Positions 1 through 64,000 of a stretch of 64,000 nucleotides of DNA are shown here, piece by piece. Every line of letters begins with the position of its first letter. Position 1 is the first letter of the stretch. Origin of the DNA: Myxococcales bacterium (GTDB lineage: Bacteria > Myxococcota_A > Polyangia > Polyangiales > JADJMO01); the NCBI GenBank assembly GCA_016709545.1, contig JADJMO010000002.1:289993-353992 (forward strand), given 5' to 3'. The notes under the pieces are model-generated. The model was not told the origin of the DNA. It did no database searches and saw only the letters and a list, made by a program, of their open reading frames with translations. A program made the position numbers and the translations under genes.

Positions 1-744
1 CCGAACAACGCGGTGCTCGTCGTCTCGGGCGACTTCGACCCCAAGGAGGCGCGCGCGCTCGTCGAGAAGCACTTCGCGGGCGTGCCCAAGGTCGAGGTCG
101 CGAAGTACCCGGACCTGCCCTTCGCTGGCCGCAAGACACCGTCGGGGCCCGAGCCCGTGATCGACCCCAACGCGCGCACGCCGAAGGTCTACTTCGGCTG
201 GTCCATCCCGAAGGACCGCACGCCCGAGCACTACGCGCTCGAGCTCGCGTCGGTGATCCTGAGCGACGGCGAGTCGTCGCGCCTGCACCGTCGCCTCGTG
301 AAAGACCTCGCCATCGCGCAGTCCGCCGGCGCCTCCACCGAGGACCACCGCGGCCCCGACGCGTTCGTGCTCGAGGCGCACCTCTCCGACAAGGCCACCG
401 TCGAGGAGGTCGAGAAGGCCATCTGGGCCGAGCTCGACGACCTCGCCAAGAAGGGCCCGACCGAGGCCGAGATGAAGAAGGCGCGCGCCAAGGTGGAGCA
501 CGGGTTCCTCTTCGGCCTGCAGTCGAACCTGCAGCGCGCGAACGCCCTCGCCAAGATGGAGGGCCACCACGGCGACGCGAGCCTGCTCCTCGGCGAGCCC
601 AAGCGCTACGCCGCGGTCACCGCCGCCGAGGTCAAGGCCGCCGTCGCGAAGTACCTCGTGCGCGCGACCCTGGCGCACGTGCGGGTGATGCCGCCGCCCA
701 AGCCCGAAGGCCCAAAGCCCGCCCCCAAGAAGGAGGGCAAGTGA
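1..744 (+). CDS. M16 (insulinase/pitrilysin) family peptidase, C-terminal portion; 5' end outside window
   Basis: Frame open from base 1 (..NNAVLVVSGDFDPKEARALVEKHF..), GC3-rich, Peptidase_M16_C-like sequence, stop TGA 742-744. A second M16-like gene follows directly, the usual paired arrangement. Confidence 0.8.
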   Translation, partial: PNNAVLVVSGDFDPKEARALVEKHFAGVPKVEVAKYPDLPFAGRKTPSGPEPVIDPNARTPKVYFGWSIPKDRTPEHYALELASVILSDGESSRLHRRLVKDLAIAQSAGASTEDHRGPDAFVLEAHLSDKATVEEVEKAIWAELDDLAKKGPTEAEMKKARAKVEHGFLFGLQSNLQRANALAKMEGHHGDASLLLGEPKRYAAVTAAEVKAAVAKYLVRATLAHVRVMPPPKPEGPKPAPKKEGK

Positions 745-746
745 TC

Positions 747-2324
747 ATGCGCCGCTCGATCCGCTGGGCCCTCGCCCTCCCGCTGCTCGTCGCGTGCTCG
801 AGCACGCCGCCCGTGGTCGCGACCACCCCGGTCGCCAGCACCACGACCCCGCCTCCGGTCGCCAGCTCCGCGCCGCCCGCCAAGCCCACGGTCGACGTGC
901 CCCCGCCCGCCGCGGCGCGCCCGATGAAGCCCGCCAAGGTCGTCGCCGTCGAGAACAAGAGCGCGTTCGCCAGCGCGACCGCGATCGTCTCGTCCACCCT
1001 GCCGATCGTCTACGTGCGCGTGATGGTCGACGTCGGCATCGGCCACGCAGAGAACACCCCCACCAAGTCGGCCGCCGCGATCGCCTCGATGACCGGCGAC
1101 ATGCTCAAGGACGGCGGCGCCGGCAAGTGGAGCGGCAAGGAGCTCGCCGAGCAGATCGACGCGCTCGGCGCCGACCTCACCGTCGACACCGGCATGGACC
1201 GCACCGTCTTCGGCATCGCGGTCACCAGGGACAAGCTCGACGCCGCGCTCGACGTGCTCGGCGCGGTGCTCGCCAAGCCGCGCTTCGACAAGAAGGAGTT
1301 CGACAAGCTCAAGGCGCGCGAGCTCGACCGCGTGCGCCAGGCCCAGAAGGGCAGCGGCGGGTGGATGGCGCGCCAGGCGCTCTACCGCACCCTGCTCGAC
1401 GGCACCCGCTACGCCATGCCCGACGCCACCGAGGCCACCCTCGCCGGCATCGAGCTGAAGGACCTGAAGGCCTACTACGAGAAGGCCTACCGCCGCGGCC
1501 AGATCCACGTGGTCGTCGCCGGCGACGTCGACGCGAGCAAGCTCGGCCCCGCGCTCGACGGCAAGCTCGGTGGCCTCCCGGCCGGCGCGACCGCGATGGC
1601 GTTCCCCGCGCCGCCCGCCCCCACCACGGGCATCCGCGTGGTGCTCGCCAAGAAGCCCGGCAGCAAGCAGGCGGACATCTTCGTCGCGCGCCGCGTGATC
1701 GCGCGCAACGACCCCCGCTTCCCCGACCTCGCGCTCGCGACCCACGTGCTCGGCGGCGGCATGGCCATGCGCCTGTTCTCCGACGTGCGCGAGAAGCGCT
1801 CGCTCGCCTACTCGACCAACGCCAACGTGCGCGAGCTCGCGTGGGGCAGCGACTCGCTGGTCGCCCTCTACGCGGGCACGCAGACCGCGCTCGCCGGCAA
1901 GTCGGTCGACGCGCTCCTCGAGCACCTGCGCTGGATCTCCAAGGACAAGCCGGTCACCCAGGAGGAGTTCGACATCGCGCGCACCAGCCTCGAGACCGCG
2001 TTCCTCTACCGCCTCGAGACCATCGGCGCGGTCGGCGGGCTCGCCCTCGAGCAGAAGCTGCTCAAGCTCCCCGGCGCCGACGTCTACGACTACGTCGAGA
2101 AGTACCGCGCGGCGATCCGCGGGGCCACGCTCGCGAGCGTGCGCGCCGCGGCCGCGGAGCTCCTCGCGCCGAGCAACCTGGTCATCGCCGTCGCGGGCGA
2201 CCCGAGCCTCGCCGGGCCGCTCTCGCACTTCGGCGCGGTGACCATCGTCGACCCGGAGAAGAACTTCGAGAAGGTGGGCGAGAAGGCCGCGGATCCCTCG
2301 GCGCCGCTCGCCGTGGGCCCGTAG
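747..2324 (+). CDS. M16 family peptidase-like lipoprotein (no HxxEH motif seen; probably non-catalytic partner)
   Basis: ORF 741..2324. ATG 747 lies 8 nt after GGAGGG. N-terminus RRSIRWALALPLLVACSS is a lipobox signal. The body resembles M16 N+C domains. Confidence 0.8.
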   Translation: MRRSIRWALALPLLVACSSTPPVVATTPVASTTTPPPVASSAPPAKPTVDVPPPAAARPMKPAKVVAVENKSAFASATAIVSSTLPIVYVRVMVDVGIGHAENTPTKSAAAIASMTGDMLKDGGAGKWSGKELAEQIDALGADLTVDTGMDRTVFGIAVTRDKLDAALDVLGAVLAKPRFDKKEFDKLKARELDRVRQAQKGSGGWMARQALYRTLLDGTRYAMPDATEATLAGIELKDLKAYYEKAYRRGQIHVVVAGDVDASKLGPALDGKLGGLPAGATAMAFPAPPAPTTGIRVVLAKKPGSKQADIFVARRVIARNDPRFPDLALATHVLGGGMAMRLFSDVREKRSLAYSTNANVRELAWGSDSLVALYAGTQTALAGKSVDALLEHLRWISKDKPVTQEEFDIARTSLETAFLYRLETIGAVGGLALEQKLLKLPGADVYDYVEKYRAAIRGATLASVRAAAAELLAPSNLVIAVAGDPSLAGPLSHFGAVTIVDPEKNFEKVGEKAADPSAPLAVGP

Positions 2325-2338
2325 TCGACCGAGGCGCT

Positions 2339-3145
2339 ATGATCACGGGGATGGGGGGCACGGTCCCAGGTACGGAGATCACCTATCGGGTCGAGGGCGA
2401 AGGCCCCGACCTCGTGCTGGTGCACGGCCTCGGCGGCCTGTTCCACTCGTGGCGCGCGTTCCGGCCGCTGCTCGCCGCCACCCACCGCGTGTGGGAGATC
2501 GGCCTGCCCGCGTTCGACTCCGACACCACCCGCGCGCGCCGCGGCAACTCGGTCGAGGACTGGGTCGAAGACCTCGGCCGGCTGCTCGACCACGCGAAGC
2601 TCGAGCGCCCGGTGCTCATCGGCAACTCGATGGGCGGGCAGGTCGTCGCGACCTACGCCGAGGCCCACCCCGCGCGGGTGCCCGCCGTGGTCTTGCTCGG
2701 GTCCTCTGGCATGGGTGAGCAGCGCGAGGGCTACTCGCTGTTCCCCGAGGGCGCGGTGCGCCGCCTGGTGAAATCGATCGAGGAGGACGTGATGCGCACG
2801 ATCCTCCGCACGGTGTTCGCCGACGACCGGTTCTTCGAGACCGAGCTCTCCGACATCCGCACCCACCTCTCGGACCGCCGCTGGAAGCTCGGCCTGCTCA
2901 CCACGGCGCGGCGGGTGCGGGACGCCACGTTGCTGCCATTGCTGCCACGGCTCCAGCAGCCCACGCTCGGGGTCTACGGCGACCGCGACCGCATCGTGCC
3001 CATCCGGTTCGCGCGCGCGGCGGCGCCGCTGCTTCCCCACGGCGAGCTCTTCGAGCTGCCGGCCACTGGGCACGCCCCGCAGATCGAGCGACCCACCGAG
3101 ACCCACGAGCGGGTGCTCGGCTTCCTCCAGCCCCTGGGCCTCTGA
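2339..3145 (+). CDS. alpha/beta-fold hydrolase
   Basis: ATG 2339 inside long ORF 794..3145. HGLGG oxyanion motif, GNSMGG nucleophile elbow (GxSxG), C-terminal GHAPQIE His motif. Confidence 0.85.
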   Translation: MITGMGGTVPGTEITYRVEGEGPDLVLVHGLGGLFHSWRAFRPLLAATHRVWEIGLPAFDSDTTRARRGNSVEDWVEDLGRLLDHAKLERPVLIGNSMGGQVVATYAEAHPARVPAVVLLGSSGMGEQREGYSLFPEGAVRRLVKSIEEDVMRTILRTVFADDRFFETELSDIRTHLSDRRWKLGLLTTARRVRDATLLPLLPRLQQPTLGVYGDRDRIVPIRFARAAAPLLPHGELFELPATGHAPQIERPTETHERVLGFLQPLGL

Positions 3146-3196
3146 AACGCCAGGAGTCTCCGAGCCACGCCCGGGGCGTGCTACCCCTCGGCCCCC

Positions 3197-5110
<1,914 letters not shown>

Positions 5111-5128
5111 GCGAGCGAAGCGAAGCAT

Positions 5129-5150
5129 CGGCCGCCTCCATGGGCGGCCG
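5129..5150. terminator. GC-rich stem-loop between convergent genes (putative bidirectional terminator)
   Basis: CGGCCGCC-tccatg-GGCGGCCG, perfect 8-bp stem 19 nt after the ABC-F stop. A near-identical element occurs at 35786-35810. Confidence 0.5.
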
Positions 5151-5167
5151 ACAAAGAATCTGTAGGG

Positions 5168-5569
5168 TCACTTCGGCGGGTCGGACTTCAGCGTGATCGT
5201 GAGCGGGTCGTTGGTGTACCCGCACCCCGCCCATGGACAGCCGCGCGCGCGGCACACCTGCCGCGGCGTGCTCCACCCGACGTCGGGAAAGTCGTGGTGG
5301 GTCTGCTCGACGCAGAAGCAGTAGGTCGACGCCATCCAGGTCTTGGTGGTGCCGGGCTGCACCTTCGCGTCGAGCAGCTTCACGTTGGCCGACGAATCGC
5401 ACGGCAACACGTAGCCCGCGGAGAGGCGCACCCGGATCGCCTTCGGGCCCACCATCACCAGCGTGACCGGCGAGGGCGGCGGAGGCGGGAACGGCCAGGG
5501 GATCGCCGCGTCCGCCGCGTCCGCCGTGAGCGGGGCAGCGAGGAGCAGCAGCGCGGCCCACGATCGCAT
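5168..5569 (-). CDS. hypothetical secreted Cys-containing protein
   Basis: ATG 5569 gives the signal peptide [20 protein letters not shown]3-rich. The longer ORF 5168..5710 adds an implausible N-terminal extension. Confidence 0.55.
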
Positions 5570-5630
5570 GCCCCGATCGTACTCCTCCCGGAGACCGCGC
5601 GCCCGTGGATGGGCTAGTCTCGCGGGCGCC

Positions 5631-6509
5631 ATGACCGCCCAGCTCATCGACGGGAAAGCCATCGCCGAGGTCGTCCGCCGCGAGGTCGCCGCCGGCGTCG
5701 CTGCGTTCAAGGAGAAGCACGGGCGCGTCCCCGGCCTGCACGTGATCCTCGCTGGCGAAGACCCGGCGTCGGCGGTCTACGTGCGCAACAAGGAGAAGGC
5801 GGCCAAGGAGGTCGGCATGGCGGGCGAGGTGCATCGGCTGCCCGCCACCGTGTCGCGCGAGGAGCTCCTCGATCGCATCCGCGTGCTCCGCGAGGACCGC
5901 TCGGTCGACGGCATCCTCGTCCAGCTCCCGCTGCCCAAGGGCCTCCCCGAGGACGAGATCCTCGACGCCGTCCCCGCCGACAAGGACGTCGACGGCTTCC
6001 ACCCGCTCAACGCCGGCCTGCTCGCCTCCGGCCGCCCGGGCGGCATGGTCCCGTGCACGCCGTTCGGCAGCATGCGCCTCATCGACGAGGCGGCCAAGAG
6101 CATCCCTGGCTTCTCCCTCGTCGGCGCGCACGCGGTCGTCGTCGGTCGCAGCAACATCGTCGGCAAGCCGATGGCGCAGCTGCTCCTCGCGCGCCACGCC
6201 ACGGTCACCATCGCGCACTCGCGCACCAAGGATCTCGCCGCGATCTGCCGCCAGGCCGACGTGCTCGTGGTCGCCGTGGGCAGGGCCGATCTCGTCGGCA
6301 AGGACCACGTCAAGCCGGGCGCGATCGTCATCGACGTCGGCATGAACCGCCGCGACGTCGATGGAAAGTCCAAGCTCTGTGGCGACGTCGACTTCGCGGG
6401 CGCCTCCACCGTCGCGGGCGCGATCACCCCGGTGCCGGGCGGCGTCGGCCCGATGACCATCGCCATGCTGCTCGCCAACACCCTGAAGGCCGCCGAGCGC
6501 CACGGATGA
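5631..6509 (+). CDS. folD: bifunctional methylenetetrahydrofolate dehydrogenase/methenyl-THF cyclohydrolase
   Basis: [66 protein letters not shown]: canonical FolD sequence blocks. Confidence 0.95.
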
Positions 6510-6513
6510 CCGC

Positions 6514-8826
<2,313 letters not shown>

Positions 8827-8845
8827 TCACTTGTGGCGCCCCCTT

Positions 8846-10012
8846 TCACTTGGGGCGCAGGGTGGCGCACCCGATCTCGATGTCGACCTTGCCGGCGCCG
8901 TCGGCCGACAGCGCCTTGCACGTCGCGGGGCAGGTGAGCACGCGCGTCGGCTTCCCGGGCGGCGGGACGTCGTAGTACCAGCCCCCCGCGGGCCCGCACT
9001 TGTCCGCACGCTCGACGTAGGGGAGCGTCGTCACGCTCCCCCCGCTCGTCACGCGAACGTTCACCTTGTCGTAGTCCGCGCCCACCCCGGCCGGCACGAG
9101 GTACTCGCACGGCAACGCGGTCCCGCGGATGGCCAGCAGCGCGGAGAGGAACGCCTTCTCGACGTCGCTGCCGGTCGACTTGATCACGAACGCGGGCGCG
9201 CCGTTGCCCGCCTTCGAGATGGTGTCGAGGTTGGTCGCCGCGCCCTTGCCGAGGTCGGCGTCGGACATCACACCGATGACGTAGGTGCGAATCGGCGGCG
9301 ACTCCGCGCGCGCCTTGGCCGCGAACGCCGCGATGCCGTCCGCGTCGAGCGGCGCGCACGCCGTCGGCAGTCCGTCGGTCGCGAGCACCACCGACACCAC
9401 GTGCCCCGGGTGGGCGGTCTGGAACGCGCGCGCGTACTGCAGCGCCCCCGCCAGCGCCGGGCCCGTCGGGGTGTCGGTGAACGGATCGTGGAGCAACAGC
9501 GAGGTGGCGATGCTCGAGCCGACGCCGGGCAGCGCGGCGATGGGGACGTCGGCCTTCGCGTAGTCGCCCACCGCGCACGAGGACTTGCCGTCCGAGAAGA
9601 ACCCTGCGCGCCCGAAATACCCCAGACCCGCCGCGATCCCCGCGGCCGCAGGATCGGCGAGGAAGCTCTTGAACGCTCCCTTGATGGCCGTCCACTTGGT
9701 CGTGCCGCTCCCGGTGGTCTCCTTCATCGAGCCGGACTGGTCGAGCATGAAGAACAGATCGAGCGGTACCGGCGTCGCGCTGGTGGTGCTCGAGGCGCAC
9801 TTGGCGTCGGCCGCGCCAGCGTCCCCACTGGGCGCGGGGTCGAGCCCCTCGCCGACGTCGAAGCTCTCTCCCGCGTCGTCCGCCGGCGGGTCGAAGGCCC
9901 GCGCGTCGCGCCCGCCATCCTCGGCGAGCTCGTCGCGTTCGTTCCCGACGTTGTGCGGGGCGCACCCGAGGGCGGTCAGGACGAGGGTGGTGACGAGCAG
10001 GGGACGGAGCAT
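8846..10012 (-). CDS. von Willebrand factor type A (vWA) domain lipoprotein
   Basis: MLRPLLVTTLVLTALGCAP lipobox (start 10012 within ORF 8846..10030). MIDAS motif LDQSGSM. Cys-containing C-terminal domain. Confidence 0.8.
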   Translation of the reverse strand: MLRPLLVTTLVLTALGCAPHNVGNERDELAEDGGRDARAFDPPADDAGESFDVGEGLDPAPSGDAGAADAKCASSTTSATPVPLDLFFMLDQSGSMKETTGSGTTKWTAIKGAFKSFLADPAAAGIAAGLGYFGRAGFFSDGKSSCAVGDYAKADVPIAALPGVGSSIATSLLLHDPFTDTPTGPALAGALQYARAFQTAHPGHVVSVVLATDGLPTACAPLDADGIAAFAAKARAESPPIRTYVIGVMSDADLGKGAATNLDTISKAGNGAPAFVIKSTGSDVEKAFLSALLAIRGTALPCEYLVPAGVGADYDKVNVRVTSGGSVTTLPYVERADKCGPAGGWYYDVPPPGKPTRVLTCPATCKALSADGAGKVDIEIGCATLRPK

Positions 10013-10068
10013 GCGCTCCGCTCTGCACAAGCCGATCCGATCGCGAATCGCCGACGATCTCCCGCGGC

Positions 10069-10087
10069 GTTGCGCGAGTCGCGCAAC
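10069..10087 (-). terminator. perfect 19-bp palindrome just downstream of parB
   Basis: GTTGCGCGA-G-TCGCGCAAC about 20 nt after the parB stop. An extra GCGCAAC copy follows. Confidence 0.35.
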
Positions 10088-10106
10088 GCGCTGCGCAACC
10101 CGCCCT

Positions 10107-10994
10107 TCACTTGACGAGCAGCTTGTCGAGCACGCCGTCGAGCACGTCGAGGGTGGCGTAGTGGATGGCGATCTCGCCCTTGTTGCCCTGGTCGCGCACC
10201 TCGCAGCGGGTGCCGAGGGCCTGCGAGAGGCGACGCTCGAGGTCCTTGACCGAGGCGCTCTTCGGCGTGGGCTCGGCGGCCGGCTTGCCGCCCTTGGCCG
10301 CCTTGGCGAGCTGCTCGGCCTGGCGCACCGAGAGCCGGCCGCGCACGACCTTCTCGGCGACGCGGGCCATCTCGGCCTCGTCGGGGATCGAGAGCAGCGC
10401 GCGCGCGTGGCCCTCGGTGAGCTCGCCCTTGATCACGCGCTCGCGCACGTTCACCGGCAAGCGCAGCAGGCGCAGCGCGTTGGCGATCGTCGTGCGGTCC
10501 TTGCCGAGCCGCTCGGCGAGCCGCTCCTGCGTGTAGCCGTGCTCCTTCACCAGGCGCTGCAGCGCCTCGGCGAGCTCGATCGGGTTCAGGTCCTCTCGCT
10601 GGACGTTCTCGATCATCGCGAGCTCGAAGGCCGCGACGGGCGAGACGTCCTTGACGACGACGATGACGTCCTTGAGCCCCGCCCGCTGTGAGGCCCGCCA
10701 GCGACGCTCGCCGGCGATGAGCTCGTAGCGATCCATGCCCGGCGCCGCCGTGCCCGGCACCTTGCGCACGACGAGCGGCTCGATGAGCCCGACCTCGCGG
10801 ATGGACTGCGTCAACTCCTCGAGCGCCGGCTCGTCGAAGTGCTGGCGCGGCTGCCCCTTCATCGGGGTGATGCGCTCGATCGGGCAGAGGAACACCGACT
10901 TGTCGGCGAAGCCGGCGGGCACCTTCTCCTTGGCCACGGGCAGGAGCGCGTCGAGGCCACGACCCAGCGCGCGGCGGGGTTCCTTCTCGCTCAC
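10107..10994 (-). CDS. parB: chromosome partitioning protein ParB
   Basis: GTG 10994 overlaps the parA stop (GTGA). RALGRGLDALL, ParB box LIAGERRWRAS, HTH region. Lies inside the spurious long ORF 10107..12155. Confidence 0.9.
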   Translation of the reverse strand: MSEKEPRRALGRGLDALLPVAKEKVPAGFADKSVFLCPIERITPMKGQPRQHFDEPALEELTQSIREVGLIEPLVVRKVPGTAAPGMDRYELIAGERRWRASQRAGLKDVIVVVKDVSPVAAFELAMIENVQREDLNPIELAEALQRLVKEHGYTQERLAERLGKDRTTIANALRLLRLPVNVRERVIKGELTEGHARALLSIPDEAEMARVAEKVVRGRLSVRQAEQLAKAAKGGKPAAEPTPKSASVKDLERRLSQALGTRCEVRDQGNKGEIAIHYATLDVLDGVLDKLLVK

Positions 10995-11791
10995 TTGCGG
11001 CTCTCCTTGCGCTTCTTGCCGGCACGGCGATCGAGGAACTCGCGCGCGAGGGCGAGGTAGGCCTCGGCGCCCTTGCTCTTGGCGTCGTAGAGGAGGATCG
11101 GCAGGCCGTGCGACGGCGCCTCGGAGAGGCGGATGTTGCGCGGCACCACCGCGTCGTACACCGAGAAGTGCTTCTTCACCTCGTCGCTCACCTGGTGCGC
11201 GAGGTTGTTGCGCGGGTCGAACATGGTGAGCACGACGCCGTCCACCTCGAGGTCGGCGTTGAGCCCGTTGCGCACGCGGTCGATCGTATCCATGAGGTAG
11301 GTCAGGCCCTCGAGCGCGTAGAACTCGCACTGGAGCGGCACGAGCACGCTGTGCGCGGCCACGAGCGCGTTGAGCGTGAGCAGCCCGAGCGAGGGCGGGC
11401 AGTCGATGATCACCTGGCGGTACGGCACGCCACGCGTGAACGCCTCGTCGAGCACCCGCGCGAGGCGCGAGGCGCGATCGGCCTCGTCGACCAGCTCGAT
11501 CTCCGCGGCGACCAGGTCTTGCTTGGCCGGCAACACGGTGAGGTGCGGGACCTTGGTCTCGACCACCACGTCCTCGAGGTGCATGCCGGCGATCAAGCAG
11601 TCGTAGACCGAGCGCTCGATGCTGCGCGGAGGCACGCCGACGCCGCTCGAGGCGTTGCCCTGCGGGTCCATGTCGACCAGCAGCGTGGATTGCTCGGCGA
11701 CGGCGAGAGAGGCCGCAAGGTTCACCGCGGTCGTCGTCTTGCCGACGCCGCCCTTCTGGTTGACCACCGCGACGATCGAACGCGCTGACAT
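10991..11791 (-). CDS. parA: chromosome partitioning ATPase ParA
   Basis: MSARSIVAVVNQKGGVGKTTT (deviant Walker A KGGxGKT), DMDPQGN, DCPPSLG. Confidence 0.95.
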   Translation of the reverse strand: MSARSIVAVVNQKGGVGKTTTAVNLAASLAVAEQSTLLVDMDPQGNASSGVGVPPRSIERSVYDCLIAGMHLEDVVVETKVPHLTVLPAKQDLVAAEIELVDEADRASRLARVLDEAFTRGVPYRQVIIDCPPSLGLLTLNALVAAHSVLVPLQCEFYALEGLTYLMDTIDRVRNGLNADLEVDGVVLTMFDPRNNLAHQVSDEVKKHFSVYDAVVPRNIRLSEAPSHGLPILLYDAKSKGAEAYLALAREFLDRRAGKKRKESRK

Positions 11792-11834
11792 GGACCGCCG
11801 GGGGTATCGCGCAAACCCACGAGGGGCAAGCTGC

Positions 11835-11876
11835 CTTTGTCGCTCCCGGACCTTGCCTGTCCGGTCCTCCACTCCG
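11835..11876 (+). repeat. REP-like GC-rich intergenic repeat, copy 1 of 4
   Basis: ctttGTCGCTCCCGGaCCttgCCTGTCCGGtCCTCCaCTCCG with internal inverted repeat CCGGxCC..GGxCCGG. Related copies at 12301, 12351 and (inverted) 27040. Confidence 0.7.
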
Positions 11877-12141
11877 AGCAACACTTTTCTTGGCTGTCGA
11901 ACCTACCTTGTGAGAGTGTGTGCGCAGATGTAGGTGAGAACGATGTCGAGCCGAAAAACACGCCAGATCATGCACGAGACCCTGATGGGAGCAGCCCCCC
12001 AGCTCGGCACCGCGCGCATCCTCGAAGCCTGGTTCCGGCCGGCCCCCACCTCCGAAGTCTCCGCCACGGTCCTCGCGTTCACGCCTCGGACGCGCCCCAC
12101 CCTCTAGCCCGCTCGCTCGCCAAGAAAGGTCGACCTCTCCC

Positions 12142-12294
12142 ATGCGTCCTCTCACCTACTACCGCAACTTCGAAGAGTTCGAGCGCGAGGAGCTGAAGTC
12201 CTCCTCCAAGATCGGGTTCTCGCTCGACGACCTCATCGAGGAGACCTCGTTCGACGGTGAGCTCGAGTTCGACACCCTCGACGACGAGGACTGA
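12142..12294 (+). CDS. small acidic hypothetical protein (50 aa), not in the ORF track
   Basis: ATG 12142 to TGA 12292-12294: MRPLTYYRNFEEFEREELKSSSKIGFSLDDLIEETSFDGELEFDTLDDED. Nearly every codon ends in G/C, like genuine genes here. Confidence 0.5.
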   Translation: MRPLTYYRNFEEFEREELKSSSKIGFSLDDLIEETSFDGELEFDTLDDED

Positions 12295-12300
12295 GCTCAG

Positions 12301-12345
12301 TCTCTGCGTCGCTCCCGGGCCGTCCCTGTCCGGCCCTCCGCTCCG
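12301..12345 (+). repeat. REP-like GC-rich intergenic repeat, copy 2
   Basis: tctctgcGTCGCTCCCGGGCCGTCCCTGTCCGGCCCTCCGCTCCG. Stem GGGCCG/CGGCCC around TCCCTGTC. Confidence 0.75.
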
Positions 12346-12350
12346 ACGGT

Positions 12351-12395
12351 GTCTCTGCGTCGCTCCCGGGCCGTCCCCGTCCGGCCCTCCGCTCC
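12351..12395 (+). repeat. REP-like GC-rich intergenic repeat, copy 3 (tandem to copy 2)
   Basis: gtctctgcGTCGCTCCCGGGCCGTCCCCGTCCGGCCCTCCGCTCC, one mismatch to copy 2. A partial third start (tgtctgcgtc) follows. Confidence 0.75.
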
Positions 12396-12523
12396 TGTCT
12401 GCGTCACGGTTCCGCTTAGCTTCGTCTCTGCCACGTCCCCCGACACCCGCTGGGTCGCCTCCCCGCGGGTGTCGCCTTTTTTGTCTGGTCGCTCCCGCGC
12501 CTCCGCCTAGTGTCGCGGGACGC

Positions 12524-14531
12524 ATGTCGAACGCCGCGAGCCCCCTCGAGAACGTCGCCCACCCCCTGCCCTTCGACCGCTATCGCGCCGAGGACGTCGA
12601 GCCGGTGACCGACGCCTTGCTCGCCGACGCGGAGGCCAAGAAGTCGGCCCTCGCGAGCACCACCGAGCTCACCTGGGCGACCACCCTCGGCGCGCTCGAG
12701 GCGATGACCGAGCGGCTCGACGACGCGCTCGGCATCGTCTCGCACCTCGAGTCCCGTCGCCACCACCGACGCCCTGCGCAAGGCCTACAACGAGATCCAG
12801 CCGCGCATCAGCGCGTTCTACAGCAGCATCGCGCTCGACGCGGGGCTCTACCGCGTGCTGCACGCCTACGCGGCGACCGACGAGGCGAAGGCGCTCGACC
12901 CGCTGCGCAAGCGGCTGCTCGACAAGACCCTGGCCGACTTCCGCCGCGCGGGCGCCGAGCTCGACGAGGCTGGCAAGGAGCGCCTCGCCGCGATCGACGT
13001 GGAGCTCGCCGAGATCACCCTCAAGTACTCGCAGAACGTCCTCGACGCGACCAACGCCTTCGAGCTCGTGGTGGAGGACGAGGCGCGCGTGGCCGGGCTC
13101 CCGCCGTCGGCCAAGCAAGCGGCCCGGGAGAGCGCCGAGCGCGCGGGCAAGCCGGGATGGCGCTTCACGCTGCAGGCCCCGAGCTACGTCCCGGCGATCA
13201 GCCACCTCGACGACCGCGCGCTCCGCGAGCAGCTGTATCGCGGGTTCATCCGCCGCGCGACCGTGGCGCCGTGGGACAACCGCCCGATCGTCCGCCGCGT
13301 GCTCGCCCTCCGTCGCGAGAAGGCCCGCCTGCTCGGGTTCGCGAACTTCGCCGATCTGGTGCTCGAGGATCGCATGGCCAAGCGTGGCGCCGACGCGCGC
13401 GCGTTCGTCCAGCGCCTGCACGCCCGCACGACGGCCGCGTTCGCCGCGGAGAACGCGGCGCTCGCCCAGTTCGCTGGCCAGACGGAGCTCGCGCCCTGGG
13501 ACGTGCCCTACTGGGCCGAGAAGCAGCGCAAGGCGCTCTACGATCTCGACGACGAGGCCCTCAAGCCGTACTTCCCGCTCGAGGCCGCGCTCGGGGGCGC
13601 GTTCGCCATCGCCGAGCGCCTGTACGGCGTGCGCATCGAGGCCGCCCCGGACCTGCCCACGTGGAATCCGACCGTGCGGCCCTACCGCCTCAGCGAGGGC
13701 GACCGCGAGCTCGCCGCGTTCTACGTCGACGCGTTCCCCCGCGAGGACAAGCGCGGCGGCGCGTGGATGCACGGCCTGCTCACAGCCCACGCGCGGCGTC
13801 CGCACGCCGTCGAGGCCCTCGTGCTCAACGCCACGCCGCCCACCGCCGACGCGCCGGCGCTGCTCGATCACCGCGAGGTCGAGACCCTGTTCCACGAGCT
13901 CGGGCACCTCCTCCACCACGCGCTCTCCGAGGTGCCGCTGCGCTCGCTCGCGGGCACGAGCGTGGCCTGGGACTTCGTCGAGCTGCCTTCGCAGATCATG
14001 GAGAACTGGTGCTGGGAGCCCGAGGCGCTCGCCCTCTTCGCGCGACACCACGCGACGAACGAGCCGCTGCCGGCCTCGCTCCTCGACCGCATGCGACGCG
14101 CGCGCAACTTCCGCTCCGCCAACTTCATGATGCGCCAGCTCGGGTTCGCCGAGGTCGATCTGGCCCTGCACGTCGACTACGACCCGGCGTCCGACGTCGA
14201 TCCGTTCGCGTTCGCGCGGCCGATCCAGGAGGCGCACTCGCCGGTGCCGCTGCTCCCCGAACACGGGCTGCTCGCCTCGTTCGACCACCTGTTCGGCGGC
14301 GCGGTCGGCTACGCCGCGGGCTACTACTCGTACAAGTGGGCCGAGGCTCTCGACGCCGACGCCTTCGGTCGGTTCAAGGACGAGGGCATCCTCTCGGCCA
14401 AGACCGGCGCCGCGTTCCGCAAGGAGATCCTCGCGCGCGGCGACGCCGCCGATCCCGCGGAGCTGTTCCGCAACTTCCGTGGTCGGGACCTCGACCCGGA
14501 GGCCCTGCTCGTGCGCAGCGGCCTCGCCTGA
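12524..14531 (+). pseudogene. M3 family oligopeptidase (oligopeptidase A / Dcp-like), frame broken by one extra C at 12753-12755
   Basis: The N-terminal 77 codons (MSNAASPLENV..GIVSHLES) are in one frame. The rest (VATTDALRKAYNEIQPRISAFY.. through ORF 12855..14531) is in the +1 frame. HEXXH zinc motif FHELGHLLHH. Confidence 0.85.
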
Positions 14532-14546
14532 GGGCCAAAAAGAAGC

Positions 14547-14574
14547 GAGGGCTCCTCCGCGAAGAGGAGCCCTC
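14547..14574. terminator. bidirectional stem-loop terminator between convergent genes
   Basis: GAGGGCTCCTC-cgcgaa-GAGGAGCCCTC, perfect 11-bp stem, between the M3 peptidase stop (14531) and the Cys-rich gene stop (14592). Confidence 0.6.
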
Positions 14575-14591
14575 GACACGACCGCGTCAGC

Positions 14592-15848
14592 TCACTTGGG
14601 GCAAGCCGTACCGCGCACGCAGAGCGCGTGCTTGTGGCCCGGGAGCGCCGGGCAGCAGGTCGCGCCCTCGCCGCCACCGGCGACGAAGGTGGTGCAGTCC
14701 GCGCACGGGCACGTGGTGCAGGCCGGCGCGACGCCGTAGACCTTGCACGCGCCGTTCACGCACATCTCGTTGTCGTTGCAGCTGCGACCGCACTCGCCGC
14801 AGGCCGTGTTGTCCTTGGTGAGGTCGTAGCAGCCAGCGTTGCCGCCGCCAGGGCCACCGCCGAAGGCGCAGCGCGTGGTGCCGGTGGGACAAGCGGGCGG
14901 GGTGCCGCCGGTCGACGCCACGCACTTGCCGGAGACGCAGGTCTGACCCGTGCCGCAGACGGTGCCGCACGCACCGCAGGCGTTGGGCGAGCTGTTGGTG
15001 TTGAGGCAGGTGCGACCGCCGCCGAACGTGCAGGCGGTCAGGCCGGGCTTGCAGGCGCAGGTGCCGGTGCCGTCGCAGTAGTCACGGTCGCTGCACTGCA
15101 CGCCACAGCCGGTCTTGCCGCAGAACCGGGCGTTCTCGAGGGTGTCTGCGCAGGTCGCGCCGCCACCACCACCACCGGTCGCGCAGACCGAGGTGCCGGT
15201 CGGGCACGAGCAAGCGCTGCCCGAGCAGACGCCCCAGGTGCCGCAGGTCTTGCCACAGCCGCCGCAGTTCCGCGGATCCTTGCTGGTGTCGACGCAGAGC
15301 GCGGGGGTGCCGCAGCTCGTGCCGGGCGTGGCGCAGCCGCAGACGCCGGAGGTGCAGGTGCCGAGAGCACCGCAGCTCTTGCCACACGCGCCGCAGTTGG
15401 CGGCGTCGCTCGTGGGATCGACGCACTTGCTGCCGCAGATGATCTGGCCGGTGGGACACGCGCACACGCCCGCGGTGCAGGTGCCGCCGGTCGGACACGC
15501 CTTGGCGCACGCGCCGCAGTTGCCGAGGTCCTTGGTCAGGTCGACGCAGGCCGCTCCACAGACGGAGAGGCCAGTGGGACACCCGCCGTCGACGGGGGTG
15601 ATGACGTCCGCACCGGTGTCGGTCGGAGGTGTGCCGGTGTCGGTGGGCGTGCCGGTGTCGACGGGTGTGCCCGTGTCGACCGGGGTCGCCGAGTCTCCAC
15701 CGCCGCCCGTGTCGTCGGTCGATCCATCCGTGGTGCCGTCCTCGGTGCCGGTGTCGTCCGAGATCGTGACGTCTTCCTTGCCACCACACCCCACGAGCGC
15801 CCCGACCAGCACGAGCACGAGGCTCGGATTCCCAAGCAAGTTCCGCAT
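14592..15848 (-). CDS. Cys-rich repeat lipoprotein (myxobacterial-type cysteine-rich repeats)
   Basis: ATG 15848 preceded by GGAGGA. MRNLLGNPSLVLVLVGALVGCGG lipobox. Acidic D/T/G region with TGTPVD repeats, then ~9 repeats of C..D...D..NCG.CG..C..G..C..G.C. Confidence 0.85.
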   Translation of the reverse strand: MRNLLGNPSLVLVLVGALVGCGGKEDVTISDDTGTEDGTTDGSTDDTGGGGDSATPVDTGTPVDTGTPTDTGTPPTDTGADVITPVDGGCPTGLSVCGAACVDLTKDLGNCGACAKACPTGGTCTAGVCACPTGQIICGSKCVDPTSDAANCGACGKSCGALGTCTSGVCGCATPGTSCGTPALCVDTSKDPRNCGGCGKTCGTWGVCSGSACSCPTGTSVCATGGGGGGATCADTLENARFCGKTGCGVQCSDRDYCDGTGTCACKPGLTACTFGGGRTCLNTNSSPNACGACGTVCGTGQTCVSGKCVASTGGTPPACPTGTTRCAFGGGPGGGNAGCYDLTKDNTACGECGRSCNDNEMCVNGACKVYGVAPACTTCPCADCTTFVAGGGEGATCCPALPGHKHALCVRGTACPK

Positions 15849-15872
15849 GTCAAATCCTCCAAAGGCGGATCT

Positions 15873-15891
15873 TCTCCGGGAATCCCGGAGA
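15873..15891. promoter_or_regulatory. perfect 9-1-9 palindrome in the divergent promoter / 5' leader region
   Basis: TCTCCGGGA-A-TCCCGGAGA, 25 nt upstream of the Cys-rich lipoprotein ATG and ~115 nt upstream of the histidine kinase start. Confidence 0.35.
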
Positions 15892-16007
15892 TGTCCAATT
15901 CCTGTGCCCCCAGCGTGAAAAATCAGGCAGGCGAAATGACTTGGCGCAGGGGGACTCCTCCCCACATCGGCGCCTTCAGTTTCGTCCAGTCGGGCCGTCG
16001 ATCGGAC

Positions 16008-17882
16008 ATGGCTCGAGCGGTCGAATCGGCGGTTCGGGAGGCCGCCTATCGGACCTTCCTGCCAGCGGCCCTCTTCGCCGCAGGCTTCGCGGGCGTCGTC
16101 GCGATCACCGAAGCGGTGCTCTTGCGGGGTGCCGCGCGCGTCGAGCTCGTCGCGGGGGCGAGCCTGGTCGCGGTGATGTGCACCGCCCTCGCCCTGCTCG
16201 CCTTCCTGGAGCGCCTGCCGGCCCAGCGCGTCGACGACGTGGTCTTCGGGTCGAGCCTCCTCACGGCATCCGTGACCCTGTGGGGCATCCACCGCGTGGA
16301 GCCCCACGCGTTCCTGACGCTGCTCGTCTTCCACGTGGTCGCGGTGTCGGTGCTGACTCTCTCGTACCGGCACTACCTGGCCTTCGCTCTCCTGGTCCTC
16401 GGTGGCTTCGTCGTCATCGCGAGCCACGACCACGTCGCTCACCTGCCGACCGAGACGCTCGGTCTCCTCGGGGCCATGGGCCTCGGGAGCATCCTCGTCA
16501 CCTTGCGGCGACGGAGCGAGGTGCGCATCGCCGAGTACTCGATCGAGACCGCCCAGCGGCGGCGCGAGCTCGAGGACGCGCTGGCGCGTTCGCGGCGGGA
16601 GCTCGAGGACCGGACGCGGCTCGAGCAAGAGCGGGAGGCCTTGCGCGAGCAGCTCGCGCACGCGCAGCGACTCGAGGCCATCGGCGCGCTCGCCGGTGGC
16701 GTCGCGCACGACATGAACAACACCCTCGCCGCGATCCTCGGCTCGGCCGAGGCGCTCGTCGAGAGCCACGACGCCGAGGCAGCGGACCACGCCAAGGCCA
16801 TCGTCGCTGCGGCGCGGCGAGGGGCCGACCTCACGCGCAACCTGCTCGGCTACGCCCGCAAGGGGCGCAACCAGGTGCGACCGGTGCGCCTCGCCCGCGT
16901 CGTCCGCGACGTCGAGAGCCTGCTCGGTCGCTCCCTCGCTCGCCGCGTGCGTGTGAGCTCGACGATCCGCGACCGCACCCTCGTGGTGGAGGGGGACGCC
17001 GCGCAGATCAGCCACGCGCTCCTGAACCTCGGCATCAACGCCGCGGAAGCCCTCGACGGCGTCCGTGGCGAGATCCACCTCTCGATGCAGCCGGTCGATC
17101 TCGACGCCACGACCGCCGCAGCGACGTCCGTCGCGCCCGGCCCGTACGTCGAGATCTGCGTCGAGGACGACGGGCCAGGCATCGAGCCCACCGTGGCCCG
17201 GCGAGCCTTCGAGCCGTTCTTCACGACCAAGCAAGGCGGTACCGGGCTCGGGCTCTCGATGGTGTGGGGCATGGCGAAGAGCCACGGCGGCGCCGTCGTG
17301 ATCGAGCCCGGCCAGCTGCACGGCACCCGGGTGCGCCTTCTGCTGCCGCTCGTCGCCGCGCGCCCCCAGCTCTCGGAGCCCCCGCCCGCCCTCTCGACGA
17401 CGTTCCAGGGCCGGCGGACGCGGGCGCTCCTCGTGGACGACGACGCGGCGGTCCGGCGCACCACCGCGCGCATGCTCCGGCGGCTCGGCTACCAGGTGTT
17501 CGAGGCCGGCGACGGCGCGGAAGCCCTCGAGGTGCACCGACGCGAAGGGCGGATGGGGCTCGCCGTGCTCGACGTCGCGATGCCGGTGATGGGCGGGGCC
17601 GAATGCTTCGAACACCTGCGCGCGCTCGACGCGGCGCTGCCGATCCTCCTGGTTTCGGGCTTCGCCCCCGACGGCGAGGTGCAGCGCGCCCTCAGCCTTG
17701 GCGCGGGGACGTTCCTCGAGAAGCCGTTCGGCACGCGCGATCTGGCCCAGGCCATCGAGTCGCTGCTCGAGCCGCCCGCGCGACCGAGCGAGGCGCTGGT
17801 GGTAGCCAAACTGGCCAGCGATCCAGCGCTCAAGAAGCTCGCCGCAGGACCGTTCGACAAGGCATGGACTGGGGGAAACTGA
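16008..17882 (+). CDS. hybrid sensor histidine kinase / response regulator (membrane-bound)
   Basis: ~5 predicted TM helices, coiled coil, H-box GVAHDMNNTL, G-box GTGLGLSMV, then a receiver domain (LLVDDD.., DVAMPVMGG, LLVSGF). Start could also be ATG 15936. Confidence 0.9.
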   Translation: MARAVESAVREAAYRTFLPAALFAAGFAGVVAITEAVLLRGAARVELVAGASLVAVMCTALALLAFLERLPAQRVDDVVFGSSLLTASVTLWGIHRVEPHAFLTLLVFHVVAVSVLTLSYRHYLAFALLVLGGFVVIASHDHVAHLPTETLGLLGAMGLGSILVTLRRRSEVRIAEYSIETAQRRRELEDALARSRRELEDRTRLEQEREALREQLAHAQRLEAIGALAGGVAHDMNNTLAAILGSAEALVESHDAEAADHAKAIVAAARRGADLTRNLLGYARKGRNQVRPVRLARVVRDVESLLGRSLARRVRVSSTIRDRTLVVEGDAAQISHALLNLGINAAEALDGVRGEIHLSMQPVDLDATTAAATSVAPGPYVEICVEDDGPGIEPTVARRAFEPFFTTKQGGTGLGLSMVWGMAKSHGGAVVIEPGQLHGTRVRLLLPLVAARPQLSEPPPALSTTFQGRRTRALLVDDDAAVRRTTARMLRRLGYQVFEAGDGAEALEVHRREGRMGLAVLDVAMPVMGGAECFEHLRALDAALPILLVSGFAPDGEVQRALSLGAGTFLEKPFGTRDLAQAIESLLEPPARPSEALVVAKLASDPALKKLAAGPFDKAWTGGN

Positions 17883-18484
17883 TCGGGCCTCTCGCTCTCG
17901 CTCTCGTCAACGGCTGCGCGCTGCAGGCGGGTGCCGATCTGCGCGGCGATGGTGAACCCCTCGGGGACGAAGCCGGGTTCGACACCGGAGCGGTCTCCCT
18001 CGAGGACGCGCCGCCCGACGCGGCGAGCCCCGACGGGACGGCTTCGGATGCGGTCGTCGACACCACCATCGTCACCGACAGCCTCGTGAGCCCGGACGTA
18101 CTCCCCGACACCAGCTCGGACAGCACCCTCACGGATGCCGAACCGGACTCGGCGACCGACGGCGTGGTCGGTCTCGACTCGGCGGCGCTCGACAGCGCGG
18201 TGAGCGACACGAGCCCGGACGTCGCCCTGGACAGCGCGCCCGCCGACACGGAGGTCGTCTCCGACTCCATCGCTGCCGACTCCATCCCTGCCGACTCCAT
18301 CCCTGCCGACTCCTTCGCTGCCGACTCCGGCCCCGACGCGGTCTCGGGCGACTCGGCGAGCGACAGCGCGATCGACGTGGAAATTGTCGACGCTGGGCCC
18401 TCGCTCTGCGCGGTCGACGGCGATTGTCCGGTCGGAGGCTACTGTCGCCCCGTGGAGGGTCGCCTGGTCTGCGTCAACCTCTGA
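17864..18484 (+). CDS. acidic Asp/Ser-rich lipoprotein with small C-terminal Cys motif
   Basis: MDWGKLIGPLALALVNGCA lipobox. Overlaps the kinase stop by 19 nt. (A/S)DS(I/F)(A/P) 15-bp repeats at 18260-18334. Ends CAVDGDCPVGGYCRPVEGRLVCV. Confidence 0.7.
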   Translation: MDWGKLIGPLALALVNGCALQAGADLRGDGEPLGDEAGFDTGAVSLEDAPPDAASPDGTASDAVVDTTIVTDSLVSPDVLPDTSSDSTLTDAEPDSATDGVVGLDSAALDSAVSDTSPDVALDSAPADTEVVSDSIAADSIPADSIPADSFAADSGPDAVSGDSASDSAIDVEIVDAGPSLCAVDGDCPVGGYCRPVEGRLVCVNL

Positions 18485-18489
18485 GGCCC

Positions 18490-18963
18490 TCAACGCAGCA
18501 AGGCCACGGACCAGACCACGACCGCCGGCGCGATGAGGACGCACCCGAAGCAGAGGAGGATGATCGCCCCGAGGGACCGGTGCACCTCCAGGTACGCGGT
18601 CGAAGGATCGGCCGGGTCGCAGAGGACCATCACCGGCGCCCCGACCGTATACGGCGCGATGCGCGCCTGGGCGCGCTCCCTCTCCGAGCTGCTCACGCTG
18701 CGGGCGAGCCGGGTCCCCTCGAACTGCCGGCCATCCACCGTGTAGGTGAAGTGCACCACGGGCGTGTAGATGGTGGTGCTCTGACGGAGGCCCTGCGGGT
18801 CGTCGTAGGTGCTGCGGTGCGACTCGAGGAACGACTTGGTGACGACGGCGGGCACGCGCGGCCACCCTCGGATCGCGCGATCCTTGGCGAACGTCCGCAG
18901 CGCCAGCACGATCATCGTGAGGCCGAGGAGCGCGAAGGTCCCGGGGACGAACAGCAGAGCCAC
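18490..18963 (-). CDS. DUF3592-like membrane protein
   Basis: N- and C-terminal TM helices flank a beta-rich domain (..GWPRVPAVVTKSF..YTPVVHFTYTVDGRQFEG..), the typical DUF3592 layout. Confidence 0.65.
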   Translation of the reverse strand: MALLFVPGTFALLGLTMIVLALRTFAKDRAIRGWPRVPAVVTKSFLESHRSTYDDPQGLRQSTTIYTPVVHFTYTVDGRQFEGTRLARSVSSSERERAQARIAPYTVGAPVMVLCDPADPSTAYLEVHRSLGAIILLCFGCVLIAPAVVVWSVALLR

Positions 18964-19000
18964 GACCCGCGATGGTACCCGCGAAGCCGTGGTGGGCGGC

Positions 19001-19854
19001 CTACTTCTCCACGGCCTTGGTGAACGCGGTGATGGCGGCGGGGTCCGAGGTCCCGTTCACGTTGACGACGGTGACGCGCCCGTAGCCCTGCTTCAGGTCG
19101 TTGCGGAAGTCATAGACCGCGCCCACGATCACGAGCCGCCCCTCGCGGACGCGATCCGCGAACCGCGCGGTCGCCGCGCGCACCTGGTCGTGCACGTTGG
19201 CGAGGACGGCCTCGGTGAGGGCGTCCGCGTCGTTGGCGCCGGGCTTGCGCGTCGGCACGACGATGCCGTCGATCTCGGCCTTGATGGGGCCGTCGAGATC
19301 GGCGTGAGGCGCCATCGCTGCCTTGACCGCGCCGCAGCCGCTGTGACCGAGGATCAGGAGGACCGAGGTCGCGAGGTGCTCCACGCCGTAGAGCACCGAT
19401 CCCTCGGCCGTCTTGAACTGATTGCCGAGGTTGCGGACCGTGAGAGATCGTTCTCGGCGCCCTTCACGAGGGCGTTGGCCTGCACGCGCGAGTCGGCGCA
19501 GGCGAGCAGCGTCGCGCGCGGCTTCTCGGCCGCGACGAAGGGCTGGAAGTGCCCGGTCGGGTGCCCCGTCACGAACGACTCGTTGTCGCCGAGCATGGCG
19601 CGCATGAACCCCTTGGCGACGTCCAGGCTGCCCGGCTCGCCGATGAACGGGACCGGCAGCTTCGACTCCACCGTCGGGTGGCCGCCGCTGGCCGGCGGCG
19701 CGTGCCCGTGGCCGGGCGCGTCGTGCGACGCCGAGGCCGCGCCGTGCGCAGAGCTCGAGGCCGCAGCGCCGTGTTCTGCCGCGTGCGCGGCCGCCTTGTC
19801 GCAGCTGAGGAGTCCAGCGGAGAGCAACAGGAGGGTGAGCGAGAGCGGGCGCAT
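19001..19854 (-). pseudogene. beta-class carbonic anhydrase lipoprotein, frame broken by a missing base near 19443
   Basis: N-part (MRPLSLTLLLLSAGLLSC.., LLACADSRV = CxDxR) and C-part (LYGVEHLATSVLLILGHSGCGAV = HxxC) are in different frames. Adding one base restores ENDLFTVRNLGNQF. Confidence 0.85.
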
Positions 19855-19898
19855 CGTCCCGACGAACGGACCGCGAGGACCCGCCTTGAGGCCACCGC

Positions 19899-20989
<1,091 letters not shown>

Positions 20990-20993
<4 letters not shown>

Positions 20994-22851
20994 CCCTTCC
21001 GGAACCGATCGAGGAAACCACCGCCCGGCTTCTGCGCCGCGGCGGCCTGCTGCGCGGCGGCGGGAGGCGGGGCAGCAGGGGCGGCGCCAGCGGCGACAGG
21101 GGCCCTGGCCACGCCGAGCAACGAGAGGAGCGTGTCGGGCGACTCGGCCACGGCGAGCGCCGCCTCGCGGTCCACCTTGCCCGCGCGGACCAGATCGGCG
21201 AGCGAGTCGTCGAGGCGAATGATGCCGAGCGCCTTGCCGCGCTGCTGCAGGCTCGGGATCTGGAACGTCTTCTCGTCGCGGATCAGGTTCCAGAGCGCCA
21301 CCGTGCCGGTGAGCAGCTCGACCGCCGCGTGCATGCGCGAGCGATCGGCGGCGGGCACGAGCCGCTGACCGACCACCAGCTTGAGCGCGCCGGCGAGCGT
21401 GGTGCGCACCTGCTGCTGATCGCCGGGGGGGAACATGTCGATGATGCGGTCGATGGTCTTGGCCGCGCTCGGCGTGTTCATGGTGCCGATCACGAGGTGG
21501 CCCGTCTCGCCGGCCGCGAGCGCCATCTGCATGGTCTCGAGGTCGCGCAGCTCGCCGACGACGATCACGTCCGGGTCCTCGCGGAGCGACCCCTTGAGGG
21601 CGGCGCGGAAGCTCTTGGTGTGCGTGCCCACTTCGCGCTGGCTCATCGTGGCGCGCTTGCGGCCGTGCACGTATTCGATCGGGTCCTCGACCGTGATCAC
21701 GTGGTGGCTCGTGGTGGTGTTGATGATGTCGACGATGGCGGCGAGCGTGGTGGTCTTGCCGTGACCGGTCGGGCCGGTCACCACGATGAGGCCCTGGTGG
21801 TGGTGGGTCGCCTTCTCGATGTCGCGCGGCAGGCCGAGCGTCTCGAGCGAGGGCACCTCGGCGGGGATCAAGCGGAAGCACCCCTTGAGGCCGGTGCGCT
21901 GCTTGACGATGTTGATGCGGGCGCGGCCGTGCTTCGGGTGGGCGAGCGCGAAGTCGCACGAGCCCTCCTGGTCGAAGCCCTGGCGGAGGCGCGCCGGAAC
22001 GATGGCGAGCAGCATCCTCTCGACGGTGGCCTCGTCGAGCACCTCACCCTCGGGCGCGAGCTCGCCGGCCAGCCGGAACAGCGGCGGTCGACCGGCGACC
22101 ACGTGCAGGTCGGTGGCCTGCGCCGCGCGCGCACCCTCGAGGAGCGCGTCGAGGTCGTAGCCGCGGAGCGGCACGCGGCCGTTGGTGACGTACCCGACCT
22201 TGGGGCCCTTGGTGAACAGCGAGGCGTCGGCGTCGCGGTCCAGCATGAGCGCGGCGGCGCGGTCGGCCGCCGGCGCCGCGGGGATGTGCGCGACGTGTCC
22301 CGGCCCGGCGTGCACCACGTGGCGCGTGGCTCGATGATCAGCTCGTCGGCCGGCGTGTTGTCCGGCACGGCGACGACCGGGACGATCGGCGCCCTCGGCA
22401 CCGCCGGGATCTTGGTCGACGACCGACGCCCCGGGCGCGCGCTCGCGCGCGTGGTGGAGGGCGTTGCGTGGGGGTGCGCCGCGTGCGGCGCGGGCGGGCG
22501 CTTCGAGCCACGCGCGACCGACGGCGGCGACTTCGACGGCCGCTTGGCCGACGCGCGTTCGACGACGACGAAGCGCGCCTGCACCGCGTCGTCCTTGCGG
22601 GCGAGCACCCCTTGCACGGTGCCCACGCCCTCGACCGTGAACGACCACTGGGCGGGCGCGCCCACCGCCGCGGCCGCTTGCTCCGCGGCCCCGATCTTGT
22701 CGAGCGAGGCGAGGATGTCGGCGCTGGCCATCGCGGTCTGCGAGACCGCCTTCCACGCGCCGCCCACCTTCACCGCGGGGAACCGGCCCGTGGCCACTGC
22801 CACCTCGGCCACGTCTTCTCGCGAGAGGTACCGCAGCAGTTTGTCGAGCAT
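20990..22851 (-). pseudogene. PilT-like ATPase with ~175-aa N-terminal extension; extension and ATPase body in different frames (shift near 22321)
   Basis: The ATPase body (ATDLHVVAGRPPLFR, GPTGHGKTTT, VVGELRD, GTMNTPSA) is intact from ATG 22246. The GC3-rich ORF MLDKLLRYLSREDVAEVAVATGRFPAVKV.. (from 22851) runs into it and needs one extra base (GG to GGG at 22321-22322) to fuse. Confidence 0.75.
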
Positions 22852-22933
22852 CTCCGCACACGAGGAGACCACGCTCGAAGGGGGGACGTGGGAGATTTCT
22901 CTCTCCTTCCGTCCCCCCTCAAGCCCGGCGGGG

Positions 22934-24118
22934 TCAGTCGCGCTGGTACATCGTGATCACGCAGGCGCCGCCGAGGCCGAGGTTGTGCTGCAGCGCGACC
23001 TTGGCGCCCTCGACCTGGCGCTTGTCGCCCTGGCCACGGAGCTGCCACACGAGCTCCGTGCACTGCGCGAGCCCGGTCGCGCCGAGCGGGTGGCCCTTCG
23101 AAAGGAGGCCGCCGGAGGGGTTCGTGACGTATTTGCCGCCGTAGGTGTTCTGGCCCTCCCAGATGAACTTCTCGGCCTCGCCCTCCTTGCACAGCCCGAG
23201 CGCCTCGTAGGTGAGCAGCTCGTTGGCGGTGAAGCAGTCGTGGAGCTCGACGACCTGCACGTCCTCCGGACCGACGCCCGACTGCTCGTACACCTTCTTG
23301 GCGCACTCCACGGCCATGTCGTAGCCGACCATCTTGATCATCGAGTCGCCGAAGCTCGACGAGTAGTCGGTGGTCATGGCCTGGCCGATCATGCGGACCG
23401 GGTTGCTGATCCCCTTGCTCCTGGCGAACTCGTCGGAGCACAGGATCGCGGCGGCAGCGCCGCAGGTGGGCGGACAGCACTGGAAGCGGGTGAGCGGGTC
23501 GAACACCTCTTCGCTCGCCATGATCTCCTCGACGGAGAGCTCGTTGGAGAAGAGGGCGAACGGGTTCTTGTTGGCGTGCTTGCGGGCCTTCTCGCTGATC
23601 TTGGCGAAGGTCTCGCGCTTGGTGCCGTAGCGGAACCGGTACTCGCGGCCCGCGCCGCCGAACATCTGCGCGGCCGGCGGCGCCTGGTTGAAGCCCTGCA
23701 CGCGGCTCATCACCTCGGCGTGGCGGTCGAGCGGGTTGGTGCGGTCGGTGAACTTGGAGCCGAGCGCGCCCTTCTCCATCTTCTCGAACCCGAGGGCGAT
23801 GACGCACTCGGCGCCCGCCTCGATGGCCTGGCGCGCGAGGAACAACGCGGTGGACCCGGTGGAGCAGTTGTTGTTCACGTTGACCACGGGGATGCCGGTG
23901 AGGCCGACCTCGTAGATGGCGCGCTGGCCACACGTGCTGTCCCCGTAGACGTAGCCGGCGAACGCCTGCTCGATCTCCTTGAACTCGACCTTCGCGTCGG
24001 CGATGGCGGCGCGCGCCGCGGCCGATGCCATGACGTTGTAGTCGTCGCTCGCGCCAGGCTTCTGGAACTTGACCATGCCGACGCCGATGACGTTGACCTT
24101 GCGACCCGAGCGGCCCAT
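22934..24118 (-). CDS. SCPx-type (lipid-transfer protein-like) thiolase
   Basis: [18 protein letters not shown], catalytic Cys block [45 protein letters not shown]. Confidence 0.9.
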
Positions 24119-24212
24119 GCGCGTGCTCCTTGCGAGAGGACTGAATGGCGATTCAGTCGAGGAGCCTACCCCGCTGGACGGCGAAGCGCCACGGCCCTTT
24201 ACTCCGGCTCCG

Positions 24213-24794
24213 ATGTGGGCAACCCGATTCCTGGTCTTCGGTGCATTCCTCCTTGGCCTGGGCTGCCAGCCGCGCGGGCTGCAGGCCAAGCGCGAGCTGC
24301 CCGGGAAGGTGAAGCCGGTCGTCGCGAAGCTGGCCGGGGTGCCCGAGTCGCAGGTCGAGGTCGAGCTCGGCCACGAGGTGCTCACCTACGTGTGGACGGC
24401 CAAGGCCGACGCCAAGAACGGCCCGCCCTACCGCTGCTTCGTCGACGTGAAGGTGGCGTTCTGCAGCCGCGACGCCGGCATCCTCGGGCAGCTCGTCGCC
24501 CACCGCCGCCTCGGCGACAACCGCGGCAGCCTCACCGACGGCCAGTGGGTCGACCTGGTCAAGAGCGCGGTCGGCCTGCAGCAGGTGTTCGGCGACAAGC
24601 ACTTCGAGATGCCGCCGGGCACGAGCGACGCCCAGAAGGGCAAGCTCGAGATCCCCCGCGTCGACCGCCCCAACGACGAGGGCGCGGTCTACGTGGACAT
24701 CTACGGCACCGACGAGAAGGCCGCGCTCGTGCGGGTGCGCGCCGGCATCCACGGCGACACCGCGCAGGTCGCCGTGGAGCCGGTCAAGGGCTGA
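24213..24794 (+). CDS. hypothetical lipoprotein
   Basis: ATG 24213 gives [19 protein letters not shown] (lipobox). GC3-rich. No recognisable domain. Confidence 0.6.
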
Positions 24795-24808
24795 GTTGCT
24801 GGACCGGA

Positions 24809-25855
24809 TCACTCCTTCTCGAAGACGCCGCGCTTCTCCTGGTCGCGCTCGATGCTGCGGAACAGGGCGCCGAAGTTCCCCTCGCCGAACGAGCTGTGGT
24901 TCTTGCGCTGGATGATCTCGATGAAGATGGGCCCGACCAGGTTCTTGGTGAAGATCTGCAGCAGGTAGCCCTCGTGGTCGCCGTCGACGAGCACGTTGCG
25001 GCGGCGGATCTCGGCGCGGTCCTCGCTCACCTGCGGCACGCGGTCGTAGATGGTGGCGTAGTACTCGTCGTCGATGTCCAGCATCTGGATCTCGGCCTGC
25101 CCCTCGAGCGCGCGCAGCGAGGCGAGGATGTCGTCGGTCAGGAACGCGAGGTGCTGGATGCCCGGGCCCTTGTACTCGTCGAGGTACTCGTTGATCTGGC
25201 TCTTCTTCTCGTCGGCCTCGTTGATCGGGATGCAGAAGCTCCCATCGGGCGAGCGCAGGGCGTACGAGGTGAGGCCGGTCTTGGCGCCGCGGATGTCGAA
25301 GTAGCGCACCTCGGTGAAGCCGAAGACCTCCTTGTAGAACGAGGCCCACGTCAACATCGTGCCCTTGGCCACGTTGTTGGTCAGGTGGTCGACGACGGTG
25401 AAGCCCTTGCCCGCCACGAGCTCCGGCTTCTCGTGGGGCACGAAGCCCCGGCGCGACAGGTCGCGGTCGTCGATGAAGTAGATCAGCGAGTCACCGATGC
25501 CGAAGATGCAGGCGTCGTCGACCGAGTGGTCGCCCTCGGGGCGCACCCGGGCGCCGCGCGCGGCGGCGGCGGCGAGGGCCTTCTTCTTGTCGTGCACCCG
25601 CCACCCCATCGCGCAGATGCTGGGGCCGTGTGCGGCCGAGAACGACGCGGCGAACGAGCGCTTCTCGCGGTTGAGCAGGAACGTGATGTCGCCCTGCTGG
25701 TAGACGTCGATGTCCTTGCTCGCGTGGCGCATCGTCTTCGAGAAGCCGAAGGCCTGGAGCAGGCGGTGGAGCGCGTCCGGATCCGGGGAGGTGACCTCCA
25801 CGAAGTCGATGCCACACAGACCCACGGGGTTCTTCTCGGTCTCGGTCGCGCTCAT
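24809..25855 (-). CDS. hppD: 4-hydroxyphenylpyruvate dioxygenase
   Basis: C-terminal 348 codons of the spurious ORF 24809..28294. GIDFVEV, VVDHLTNNV, GIQHLAF, LLQIFT, FIEIIQR..GFGEGNF-type blocks. Confidence 0.9.
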   Translation of the reverse strand: MSATETEKNPVGLCGIDFVEVTSPDPDALHRLLQAFGFSKTMRHASKDIDVYQQGDITFLLNREKRSFAASFSAAHGPSICAMGWRVHDKKKALAAAAARGARVRPEGDHSVDDACIFGIGDSLIYFIDDRDLSRRGFVPHEKPELVAGKGFTVVDHLTNNVAKGTMLTWASFYKEVFGFTEVRYFDIRGAKTGLTSYALRSPDGSFCIPINEADEKKSQINEYLDEYKGPGIQHLAFLTDDILASLRALEGQAEIQMLDIDDEYYATIYDRVPQVSEDRAEIRRRNVLVDGDHEGYLLQIFTKNLVGPIFIEIIQRKNHSSFGEGNFGALFRSIERDQEKRGVFEKE

Positions 25856-26955
25856 CGCCAGCTCCTCCAGTACTCGTCGTTCTCCACGGCGCGGGCGGCA
25901 TCGCACGCCCGCAGGGGATTCTTGGTGTCGAGCATCACGGCGACCTCCTCGGTGCGCGTGACGCCGGCGGTGCGCTCCATCGCCTTCGGGTGTGGCCCGT
26001 GGTGGATGCCCTGCGGGTGGAAGGTGAGCATCCCGGGCGCGATGCCGGCGCGGCTGAAGAACTCGCCGCGGTGGTAGAACAGCACCTCGTCGAAATCGAT
26101 GTTCGAGTGGTAGAACGGCACCTTCAGCGCGTGCGGGTCGCCGTTCTCGAGCGGGCGCGGCAAGAAGGTGCACACCACCGCGTTGTGCATCACGAACGTC
26201 GTGTGGGCGCTCGGCGGCAGGTGGTAGCGGTCCGAGAGCACGGGGCGGATGTCGCGCACGTGCAGCTGCTGGACCGAGAGCGTGCCCTTCCAGCCGACCA
26301 CGTCGAGCGGGCAGAACGGGTAGTGCACGGTGGTGACCGCGCCCTCGCGCAGGATGCGGAGCTCGTATTCGCCCTCGGCGTTCGGGGCCTGCGTCGAGCC
26401 CTCCTCGGGCGAAGGCACCTTGATCACGGCCGGGTCGAACAGCGCGTGCTGGCCGAGCATGCCCTTGTCCGGGAAGTCGATCTCGCTGTTGGCCTCGACG
26501 AGGAGGAACGACGAGCGCGACGTCGGCGCGAGGCGGTAGGCGGTGCCGCGCGGCACGAGCAGGTAGTGCCCGGGCTCGTACGAGAGCGGCCCGAAGTCGG
26601 TCTCGATGCGGCCCGCGCCCTCGTGCACGAACAGGAGCTCGTCCGAGTCCGCGTTGCGCAGCACGTAGGGCATCGGCGTCGAGAGGGTGGCGACCGAGAG
26701 CCGGACGTCGGCGTTCTCGAGGATCGGGCGGCGCGTCGTGAGCCAGTCCTCGGCGCCCTCGACCTTGCGCAGGTCGTAGGCGCGCGGCCGGAGCGGCCCC
26801 TCGATCTTGGTCCAGCCGACCGGCGGGTGCTGCCGGTAGAGGTGCGCGTAGCGCCCGAAGAAGCCGTTGCGCGCGTACTCCTCTTCGACCGTGCCTTCGG
26901 GCAGCCCGACGTGCGCCTGCGTGGCGACGCGACCGCGGATCCAGGGGATGTCCAT
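25852..26955 (-). CDS. hmgA: homogentisate 1,2-dioxygenase
   Basis: Directly upstream of hppD with a 4-nt ATGA overlap. ATG 26955 preferred because the TTG at 26997 would overlap the operator-like repeats. Sequence is consistent with the short bacterial HmgA type. Confidence 0.75.
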   Translation of the reverse strand: MDIPWIRGRVATQAHVGLPEGTVEEEYARNGFFGRYAHLYRQHPPVGWTKIEGPLRPRAYDLRKVEGAEDWLTTRRPILENADVRLSVATLSTPMPYVLRNADSDELLFVHEGAGRIETDFGPLSYEPGHYLLVPRGTAYRLAPTSRSSFLLVEANSEIDFPDKGMLGQHALFDPAVIKVPSPEEGSTQAPNAEGEYELRILREGAVTTVHYPFCPLDVVGWKGTLSVQQLHVRDIRPVLSDRYHLPPSAHTTFVMHNAVVCTFLPRPLENGDPHALKVPFYHSNIDFDEVLFYHRGEFFSRAGIAPGMLTFHPQGIHHGPHPKAMERTAGVTRTEEVAVMLDTKNPLRACDAARAVENDEYWRSWR

Positions 26956-26993
26956 GGTGACGGAACGTAGTGGGAGCGGCCCCGGTGGATAGA

Positions 26994-27032
26994 ACAATGA
27001 TTTGCATCACATTGTGAAGTGCGTGAACAATG
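26994..27032. promoter_or_regulatory. LysR-type operator-like repeats in the hmgA / LysR divergent region
   Basis: ACAATG-N10-CATTGT-N11-ACAATG. The second pair fits the T-N11-A LysR box. Sits in the locally AT-richer stretch between the divergent genes. Confidence 0.55.
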
Positions 27033-27039
27033 TCGGAAC

Positions 27040-27084
27040 CGGAGCGTAGGACCGGACAGGGACGGTCCGGGAGCGACAAAGAGA
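27040..27084 (-). repeat. REP-like GC-rich intergenic repeat, copy 4 (inverted orientation)
   Basis: cggagcgtaggaccggacagggacggtccgggagcgacaaagaga is the reverse complement of the 12301-type element, with a few mismatches. Confidence 0.7.
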
Positions 27085-27106
27085 AATGGACGTCACGCTC
27101 GATTAG

Positions 27107-27950
27107 ATGCGCGTCCTCGACGCGCTCGCGCGGCACGGAACGCTGCAGAAGGCGGCGGCCTCGCTGCGCAAGGGGCACACGGCGATCCTCTACGCGCTCA
27201 CCCGCCTGGAGGAGGAGACGGGGCTGTCGCTGCTGGATCGCCGCGGCTACCGCACGCGCCTCACGGGCGCGGGCGACCGCGTCCTCGAGCAGTGCCGCAA
27301 GCTGCTCGCCGAGGAGCGCGCCCTCGCGGTGGTGGTCGCCGAGCTGAAGAGCGGCTGGGAGCCCTCGCTGCACGTCGTGCTCGACGGCGTGCTGCCGATC
27401 GCGCCGATCCTCTCGGTGGTGGCCGCGCTGCGCAAGGAGGGCGCGCCCACGCGGCTGCGCGTGTCGGTCGCCTTCCTCGGCGGGGTCGAGGAGGCCTTCG
27501 TGCGCGAGGACGCAGACCTGATGGTGGCGGTGCTCCCGCCCGAGGCGCACGGCCTCCGCACGGTGCGCCTGCCGCCGCTCCGCGCCCAGCTCGTCGCCCA
27601 CCGCTCGCACCCGCTCGCGCGCGCGAAGGGGCCGCTCCCGCTCGACGCGCTCGACCCCCACGTGCTCGTCACGGTGCGCGGCTCCGACCCCCGGCTCCGA
27701 GCTCTCGACGGGGCCGCTCGACCAGCGCTCGACGGTGCAGCTCGCCGACTTCGCGGCGAAGAAGGCGGCCATCCTGCAGGGGATCGGCTTCGGGTGGTTG
27801 CCCGAGCACCTGCTGTCGCCGGAGCTGGGCCAGAGGGAGCTGCGGGCGCTCCCCCTCGAGCGCGGCGCCGTGCACACGTTCCAGCCGCGCCTGCACCACA
27901 AGGAGCACCTCGGCCGCGCAGCCACGCGGGTGGTCGAGGCCCTGCGCTGA
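27107..27950 (+). pseudogene. LysR-family transcriptional regulator, frame broken in a C5 run at 27688-27692
   Basis: The HTH N-terminus (MRVLDALARHGTLQKAAASL..) and substrate-domain start are in one frame up to VRGSDP. The C-terminus (..TVQLADFAAKKAAILQGIGFGWLPEHL..) is ORF 27735..27950 in another frame. Removing one C joins them. Confidence 0.8.
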
Positions 27951-28013
27951 TCGACCGATTTTCTTCCCGCACGAATGGTGAGCGCCCGTTTTACATTCGT
28001 GCGGCTCCGAAAA

Positions 28014-28394
28014 ATGGCACTCTCCTTCGCGATGACGACGCGAAAGCCCTCGTCCTCTCCGTTCGCCGCGCTGGCTGCGCTGCGTGACGCGTTGCCGGCC
28101 GGTCCCGAGCCGACCCCGCCCGCTGCGCCGGCAGACAAGGCCGCACCAGCCTCGACGCTCGGCGACAAGCTGGTCGTCTCCCGCTCCAAGAAGGGGCGCG
28201 GCGGCAAGACCGTCACCACGATCGCGGGGGTGACCGAGTCGCTGCGCGAAGGGCTCGCCCACGATCTCCGGAAGGCGCTCGGGTGCGGCGCCACCGTCGA
28301 GGACGGGCTCGTCGTCGTGCAGGGCGATCAGACCACGCGCGTCCGCACGCTGCTCGAGGCCCGCGGCGTCCGCAAGGTCATCGTCGGCAGCTGA
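28014..28394 (+). CDS. yciH: SUI1/eIF1-family translation initiation factor-like protein (YciH)
   Basis: KKGRGGKTVTTIAGV...LRKALGCGATVEDGLVVVQGDQ..RVRTLLEARG is typical YciH. Start uncertain (27975, 28014 or 28032). Confidence 0.8.
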   Translation: MALSFAMTTRKPSSSPFAALAALRDALPAGPEPTPPAAPADKAAPASTLGDKLVVSRSKKGRGGKTVTTIAGVTESLREGLAHDLRKALGCGATVEDGLVVVQGDQTTRVRTLLEARGVRKVIVGS

Positions 28395-28403
28395 GCAGCT
28401 CGC

Positions 28404-28967
28404 TCACTTCTTGTGCTTGGCGTGCATCGTCTCGCGGAGGATCTTCATCCCCTCGTGGCACGCGGCCACCTTGGCGACGTCACCGGCACTGCTGCCCGCG
28501 ATCGTGCAGGAGACGACCAGCCCGGCCCCGTCCGGGAGCGTCTCGGTCCCGAAGAACACCACCCAGGGGAACGGCGCGAGCCCCTTGGTCTCGGGGTGCT
28601 TCGGGTCGTCCTGCTGCAGCTCGAAGCCGAGCGTCGAGAACTCGAGCCCGGCGAGCTTGCCCTCGAGCTTGGTCGACTGCTTGCCGGCGTACTTGCCGAG
28701 GCGCACGCTCTCGCGAGCGACGAACGCCTGGATCTCCTCGTCGTGCGTGCTCGGCTTCGCCCGCTCGACCACCTTGTAGTCGTGGCTCATGTCGCAGAAC
28801 CAGCTGCCGCCGCCCTCCATCTCCACGAAGTTGCATTTCTCGAAGAAGCTGCGGCTCGACGAGCCCGGCGGGAACAGCGCGAGCCCGTCGGGGCCGTACG
28901 CGTGACGAGCGCAGGCGGCGAGACCGAAGGCGAAGACGACGAGGAACGCGGCAGAGAGGAAGCGCAT
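28404..28967 (-). CDS. hypothetical lipoprotein
   Basis: ATG 28967 gives MRFLSAAFLVVFAFGLAAC (lipobox). GC3-rich. It is the C-terminal part of the longer ORF 28404..29345. Confidence 0.6.
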   Translation of the reverse strand: MRFLSAAFLVVFAFGLAACARHAYGPDGLALFPPGSSSRSFFEKCNFVEMEGGGSWFCDMSHDYKVVERAKPSTHDEEIQAFVARESVRLGKYAGKQSTKLEGKLAGLEFSTLGFELQQDDPKHPETKGLAPFPWVVFFGTETLPDGAGLVVSCTIAGSSAGDVAKVAACHEGMKILRETMHAKHKK

Positions 28968-29002
28968 CGACGACAGCGTAGTCGAGCGCGGGGCCTCTGG
29001 GA

Positions 29003-29227
29003 TCAGCCGCGCACGCTGAGCTTGTGGAGCACGTCGCGCTCGGTGTCGATCGCCGTCTTCGCCACGGCGACGTTCGCGGACAGGAGGCGGGCCGAGAGCG
29101 AGAGGCTCACCAGGTCGGACACGACGTTCCCTTCCCCGGCTCCCGCGGCGACGAGGCTCTTGGCGGCGGCCTCCGCCGAGGCGCCGGCGCGCTCGATGCC
29201 CTGGGCTGCGATCGGGAGGACCCTCAT
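29003..29227 (-). CDS. small hypothetical protein (74 aa), weakly YjfB/putative-motility-protein-like
   Basis: ATG 29227. Almost all codons end in G/C. ..SLSLSARLLSANVAVAKTAIDTERDVLHKL resembles the YjfB family pattern (weak, by eye). Confidence 0.45.
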   Translation of the reverse strand: MRVLPIAAQGIERAGASAEAAAKSLVAAGAGEGNVVSDLVSLSLSARLLSANVAVAKTAIDTERDVLHKLSVRG

Positions 29228-29410
29228 GGACGGAGGGACGGACCACTTCCCGGGGACTTGAGCAAGTCGTTGCGCGATCGGCGCAGCGCCCCGCGCGTCG
29301 CCTCCGTGTGGCAGGGGGGGCGGCCGGCTCTCGTCGGCGTGACACGGCTCGTTTTCAGCGGGTTCGCGGACCGCTCGGCCGAGGAACGGAGGTTGCTCTC
29401 GGGCTTGCCC

Positions 29411-30634
29411 ATGTCGCCCACCCGCTCGCTCGGTGCCCTCCTGCCGTGGTTGCTCGTGTCCTGCGCGTTCCAGCCCCACGACGGGGACACCGGCAGCGCG
29501 AGCACGGCCGCCGAGCCGAACGGCGTGCTCGGCCCCCGCGAGGTGCGGGACTACGAGCTCCCGCTCCCACCGCTCGGCGAGAGCGCCGATCTCTTCCGCG
29601 GCCTACCGAAGGCCGACTTCGTCTCGCCGGACCGCACCCTCACCGACGACACGACGAGCTTCTCGCTCCAGGAGTGGGACACGCCGGTCAAGTCGCAGGG
29701 CTCACGGCCCTGGTGCACGGCCTTCGCGCAGGTGGGCGTCATCGAGAACATGGTCCGCCACGGGTTCGGCGAGATCATCAACCTCTCCGAGATCGACCAC
29801 TGGGACCACTACCAAGAGTACGCGATCGTCCCGTCCATCGAGGCCTCACGCAAGACCATGATCGTCCCCGAGACCTCCTGGCCCTACTACGGCAGCCCGA
29901 TCAGCGGATACCGCTCGACCGCCATCGCCAAGATCACCTCGTGGCGCAGCCTCACCAAGCGCAGCCAGGTGTGGGACTCGCTGCGCGCGCAGCACCCCGT
30001 GCACCTCGGCGTCGACCTGAACAACTCCTGGAACGCGCCGGGCAAGGGTGGCCGGATCAACGTCGGCAGCGGCTTCATCGGCGGACACGCGATGGCGATC
30101 GTCGGCTACCAGGAGGACCCGACCTACGAGGGCGGCGGCTACTTCCTGATCAAGAACTCGTGGGGGTCGAAGGGGGGCGACCTCGGCTACGCCCGCATGC
30201 CCTACGACTACTGCAAGTACCACAACTGCTATTTCCTCGAGACGCTCGGGGTCGTGTACGCCGGCAAGACCTGGGACGGCACCACACCTCCGCCGCCTCC
30301 GCCGCCCAGCGACGACCCGACGGCGGCAGACCTCGTCGTCGTGGTCCGCAAGAACCCCAAGGAGGCGAGCAAGTTCACGCTGACGCTCGCCGAGAAGCGG
30401 ACCGGGGCGCTCGCGAAGGTCAAGAGCGTCACCTACGACGTGCACGAGACGTTCAAGGAGTTCCGGCTCGCGACGGTGAACGACCCCAAGGACGGGTTCG
30501 TGATCCCCTACGAGTACACGACGTATTTCAAGGGTCGCTGGAAGACCAACGGGGCCGCCATCCAGCTCGCGAGCGGCGCGACGCTGAACGTGCCCGGCGC
30601 CAGCGTGGACTGGTTCTTCGTCGACAAGGGGTGA
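29411..30634 (+). CDS. papain-like (C1 family) cysteine peptidase lipoprotein with extra C-terminal beta-rich domain
   Basis: MSPTRSLGALLPWLLVSCA lipobox. Catalytic blocks VKSQGSRPWCTAF (Q..C), GGHAMAIVGY (H), IKNSWG (N-S-W). Poly-Pro linker, then a ~110-aa domain. Confidence 0.85.
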   Translation: MSPTRSLGALLPWLLVSCAFQPHDGDTGSASTAAEPNGVLGPREVRDYELPLPPLGESADLFRGLPKADFVSPDRTLTDDTTSFSLQEWDTPVKSQGSRPWCTAFAQVGVIENMVRHGFGEIINLSEIDHWDHYQEYAIVPSIEASRKTMIVPETSWPYYGSPISGYRSTAIAKITSWRSLTKRSQVWDSLRAQHPVHLGVDLNNSWNAPGKGGRINVGSGFIGGHAMAIVGYQEDPTYEGGGYFLIKNSWGSKGGDLGYARMPYDYCKYHNCYFLETLGVVYAGKTWDGTTPPPPPPPSDDPTAADLVVVVRKNPKEASKFTLTLAEKRTGALAKVKSVTYDVHETFKEFRLATVNDPKDGFVIPYEYTTYFKGRWKTNGAAIQLASGATLNVPGASVDWFFVDKG

Positions 30635-30667
30635 GCACACCCACCCCGCGAACGGGGCGGCGAGCGG

Positions 30668-31480
30668 TCAGGGAATCGAGCGGCGGATGGTCGTGCGCTC
30701 GTCGTCCCGCACGTCGCGCATCGCGACCACGTGGATGAAGCGCGCGATGTCGGCGTACGGCGAGACGGCGCCCGCCGCGTCCTCGAACGCGAGGATGGCG
30801 CCGAAGTCCTTCTCGAGGGCCACGTCGGGTACGAAGTCGGCCGCGACGCGGATGCCGAACATGCCCGAGATGACGAGCCCGGAGCGCGCAGCGCGGCTCC
30901 GCAAGCCGTCGACCTCGTACACGCGCCGCTGGATGCCGAAGGTCATGTCGGGCTCGGTGCGCGGGCTGCCGAGCGCGTCGAGCGCGCGCTGACAGAGCCC
31001 GCGTACGGCGAGGCCGAGGGGGACGAAGTGGCGGTTCGGCACCACGACCGAGACCGAACCTCCCGGCCCGGTGAGCTTGCTCAGCACGCCCCAGATGGGC
31101 TCGTCTTCGAGGTACTCGAGGGTGCAGTGCGCGATGACGAGCTGGAAGCGCGCATCCGACCAGGCGTCGGCCACGTCTTCCACCTTGGACTGCACGAAGC
31201 GCAGGCGCTGGCGCACGGCGGCGGGCGCGGCGGCGGCGTTGCGCTGCGCCTGCTCGATCATCGCCTTGGCCGGGTCGAGCACGGTGACGTTGGCGCCTTC
31301 GGCCGCGAGCCGCAGGGCGATCTCGCCCGTGCCCGCGCCGACGTCCAGCACCTCGACGTCGGTCAGCCGCACGAGGCGGCGCAGCTGCCGCACCGCGAGC
31401 TCCGTACGCAGGCGGCCGAGGGGGCTCGTGAGTAGCTCACCGTAGGCGGCAGCGCCGCGATCGAAACGCTCCTCGGTCAC
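30668..31480 (-). CDS. class I SAM-dependent methyltransferase
   Basis: Motif I VLDVGAGTGEIA, followed by the acidic VLDPA and motif-II-like blocks. Confidence 0.8.
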   Translation of the reverse strand: MTEERFDRGAAAYGELLTSPLGRLRTELAVRQLRRLVRLTDVEVLDVGAGTGEIALRLAAEGANVTVLDPAKAMIEQAQRNAAAAPAAVRQRLRFVQSKVEDVADAWSDARFQLVIAHCTLEYLEDEPIWGVLSKLTGPGGSVSVVVPNRHFVPLGLAVRGLCQRALDALGSPRTEPDMTFGIQRRVYEVDGLRSRAARSGLVISGMFGIRVAADFVPDVALEKDFGAILAFEDAAGAVSPYADIARFIHVVAMRDVRDDERTTIRRSIP

Positions 31481-31520
31481 GAACGGTCCTTGGTCAAGGC
31501 TCTCGGCTCCCTCGCCACCA

Positions 31521-33062
<1,542 letters not shown>

Positions 33063-33164
33063 GGTCGTAGGAGGCTACCACCGTCCGCCCAGCCGGGCAC
33101 TTTTTGGTGGCATCGTCGCAGGAAGCCGGCCGAAGCAGGCAACCATGCGCCAGCGCAGGGTCTC

Positions 33165-34220
33165 TCAGAACGCGCCGAAGACGCCGACGGAGTTGACCCC
33201 GACCCACGGGCGCACCCAGGCGCCGGTCGCGGGGGGCGGCGCGCTCTTGGCCGTGAGGAGCAGGGTGATGCCGACGCCGGCCGAGACGATGCCCACGCCG
33301 TAGCCGATGAAAGAGAGGGTGCGGTAGCCCTTCCACTGGCTGTCGAGATCGTTGACCGCGGGGAGGTTCGCAGCGGGGCAGGTGCCGTTCGGGCAGAGCG
33401 CGTCCGCGTCCGACCGGGTGCCCTGCCACTTGAGCAGGAACACCGTGCCGACGGCGAGGCCCACCACGCCGACGCCGATCAGCGTGAAGGGCAGCACCCG
33501 CGACGGCCCTTCGCCAGCGTCCGGCGGCGGGTCCTTCTTCTCGGGCGGCGGCTGGTCCTTCGGATCGACCGGCGGCGGGTCCTTCTTGTCACCGCCGCCA
33601 CTCTTGCCGGCCTCGAGCTTCAGGGTGACGGTCTCGTTGGCGCCTTCGGCGAGGTTGATGGTCTGCTTGGCGGTGTTGCCGCCGCCGTCCTTGGCCTCGA
33701 GGGTGTGCTCACCGGGATCGACCGGACGGGGCAGGCCGATGAGGGCGGACTTGACCACCTCGCCGTCGAGCTTGACCTCGGCGTTCTTGGCGTCGCCGCC
33801 CTCGACGACGATCTTGAGCTGCGGGATCTTGGGCTCGAGGGGCGTGATCTCGGCCTGCGCGGCGGTCTTGGCGTCGCTCCAGGCCTTGGGCTTGCCGGCG
33901 GGGATGTCTTCCTTGACCACCTTCAAGTAGTATTCGCGCCCCTTCACCAGGCGCCCGATGGCCACGTGCGCGCGGGCCAGGAACAAGAGGTGCTGCGGCG
34001 AGTGCACCAGCGATTCTGCGCGGGTGAACAGGTCGATCGCGTCGGTCCAGCGCTTCTGGTCCATGGCCTTGGCCCCGTCGGTCGCGAACTGGCGGGCGGC
34101 GGCCTTGTCCTCGTCGGACTGCGCAAAGGCGGGCGCCGAGCCGAGAGCGAGCGAGCCAGTGGCGAGCGCGACGGAGAGGAGCCCTGCGGTGAGCCGGCGC
34201 GAGAAGGAGTGGAGACGCAT
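33165..34220 (-). CDS. secreted protein with TPR-like N-domain, PEGA-like beta domain, Pro/Lys/Asp linker and C-terminal TM segments
   Basis: ATG 34220 gives MRLHSFSRRLTAGLLSVALATGSLALGSAPAFA (signal). It is the C-terminal 351 codons of the spurious 1250-aa ORF 33165..36917. Confidence 0.65.
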   Translation of the reverse strand: MRLHSFSRRLTAGLLSVALATGSLALGSAPAFAQSDEDKAAARQFATDGAKAMDQKRWTDAIDLFTRAESLVHSPQHLLFLARAHVAIGRLVKGREYYLKVVKEDIPAGKPKAWSDAKTAAQAEITPLEPKIPQLKIVVEGGDAKNAEVKLDGEVVKSALIGLPRPVDPGEHTLEAKDGGGNTAKQTINLAEGANETVTLKLEAGKSGGGDKKDPPPVDPKDQPPPEKKDPPPDAGEGPSRVLPFTLIGVGVVGLAVGTVFLLKWQGTRSDADALCPNGTCPAANLPAVNDLDSQWKGYRTLSFIGYGVGIVSAGVGITLLLTAKSAPPPATGAWVRPWVGVNSVGVFGAF

Positions 34221-34298
34221 GCCGCGGACCATACCAAGCGACGGGCTTGGTGGGAACGGGGGTGGAATCGCGGGACGATGCGGGGCTAGCATCACGCG

Positions 34299-35756
34299 AT
34301 GGCTGACGAGTGGACACTGATGGTGCTCGACGAGAAGATCGCTCGCCGCAACGGCGTACCCCCCAAGATCCCCGTCCCGAAGGACGAAATGGCGGGCATG
34401 GCCGACGACGGAATGAGCGCCAGCAAGGTGCGGGACTGGATCACCCGCTTCATGACCCACTACGGAGACGGCGTCCGCAAGTCGGATCAAGACCTCGCCA
34501 AGAGGCTCGACGCCTACGTCGGCAAGCAAGACGCCTGGAAGAAGGCCCAGGAGGCCATCGCCAAGCACGACCTGCCCAAGGCCATCTCCTCGCTCAAGAT
34601 GGTGGTGGCGGTCGACCGTGACGACCACGTCGCGCGGCTCAACCTCGCCTCCGCCCTCGCCGCGAGCGGCGACGCGAAGACCGCGGCCGGCCACCTCGAC
34701 GCGATCCGCGTCACCTTCGAGGGCGACCCGGAGTACCACGTGATCGTCGGCCAGGTGCGCCTGAGCCAGCAGGACCGCGAGGGCGCGATCGGCGAGATGG
34801 TGCTCGCGCTCGAGGCCCAGCCCGACCACCAGGGCGCGATGGACGTGCTCAAGCAGCTCGGCGTGCTCGCCGCCATCTACGAGGACCCGCTCGACGCGAC
34901 CTCCCTCACCTACGTGCGCACGGATTCGATGCTCGACTGGCTGAAGGGCCTGTGGGTCGAGAAGAAGACGTCGGCGGAGTGGCTCCGGCTGATCGCCTAC
35001 CACGCGATGGAAGGGCGTCACGGGGCGGTCGCCCTCGCGGCCGAGCGCGCGCTCGCCACGTGCACGGACGACGAGCGGCCGAACTTCGTGCTCGCCCAGC
35101 TGCGGGCCCTCCGTGAGGGGGGCAACCCCACCGCGGCCCTGGCCCACGCCGACGAGGCGATCGCCGCGCACCCGAGCCCGGGCCTTCACGTGGAGCGCAC
35201 GCGCGCCCTCGAGGCGCTCGGCCGCAACGACGAGGCGCGCGCCGCCCTCGACGCCGCCCTGGCGCTCGATCCCGGCGACCTCGAGGCCCTCGATCTCGCC
35301 TACCTCCCGCGCGATCGCACCGACCTCGCGTCCATCGGCAAGAGCCTGCCGGCGCTCCAGGCACACGTGGAGAAGCACCCCACGAGCGCCGGCGCGCACC
35401 GCACCCTGGCTCGCGCGCAGCTCCTGATCGGCGCCGCCGAAGACGCGCTCGTCACGTTCGCCAAGGCCGTGGAGCTCGCGCCCGACGACGACGATCTGCG
35501 CTCGGAGCAGTGGACCGAGCTGATCCGCGCGCAGCAGGCGCAGCTGGTCGTCGACGCGGCCGCGAAGATCACCGACCTCGGCAAGCGCAGCTGGAAGCTC
35601 CGCTGGAACGAGGCCGAGGCGATGCTGGTCCTCGGCCGCGGGAACGAGGCCTACGCCGCGTTCGCCGCCATCAACGCCGACGAGTCGCTGCTCGTCGACG
35701 TGCGCCGCCGCGCCAAGCGCGCCGCCGAAGCCGCCCGCGGCGGCGAGAAGAAGTGA
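34299..35756 (+). CDS. tetratricopeptide (TPR) repeat protein
   Basis: 485-aa ORF, GC3-rich, with repeated A/L-rich 34-residue-like helical pairs throughout. Confidence 0.7.
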   Translation: MADEWTLMVLDEKIARRNGVPPKIPVPKDEMAGMADDGMSASKVRDWITRFMTHYGDGVRKSDQDLAKRLDAYVGKQDAWKKAQEAIAKHDLPKAISSLKMVVAVDRDDHVARLNLASALAASGDAKTAAGHLDAIRVTFEGDPEYHVIVGQVRLSQQDREGAIGEMVLALEAQPDHQGAMDVLKQLGVLAAIYEDPLDATSLTYVRTDSMLDWLKGLWVEKKTSAEWLRLIAYHAMEGRHGAVALAAERALATCTDDERPNFVLAQLRALREGGNPTAALAHADEAIAAHPSPGLHVERTRALEALGRNDEARAALDAALALDPGDLEALDLAYLPRDRTDLASIGKSLPALQAHVEKHPTSAGAHRTLARAQLLIGAAEDALVTFAKAVELAPDDDDLRSEQWTELIRAQQAQLVVDAAAKITDLGKRSWKLRWNEAEAMLVLGRGNEAYAAFAAINADESLLVDVRRRAKRAAEAARGGEKK

Positions 35757-35785
35757 GCGAAGCGAGCAGGCGAGCGCAGTGAACA

Positions 35786-35810
35786 GCGGCCGCCTCCATG
35801 GGGCGGCCGC
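35786..35810. terminator. GC-rich stem-loop after the TPR gene (same family as 5129-5150)
   Basis: GCGGCCGCC-tccatgg-GGCGGCCGC, perfect 9-bp stem 30 nt after the stop, preceded by a GCGAAGCGAGCA-type leader as at 5108. Confidence 0.5.
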
Positions 35811-35870
35811 AACAGCCATCTGAGCCGCGGCCCGCCTCGACGGCCACGCACCGAGAACCACCAGCCCGAC

Positions 35871-35895
35871 GAGGCGCCCCTCACGCGGGCGCCTC
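35871..35895. terminator. second GC-rich stem-loop in the convergent intergenic region
   Basis: GAGGCGCCC-ctcacgc-GGGCGCCTC, perfect 9-bp stem. Confidence 0.35.
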
Positions 35896-35924
35896 GCGTG
35901 CCGGCGCCGTCTCCGGATGCCTCC

Positions 35925-36715
35925 GCCGTCGACCACTGCACCAACCGCCCCCCACACGCGCGCAAGCAGGGTGGGAAAGGGCGAGGATGCCGACGCCACC
36001 TCGCAGAGACCGCAAAGACACTCCGCTGCAAGCAACGCGCGACGCCCCCGCTGGAAGCCAAGACAGCGGTCGGGCTCGTGTGAGGGCCCGCTCGTCGCCC
36101 CCTCGTCGCTACGCCTACCACCGTCCGCACCTGACCGCCCCCCCACCCGCACGCAAGCAAGGTGGGAAAGAGCGAGGACGCCGACGCCACCTCGCAGAGA
36201 CCGCAAAGACACTCCGCTGCAAGCAACGCGCGACGCCCCGCTGGAAGGCAGGACGTCGGGCTCGTGTGAGGAGGGCCCGCTCGTCGCTGCGCCTACCACC
36301 GTCCGCACCGACCGCCGGCCCCCACCCGCCCGCAAGCAAGGTGGGAAAGAGCGAGGACGCCGACGCCACCTCGCAGAGACCGCAAAGACACTCCGCTGCA
36401 AGCAACGCGCGACGCCCCCGCTGGAAGGCAGGACGTCGGGCTCGTGTGAGGGCCCGCTCGTCGCTGCGCCTACCACCGTCCGCACCGACCGCCGGCCCCC
36501 CACCCGCGCGCAAGCAAGGTGGGAAAGAGCGAGGACGCCGACGCCACCTCGCAGAGACCGCAAAGACACTCCGCTGCAAGCAACGCGCGACGCCCCCGCT
36601 GGAAGGCAGGACAGCGGTCGGGCTCGTGTGAGGGCCCCCCGGTCTCTGCGAGGTGGCGTCGGCGCCCGCAGCGGTGTCGCACCCAGCACCCCGCGCGCCC
36701 GAGGTGGCGTCGGCG
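35925..36715. repeat. non-coding tandem array: ~4 copies of a ~180-bp unit plus a terminal inverted 25-bp core
   Basis: Units start at 35962, 36153, 36332 and 36510 (periods 191, 179, 178 bp), with a partial leading unit from ~35925. Units 2-4 differ only by small indels that are not multiples of 3. Inverted core at 36640-36664; a 15-nt partial copy at 36701-36715. Confidence 0.9.
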
Positions 36716-36744
36716 GTCGCCACTGCGAGGCGCGAAGGTGGTCG

Positions 36745-37533
36745 TCAGCCGCCGAAGCCCGCGTCCGGCAGAGGTGGAGGCGTTCCCGGCCCGCCGCCCG
36801 GCCCGCCGCCGGGACCACTCGGCAGGCACGCGCGGATGCCGAGGCCGATCGGCTGGCACCGCTGTCCGGTCGGGCACTCCGCGTCCGTCGTGCAGAGGCG
36901 CGCGCTCCCGCCGCCACCCGGGGTCGGACCGCTGCCGCAGGTCGACGCGCACTTGGCGCTCCCGCCCGTGGTGCCGATCGTGAGGCAGCAGACCTGTCCG
37001 GTGGGACACGCCGCGCCGCTCGAGCACGAGAGGGTCACGCCGCCACTGCAGGTGCCCTTCGTCTTGCAGCTCGCCGTCGCGCCACCCGGTCCGCCCGTCG
37101 CGACGCAGCACTCCTGCGTGGCCGAGTCGCAGGTGGCGCTGCCGCAGGTGATCGGCTTCGGCCCGCTGTCCACGCCGGTGTCCGTCGGAGGCACGCCGGT
37201 GTCCGTCGGCGGCACGCCGGTGTCCGTCGGCGGCACGCCGCTGTCCGTCGGCGGCAGGCCGGTGTCGAACGGGGGCGGCACCGCGCTGTCGGAGACGATT
37301 GCGTCGGGGAAGCTGATGTCCTCCGGGAAGACGTCGACAGCGATCGCGTCCTCACCAGCCCCCGTATCGGCAAGGCTGGTGTCGAACGTCGAGTCCGTCG
37401 ACCCGTCGACGGCGCTGTCGCCGAGCGCGCCGTCGTCCACGGGGAGATCGTCGAACGCGGTGCGGGCGCCACAGCCGACGAGCGGCAGGACCCACAACAA
37501 GGTTCCGAAGCGCAAGGTTCCTAAGCGGTTCAT
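36745..37533 (-). CDS. Cys-rich secreted lipoprotein with acidic (GVPPTDT)n region
   Basis: ATG 37533 preceded by AGGAGA. MNRLGTLRFGTLLWVLPLVGCG lipobox. 21-bp repeat x4 at ~37171-37255. C-terminal half has 16+ Cys. Confidence 0.8.
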   Translation of the reverse strand: MNRLGTLRFGTLLWVLPLVGCGARTAFDDLPVDDGALGDSAVDGSTDSTFDTSLADTGAGEDAIAVDVFPEDISFPDAIVSDSAVPPPFDTGLPPTDSGVPPTDTGVPPTDTGVPPTDTGVDSGPKPITCGSATCDSATQECCVATGGPGGATASCKTKGTCSGGVTLSCSSGAACPTGQVCCLTIGTTGGSAKCASTCGSGPTPGGGGSARLCTTDAECPTGQRCQPIGLGIRACLPSGPGGGPGGGPGTPPPLPDAGFGG

Positions 37534-37650
37534 GGTGTCTCCTCTAGCCCCATCCGGTACCCGATGGGTTCGTGCAGCAGACAGCACGTCCGGTCGGAAC
37601 GTCCGCGCCGGAAGATTCGGCCAGTGACCCCACGCATCGCGCGCGCGGAG

Positions 37651-37691
37651 CCAACAAGAAGCAAACCGCCGGAGCGTTGCTGCGCTCCGGC
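37651..37691 (-). terminator. rho-independent terminator of the tssBC operon
   Basis: On the minus strand: GCCGGAGCG-cagcaa-CGCTCCGGC followed by GGTTTGCTTCTTGTTGG (T-rich tail), 25 nt after the tssC stop. Confidence 0.7.
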
Positions 37692-37715
37692 GATTCGACC
37701 AGCGAGCGCTGGCGA

Positions 37716-39194
37716 CTACTCCTTGTCGAGCTTGCCGACGAGGCTCAGGGTGAAGAACGCACCCATGTACTTGAAGTGCGGGCGCACGCGCATGTCGACC
37801 TTGTACCAGCCGGCGTTGCCCTCGACCTCGCTGACGATGATCTGGGCGGCGCGGAGCGGACGCTTGCCACGAACGGCGGGGGTGACGCTGTCCATGTCGG
37901 CGACGTACTGGCCGATCCAGGTGTTGAGCTCGCGCTCCAGATCGCCGCGCTCCTTCCAGGTTCCGATCTGCTCACGCTGCAGCACCTTGAGGTAGTGCGC
38001 GATGCGGCAGACGACGAACATGTACGGGAGCTGGGTGGACAGGCGGTAGTTGAGCTCCGCCTCCTTGCCCTCGGGCGACTGACCGAAGTACTTCGCCTTC
38101 TGGCAGGAGTTGGCGGAGAAGAACGCCGCGTTGTCCGAGTCCTTGCGGAAGCAGAGGGCGATGAAGCCCTCTTCGGAGAGCTCGAACTCGCGACGCTCCG
38201 AGATCAGCACCTCGGTCGGGATCTTGGTCTGGATCTCGCCCATCGCCTGGTACTGGTGGAGCGGCAGGTTCTCGACCGCGCCGCCCGCCTGGGGACCGAT
38301 GATGTTCGGGCACCAGCGGTACTTGGCGAACGACTCCGCGATGCGGGTGGCGAAGGCGTAGGTGCAGTTGCCCCAGAGGTAGGCGTCGTGGTTGCCGGTC
38401 GACTGCTCCTCGTAGTTGAAGGCCTTCACCGGCACCGTGGTCTGACCGTAGGGCAGACGCAGCAGGAAGCGCGGCAGGAGCAGGGCGACGTAGCGGGCGT
38501 CCTCGGACTCGCGGAACGACTGCCACTTCGTGTACTGCGGACCCTCGAAGATCGACTTGAGGTCCTTGAGGTTCGGCAGGTTGAGGAAGTCCTTCTCGTT
38601 GAAGAACTGGGGACCGGCCGCCGCGAAGAACGGCGCGTGCGCCATGGTGGCGACCGACGCGATGTTCGCGAGCAGCTGGACGTCCTGCGGGCCCGGGCCG
38701 AACTCGTAGTTCGCGAAGATCGAGCCGATCGGCTTGCCGCCGAACTGGCCGTACTCCGCGGTGTACGCGGTGCGGTAGAGGCCGCTCTTGGTGATCTCGG
38801 GGGCGTCCTCGAAATCGGTCTGCAGATCTTCCTTGCTGCAGTTGAGCAGCTCGATCTTGATGTTCTCGCGGAAATCGGTGCGGTCGATGGTGAACTTGAG
38901 ACCGCGCCAGGCCGACTCCATCTTCTGGAAGCCCGGGTTGTGGAGGATCTCGTCGAGCTGCTTGGACAGCTTGGCGTCGATCTCGGCGATCAGCGCGTCG
39001 GCGAAGGCCTTGTCGACCTTGTCCGAGGCGCGATTGGGGGCGAGGAGCTCGGCGATGAAGGCCTGGACGCCGCGCTTGGCGACCTCATAGCCCTCGTCGG
39101 TCGGCGTGAGCTTGGTCTCGCTGAGGATGTCGTCGAGGAGGGAGACCTCGGTGGAGGCGGCCGCGCCGCCGCCGGCCTGCTGCTGTTCGCTCAT
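37716..39194 (-). CDS. tssC: T6SS contractile sheath large subunit TssC (VipB/EvpB)
   Basis: 492 aa. HNPGFQKMESAWRGLKF, LLLPRFLLRLPYG, YLWGN..YAFA, GGAVENLPLH, C-terminal RVRPHFKYMG: typical TssC blocks. Confidence 0.95.
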   Translation of the reverse strand: MSEQQQAGGGAAASTEVSLLDDILSETKLTPTDEGYEVAKRGVQAFIAELLAPNRASDKVDKAFADALIAEIDAKLSKQLDEILHNPGFQKMESAWRGLKFTIDRTDFRENIKIELLNCSKEDLQTDFEDAPEITKSGLYRTAYTAEYGQFGGKPIGSIFANYEFGPGPQDVQLLANIASVATMAHAPFFAAAGPQFFNEKDFLNLPNLKDLKSIFEGPQYTKWQSFRESEDARYVALLLPRFLLRLPYGQTTVPVKAFNYEEQSTGNHDAYLWGNCTYAFATRIAESFAKYRWCPNIIGPQAGGAVENLPLHQYQAMGEIQTKIPTEVLISERREFELSEEGFIALCFRKDSDNAAFFSANSCQKAKYFGQSPEGKEAELNYRLSTQLPYMFVVCRIAHYLKVLQREQIGTWKERGDLERELNTWIGQYVADMDSVTPAVRGKRPLRAAQIIVSEVEGNAGWYKVDMRVRPHFKYMGAFFTLSLVGKLDKE

Positions 39195-39197
39195 GGA

Positions 39198-39689
39198 TCA
39201 GGTTCCTTCCTTCAGGCCGAGCTCCGCCATCAGCTTCTCGCGACCTGCCTGGTCACCGAGGAGGTTCTGGATCTTCTTGCGGAACGCGGGGACGTTGCCG
39301 AGCGGCCCCTTGAGGGCCGTCAGCGCGTGGCGGAGCTCGAGCAGCTTCTTGAGCTCGGGCACCTGCTCGGCGACCGCCTCGGGACCGAAGTCGCTGAGCT
39401 TCTTGAACTTGAGGTTGACGTTGAGGTTCGCGTCCTTCTCGCCAGAGAGGACGTCGGGGACGCTCATCGTCAACGAGAGGTTCTGCTCGGCGAGGACCTG
39501 GGTGAAGTTGTCCTTGTCGACGTTGATCGGCTTTCGTTCCTCGAGCGGACGGGGGTCCGGCCGACCGGTGTAGTCGCCGATGAAGAGCATCTTCAGCGGG
39601 AGCTCGACCTCGGCCTGGGCATTGCCAGTCGCCGGCTTGTACGTGATGTTCACGCGCTCCTGCGGAGCGACCGAACCTTCTTTCGCCAT
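39198..39689 (-). CDS. tssB: T6SS contractile sheath small subunit TssB (VipA)
   Basis: 163 aa. ERVNITYK, ELPLKMLFIGDYTG, INVDKDNF, LKFKKLSDFGPEAV, ELKKLLELR. The stop lies 3 nt before the tssC start. Confidence 0.95.
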   Translation of the reverse strand: MAKEGSVAPQERVNITYKPATGNAQAEVELPLKMLFIGDYTGRPDPRPLEERKPINVDKDNFTQVLAEQNLSLTMSVPDVLSGEKDANLNVNLKFKKLSDFGPEAVAEQVPELKKLLELRHALTALKGPLGNVPAFRKKIQNLLGDQAGREKLMAELGLKEGT

Positions 39690-39831
39690 GAAACCTGCTC
39701 CCCTCTATAGGTGGTGCCGAAACGGGTCTTCGTCAGTCTTCGTCGGCCTCGGGCCCGCACTCGACGAGTCGAGGTGCCGAACCGAGCCCGAGAGTGTCGC
39801 TCACTTCTTCCAAAACCGGAATGGCTTTCGT

Positions 39832-41463
39832 TCAGCCGGCGATCCGCAGCGCGGCGGCCGGATCCAGCCTGCAGAGTCTGTCGAACAACTCGGCCCTCCG
39901 TGACGCGGTCGCGTCAGTGGCGCCGTCCTTTCCGCCCGAGGTCGGCATGCTCGCGAGCAGGCTGGCGTAGATGGCCGCGCAGAGCGAAGGCTCCCAGCCC
40001 TCGAGACCTCGGCTGTCGGCCTCGCCGACCATGGCCTCGAGCATGGGCCGGGCGATGTCCGACTTGCCACCCTCGATGGCGAGCTGCGCGACCTCGAGGC
40101 GGGCCCGGAAGCGCGCCCGCGCGTCGGCCGCCCGTCCGGCGAGCTGGTGGGCGAGCGCCAGGCCTTCGCCGGGCTTTCCCCCCTGCACCATGCTCCGGGC
40201 CTCTTCGAAGCGCTTCTTGACCTCGGCGTCCTCCTCGCTGACCGCGCTCGAGCCGCCGCCACCGCCCCCACCGCCGCCGCCCCCGCCACCGCCGTGCTTG
40301 CCGGCCTCGCTCTCGAGCCAGGCCTTGGTGGCCGCGTCGCAGAACGGCGTGCCGTCGGCGAAGGTGAGGTTGGGGACCGTGGGCACGCGGCTCACGAAGC
40401 GGGTGACCTCCTGGCCCACCACCTCCCTCGCGCCCATGAACAGGGCGCCGAGCGCATCCATCGCCACCGCGACGAGTCGGTGCATGTCGATCCAGAACAG
40501 GTAGGCGTTGCAGCCGTCCTCGGCGGCCATCAACAGGTCCATCCACTTCTGGTTGTCGAGCGCGGCGGTGACGCGCTTGCGGATCTCGACCGGGGGCAGC
40601 GGGATCCGCGTTCGCCCCTCCTCGGCCGGCGGGGCCTGGACCACGCCCATCCAGGTGCCGGTCCGGCCGATGCGATACGCCACCGCCTGGGCCGGGTCGG
40701 CGCGACGCATCATCTTGGCGAGCTCGACCAGCGTCTTGCCGCACTCGCGGACGGTGACGATCGGATCGTCGCCGCTCGAGGCGCTGGGGATCGCCACGGC
40801 CGGCCCGGACGAGGCGGGTTCGGGCGCAGAAGGGGTGGGCGCGCTGCGCTGGGGCTCGGCAGCAGAGGGAGGCGGCGGGGGGGGCGCGGCCGGGGCCTCG
40901 GCGGGGATCGCGCGCATCTTGTTGCGCCACATCCCGCGCAGCTTGTTGATGCCGGGGTAGGCGTCGCCGAGCTTGTCCGCGAGCGTGGAGTCGAGCTTCG
41001 AGAGGACGTCGTCGGTGAGCTTGACCGCCTCGCCGTCGCTCGCCTCGACGTCGCGCTGCTCGAGGAACGCGGTGCACTGATCGACGAGCCAGGTGAGGAG
41101 GTTGGCGCGACCGCGCGCGCGCTTGGCCTCCGGCCACATCGTGGCCCAGTGGTTGTCGACGAGACCTTGCAGGACCGACATCCCCTCGGCGAACCCGCGG
41201 TACCCGTCCATCTGCATGCGGGCGACGCACAGCCAGGCCGCGACGCGGAGATCCTTGGCCTGGGTGGTGAGGATGGCGACCGCCTGCGTGTCGACGTCGC
41301 GCCAGTTGGGCGTGCCGCCGGACAGCGCGGTGAGCTTGTCCATCTCGGCCTTGAGCTGCTCGAACTCGGGAGCGAAGCTCACGTCGGCGCCGGAGGGGCT
41401 GGCCTCCGAGATCGGGGCGACGAGCGGAGTGACGCGGGACTGGATGTCTTCGAGCAGGGCCAT
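39832..41463 (-). CDS. tssA: T6SS protein TssA (ImpA_N domain)
   Basis: N-terminus LVAPISEASPSGADVSFAPEFEQLKAEMDKL..WRDV (ImpA_N pattern). Pro/Ala linker, internal run of 13 Gly, helical C-terminal domain. Confidence 0.85.
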   Translation of the reverse strand: MALLEDIQSRVTPLVAPISEASPSGADVSFAPEFEQLKAEMDKLTALSGGTPNWRDVDTQAVAILTTQAKDLRVAAWLCVARMQMDGYRGFAEGMSVLQGLVDNHWATMWPEAKRARGRANLLTWLVDQCTAFLEQRDVEASDGEAVKLTDDVLSKLDSTLADKLGDAYPGINKLRGMWRNKMRAIPAEAPAAPPPPPPSAAEPQRSAPTPSAPEPASSGPAVAIPSASSGDDPIVTVRECGKTLVELAKMMRRADPAQAVAYRIGRTGTWMGVVQAPPAEEGRTRIPLPPVEIRKRVTAALDNQKWMDLLMAAEDGCNAYLFWIDMHRLVAVAMDALGALFMGAREVVGQEVTRFVSRVPTVPNLTFADGTPFCDAATKAWLESEAGKHGGGGGGGGGGGGGGSSAVSEEDAEVKKRFEEARSMVQGGKPGEGLALAHQLAGRAADARARFRARLEVAQLAIEGGKSDIARPMLEAMVGEADSRGLEGWEPSLCAAIYASLLASMPTSGGKDGATDATASRRAELFDRLCRLDPAAALRIAG

Positions 41464-41513
41464 GCGCCCGTGAGGTCAGCGGGGACGCGGCCGAAATGCA
41501 ATTGCTTTTGTCG

Positions 41514-42467
41514 CTACTGCGCGAGGACCTGCGCGAGCTGCGCCACCGTCACGTCGGGGCGCTGGAGCGCGGCGACCACGTGCGGGGGCATGCTGGCCGC
41601 GATCGTGCGTGGATCCGTGGCTGGTGAGACGGTGAGGTCACAACAGTGATCCGAATCAGGGTCGGGGCGGTAGAGCTCACCGACCGTGGCGGAGGGCGGA
41701 TCGCCGAGCTGCATGCGGAGCACGCCGCTCATGCCGTCGAACGACCAGAACGAGGTGGGCACGGTGCCGCGCCAGCGAGCAGCCGAGCGCACGAGGTCGA
41801 GCCAGAACGCGGCCGCCGCCGGGCCGCCCGCGCCGAGCGGGAAGCGGAACGAGAGCGGGGTCTCGGGCTGCTCGCGCCCGCGGAAGCCCTCGACGCACCC
41901 GAGGATGGTGGAGATCGCGTGGAGCGGACCGGCTCCCCCCTGGGGATACACGATGCCGAACGCGGTCTGGTGCGGCGTCGTGCTGGCCCACTGGTGGTAC
42001 TCGCGGTGCGCGCCCTCGATCTCGTCGAGGCGCGGCGGCATCACGCGCGCGAGCCAGGCCTCGAGCTCCGCCTGGCTGCGCACCTGATCGGCGCCGAACG
42101 AAGCGGCGGTGGCGGACTCGAGGAAGTCGCCGAGGAGCAGCGGCAGGAGGTGGGGCAGGTGCGCGAAGCCGCGTGCCTCGAGCGGCACGCAGACGCACAG
42201 CGGGAACTTGCGCCCCACGGCGTCGCGGCTCGGGCGGAACAGGCCGACCACCACCCGCCCGTTCGACTTCGGCGCGCGAAAGACGAAGGCGAGCGGCTGC
42301 CCCGTGTCGTAGGCCGCCGCGAACGCCGAGCCGTAGCGGTCCCCCGCGATGGCGAGGCCGTCCGTGAGGAACTGCTCGAACGCGGGGATGGGCTCGTCGT
42401 AAGCCCGGACGTGGAGGAAATCCCCGAGGGTCGGCACCTTGCCGAACCCAGCGACTTGGCTGCTCAT
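41514..42467 (-). CDS. tagF: T6SS-associated protein TagF (ImpM/DUF2094)
   Basis: MSSQVAGFGKVPTLGDFLHVR matches the hallmark G(F/Y)GK(L/V)P..GDF(V/L) N-terminus. Position between tssM and tssA. Confidence 0.8.
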   Translation of the reverse strand: MSSQVAGFGKVPTLGDFLHVRAYDEPIPAFEQFLTDGLAIAGDRYGSAFAAAYDTGQPLAFVFRAPKSNGRVVVGLFRPSRDAVGRKFPLCVCVPLEARGFAHLPHLLPLLLGDFLESATAASFGADQVRSQAELEAWLARVMPPRLDEIEGAHREYHQWASTTPHQTAFGIVYPQGGAGPLHAISTILGCVEGFRGREQPETPLSFRFPLGAGGPAAAAFWLDLVRSAARWRGTVPTSFWSFDGMSGVLRMQLGDPPSATVGELYRPDPDSDHCCDLTVSPATDPRTIAASMPPHVVAALQRPDVTVAQLAQVLAQ

Positions 42468-42504
42468 GGTTGCTCGTGCGCTCCGCCGCCCCTGCCCGCT
42501 GGAC

Positions 42505-45500
42505 TCATTTTCCGAGGGGAGTACCTGCCCCGATGATGACGCGGGGGCAAGTGAGAGTTCGGAAGATCGTGTCGTCGAAGGGGTGCTCCTTGCGGGAAGG
42601 GCGCAGCTCCATGCGGACGTAGGCCTTGGGGGCCTTGAGCTCCCAGGTGGCGATGAGGGGCACGGGGGCCCCCGGCTTGTGGGCGAGCCCGGGCTTGATG
42701 GTGGCCGCCTCGAGCAGGCGGAACATCCCGAAATCACCCTGACGCGTGATCTCTTCGTCGAGCTGGTTGATGCCGCGGACCTTGATCCGACCGCCGCGCT
42801 GCGTGGGCTCCTTGGCGGGCCACTGCACCTTGAGCCACTGCTCCGGCTCGTTGCGGTAGGTCTTGCTCGCGCCGTCGATCTCGAAGGTGACCTCGGAGAT
42901 GTCCTCGCTCACCGGGTGGAGGTTGATCTCGAACTCCACCACCGGCGCCTCGACGGGCCCCTTCGCGGGGAACGCGGCGGCGGTGATCGCCGCGGACTTC
43001 TTGAGGCAGGTGAGCAGGGCCGGGGTGTAGGGGATCGCGGACTTGAAGCGGACCGCGGGGACGAAGGCGTCACCCTGGCGCTCGAGGGTGCCCTTGAGGT
43101 TGGCCTCGTAGAAGCCCCACAGCACGCCCTCCTTCGGCTTGAAGAACTCGCCGAAGTCCTGCACGGACGCGTCCGTCGTGGAGTTGGGGTTGAAGGGGTA
43201 GAGGGTCGAGAGCTGGGTGTTCCACTTCTTCCAGACCGTCGGCTCCCAGAGCCCCGCCTGACCGCCGCCGACGTCCTTGCCGATGGCCTGCCAGGCGAGC
43301 GCGATGGGCCGCATGAGCAGCGGAGAGAGCAGCGGGCGCGTGAAGCCGTCCTGCTCGGCGAGCAGCGCGCTCGTCGTGCGGTAGGCGTTCTCGAGCTCCG
43401 CGGCCAGCGCCTTGCCGTCCGGCATCGCCTTGGTGTCCTTGAGGTCCGTGAGCAGGCCGATGAGCTTGCCGAGGACCGCCTGGTACTGCGCGAGGCCGGT
43501 GGAGGGAGGCGGGTCGCCTTCCTTCGGGGGGTTCTCGGGGACCGCGAACCGGGTCATCGGGCGGAAGGCCACCTCGACCGGGGAGAGCGGCCGACCCTTG
43601 GGCTTCTCGGGGCCCGCCGACGGGGTGAGGCCGAGGCTCGTGTCGATCTTGTTCTCGATCTGCTTCTTGCCCTTCTCGAGCAGCTCCTCGGCGACGTTGC
43701 CGGCGGTGCCCTTCGGGGCCACGAGCTCGAGGCGCGTGTTCTCGTCGAGCGTCCGCAGGAGGCGCAGGTAGGGCCACTCGGTCTCGGACAGCGACGACAG
43801 CTCGTCGAGCGCCTTGATCGAGTTCTCCGGCGACTGCACCTCGATGCTGGCGATGAAGTCGTGCCAGGCCGCCTGGTAGCGATCGAAGTAGAGCTTCCGA
43901 AGGTTGTTGACCGCCTTCTTGATGTCCTCGTCGTTGGACTTGGCGTTGTCGCCGAGCACCCACTTCTCGGCCGCGAGCTGGTCCTGCTTGACGGTGAGGA
44001 GCTCACGCACCCGGAGCCAGCCGAGCTTGGTGTACGCCCCGTCGACCGTGGTGGTCTTCTTCGAGGTGACGAACGGCGTGACCGATCCGTAGAACAGCTG
44101 ATCGAAGCGGATGGCCGCGATCTCGAAGTTGGCGTCGCGGACGAGGGCCTCGTACTCGCGGTCGACCTGGGGGACCTGCAGGAGCGACGAGCGCGTGCGG
44201 CTCACCATCGTGCGGTCGATCTTCCACGGCGGGATCTCGCCGCGCTTGACGAGCTCGACGTAGAACTCGACGTGCGGCTTGAGGTTGTCCTCGAGCGGCT
44301 GGGACACCGGGGCGCGCAGGGCGGCGATCCACAGCTTGGTGAGGCGCGGCACGACCCAGCCCACGTCGAGGTGGGAGAGCTCCATGTCGCTCATCATCAG
44401 GTAGACCTTGAGGTCGTCGTAGCTGCGGTTGAAGGCCTCACCCTTCTGCGCGCTCGCCGGGTCGATCGACTTGAGTCGACCGTCGAGGAGGGCGCGGGTC
44501 GGGTCGGCGAAGCCCACCTTGAGCTGCGCGACGTAGACCGAGCGGGCCGAGGGGTAGAGCCGCTCGCCGACGTACATGCCCCACCGCATGTCGAGGTCGG
44601 CGCCCTTGGCGCGCCAGTTGTCGAGCTTGCGCAGCTGGCCGAGGAGCGCGTCGAGGCGCTTGGCCTTCTGCTCGGGCGGGCTCGGGTCGCTCCAGACGAC
44701 CTTGCTCGCGTCGGTGGCCATGGCCTTGGTCTCGTCGACCAGGGTCATGTTGCGGGAGAACGTGCACGACGAAGGCACGATGAGCACGAGCGCGATGCCG
44801 ATGGCGGCCGCCGCGTAGGCGAGCCGGCGCAGCCGCTGGCGACGGAGCTCGCGCGCGGTGCGGGCGGCGACGTCCTGGTCGGGGAAGACGATCTTCTTGA
44901 AGAAGTCGGTGACGAAGTAGCTCTTGGACTCGGTGGTGGCCTGCTGCGGGGTCTCCGAGGGGCGCAGGCCGAACGCGCGGGCCATGCTGCCGAGCACGCG
45001 GTCCATCGGGCGGCCCTCCTGGGTGCCGCTCGTGAAGTAGAACCCGCGGAAGATCGGCGGCTCCGAGTAGGTGTTCTTCTCGAACAGGCCGCCGACGAAG
45101 TCGACGAGGTTCTGCTTGAGGGTCTCGAACTCGAGGGGGAACTGGTAGATCTTGGCGCGCGCCTCGTCGTTGCGCTCCTTGCCGATGCGCTTGACCGCGC
45201 GGGCGTGGAGCGACTTCACGAGGGTCTCGATCTCGACCTCGGTCGACTTACCGGCGTTCTCGAGGGTCTCGCCGAGCGAGAACGAGGCGCCCCAGATCTG
45301 GCCGCGCTCGCTCTTGCGGAGGTCGGCGAAGAACTCGACGAAGCCGCCGACGAGGTCGGTCTTGGTGAACATCACGTAGACCGGCACGATCATCTCGAGG
45401 CGGGTCATCACCTCGTCGACGCGGGCGCGGAGCTTCTTCGCGTACTCGTCGACCTGCTCCTCGTTGGCGTTGGCGAGGTCGGTGAGGCTGATCGCCACGA

Positions 45501-46101
45501 TGACGCCGTTGAGCGGCTTCTTCGTGCGGTAGCGCTTGAGCATGTCGAGGAAGGCGAGCCACTCCTCGTAGTCGTCCTTCTCGGTCGTGTAGCGACCGGC
45601 GGTGTCGAGGAGGATGGCCTCGTTGGTGAACCACCAGTCGCAGTTGCGCGTGCCGCCGACGCCCTTGATGCCGCCGCCGCGCGGGTCGAGGAACGGGAAG
45701 TTGAGCCCCGAGGCCTTGAGCGCGGTGGTCTTGCCGGCGCCCGGGGGGCCGATGATCATGTACCAGGGCAGCGCGTAGAGCGCCTCGGCGCCCTTCACCC
45801 CGCCGAGCTTGCTCGACTTGAGCGAGGCGAGCCCCTGGGTGAACTGCAGCTGCAGGGCGGCGATCTCGGCCCGACGATCGGGCCGCGCGTTCATCGCCTG
45901 CTGCTCGGCCTGACGGAGCAGCTCACGCTCGAGGGCGCGGGCGGCGCGCTTGGCGCGCATCCTCCGGTAGACGAGCACCGCCACCACGAGGAGGCCGACG
46001 GCGACGCTTGCCAGCACCTTCGTGAGGAAGGCAAGCTTCAAGAAATACCCGGCCACCCAGACGAGGGCGAGCAGGAATGCGGCTAGGAAACAGATCCACA
46101 T
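42505..46101 (-). CDS. tssM: T6SS membrane complex subunit TssM (IcmF)
   Basis: 1198 aa. N-terminal TM helices, Walker A GPPGAGKTTAL, long periplasmic IcmF-like C-terminal region. Confidence 0.9.
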   Translation of the reverse strand: MWICFLAAFLLALVWVAGYFLKLAFLTKVLASVAVGLLVVAVLVYRRMRAKRAARALERELLRQAEQQAMNARPDRRAEIAALQLQFTQGLASLKSSKLGGVKGAEALYALPWYMIIGPPGAGKTTALKASGLNFPFLDPRGGGIKGVGGTRNCDWWFTNEAILLDTAGRYTTEKDDYEEWLAFLDMLKRYRTKKPLNGVIVAISLTDLANANEEQVDEYAKKLRARVDEVMTRLEMIVPVYVMFTKTDLVGGFVEFFADLRKSERGQIWGASFSLGETLENAGKSTEVEIETLVKSLHARAVKRIGKERNDEARAKIYQFPLEFETLKQNLVDFVGGLFEKNTYSEPPIFRGFYFTSGTQEGRPMDRVLGSMARAFGLRPSETPQQATTESKSYFVTDFFKKIVFPDQDVAARTARELRRQRLRRLAYAAAAIGIALVLIVPSSCTFSRNMTLVDETKAMATDASKVVWSDPSPPEQKAKRLDALLGQLRKLDNWRAKGADLDMRWGMYVGERLYPSARSVYVAQLKVGFADPTRALLDGRLKSIDPASAQKGEAFNRSYDDLKVYLMMSDMELSHLDVGWVVPRLTKLWIAALRAPVSQPLEDNLKPHVEFYVELVKRGEIPPWKIDRTMVSRTRSSLLQVPQVDREYEALVRDANFEIAAIRFDQLFYGSVTPFVTSKKTTTVDGAYTKLGWLRVRELLTVKQDQLAAEKWVLGDNAKSNDEDIKKAVNNLRKLYFDRYQAAWHDFIASIEVQSPENSIKALDELSSLSETEWPYLRLLRTLDENTRLELVAPKGTAGNVAEELLEKGKKQIENKIDTSLGLTPSAGPEKPKGRPLSPVEVAFRPMTRFAVPENPPKEGDPPPSTGLAQYQAVLGKLIGLLTDLKDTKAMPDGKALAAELENAYRTTSALLAEQDGFTRPLLSPLLMRPIALAWQAIGKDVGGGQAGLWEPTVWKKWNTQLSTLYPFNPNSTTDASVQDFGEFFKPKEGVLWGFYEANLKGTLERQGDAFVPAVRFKSAIPYTPALLTCLKKSAAITAAAFPAKGPVEAPVVEFEINLHPVSEDISEVTFEIDGASKTYRNEPEQWLKVQWPAKEPTQRGGRIKVRGINQLDEEITRQGDFGMFRLLEAATIKPGLAHKPGAPVPLIATWELKAPKAYVRMELRPSRKEHPFDDTIFRTLTCPRVIIGAGTPLGK

Positions 46102-46113
46102 GGTTCTGCTCGG

Positions 46114-46794
46114 TTATTTCGGGGCCGTCTTCTCGGCCTGTTGATCCATCGTCTTGACGGCGTCGTCCGTGCTCGATCCGAGGACCAGCTTGAGGACGAA
46201 GAAGGCGACCAGGGCGAGGGCCAGGCAGCCAATGGCGAGGGCGAGGATGGGGGCGTCGCCGCGGGACATGCCGCGACCACTGTCCTTGGGCTCGCCGTGG
46301 GGACTGATGTTCTCGCCACCCGGGAGGGCGCGGGCGAGGAGCGCGGCGCCGCGCTCGGTCATCGCGAGCAGGCCGTCGCCGTCGTTGCGGACGGCGTAGA
46401 CGCCCTGGAACCCGAGCGCGAGGCACAGGTAGTAGATCTGGAACACGTGCGCGCGGTTCGGCTCCCTCGAGAGCTGATCCATCTTGGTGAAGAAGCCCTC
46501 ACCGGCGGTGTTCTCGTTGTAATACGTGAGCTGGAGCGGCCGCCCCATCCACTGCTGCCGGCCCGGCCACGGCGAGCGGAGGATCTGCTCGTCGATGAAC
46601 GCGACCAGCGCGTACTTGGCGTCGGCCACGTCGGCCTCGGGGATGCCGGCCTCCTGGGCCTTGCGCGCCATGTTGTCGAACAGCGTCTCGATGCGCCGGG
46701 CGAGCACCTCGGGAGAGGGCAGGTCACGCGCCGACGAAAGCTGACTCGCTAGCGTCAGTACGTCGGAGCAGACCCAGTACATCTTGTCGAGCAT
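46114..46794 (-). CDS. tssL: T6SS membrane complex subunit TssL (DotU family)
   Basis: DAKYALVAFIDEQIL, W..RPLQLTYYNE..GEGFF, C-terminal TM helix. Confidence 0.9.
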   Translation of the reverse strand: MLDKMYWVCSDVLTLASQLSSARDLPSPEVLARRIETLFDNMARKAQEAGIPEADVADAKYALVAFIDEQILRSPWPGRQQWMGRPLQLTYYNENTAGEGFFTKMDQLSREPNRAHVFQIYYLCLALGFQGVYAVRNDGDGLLAMTERGAALLARALPGGENISPHGEPKDSGRGMSRGDAPILALAIGCLALALVAFFVLKLVLGSSTDDAVKTMDQQAEKTAPK

Positions 46795-46836
46795 GGTGGG
46801 GATTCCAGAAACGGGGTTACGGCGGGGAAAAGAGGC

Positions 46837-48192
46837 TTACTGGAGGTTCGCGGGGTCGACGGCGTAGAGCTGGAAGTCGACCGTCGCGGCAGGGTCGACC
46901 GGGTGGTACAGCGCTATGCTCCCGCTGGAAGCGATGTCGGGCCAAAACTCCGGCGTGCGTACCACCTTGAAGAAGGTCAATCCGGGCTTGATCGGCAGGG
47001 CGCCGGGGGGCCGGTACTCGAGCTCGACCCGGGCGCCGTTGATGGCGGAGTTGAGGATCGCGCCGATCTGACCCCAGGACGCGATCTTCATCAGCTTGGG
47101 CAGCCGGTCCCGGACGTTGGCCTCGGGCATGGTGCCCGAGCAGGCGAGGAACAGCTCGTAGCGCAGCACCTGCGGGTCCTCGAGGCGGCCGAGGTACATG
47201 CCGTCGTCGCGGCGCTGCAGCGGGATCTGGATGTAGCGCTCGGCGATGACCGCGTTGAGGAGCTGGGTCGCCCGCGCGAACATCGGCTCGAACACCTCGC
47301 CGAGGTCGAGGAAGTTGAACTTGGGGATGGTGGTCGGGTCGCCGTCGACCGCGAACGTGCAGAGCTGCCCGATGAGCTGCGCGAGGACCAGATACGCGTC
47401 CTCGGGCGAGCTGTGGCCCTGGTCGACCACGTGCGAGAACGGCGGGATCAGCGTGTTGAGGGTGTTGAGCAGCCAGAACTTGGCGGAGTCGCTGGCCTGG
47501 AAGTCGACCGCGCTCGCCGTGCGCTGGCGGCGGGACTCGGCGAGGCTGCGCTGGCGGCCGGTCATCGCGCCGAGCAGGCGCCGCATGCCACCCATGATGA
47601 ACGGCGACGAGCGGATCTGGAGGACCGGCGGGACGAAGGTCTCGCGGAGGGTGATCTGCCCGGTGGCGTTGCGCACGAGCTGGGCGACGCGTACGGCGTC
47701 GAAGCCCTCGCGGCGCTCCTCGCCGAGGAGCACGCGCAGGTTGGGGCGCGCCCACGAGAGCCCGTGCTCGCCGAGCCCGGTGTTCACGTCGACGACGGAG
47801 GACTGCGCGCGCACGAACCGGTGCGGCGCGCCCGGCTTGGCGTCGAGGTCGACCAGCGGCGCGCTGTCGGACTGCTGGGCGAGCGCGACGAACACGTCGA
47901 GCGAGCGGGTCTGCGCGTTGAAAGCCGTGTCGAGCGAGCGCGTGGGGACCGCGTCCTCGCCCTCGCCCGAGATGATCGGCGTGCCGTCGGGCAGGATGGC
48001 CGAGAGGCGCGTGATGCGCAGCTGCCCGCTCGCGAGGGCGCGCTCGTCGATCTCGAGATCGTTCACGCCCCAGTCGAACGGCAGCGTCAGGCGGAAGCGC
48101 TCGCGCAGCAGCGCCTCGTGATAGCCGTCGAGCTGCTGGAAGTGGTGCTGTGTGACGAAGAGACCTTCGGTCCAGACGAGCTTCTTCGCCAT
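46837..48192 (-). CDS. tssK: T6SS baseplate subunit TssK
   Basis: N-terminus KLVWTEGLFVTQHHFQQLDGYHE is the TssK hallmark. 451 aa. Confidence 0.9.
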   Translation of the reverse strand: MAKKLVWTEGLFVTQHHFQQLDGYHEALLRERFRLTLPFDWGVNDLEIDERALASGQLRITRLSAILPDGTPIISGEGEDAVPTRSLDTAFNAQTRSLDVFVALAQQSDSAPLVDLDAKPGAPHRFVRAQSSVVDVNTGLGEHGLSWARPNLRVLLGEERREGFDAVRVAQLVRNATGQITLRETFVPPVLQIRSSPFIMGGMRRLLGAMTGRQRSLAESRRQRTASAVDFQASDSAKFWLLNTLNTLIPPFSHVVDQGHSSPEDAYLVLAQLIGQLCTFAVDGDPTTIPKFNFLDLGEVFEPMFARATQLLNAVIAERYIQIPLQRRDDGMYLGRLEDPQVLRYELFLACSGTMPEANVRDRLPKLMKIASWGQIGAILNSAINGARVELEYRPPGALPIKPGLTFFKVVRTPEFWPDIASSGSIALYHPVDPAATVDFQLYAVDPANLQ

Positions 48193-48193
48193 C

Positions 48194-48874
48194 TCAGGAG
48201 CCCTTCGGCGCCGCCGGACCGGCGGGCTTCCCGGACGCCGCGCCCGCGCCGCCGGTGAGGTGGATCACGTTGTAACGGCCCGCGTCGGGGGAGACGTCGT
48301 CGAGGTGGTCGTCCCCGGTGTCGATGCGCGTGCCCTCGATCCAGAGCGAGAACTTGGGGAACAGCACGGGCGGCGCCCCGCCGTCGCACTCCTCGCCCGT
48401 GCACGTCGCGCCGCACCCCTGGCCCTTCTTGGGCGAGGGGGGCAGCTCGAACGTGGTGAACCAGCTACGACCCTTGGGGTTGCGGAACAGCGCGACGCCG
48501 ACCACGTACTGGGCGGACTCGTCACGCTCGAACTTCACCTCGGTCTTGCTGTTCGGGTAGATGGGCAGCTCGTCGACCTTGACGATCGTCTCCTCGCCCA
48601 GCGTCTTCTTGTCGTCCTTCCAGACCTCCTCGAACTTGGCGTTCAGGAGCTGGACGTCGTTCTTGAGCTGGTAGATGCGCAGGATGACCGGGCGCGCCTC
48701 GCCCTCGTTGCTCGGGTTGATGAGGGGCGCCGCCACCACCGTCAGGGTGACGACCTGCAGATCGCACTTCTTGGGTTCCTTGACGGGCAAGATCTCTTGC
48801 TTGCAGCCCACCCAAGCGAGCGGTGCGGCAGCGAGAGCCAGCGTCAACGGCAAGAAGAGTAGCGCGCGCCTCAT
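48194..48874 (-). CDS. tssJ: T6SS outer-membrane lipoprotein TssJ (SciN), with C-terminal extension
   Basis: Lipobox LAWVGC. LTVVAAPLINPSNEGEARPVILRIYQLKN..F fits the TssJ core. Extra ~70-aa Cys/Gly-rich tail. Confidence 0.8.
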   Translation of the reverse strand: MRRALLFLPLTLALAAAPLAWVGCKQEILPVKEPKKCDLQVVTLTVVAAPLINPSNEGEARPVILRIYQLKNDVQLLNAKFEEVWKDDKKTLGEETIVKVDELPIYPNSKTEVKFERDESAQYVVGVALFRNPKGRSWFTTFELPPSPKKGQGCGATCTGEECDGGAPPVLFPKFSLWIEGTRIDTGDDHLDDVSPDAGRYNVIHLTGGAGAASGKPAGPAAPKGS

Positions 48875-48879
48875 GGAAA

Positions 48880-51517
48880 TCAGGCCTCCTCGCGACGGCA
48901 GACGATGTCGCCGTCCTTGATGGACAAGTGGATCGCCTTCATCTCGACGCCCTCGGCGAGGCCGCGGAGGATCTCGGAGGAGACGAGCGGCATGATGGTG
49001 CCACGCAGGATGTGATCGACGTTGCGGGCGCCGCTCTCGACTTCCTGGCAGCGGTCCGCGATCGCGCGCGTGACCGTGTCGTCGAAGACGAGATCGATGT
49101 TGTGCGACTCCTTGGCCCGCTTGCCCACCGCCCCGAGCTTCATCTTGGCGATGTCCATGAGGGCCTCGGGGCCGATCGGGATGTACGGCACCACGGTCAT
49201 GCGGGCGAGCAGCGCCGGCTTGAAGTGCGCCGAGAGCGTGGGCTTGACCAGCGAGACGAGGTCCTCGAGCGGGGGCACGGGCTCACCGGGCGGCGCCGCG
49301 TTGGTGATGAGGTCGGTCGCGAGGTTGGAGGTCATGACGATGACCGTGTTCTTGAAGTCGACCACGCGGCCCTCGCCGTCGGCGAGCGTGCCCTTGTCGA
49401 ACACCTGGTAGAACAGGTTCATCACCTCGCGGTCGGCCTTCTCGACCTCGTCGAGGAGCACGACCGAGTAGGGCCGGTGACGCACGGCCTCGGTGAGCAC
49501 GCCGCCCTCGCCGAACCCGACGTAGCCGGGCGGAGAGCCGATGAGCTTGGAGACCGTGTGCTTCTCCATGAACTCGCTCATGTTGATCGTGACCATGAAG
49601 CGCTCGCCGCCGAAGAGCAGGTCGGCGAGGCCGAGCGCGGTCTCCGTCTTGCCGACGCCGGAGGGGCCGACCAGCATGAAGACGCCGAGCGGCGCGGTCT
49701 TGGGCTTGAGCTCGGCGCGCGCGGCGCGCAGCTCGCGGGCGAGCGCGGCGAGGGCGTTGTCCTGGCCACGCACGCGCTCGCGGAGGCGGTCCTCGGTGCG
49801 CAGGATGGCGGCGACGTCGTCCTTGACCATCTTGCCGACGGGGATGCCGGTCCAGTCGGCGACGACCGAGGCCACGAGCGCCTCGTCGACGTCGGCGTGG
49901 GTGAGCAGCTGGTCGCGGGGGATCTTGCGCAGATCGTCGAGCGCGCCCTCGAGCTCCGGGCGCTTGCCCGGGTCGGTCGCCATGGCCTTCCGGGCCTCCT
50001 CGATGTGGGCGACGATCGCGCGCTGGCCGGCGAGCTTCTCGTCGAGCCCCGAGAGCCTCGTCTCGAGCTCGGCCTTCTTTCCTTGGCGAGCTGCTGCGCG
50101 GCGTCGTCGATCGGGTGGCCCGCGGCGTGGTCGCGGTCCATCGCCGCGAGCTGACGGTCGATGCCGGCGAGCAGGGCGCGGGCGTCCTCGATCACCGCCG
50201 GCGGCGCGGCGCGCATGACCTTGGCGCGGGCGGCCGAGGTGTCGAGGAGGTCGACCGCCTTGTCGGGGAGCAAGCGGCCGCTGATGTAGCGGGCCGAGAG
50301 GTTGACCGCGGCGCGGACGGCCTCGTCGGTGATGTTGATCTTGTGGGCCTCCTGGAAGCGCTCGGCCACGCCGCGCAGCATGAGGATGGCCTGCTCGGGC
50401 GAAGGCTCCTCGACGCGCACCGGTTGGAAGCGACGCTCGAGGGCGGCGTCCTTCTCGAAGTAGCGCTTGAACTCGGCGTAGGTGGTGGCCGCGATGGTGC
50501 GCAGCTCGCCGCGCGCGAGGGCCGGCTTGAGCAGGTTGGCCGCGTCGCCGCCGCCCGCCTGGTTGCCCGCGCCGATGATGGTGTGGGCCTCGTCGATGAA
50601 GAGGACGATGGGCTTCGGTGAAGCCTTCACCTCGGCGATGACGCCCTTGAGGCGGTTCTCGAACTCACCCTTCACGCCGGCGCCGGCCTGGAGCGCGCCG
50701 AGGTCGAGCGCGAGCAGGGCGACGTCCTTGAGCTGGTCGGGCACGGTGCCCTCGGCGATGCGGACCGCAAGCCCCTCGACGAGCGCCGTCTTGCCGACGC
50801 CCGCCTCGCCGACGATGATCGGGTTGTTCTTGCGGCGGCGGACGAGGATGTCGACCACCTGCCGGATCTCGGACTCGCGCCCGAACACCGGGTCGATCTC
50901 GCCGGCCTTGGCGCGCGCGGTCAGATCGGAACAGAAGCGCGCGAGCGGTCCGTCGGCCTTGCCGAGGCCCCCCGCCCCGCCGCTCTTGCCAGGTTCGGAC
51001 GCGCCGCCGCCCGCGTTGCGCTGCTGCTCCTGCACCATGGCCGCGGCCTCGCCGCTGGTCGCGGCGATGGTCGAGAGGTTGGTGCGCAGATCGTCGCGGA
51101 CGATCTTGTCGAGGATGGGGAGCTCGAACGGCAGGTAGCGGGACGGCGAGGAGACCAGGCGGACGAGCAGCGCGCCCGAACGCACCTGCGTGTCGCCGAG
51201 CTCGGTCGTCGCGTAGAGGAAGGAGTCCTGGACCCACTCGAGGAGGAGGCTGCCGAACACGGGCTTGCCGGCGTTGCCCGAGCGCAGATCGCTCACGTAG
51301 CGCTGCAGGGTGGCGCGCGCGGTCACTGGATCGATGCCGTAGTGGTGCAGGATGACCGCGAGGTCGCTGCTGAGGTCGTCGAGCAGGGCGAGCAGCATGT
51401 GCTCGACGGTGACCTCGTAGTGGCGGCTGCCGATGCAGGCACTGGCGGCGCCTTCGAGGGCCTGGTGCAGGTCGGGTTCAGCTTGCGGAGCAGGGCGCGC
51501 GGTTCGGCAACGAGCAT
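48880..51517 (-). pseudogene. tssH: T6SS AAA+ ATPase TssH/ClpV, split into three frames by two single-base deletions (near 51461 and 50079)
   Basis: N-domain MLVAEPRALLRKLNPTCTR|ALEGAASACIGSRHYEVTVEHMLL. D1 Walker A GEAGVGKTA. Break at ..AAQQLAKE|KKAELETRL... D2 Walker A GPSGVGKTE. All three pieces are GC3-rich and collinear. Confidence 0.9.
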
Positions 51518-51536
51518 CGTTCCTCGGCTTCTTGGG

Positions 51537-52910
51537 TCAGTGTTGGGGAGACTTCTGCTTGGGTGCCGGAGGAGGTAGCGCGAACAACGAAGTGGGTCGC
51601 CGGTAGACCGGCTTTGGTTTCGGAATCAACGCGAGCGACTCCGAGGGGCGCTTTCCTTCCAGCGCCGGCAACGTATCGCGTCCCCAGTCGAAATCGTCGC
51701 CAACCTGGGACTCGGGTCCCGTGGACCCGGTGTCGAGGAGGTAGGGGAGCATGGTGCGGGCGCGGGCCCACCCCTTGGCGGGGAGGTGGACGGCGAGCCA
51801 GCCGAGCCGTAGCGGCACGTGGGGGCCGGCGATTTCCGGGTTGAGCTCGCGGATCTTGCGGACGCTGGTGCCGGCCGCCCGGGCCAGGGTGGCGAACGCC
51901 GTGCCCGGCGGGACGGAGAGGTCGGTGAACATCACCGGGGCCTCCTTTTCCACATGGTCGAACCCGAACCGGTCAGGGTTCCGAAGGATCAGCATGAGGG
52001 TAAGGATCTGCGAGACGTACTGGACGGTCTCCTTGGGGAGCGCGCCCTCGATGGCGGCCAGGCTCCAGAAGTCCATCGCCCCGGTCTCGGTCATCCGCTT
52101 GAGGACGGTCTTGGCGCCCAGGTTGTACGCCGCGAGCACGAGCTCCCAGTTGCCGAACTTGGTGTAGAGGTCGGACAGGTGACGGGCCCCGGCGTCGCTC
52201 GCGGCCTCGATGCTCTTGCGCTGGTCGTACTCGGAGGTGATCGTCAGGTCGTAGTCGCGGCCCGTCTTGTCCATGAACTGGAACAGGCCGACGGCGCCGG
52301 CGTGGGACTTGGCGGTCTCCGAGTAGCCGCTCTCGACGAACACCAGGGCCTCGAGGTCGCGCGGCAGCCCATTGGCCACGAGCGCGCCGACGACCGCGTG
52401 GTGGTGGCGCCCGCTGCGCTTGATCCACTTGGCGGTCATGGCGCGACCGGTCTCGCTCTCCGTGAAATACCGGACCCAGGGCTCGAGCCGGCTCAGATCG
52501 ACCGCGATGTCCGGCTTTCGCAGGCCAATCGTCCAGGTCTGCTGCGGGACGCAGAGGGTCTTCTCGGAGACGGCGGGGGAATAGGGGGTCAGGCGCGCCC
52601 GCGAGGCGAGGTTCTTCGGGTTCTTGTGCAGGGGCTTGGGCGTGGCGATGGTGGTGCGCTCGAGGAACGGCAGGCACAGTTCCGAGGAGAGGGCGCAGCT
52701 CTCGAGGGGGCTGCCCGTCCCCATCGGGGCCGGTCGCGGCGGCGATTTGTGCGCGGGCGGCGCCTGGCACAGAGCGTCGTCGGCGCTCGTGGCGCGGGGC
52801 GGCGCGCGGTGCGGCAGCACCAGGGCCCCGAGGGACAGTGCTGCGAGGACGACGGTGTGGAAGGAACGCACGCGCGTACGTTTGCACACCCGCCGCGCGG
52901 CTCCCAACAA
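51537..52910 (-). CDS. lytic transglycosylase (SLT domain) with C-terminal LysM-like region; first gene of the T6SS minus-strand operon
   Basis: VFVESGYSETAKSHAGAVGLFQFM and AAYNLG (SLT catalytic Glu and family blocks). Signal-like N-terminus; exact start uncertain. Confidence 0.8.
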   Translation of the reverse strand: MLGAARRVCKRTRVRSFHTVVLAALSLGALVLPHRAPPRATSADDALCQAPPAHKSPPRPAPMGTGSPLESCALSSELCLPFLERTTIATPKPLHKNPKNLASRARLTPYSPAVSEKTLCVPQQTWTIGLRKPDIAVDLSRLEPWVRYFTESETGRAMTAKWIKRSGRHHHAVVGALVANGLPRDLEALVFVESGYSETAKSHAGAVGLFQFMDKTGRDYDLTITSEYDQRKSIEAASDAGARHLSDLYTKFGNWELVLAAYNLGAKTVLKRMTETGAMDFWSLAAIEGALPKETVQYVSQILTLMLILRNPDRFGFDHVEKEAPVMFTDLSVPPGTAFATLARAAGTSVRKIRELNPEIAGPHVPLRLGWLAVHLPAKGWARARTMLPYLLDTGSTGPESQVGDDFDWGRDTLPALEGKRPSESLALIPKPKPVYRRPTSLFALPPPAPKQKSPQH

Positions 52911-52960
52911 ACACGCGAGGGCCGTGGCGGGACCCGGCGGAATCCTGCTACAACGGCGGG

Positions 52961-54301
52961 GTGTCGCTCGGCTTGCGCCTGCGCGTGACCAACACTGCCG
53001 ACGGGACGGTGCTCGAGCGCACGTTCGAGCGCTTCCCTGTCCGCATCGGCCGCAACCCGCTGTCCGACCTGCAGCTCGACTTCCCCTACGTCTCGCAGTT
53101 CCACTGCACCCTCGAGCTACAGGGCCGCCAGTTGCTCCTGCGCGACCTCGGGAGCCGCAACGGCACGTACCTGCGCAACCAGGGCAAGATCGATGCGAAC
53201 GCGCTGGTCGACCTCGCGGTCAGCAACTACGAGTTCGCGGTCTCGGGGCTCCTCTTCCAGGCCTTCCCGGCGGAGCTCGCGCCCAAGGTCCCGCAGGCGG
53301 TCCGCATGCGTGGCAGCACGTTCGCGGTCGACCCGGCGGCGGCCCAGGCGCTCCGCGACGAGGCCTTCGGCGCCTCCGCCGAGGCCAAGCGCGAGCTCAA
53401 GCCCCTCATCGAGGCCTACCGCAGCGCGTGGGCCCAGGTCACCGAGAAGCTCCAGAGCAAATCGCAAGGGCTTTCCGCGGCGCAGAAGGCCCAGCTGGTC
53501 CAGGGCCTCGCGAGCGACCACCCCGCCCTCGCCCAGGAGCCCGACTTCCAGCGCATCGCGCAGCTGGTCGGCGTGACCCTCGCGAACAGCGGCGGCGCCG
53601 GCGCCACCGGCCGTGACGACGCGATGGCGCTGCAGGCGCTCAAGGAGCTCGCCGCGTCGTACGTGCCCAACAAGCCGCTCGAGGGCGCGAACGACATCGT
53701 CCTCTTCCTCGCCAAGCTGCAGGGCGTCCTCGACGTCTTCTTCAAGGCCTTCATCCCGCTCCGCGACGGCTACAAGCAGTTCCAGTCCAAGATGGAGCTG
53801 CGTCGCGCGCCCACCGCGCGCTCGCTCGTGCCCACCGCGGCGGTCATGGTCGAGTCGGCCACCGACGGGCGACAGCTCTCGGCGTCGGTGCTCGACTGGC
53901 GCGACCGGGAGAACGAGGGCCCGCGCGCGATCGAGTCCACGTTCGCCGACCTCATGATCCACCAGGTCGCGCTGCTCGACGGCATCATGCGCGGCGTGAA
54001 ATCGATGCTCGACGAGCTCTCGCCGAAATCGATCGAGGCGCTCGCCGACAAGAAGAAGGTCGGCGGCTTCGGACCGTTCCGCTTCGAGAAGCTGTGGGAG
54101 GTCTACAAGGAGCGCCACAGCGATCTCGCGGACGAAGAGAAGGAGGCGTTCGGCCTCATCTTCGGCCCGCAGTTCGTCCAGGCCTACAACCAGTTCTCGC
54201 GCGACACGGGCGGCGGCGGGCAGAACCCGCGCGGCCTCACCGCGGTCGGCAGCGGCGCGCCGCAGTTCCCGCCCGCGGGCGGCGGGCCACACAAGCCGTA
54301 G
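52961..54301 (+). CDS. tagH: T6SS-associated FHA-domain protein TagH
   Basis: GTG 52961. FPVRIGRNPLSDLQLDFPYVSQFHCTLELQGRQLLLRDLGSRNGTYL is an FHA domain. Divergent from the T6SS operon. Confidence 0.8.
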   Translation: MSLGLRLRVTNTADGTVLERTFERFPVRIGRNPLSDLQLDFPYVSQFHCTLELQGRQLLLRDLGSRNGTYLRNQGKIDANALVDLAVSNYEFAVSGLLFQAFPAELAPKVPQAVRMRGSTFAVDPAAAQALRDEAFGASAEAKRELKPLIEAYRSAWAQVTEKLQSKSQGLSAAQKAQLVQGLASDHPALAQEPDFQRIAQLVGVTLANSGGAGATGRDDAMALQALKELAASYVPNKPLEGANDIVLFLAKLQGVLDVFFKAFIPLRDGYKQFQSKMELRRAPTARSLVPTAAVMVESATDGRQLSASVLDWRDRENEGPRAIESTFADLMIHQVALLDGIMRGVKSMLDELSPKSIEALADKKKVGGFGPFRFEKLWEVYKERHSDLADEEKEAFGLIFGPQFVQAYNQFSRDTGGGGQNPRGLTAVGSGAPQFPPAGGGPHKP

Positions 54302-54347
54302 CGGCGGGCGTCCTCCGAACCGTCGACCGTCTCTGTGCCGCGCGGCG

Positions 54348-54803
54348 CTACCGCGCCCAGCGATCGATCTCGGCGAACAGCGCGTCGAGCTCGAGGGTCA
54401 CCGTAGCGAGGCCGACGAAGCTCCCGCTCTCGCTCGCCGTCGCGGCCCGTACGTAGCGGCCGTCGGCCCCGCGCTCCAGCACCTCGAGGAGCCCGAGCCG
54501 CGGATCGAGGAGCCATACGTAGGGGACCCCGGCGCGCTCGTGGGCCTCGATCCGCGCGCCTCGGTCCTCGCGGGCGACCGCGGGATCGGCGCCGACCACC
54601 TCGATCACGAGGTGGGGCACCGCCTCGAGCGGGCTCGCCCCCTCGAGGTACAGCGCGAGATCGGCGGGGCCGTGCGGCGCGCCGGGACCGATCACCAGGC
54701 CGACGTCCGCCGCGCGGAGGGCGTGGTGCAGGAACGAGGTGGCGATCGCGTGGGCCGGATCCGAGCCCCGACTCGCCGTCGACGGGGCGTGGTCGGACCG
54801 CAC
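54348..54803 (-). pseudogene. Uma2 (DUF820) family endonuclease remnant lacking the N-terminal part
   Basis: ..PADLALYLEG..PHLVIEVVGADPAVAREDRGARIEAHERAGVPYVWLLDP..LEVLERGADGRY.. matches the Uma2 PD-(D/E)xK core. No credible start or N-terminal strand. Upstream it runs into the Imm52-like gene. Confidence 0.6.
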
Positions 54804-55453
54804 CAGGATCGGGCGGAGCCGCCCGCGCGCTGCGCGAGGAAGTCGTGGGCGCGATCGCGCGCCTCTTCGAACGGCTCGCCGACCACGGTGAGCAGGTGCC
54901 CCTCGGTCCACGACTCGAGCTCGATGCCGGCCGGCAGCGGGGGCAGGTTCCCGCGGCGGGCCGAGAAGAACGTGAGCGCGCCGACGTGGGGCGCCCCAGG
55001 GCTCCCGGCGAGCGCGAGCTCCATCACCCGCGCGAAGCGGGTGGAGACACCCCACTCGGGACCGGTGTGCTGGACGAGCGACCGGAGGAGCGTGCGTTCC
55101 GACGCGAGGTCGACGGTCTTGCGCTCGAGCACGACGGAGTTCGGGGTGGGCGCGGTCGGCAGGTCGAGCTTCGCGCCGACGGTGAGGTCGATCACCCAGC
55201 CCTGCTCGCTCTGGGCCTCGAGGACGAAGCCGTACGACTCGTCGAGCTCGGCGGCCTCGACGTGCGCGCGCATCGCCGCGCCGATCGCCCCGGGCTCGTC
55301 GAGCGGCGTGTCGTCGGCGCGCAGACGCCACGGGCCCGATCCCTCTCCCGCGAGTGCCTCGAGGATGCCGTGGGCCCTCGCGGCGCTCTCCTCGAGCGAC
55401 TCCGCGCGGTCACCCCAGTAGACGCCGAGGAGCGGACGATCGTTGGCGAACAT
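54692..55453 (-). CDS. Imm52-family immunity protein-like gene (3' end uncertain)
   Basis: ATG 55453. LLGVYWGDRAESLEESAARAHGILEAL, ..GPEWGVSTRFAR.., VGALTFFSARRGNLPPLPAG fit my recollection of the Imm52 pattern. The last ~40 codons of the ORF have poor GC3 (frame problem near 54818). Confidence 0.6.
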   Translation of the reverse strand: MFANDRPLLGVYWGDRAESLEESAARAHGILEALAGEGSGPWRLRADDTPLDEPGAIGAAMRAHVEAAELDESYGFVLEAQSEQGWVIDLTVGAKLDLPTAPTPNSVVLERKTVDLASERTLLRSLVQHTGPEWGVSTRFARVMELALAGSPGAPHVGALTFFSARRGNLPPLPAGIELESWTEGHLLTVVGEPFEEARDRAHDFLAQRAGGSARSWCGPTTPRRRRVGARIRPTRSPPRSCTTPSARRTSAW

Positions 55454-55548
55454 GCTCGGTCCCTGGTAGCGCGCAAAAAGCGAGACGCCCACCCCCTTGG
55501 TGGGAGCAGGCGTCACGCGGGTCACTTGGACGGACCCTGGGTCAGGGA

Positions 55549-56064
55549 TCAACCACCCTGGAGGTGCCAGTCGTCGAGCATCATCGTCTTGCCGTCGATG
55601 TTCTCCATCTCGATCTTGCGGTAGCTGAGCGAGATGGTCTCGAGCTCGTGGGTGTCGTGCTGGCCGGTGTGCTTCGAGGTCGAGGCGCCCTCACCCGCGG
55701 CCGAGCCGGTCGAGTACTTGGCGTTCGAGACCGTCGCGTCGGTCAGCTTGATCTTGTGGTAGACGTACTCCTCGCCGTTCTCGTTCGTCTTGACGAAGTT
55801 GAACTCGACCTCGGGGAGCACCTCGTTGGTGCAGAGGGCCTGGAGGATCTGCGGGGTCTGGGGGCCCCACTCGGCCGCGAACGTGATCGACAGGTGCTGG
55901 CGCTTGCCGCTCGCCTGGCCGGTCGCGATGTCACGCGGCGACTTGACCTCGTGGAAGTAGGAGAGGCCCTCGATCCACTTGTCCTTGCGCTTCTCCTGCT
56001 TGCTGTTCGACTTGAACTGACCCTGCTTCTTGCCCTTGATCGCGGTGTAGAATGTATAGGCCAT
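55549..56064 (-). CDS. hcp: T6SS tube protein Hcp (TssD)
   Basis: 171 aa. MAYTFYTAIKGKKQGQFK, GKRQH, ..SPQILQAL..NEVLPEVEFNF.., YHKIKLTDATVS: Hcp1-family blocks. Confidence 0.9.
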   Translation of the reverse strand: MAYTFYTAIKGKKQGQFKSNSKQEKRKDKWIEGLSYFHEVKSPRDIATGQASGKRQHLSITFAAEWGPQTPQILQALCTNEVLPEVEFNFVKTNENGEEYVYHKIKLTDATVSNAKYSTGSAAGEGASTSKHTGQHDTHELETISLSYRKIEMENIDGKTMMLDDWHLQGG

Positions 56065-56542
56065 GGGAAACCTCCGAAACGAATCGATGTGAATCGGCGC
56101 CCGGACGCGACATGCGAACGAGTGCCTCGTGGACTTGACCCCGCGATTCCTCTCCTGGAAACCGGGGGGAGTTCCGAGTCTTCTCGGAACCTCGACTTGC
56201 GCTGCCTGTCCTCCTCCGTCGTGAGGGTGGCTCCCACGAGCGGCCAGAAAGTCGAGGCGGCGCAGACCGGACCGAAGCGGAGGTTTGCGTCGCCGGACCC
56301 AGCGTGGATGGATTGGCTACCACCAGAAGGTCCGAGCGTAAGTCTACAGAGGCAGCCCCTCGTTACAAGCCTCCACCTCGCCGCCCCCAAGAAAGTTGCA
56401 AGTGGCTGAATTTCCTGTCGTTCACCCCCTGGACCAGGGTGCAGCCGAGCTCGGCAGGACCAAGATCGACCAGGGGCCGTTCGTCGTTTGTTGGTCCCGA
56501 CGCCCGCTTGTCGTAGAGACTGTCGCGCAAGGAACCTGATCG

Positions 56543-57199
56543 ATGCGCAAACTGCTTCTCGCGGGTGTAGCCGTGGCGACGTTGGCTGTGACGGGGAGCG
56601 CGAGCGCCCAGGTCACTCCTCCTCCGAGTCGTGACGCCACATGGGGCGGCGTGACCGATGCGACCCTCGTCGCGGCGGTCTCCGCGGGCCTCCTGATGCC
56701 GCGCATCTTCTACCCAGGCTCCGAGGTGACGACCGGGTGGCACGCGCGCTGGCACTACTCGGTGCTCGCGCCGATGATGACCTATTCCACGTTCGCGTTC
56801 GTGAACGAGAACTTCCTCAAGGCGAAGATCAAAGGCCCGCGGCCCGGCTGCGACGACACCAACCAGGGCGGCCCCGGCTGCGCCGACTTCGGCTCGCCGT
56901 CGACCCACGCCTTCGGGGCTGGCGCCACGCTCGGCCACGGGCTCGCCGTCTTCATCATCGACACGACCAAGTGGAGCGATGGTCAGGTGAGCGGCCTCGG
57001 GCTGTTCGGGCACGTCGGCATCCCGCTGATCCTCGGCGGCATCACCGTCGTGGGGCGCAGCGCGGGCAACTACGAGAACGCCGGGCAGCTCGCGGCCGGC
57101 GCCACGCTCGGCCTCGGCATCGGCTTCCTCACCGGCATGTTGTACTCGACGATGGCGCGCCCCGAGTGCGGCTACTCCGGATCGATGATCTGCTGGTGA
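56543..57199 (+). CDS. PAP2-like membrane protein with partly degenerate phosphatase motifs
   Basis: Signal peptide, then KAKIKGPRPG (KxxxxxxRP) and GSPSTHA (PSxH). The third motif, VGRSAGNYENAG, lacks the usual His. Several TM helices. Confidence 0.5.
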   Translation: MRKLLLAGVAVATLAVTGSASAQVTPPPSRDATWGGVTDATLVAAVSAGLLMPRIFYPGSEVTTGWHARWHYSVLAPMMTYSTFAFVNENFLKAKIKGPRPGCDDTNQGGPGCADFGSPSTHAFGAGATLGHGLAVFIIDTTKWSDGQVSGLGLFGHVGIPLILGGITVVGRSAGNYENAGQLAAGATLGLGIGFLTGMLYSTMARPECGYSGSMICW

Positions 57200-57274
57200 C
57201 CCGATGATCTGCTGGTGACCGGGCCGCGCGATCCGCCGCTTCGGTCGCGAAGCCGGGCGTGATATCCCGGGCGG

Positions 57275-59167
57275 GTGAGCGAAGACGACAAGAAGGGCGT
57301 ACTCGGCGGGTTCTCGATCGGCTTCGGTGGGCCCGCGGCGGCCGTGAGGCCCGCCGCGTTGGACGCCGCGTCGCGCGCCGAGGAGCGCCCGGTGGATGGT
57401 CCGCTCGAGGTCGACCTCGAGGACAAGGGCACCTTCCGCGTGGTCTTCCTCGCGCCGCTCACGCCCTCGCGCGAGGTGTCGCTGGGCGCGCCGCCCGCGC
57501 TGCTCCCCCTCCCCGTCGACAAGTACACCTTCGACGCCCAGTTCAAGGAGCTCGCGCCCGCGCTCGTGCTCGAGGTCGACGACCCGTTCGATCCAGGCGG
57601 CGAGAAGCTGCGCTTCGACCTGCGCCTCACCGAGCTGAAGTCGTTCCGACCCGACGGCATGGTCGACGCCGCGCCGCCGGTGCGCGCGTTGATGGAGGCG
57701 CGCAAGACGGTGCTGGCCGTCCGCAACCGCACGCTCTCGCCCGCCGATGCGCGGCGCGCGCTCGAGCGCATCCTCCCGCGCCCTGGCTGGGCCTTCGCGC
57801 TCACGCCGGACGTCAGCACGGCGGTCGCGCCGCCCCCGCCGAAGAAGGACGACTCGCCGCTCGGCGCGCTGTTCGATCAGATCGACGTCGTCGTGCCGGT
57901 GGCCGAGGCCCCCGCGCCTCCGCCGCCTTCGCCCATGGCCCCGGAGGGCGGCGTCTCGCAGCTCGTCGCGGCGATCGCCCGCACGGCCCGCTCCCCGGCC
58001 CAGAGACTCGCCGAGGTCGGCTCCTCGCTCGAGCGGCTCGACGCCGCGATCGTGGCGCTGCTCGGCTCCATCTTCGCGCACCCCGAGGTCTCGCGCCTCG
58101 AGCGCGCGTGGCGCGGCGCGCGCCTCCTCGTCGATCGGCTCGACTTCCGCGCGGGGGTCGAGCTCGACCTCGTGCCGGCCCACGTCGAGGACGTGAGCGA
58201 CGCCCTCGCGTGGCTCGCGCAGCGCGAGGGTGACGAGTCGCGGCGGGCGCCCATCGACCTCTTGCTCGTCGACCCGCCGCTCGACCCGTCTCCCCGCGAC
58301 TTCGACCGGCTCGAGGCGTGGGCGGGCCACGCGGCGAACCTCCGCGCGCCGCTGCTCGTGGAGGGCGCGCCGAGCCACCTGGGCTTCGAGTCGATCGCGG
58401 CGCTGCAGAGATCGGAGCGTCGCCTCGAGGCCCACGACGAGCCGCGCGCCCGCGCGCTGCGCGCCTTCGGCGCCAACGAAGACAGCCGCTGGGTGACGCT
58501 CGGCATCAACCCGCTCGTGCTCCGCAACGCGCACACCAAGGAGAGCGCGCGGCTCCGCGAGATCGCCTTCGAGGAGCCGGCCGACGCGCACCTCTTCGGC
58601 AACCCGTGCCTCGCGGTGGTGGGGCTCGCGGCCGCGAGCTGGGTGAAGAACGGGTGGGCCAGCGACGTCACGGGGCCCCGCGGCGGAGCGTTCGAGAACC
58701 TGCCCGTGCACCAGGTGGTGACCGACGGGGTGGAGATGGCGCTGCCGATCCAGACCTTCGTCAGCACCGACACGCAGCGCTCGGTGGCCAAGGCGGGCGT
58801 CCTCCTGCTCGGCTGCGCGCCGAACCACGACGCGGCGATCGTCGCCGCCGCGCCGATGCTCCACCGTGGCAAGGAGACCGAGGTCGGGCCCGATGCGCCG
58901 GCGTCGAGCCGGCTCGGGGATCAGCTGTTCGTCGCGCGCCTCTCGCACGTCGTCGAGCAGCTCGGCGCCGCGATCCCCGCGGAGGCCCCCGCCGCGGCGG
59001 CCAAGGACGTCGCGCGCCTCGCCCTCGCGGAGCTGTTCGAGGCCGGCGGCAAGCGGGTCGAGGTCGTGGCCGACGTGAAGGGGGACCGCCTCGAGGTGAC
59101 GGTGCGACCGGGCGGGTTCGCCGGCGTGTCGCTCCCCGAGGTGTCGTTCTCCGTGCGCCGCGGCTGA
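57275..59167 (+). CDS. divergent sheath-like protein: TssB-like N-terminus fused to a TssC-like body
   Basis: 630 aa from GTG 57275. N-part parallels TssB (FRVVFLAPL..PVDKYTFDAQF..LTELKSFRPDGMV..ALMEARK). The rest parallels TssC (HPEVSRLERAWRGARLLVDRLDFR; GNPCLAVVGLAAASWVKNGWASDVTGPRGGAFENLPVH). Confidence 0.75.
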   Translation: MSEDDKKGVLGGFSIGFGGPAAAVRPAALDAASRAEERPVDGPLEVDLEDKGTFRVVFLAPLTPSREVSLGAPPALLPLPVDKYTFDAQFKELAPALVLEVDDPFDPGGEKLRFDLRLTELKSFRPDGMVDAAPPVRALMEARKTVLAVRNRTLSPADARRALERILPRPGWAFALTPDVSTAVAPPPPKKDDSPLGALFDQIDVVVPVAEAPAPPPPSPMAPEGGVSQLVAAIARTARSPAQRLAEVGSSLERLDAAIVALLGSIFAHPEVSRLERAWRGARLLVDRLDFRAGVELDLVPAHVEDVSDALAWLAQREGDESRRAPIDLLLVDPPLDPSPRDFDRLEAWAGHAANLRAPLLVEGAPSHLGFESIAALQRSERRLEAHDEPRARALRAFGANEDSRWVTLGINPLVLRNAHTKESARLREIAFEEPADAHLFGNPCLAVVGLAAASWVKNGWASDVTGPRGGAFENLPVHQVVTDGVEMALPIQTFVSTDTQRSVAKAGVLLLGCAPNHDAAIVAAAPMLHRGKETEVGPDAPASSRLGDQLFVARLSHVVEQLGAAIPAEAPAAAAKDVARLALAELFEAGGKRVEVVADVKGDRLEVTVRPGGFAGVSLPEVSFSVRRG

Positions 59168-59183
59168 GGCCGCGGGGCTCAGG

Positions 59184-60179
59184 TCACTTGCTGGCGCTGG
59201 CGCTCGCCGAGGGGGCCGGCGGGGGCGTGACGATCGCCGACGCGCTCGGCGCCAAGCGGGGCCAGAGAGGCGGATCGCTCGCCTTCATCGGCTTGCCGCC
59301 ATCGATCGTCAGCATGCGCTCGAGCTCGGCCTTGCGGAGGGGCTTGCCCTTCTCGTCTGCCACCTTCACCTGCTCGAGCAGCTTGAGGCCGCCGGCGGAG
59401 AACTGCGGCGAGGTGGTGAGGTGGTACTCGATGCGACCGTTGATGCCGGGCTCGGTGGCCATCGCGTAGACGACCCGCTCGAGCACCACGTCGGCGACGG
59501 GGCTCAGCACGCCCTTTCGCGCCACGTAGAGGTGGAGGATGGTCTCGCACGGCTCGTTCGGCGCGCGCTTGAGGCAGCCGTCGTCGGTGACGGTCGGCAC
59601 GACCTCGGGGCCCATGCGCTCGATGCCGAGGCGGGTCTTCTCGCCCGGGCGCGCGCGGAGGGCGCCGACGGCGTAGACCTCGGCGAAGTCCTCCTGCACG
59701 CGGGTGAGGGCCAGGGCGCCGCCGGTGGTGCCGTCGCCGAAGCGGTGGGAGCGGAGCCAGATCAGGCGCAGGCGCTCGCCACCGGAGCCGAGGTGGAGGT
59801 CGCCTTCTTCGATGGCCAGGGGCCAGGAGCCGCGGAGGGGCAGGCCGCCCTCGAACAGCTTGTCGTCGAGCAAGGCGTCCCCGGTGCACACCGGGGCGCG
59901 CTCGGGGAGGCGGTTCTTCTCCGTGTCGAAGGACGGGTAGACCAGACGCCACAGCTGGTTCTCGGGCAGCGTGCGCATGATCCCGGCGGTCCCCGCCTTG
60001 CGCGGCGGCAAGGGGATGACGCAAGCCGGGATGGGGACGAGGCGGCGAGCCTTGTCTTCCGTCCTCGGACGAGTCCCCTCCTGGGCGCTGCAGCCAGCGC
60101 TGAAGGCGGTCGCGGAGAGCACCAGCCCGGCCGCGCAAGCGGCAGGGACGGCGAGGAGGGCGCGCCAACGGACGGGCAT
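59184..60179 (-). CDS. hypothetical lipoprotein inside the T6SS locus
   Basis: ATG 60179 gives MPVRWRALLAVPAACAAGLVLSATAFSAGCS (lipobox). GC3-rich. No recognised domain. Confidence 0.6.
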   Translation of the reverse strand: MPVRWRALLAVPAACAAGLVLSATAFSAGCSAQEGTRPRTEDKARRLVPIPACVIPLPPRKAGTAGIMRTLPENQLWRLVYPSFDTEKNRLPERAPVCTGDALLDDKLFEGGLPLRGSWPLAIEEGDLHLGSGGERLRLIWLRSHRFGDGTTGGALALTRVQEDFAEVYAVGALRARPGEKTRLGIERMGPEVVPTVTDDGCLKRAPNEPCETILHLYVARKGVLSPVADVVLERVVYAMATEPGINGRIEYHLTTSPQFSAGGLKLLEQVKVADEKGKPLRKAELERMLTIDGGKPMKASDPPLWPRLAPSASAIVTPPPAPSASASASK

Positions 60180-60321
60180 GTCGATGCGAACCCTAGCCCG
60201 CGACCCCGCCCGTGCCCAACTTCTTTGCGGGGAGCCCCCCACGGGGGCGACCCACCGAGCACGTTCCGCTCTTTTGGCTACTCCGATCCGCGATCATCTC
60301 GGTTAGTCTCCGTCCCCTGCG

Positions 60322-60729
60322 ATGGCTGGTCACACGCTCCTCACTCGGATCCGACACCCCGAGCTGGCCATCGCCCGCCGGCAGGTCAGCGACTCCGAGA
60401 TCCGCGACAGCATCCTCGACAACCTGCGGGGCATCTGCAGCACGCGCAACGGCTCGACGCCCGCGTGCCCGGAGTACGGCCTCGTCGACGTGAGCGAGCT
60501 GATCCACAACTTCCCCGACGCCATCGCCATGATGGCGCGTTCGATCCGCAACTCCATCACCCGCTACGAGCCCCGCCTCACCAACGTCGTCCTCAAGCAC
60601 GTCCCGTCCGAGACCGGCGACCTCACCCTCCGCTACGAGATCATCGGCCAGGTGGTGGGCGGTGATGGTCGGAACAAGGTGCGTTTCGAGACCCACATCG
60701 ATCCGTCGCGCAAGATCGGCGTCGACTGA
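60322..60729 (+). CDS. tssE: T6SS baseplate subunit TssE (gp25-like lysozyme fold)
   Basis: 135 aa. SILDNLRGICSTR.., PEYGL.D.., IRNSITRYEPRL.. fit the GPW/gp25 family. Confidence 0.85.
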   Translation: MAGHTLLTRIRHPELAIARRQVSDSEIRDSILDNLRGICSTRNGSTPACPEYGLVDVSELIHNFPDAIAMMARSIRNSITRYEPRLTNVVLKHVPSETGDLTLRYEIIGQVVGGDGRNKVRFETHIDPSRKIGVD

Positions 60730-60747
60730 GCCCCGAGCCCGAAGCCC

Positions 60748-62513
60748 TTGTTCAGCCGCTACTACCAGGACGAGCTCGCATTCCTTCGGGAGATGGGGCG
60801 GGAGTTCGCGCAGGCCTACCCCAGCTCGCGCCGATGCTGGCCGACCGTGGCGGCGACCCGGACGTCGAGCGCCTGCTCGAGGGCACCGCGTTCCTCACCG
60901 GCCGCATCCGCCAGAAGCTCGACGACGAGCTCCCCGAGGCCATCCACGCCATCTCGATGCTGCTGTTCCCGCAGCTCGTCCGGCCGATCCCTTCGGCCAC
61001 CATCCTCGAGATCTCGCCGATGGCCAACGCCCTCCGCGAGCGTTACCTCGTGCCCCAGGGCACCGAGTTCGGCTCGGTGCCGGTCGACGGCCAGCAGTGC
61101 ATCTTCTCGTCGACGGCGCCGACCGAGATCTGCCCGTGGACGATCGAAGACGTCCGGCTCGAGCTGCTCCCCGGCGGCGGCCAGCAGCTGCGCGTCGAGA
61201 TGAAGGTGCCGCTCGGCCTGCCGATCGCCTCGTTCGCGCCCGACAAGCTGCGGCTCCACCTGACCGGCGAGGCGCGCAACGCGCTCGGCCTCCTGCACCT
61301 GCTCCACGAGCGCACGCAGTCGATGGTCCTCATCGAGACCACCAGCACGGGCGCCAAGGAGCGTGAGCTCCCCCTCGGCCGCCGCGCCCTGAGCTGGGCC
61401 GGCTTCGGCGACGACGAGGCGCTCCTGCCGTTTCCGCGCGCGGCGTTCCCGGGGTTCCGTCTGCTCGCCGAGTACTACGCCCTGCCGCAGAAGTTCTGCT
61501 TCCTCGACGTCGCGGGGGTGGGCCGGATCAGCGAGCTCGACCCCAACATCGATCGCTTCGCCATCGCGTTCCGCTTCGACGGACAGCTGCCCGCGGGCAC
61601 CCGCATCGCCAAGGACGCGATGAAGCTGCACTGCGTCCCGGTGGTCAACATCTTCTCGACCACCGCCGACCCGATCCGCCTCTCTCCGATGCGCGAGGAG
61701 TTCCTCGTGCGTCCCGCCGGTCTCGCTCCGGCGCAGGGCGAAGTCTACGCCGTCACGCGGGTGCAAGGGCTCTCCCGCGGGTCGAGCAAGCGCTTCGACG
61801 TCTCCTCGTTCTTCGACTTCTCGCACCTCGGCGCGGCGCGACAGGAGCAGTTCTTCTACAGCCTGCACCTGCGCCCGAGCGTCGTCGCCGAGGGCGTCGA
61901 CATGATGATGTCGTTCTCCACGCCCGAAGACGTGGGCGTGCCCCCCGACGTCGACGTCATCTCCATCGACATGCTCGCGACCAACCGGCAGCTCGCCGCG
62001 GCGATCCGTGCCGGCGAGATCAAGGAGCCCACCGCGTCTTCGCCGGCCATCTGCTCGTTCAAGAACCTGTCGGCGGTCACGCCCCACGTGCCACCGCCGC
62101 TCGGGCGCGAGCTGCAGTGGCGGGTCGTGGCCCACGCCGCCATGAACCTGCGCTCGCTCACCGAGCCCGAGGTGCTCCGCGCGGCGCTCGACGTCTACAA
62201 CCTGCACGGCCTGGTCGATCGACAGGCCGCGCGCGCCAACGAGCTCCGGCTCGCGGCCCTCAAGGACATCCGCCTCTCCGCCGCCGAGCGCGTGTGGCGT
62301 GGAACGGCCGTCCGCGGGGTCGGCATCGACATCGATCTCGACGAGAAGGGGTTCGATGGAGACGGTGACCTCTTCCTGTTCGGCGCGATCCTCGATCGCT
62401 TCTTCGCCAACTACGTCTCCCTCAACTCCTTCTCCCGGACGACCATCCACGGCGTCCAGAGCAAGCTGAACTTCGCATGGCCCCCGAGGAGCGGAAATCT
62501 AACGCTACTCTGA
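60748..62513 (+). pseudogene. tssF: T6SS baseplate subunit TssF, frame broken by a missing base at ~60828
   Basis: TTG 60748: FSRYYQDELAFLREMGREFAQAYPSS, then the frame switches to APMLADRGGDPDVERLLEGTAFLTGRI (ORF 60834..62513). Together these form the canonical TssF N-terminus. Confidence 0.9.
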
Positions 62514-63546
62514 GCGAACAGCTCGCCGCCGAGGCCCCGCGCTTCGACTTCGTGCGCGCCGTTCAGCTCTTGCAGCGCCTCTACCCGGGGACCACCCCGG
62601 TGGGAGAGAACGGCCCGCCGAGCGCCGAGGCGATCCGGTTCGCCCACGACCCCTCGTTCATCTTCCACGCGAGCGACATCACCTCGATCGAGCCGCGCAT
62701 CGTCCGCGCGGGCCATGTCTACGGCAAGATCACCACCACGTTCATGGGGCTCGTCGGGGCGGTCTCTCCGCTCGCGCCCCACCTCACCGAAGACCTCCTG
62801 CGGGCCGAGCAGGACGACGACCGCACGCTCCGCGACTTCTACGATCTCTTCCACCACCGGCTCATCAGCCTCATGTTCCGCGCGTGGAAGAAGTACCGCT
62901 TCGCCGCGGGCTTCCGCACCGACGCGGCCGACGCGTTCACCAAGCGCGCCTTCGCCTTCGTGGGCGTCGACGCGAACGGCGCGCTCCCCCAGCACGGCCT
63001 GCCGCCCGGCGATCTCCTCGGGCTCGCGAGCCTCGTCTCCCAGCACACCCGCCCCGCGCGCATGCTGCGCATCATCCTCGAGCGCCTGCTGCCGGGCGTG
63101 GGCGTGGAGATCGAGAGCTTCGTCGCGCGCCGCATGAACATCGAGGAGATCCAGCGGGTGCGGCTGGGCGTCGCCAACACCGTGCTCGGCGAGGACATGA
63201 CCATCGGCCGCTCGGTCCTCGACCGCTCGGCGCGTTCCGCGATCGTGGGGCCGGTGCCCTACGAGCTCTACGAGGCGTTCATGCCCGGCGGTCGCCACCA
63301 CGAGCGCCTGCGCCGCATCGTCGATCAGTTCTCTGGCGGCGTCCTCGAGCCCGAGCTCGAGCTCAAGCTCGAGCAGGCGGACGCGCCAAGTTCCGCCTCG
63401 GGCACGCGCGCGGCGCGGTGCTCGGCAAGAACACCCAGCTCGCCACCGAGCAGCGCGGACCGACCCGCGTGCGCATCGTGATGGGCGACGATCCCACCAA
63501 GAACAAGCCGCGCGTCGTCACCGACGACGAGCCCGAGGCCGCCTGA
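62477..63546 (+). pseudogene. tssG: T6SS baseplate subunit TssG, frame broken by a missing base at ~63386
   Basis: FDFVRAVQLLQRL, IRFAHDPSFIF, TTTFMGLVGAVSPLP-type blocks. The tail KFRLGHARGAVLGKNTQL..RVRIVMG lies in another frame (end of ORF 62884..63546). Start overlaps the tssF end. Confidence 0.85.
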
Positions 63547-64000
63547 TGTCCACGTACGGAGTGCTCTTCGTCGCCACCGAAGACGAGCTCGCGGATCATG
63601 TTCCCCGGGTGGAGCCTTCCGCGCGCGGAGCCCGACCTGCGCACCGTGTTCGACCTCCGCCTCGGCAAGCCGGTCGCGGCGCCGTGGTGGGTGCCGGACG
63701 GCTTCTCGAGCGACCACCCCGCCTCGCCGCTGCCCAGGGATCTGCGTCGCCCCGCCGTGCCGCCGGTCGTCCCGCCCGAACCCGACGAGGCCTTCCTCGA
63801 GGAGCGCGCGCCGAAGGCCCTCAAGAGCCTGCCGCACGCCTGCCTGCGACAGTTCGACGGCAGCGACCTGGTCGCGCTCGTGCGCCACCTCGTGCCGGAC
63901 GACGAGCTGCGCCCGGCCCGCGTCGCCCCGGACAACACGGCCATCGTGAAGCTCTCCTCGCACGCGATCCTCGGCCTCTCGGCCTACAAGAGCAGCGCGG
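63546..64000 (+). CDS. hypothetical protein downstream of tssG, 3' end outside window; probable frame break in the C4 run 63603-63606
   Basis: ATG 63546 overlaps the tssG stop (TGATG): MSTYGVLFVATEDELADHVP. The GC3-rich frame then continues as GWSLPRAEPDLRTVFDLRLGKPVAAPWWVPDGF.. to the window end. Confidence 0.5.
   Translation, partial: MSTYGVLFVATEDELADHVPRVEPSARGARPAHRVRPPPRQAGRGAVVGAGRLLERPPRLAAAQGSASPRRAAGRPARTRRGLPRGARAEGPQEPAARLPATVRRQRPGRARAPPRAGRRAAPGPRRPGQHGHREALLARDPRPLGLQEQR

Follow-up and report, generated by a model that had tools for sequence, protein, structure and literature searches.

In gamma- and alpha-proteobacteria, small palindromic repeats between genes have been studied extensively. 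A REP arm is an imperfect palindrome of 20–40 nt, usually with a GTAG or CGTC tag, the cognate RAYT gene is flanked by repeats, and elements of the REP/REPIN type are thought to act as terminators, as blocks to 3' exonucleases or as RNase III sites. Correia/NEMIS and ERIC elements are intergenic palindromes of about 100–150 bp, present in hundreds of copies, with conserved terminal repeats and (Correia) TA target duplications; they are co-transcribed with their neighbours and folded into long hairpins, which RNase III cleaves or which affect mRNA stability and termination. The pneumococcal BOX element is modular, with a repeated 45-nt boxB, and the MIRU, a mycobacterial VNTR, lies between genes of one operon and is not built around a long inverted repeat. 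Typical intrinsic terminators have stems of 5–15 bp and loops of 3–8 nt. Tandem arrangement was described in P. fluorescens SBW25, with clusters of up to four near-identical REPINs covering >700 bp and with REPs repeated every 184 bp (Bertels and Rainey 2011, PMC3116915), and BrickBuilt of Porphyromonas gingivalis is a bacterial MITE with internal tandem repeats of a 23-nt brick (PMC4596501). No description of small palindromic intergenic repeats in myxobacteria was found in literature searches.

The sequence described here was found in the window, i.e. the whole 64-kb stretch of DNA analysed, and in contigs of related assemblies (designated by L numbers). It resembles REPs and REPINs in being extragenic and non-coding, in lying at gene 3' ends and persisting at orthologous sites, in having two inverted arms with a spacer of about 70–110 bp, a long hairpin and a small imperfect palindrome per arm region, and in forming tandem arrays (184-bp REP period in SBW25, ~180-bp units here). 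With Correia/NEMIS and ERIC it shares the character and the size of an intergenic palindromic repeat that is probably co-transcribed into a long hairpin, but a high copy number, TA duplications and terminal repeats could not be demonstrated for it. MIRUs are comparable as intergenic tandem repeats, with units of tens of bp up to around a hundred, at several loci and with a copy number that varies by strain, as it may here; unlike MIRUs, which lie within operons, the element is built around a long inverted repeat. BrickBuilt and BOX are likewise species-restricted intergenic elements of leader, repeated middle module and tail, with inverted-repeat ends and a module number that varies between copies and strains, but the module here is ~180 nt and includes one hairpin arm, compared with the 23-nt brick and the 45-nt boxB, and neither a terminal inverted repeat nor a target duplication of the MITE kind was definable. 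Coordinates of all features are given in Table 1.

Table 1. Features of the array, the hairpin element and the adjoining genes, and occurrence of the element at three loci (window positions unless a contig is named).
Feature	Position	Strand	Description
TPR-repeat protein gene	34299..35756	+	Pfam TPR_14/TPR_19 and related families; codon-position GC 0.74/0.45/0.95; left convergent neighbour
G+C-rich hairpin GCGGCCGCC-N7-GGCGGCCGC	35786..35810	+	just past the TPR stop; from sequence and fold
Second terminator-like hairpin GAGGCGCCC-N7-GGGCGCCTC	35871..35895	+	TPR side; from sequence and fold
Unit 1	35940..36130	+	191 nt: small hairpin, left arm 35985–36012 (27/28), core, junction; most diverged unit
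Unit 2	36131..36309	+	179 nt; left arm 36176–36203
Unit 3	36310..36487	+	178 nt; left arm 36355–36382; core with 4-nt (AGCG) deletion
Unit 4, start	36488..36532	+	junction and small hairpin CCCACC-N13-GGTGGG, then AAAGAGCGA
Left arm of complete hairpin	36533..36560	+	GGACGCCGACGCCACCTCGCAGAGACCG; inverted repeat of 28 nt, 96% complementary, 79 nt between arms
Conserved core	36561..36639	+	79 nt
Right arm 1	36640..36667	+	reverse complement of left arm; covariance-model match 36533–36667, 165.6 bits
Right-arm tail and truncated second right arm (36700–36720)	36668..36720	+	
Cys-rich lipoprotein gene	36745..37533	-	from translation; also called as a gene in L014; last after tssB, tssC
Locus A (T6SS-side spacer)	window; also L007, L014, L002		
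Locus B	L006 1190–1444; L012 about 5125–5365		after PAS histidine-kinase/receiver gene
Locus C	L008 3589–3765; L012 6528–6704		after thiolase gene

Four head-to-tail units occupy the convergent spacer between the TPR gene and the gene that closes a T6SS cluster. The original prediction had placed four tandem ~180-bp units there, and these were recovered both by Tandem Repeats Finder (36097–36637, period 178, 3.0 copies, 95% matches) and by repeat finding on the window; the spacing of 191, 179 and 178 bp was reproduced in a different phase (starts 35940, 36131, 36310 and 36488). A 24-mer and a 34-mer derived from the unit each occurred four times on the + strand (0 expected in dinucleotide-preserving shuffles), and a covariance model run with filters off detected no further copy in the window. 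Units 2–4 were 92–96% identical, the differences being mostly indels of 1, 2, 3 and 4 nt with one mismatch per pair, and unit 1 was 84–86% identical to units 2 and 3 and 94% identical to unit 4. The canonical core was kept in unit 4, and indels were located in the cores of the extra units. Relative to the canonical core, that of unit 2 had deletions of 1 and 4 nt and an insertion of 3 nt; in the relative L002, the core of a non-terminal unit had a 14-nt duplication and a 12-nt deletion.

The units are non-coding, as had been predicted. GC content by codon position was flat (0.72/0.70/0.74 vs 0.74/0.45/0.95 in the TPR gene), the indels break any reading frame, and a six-frame translation search against 5.8 billion clusters returned no protein homologue. 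A coding repeat or pseudogene was rejected on these grounds and for want of a Pfam match. A CRISPR-like array was also discarded, the units being contiguous, near-identical and without spacers.

Every unit contains a 28-nt segment that recurs as its reverse complement at 36640–36667, with a partial second copy at 36700–36720. Both inverted segments had been overlooked originally. The inverted repeat 36533–36667 was the best in the whole window, and only unit 4 together with 36640–36667 forms a complete hairpin there (28-bp stem around the 79-nt core); units 1–3 add a leader, left arm and core but lack the partner arm. In L007, L014, L006 and L012, the second right arm is complete and the right arms repeat with a period of 61 nt. 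The complete element is composed of a short hairpin-containing leader, the 28-nt left arm, the 79-nt core and one or two right arms. The units of the array are tandem partial duplications (left arm and core) of a larger non-coding palindromic element. Of the small hairpins reported at the outset, GCGAGG-N12-CCTCGC and CCCACC-N13-GGTGGG, both are present in the sequence; the former overlaps the left arm, as an imperfect counterpart does the right arm. What had been described as a partial leading unit was merely a weak resemblance to the inter-unit junction.

The convergent gap of about 990 bp predicted next to the T6SS locus measured 988 nt (35757–36744) and is bounded by two convergent stops. 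On the minus strand, the gene order is tssK-L-M-A-B-C (TssC and TssB by Pfam matches), followed by the Cys-rich lipoprotein gene, for whose product an exact look-up found no identical record. Only 24 nt separate the lipoprotein stop from the truncated right arm, and 77 nt separate it from the full one, so the lipoprotein transcript would run into the hairpin. On the other side, orthologues of the TPR gene were present in L002, L003, L004 and L005, and the hairpin at 35786–35810 is the TPR gene's own terminator-like structure. Convergent partner genes have hairpins of their own both in the window (this one and that at 35871–35895) and in L006 (994–1027). The window contained no tRNA or tmRNA genes.

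The same geometry, inverted arms around a core, was found at loci A, B and C in related Polyangiales assemblies. At all three, the element lies within ~80 nt past the stop codon of an unrelated gene (lipoprotein, kinase or thiolase), and the mRNA strand of the upstream gene has the same form of the core (3/3), an agreement with a p of only 0.25 given the first locus. The element is single-copy at loci B and C, with a single left arm. Homology between loci A and B reaches ~33 nt past each perfect arm into a degenerate, partly complementary region, and the true ends are not fixed. An invertible switch was unsupported, as the orientation of the core relative to the flanks was constant in all assemblies of each locus and no recombinase gene lies nearby. 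These three loci, counted from contigs, are the total known. As far as could be searched, the element family appears to be confined to a small clade of uncultured Polyangiales. An exact 58-mer had no match in genome contigs, and phage and plasmid collections gave no blastn match to the element. A 17-mer match in a viral contig was dismissed as chance, in an unrelated context. Among distant kinase homologues (49–51% identity), one had a different neighbourhood and lacked the element. L006 and L008 were ~86% identical where the window and L002 were ~95% identical, and the two MAG-85 contigs may not derive from one organism.

Two subtypes of the hairpin were distinguished, subtype 1 at loci A and B and subtype 2 at locus C, and their cores are ~90% identical. 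Over six hairpins, 97.9% of the stem cells were paired, compared with just 36–51% in controls in which the partner was slid by 1–3 columns. Between the subtypes, 9/28 stem pairs had changed, in every case at both partners; 10/28 arm positions differed, and 18 pairs never varied. Seven of the nine double changes swap GC with CG or AU with UA, and there are hardly any G.U pairs, a pattern that fits maintenance of a palindrome at the DNA level better than stepwise RNA compensation. The sole non-Watson-Crick stem position of subtype 1 is A.C on the + strand and G.U on the minus (mRNA) strand.

Orthologous copies were then compared with their surroundings. At locus B, the arms of L006 and L012 were identical at 28/28, 28/28 and 27/28 positions (83/84) and the cores at 75/79, with a difference of 27.1% at third codon positions of the histidine-kinase gene and of 11% in the flanking spacer; ≤4 differences over 135 nt would arise with a probability of 8e-14 if the rate were 0.27 and of 6e-4 if it were 0.11. 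At locus C, the orthologous arms were identical at 31/31 and 31/31 positions (62/62) and the cores at 72/79, with 84% identity in the flanking spacer. These comparisons show the hairpin to be under strong sequence constraint. A plain terminator does not account for a core that is 91–95% conserved, nor for arms that are invariant and not merely complementary. Both features suggest that a protein or a partner nucleic acid recognises the sequence specifically.

Such recognition could be imagined in an iteron-like form, with a motif of 24–28 bp, present in four direct and one or two inverted copies, binding a regulator, a nucleoid protein or a partition protein. We consider this very improbable: the arm sequences are invariant between orthologues, the motif occurs in direct and inverted orientation and the spacing of 178–179 bp is arithmetically close to 17 helical turns, but the subtypes have different arms around the same core, the other loci have one left arm, no DNA-binding protein gene is consistently adjacent, and arm complementarity was kept through nine double changes, which would require both half-sites to change together. 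A more ambitious proposal is a new functional module of the Polyangiales, in which the 79-nt core, presented on a perfectly paired stem of 28–49 bp at the 3' ends of selected operons including a T6SS cluster, would be specifically recognised by a dedicated protein or partner RNA and a variable number of unpaired left arms would tune activity. It might then serve as an RNA processed from the 3' UTR, as a control element that depends on RNase III or, at the DNA level, as the site of a domesticated recombinase. This proposal is tentative, and on the present comparisons we hold it to be doubtful. The core conserved while the arms co-vary, the arms invariant across orthologues that are distant at silent sites, and the tandem amplification of one arm with the core form an unusual trio.

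It is unlikely that the element is a structured regulatory RNA, with a functional 79-nt core clamped by a long processing stem and an array of sRNA or sponge copies. Such an RNA could explain that the core is kept across subtypes while the arms change with compensation and that, in orthologues, it has changed less than the spacer around it. It could also explain the folding z-scores of -4 to -5 (both strands) and four terminator-like sites (1.1 expected), one in each unit, although these are just weak 5-bp sites inside the core on the minus strand. The core helices predicted, however, differ between copies and subtypes, and substitutions break them on either strand; GGA motifs are not conserved, the cores of extra units have indels, and the element occurs singly at loci B and C. 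With E limits of 10 for the window and 5 for L012, Rfam gave no match and nothing that came near a gathering score, and a scan covering promoters of the sigma-70 type alone found none in 35500–37000. The idea of an array of independent sRNA genes, one of three options raised originally, was not supported, in view of the missing per-unit promoters and Rfam matches, the core helices not being kept and the single copies elsewhere. A CsrA-type sponge was rejected, as the GGA motifs of the putative loops are mutated in unit 1 and L007. A retron msr-msd was rejected (79 nt between the arms is too short, no reverse transcriptase lies nearby and Rfam gave no msr match), as was a sigma-54 promoter in the core, whose spacing was off by one upon sequence inspection.

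Among those three options, which also included protein-binding sites, a recently amplified mobile or REP-derived element came closest, in that a dispersed palindromic element is present at at least three loci. "Recently" is only partly right: it agrees with units 2–4, but unit 1 has diverged from units 2 and 3, and a relative at 8% synonymous divergence has at least two units. A purely selfish, non-autonomous MITE- or REPIN-like element without host function, whose inverted arms of 28–31 nt would be recognised by a transposase encoded elsewhere, is rather unlikely. Copy identity would then stem from recent transposition or gene conversion, and the array from local amplification. The subtype-1 hairpins of loci A (window) and B (L006) were identical at 135/135 positions, arms included, and the element was absent from locus A of L003. 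At locus C, the point at which L009 diverges from L012 coincides exactly with the edge of the proximal arm. Invariance of the arms would be expected of a protein-recognised end, the small imperfect palindrome in each arm region is REP-like, and short-read contigs end at the element.

No consistent target-site duplication and no direct repeat common to the flanks of loci A, B and C were seen, and the inverted repeat is not at the extreme ends of the shared sequence. Orthologous copies were far more conserved than synonymous sites, unlike a dead insertion, and copy density was low, the 64-kb window having one locus and another 10 kb of MAG-85 having none. No transposase was detected in the Pfam-scanned window genes (~7 kb on the upstream side of the array and 15 kb on the downstream side), in the three L006 genes scanned or among the called genes of L012 and L015, and a RAYT (Y1 transposase) gene was likewise missing from the Pfam-scanned genes around the array and on L006 and from the called L012 and L015 genes. 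In L012, a 272-aa gene lies between two inverted copies of the element; its product has a signal peptide and lipobox and matches no Pfam family, and a transposase at this place was ruled out, the product being a lipoprotein and not a DNA transposition enzyme. L009 as an empty site of locus C was suggestive but was set aside, as it is a 1-kb k-mer contig that may be chimeric. The element further departs from described REPs and REPINs in several ways. Copy number appears low, with three loci known here compared with tens to hundreds of REPIN copies; there is no GTAG tag, CGTC lies in a loop and not at an end, and stem and loop sizes are unlike those of CGTC families. Moreover, the core is conserved between subtypes and the arms differ, the reverse of REPINs, and the array repeats one arm with the core instead of whole doublets.

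The number of units at locus A was four in the window, two in L014, at least two in L007 and L002, and zero in L003. L014 is an independent assembly of the same species, 99.2–99.4% identical to the window and built with k=141. Its two-unit allele could be a short-read collapse, and its hybrid junction is at least a real sequence difference from the window. Five contig ends were located in or beside the element, and two further short-read contigs of the same species break at the array (L001 directly after the TPR stop, L007 inside unit 3). Short-read assemblies of these genomes break at the element, so copy numbers taken from metagenome-assembled genomes should be distrusted. That the count of four is itself an assembly artefact, by expansion or mis-join of a shorter array, is quite improbable. 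The two units of L014 and the short indels between units 2–4, some in C runs and typical of long-read errors, would be compatible with it, but the units are distinguished by 3- and 4-nt variants, the unit-3 variant GACGTCGGG is also present at the start of the independent contig L007, an assembly at k=141 would collapse near-identical 178-bp units, the short-read contigs break exactly at the array and L002 also has at least two units.

The reading we prefer, with a probability of about 0.5, is a lineage-specific REPIN- or MITE-like hairpin that probably acts as an RNA hairpin at 3' ends and whose left half was amplified by slippage. In the window, the tssBC-lipoprotein transcript, read on the minus strand, would run into the hairpin, which most likely acts on the RNA 3' end of the upstream gene, perhaps as a terminator, as a block to 3' exonucleases or as an RNase III site. 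As in intrinsic terminators, a G+C-rich hairpin follows the stop of the upstream gene within ~80 nt and on that gene's strand (in the window, the full right arm is 77 nt away), but it has a stem of 28–49 bp and a 79-nt loop. Downstream of the stem, subtype 1 has an only weakly U-rich tail (UCGCUCUUUCCC), and the tail of subtype 2 (UCUCGGGAGC) is not enriched in U; judged from its sequence, the hairpin is not a canonical intrinsic terminator, the U tract being weak or absent. The array probably arose near the long palindrome, through slipped-strand mispairing or unequal recombination; it would vary between strains, its extra units gathering lesions as a by-product and not as a functional array. 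Such tandem units had originally been called unusual, a word that applies to the hairpin element and not to the tandem array as such. If the hairpin is indeed a 3'-end or stability determinant of the T6SS sheath-gene transcript, the number of units or arms in a strain would be a simple source of expression differences.

Other small repeats were observed around the hairpins: besides the 61-nt duplication of the right arm, there is a 17-nt microsatellite in L006 and a 12–13-nt microsatellite in L002, and in the relative L003 the counterpart of the TPR-side hairpin at 35786–35810 is amplified as a 71-bp tandem array.

The spacer of 988 nt between the stop codons of the TPR gene (35756) and the Cys-rich lipoprotein gene (36745) was confirmed to hold four head-to-tail units of about 180 bp, as had been claimed. 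Tandem Repeats Finder reported an array with a period of 178, 3.0 copies and 95% matches, a repeat finder recovered four copies spaced by 191, 179 and 178, and a 24-mer and a 34-mer from the unit each occurred 4 times, with no occurrence in shuffles. Pairwise identity among units 2–4 was 92–96% (one mismatch per pair, plus indels of 1–4 nt), and unit 1 was 84–86% identical to units 2 and 3. The unit was also rightly called non-coding: GC content by codon position in the array region was 0.72/0.70/0.74, i.e. without codon periodicity (TPR gene 0.74/0.45/0.95), the region had no Pfam match, and its six-frame translation had no relative in any frame among 5.8 billion protein clusters. The flanking TPR, T6SS and Cys-rich lipoprotein genes of this uncultured member of Polyangiales were as stated, using Pfam and translation.

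The original prediction was accurate on the array but incomplete, as it overlooked an inverted arm directly after unit 4. This arm is the reverse complement of a 28-nt segment common to all units (GGACGCCGACGCCACCTCGCAGAGACCG), and a second inverted copy follows as a remnant of 16–21 nt. Unit 4 and the inverted arm form a 28-bp stem enclosing 79 nt, by far the top-ranked inverted repeat within the 64-kb window. In units 1–3 the left arm and the 79-nt core are present without a partner arm.

Coordinates of features in the window and on contigs of other assemblies (L002–L012)
Feature	Location	Strand	Evidence or sequence
TPR protein gene	left neighbour of array	+	Pfam, translation
Terminator-like hairpins of the TPR gene	window 35786–35810, 35871–35895	+	sequence, fold
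Starts of units 1–4	window 35940, 36131, 36310, 36488		repeat finder
Tandem array	window 36097–36637		Tandem Repeats Finder
Stem part identical in both subtypes	window 36545–36552, 36648–36656; L008 arms		CCTC paired with GAGG
Full right arm	window 36640–36667
Truncated second right arm	window 36700–36720
tssK, tssL, tssM, tssA, tssB, tssC, then Cys-rich lipoprotein	right neighbours of array	-	Pfam, translation
21-bp coding tandem repeat	window 37171–37266
A+T-rich 13-bp perfect palindrome	L006 994–1027 (feature region 980–1040)		GCACGAATGTAAA-N7-TTTACATTCGTGC
17-nt microsatellite	L006 1086–1162		GAGGACGCCGAACGTGT
12–13-nt microsatellite	L002 11697–11797		CACCGCACC(C)GAT
Tandem 71-bp units	L003 (CAZUZY010000162.1) 11454–11900
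Gene bracketed by two hairpins	L012 5125–6704
Divergence at locus C	L009 1–66, L012 6546–6560

The hairpin element (leader, left arm, core and one or two right arms) is non-coding, dispersed and palindromic. Dispersed copies were found using a 22-mer from the arm, which matched two metagenome contigs. One (L007) is the window's own spacer (locus A) in a strain 99.4% identical; its sequence begins within unit 3 and includes two complete right arms spaced by 61 nt. The other (L006) holds locus B, flanked by a 274-aa lipoprotein gene and, convergent to it, a PAS histidine-kinase/receiver gene; the element there has a single left arm, the core and a pair of right arms, and ends 3 nt from the kinase stop codon. 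Locus B was also present on L012, a contig from another sample whose organism is 88.5% identical to that of L006, and about 1.2 kb from it lies locus C, after a thiolase gene. The bin MAG-85 contained locus C (L008) and locus A with at least 2 units (L002). Covariance-model searches detected no further hairpin copies in the window or in 10 kb more of MAG-85 (filters off), nor, under default filters, in the remaining ~113 kb of retrieved loci.

On L012, hairpins of subtype 1 (the form at loci A and B) and subtype 2 (the form at locus C) bracket a 272-aa lipoprotein gene in inverted orientation, with the look of a composite element. The 272-aa protein was rejected as a transposase, having a signal peptide, a lipobox, PD40/TolB-like motifs and only 5 homologues. 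A Logan contig of 1 kb (L009) with 97.9% identity to L012 stops matching it, at locus C, precisely where the proximal right arm has its outer edge; this is either a presence/absence polymorphism of the element or a chimeric k-mer contig.

Position and orientation past stop codons were fixed at the three loci. The element starts no more than ~80 nt past the stop codon of the lipoprotein (A), kinase (B) or thiolase (C) gene, and in the window the lipoprotein stop lies 24 nt from the truncated second right arm and 77 nt from the full one. On the sense strand of the abutting gene the core has the same form at all three loci, the reverse complement of the window plus strand. Convergent partners have terminator-like hairpins of their own, two after the TPR gene and an A+T-rich palindrome after the 274-aa lipoprotein gene, so the element goes with the adjoining gene, which in the window is the Cys-rich lipoprotein gene ending the T6SS cluster. 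The A+T-rich palindrome is flanked by AATTTTT and AAAATTT although the genome is 70% G+C, is conserved in three assemblies (L006, L010 and L012), and may be a terminator or a protein-binding site. On the mRNA-sense strand the stem is followed by UCGCUCUUUCCC in subtype 1, and no U-rich tail was found past the stem in subtype 2.

At locus B, third codon positions of the kinase gene differ by 27.1% between L006 and L012 and the neighbouring spacer by 11%, whereas the arms are identical at 28/28, 28/28 and 27/28 positions and the core at 75/79. With the synonymous rate, ≤4 differences in 135 nt would arise with a probability of 8e-14, and with the spacer rate, of 6e-4. At locus C (L008 against L012), two 31-nt proximal arms are identical, with 72/79 in the core and 84% in the flanking spacer. 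Because arms and core differ less than synonymous sites and flanking spacer, these comparisons indicate that the complete hairpin is under purifying selection, or held uniform by some active process, and is not a decaying insertion. The extra units, by contrast, have altered cores: those of the window have indels of 1, 3 and 4 nt, whereas unit 4 matches the L006 copy at all 135 nt, and in L002 14 nt are duplicated and 12 nt deleted in the core of the non-terminal unit.

Judging from the alignments, the stem is preserved across subtypes and its sequence constrained between orthologues. Locus C cores are about 89–91% identical to the window core, and the arms there differ from those of the window (49 nt long, 88% complementary). 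When six hairpins were aligned without gaps, pairing across the 28 proximal positions of the stem was 97.9%. In nine pairs both partners had changed, and in no pair just one; sliding the partner by 1–3 columns as a control gave 36–51% pairing. The nine double changes represent few events, since they reflect a single split between the subtypes. Flips of GC/CG or AU/UA account for 7/9 of them, and there are hardly any G.U pairs, a pattern closer to DNA-palindrome maintenance, or to selection for perfect pairing, than to RNA compensation in steps. The one non-Watson–Crick position in subtype 1 is stem position 3, an A.C on the plus strand that becomes G.U on the minus. The CCTC/GAGG part of the stem is extended to CACCTC/GAGGTG in subtype 1 and CCTCCTCC/GGAGGAGG in subtype 2, so that in both an anti-Shine-Dalgarno-like run pairs with, and thereby sequesters, a Shine-Dalgarno-like run. 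The latter is not followed by a start codon, and the pairing may be a coincidence of G+C-rich DNA.

One half of the element has been tandemly amplified, and variably so: the locus A spacer differs in every relative. L014, 99.2–99.4% identical to the window, has 2 units, a hybrid junction and two right arms, although its assembly with 141-mers could have collapsed units 2–4, which limits the comparison with the window's four. In L002, about 8 copies of a microsatellite fill the unit 1/unit 2 junction. In L003, a relative whose third positions diverge by 17.5%, the orthologous spacer lacks the ~180-bp unit; it holds five or more tandem copies of a 71-bp unit, interrupted by an N gap, and this unit begins at the TPR stop codon and includes the TPR terminator hairpin. 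The spacer has thus undergone a separate amplification of another kind. Just upstream of the element at locus B, the 17-nt microsatellite has about 4.5 copies in L006, one in L010 and about two in L012, and reads like a collapsed unit junction, with the core end (CGTGTGAGG) fused to the left-arm start (GAGGACGCCGA). Five short-read contig ends from four data sets lie in or beside the element (ends of L001, L002 and L010, starts of L006 and L007), pointing to repeated copies in those genomes and to the element as a cause of broken assemblies in this clade.

The closest known kind are REPINs and their tandem clusters in Pseudomonas fluorescens, in which up to four REPINs form arrays longer than 700 bp and REPs are arrayed with a period of 184 bp (PMC3116915), followed by minisatellite-containing MITEs such as BrickBuilt (PMC4596501). 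Membership in either is not established. Unlike in REPINs, copy number is low and the spacer rather than the arms is the conserved part, and unlike in REPs, the arms are without the described tags and geometry. Target duplications were not found at the copies at loci A, B and C, nor a cognate transposase among the genes examined near them, and nothing relevant was found in the literature on such repeats in myxobacteria.

The hairpin would work on the transcript 3' end of the gene upstream, serving termination, exonuclease protection or RNase III processing, roles proposed for REP-type elements (PMC3733652). A simple terminator fails to explain the invariant arm sequence and conserved core. A dedicated protein may recognise them, be it a regulator or, by analogy with REPIN/RAYT systems, a transposase; alternatively, the hairpin may yield a processed RNA. 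The long palindrome may promote slippage and unequal exchange, with the tandem units as the product and units 1–3 as probable by-products. Taken alone, the array is an ordinary variable minisatellite that arose from a repeat element; the underlying hairpin represents a previously undescribed, constrained family. A further tandem repeat lies within the Cys-rich lipoprotein gene, where 4.6 copies of a 21-bp coding unit encode PPTD(T/S)GV repeats, with a more diverged version in L003.
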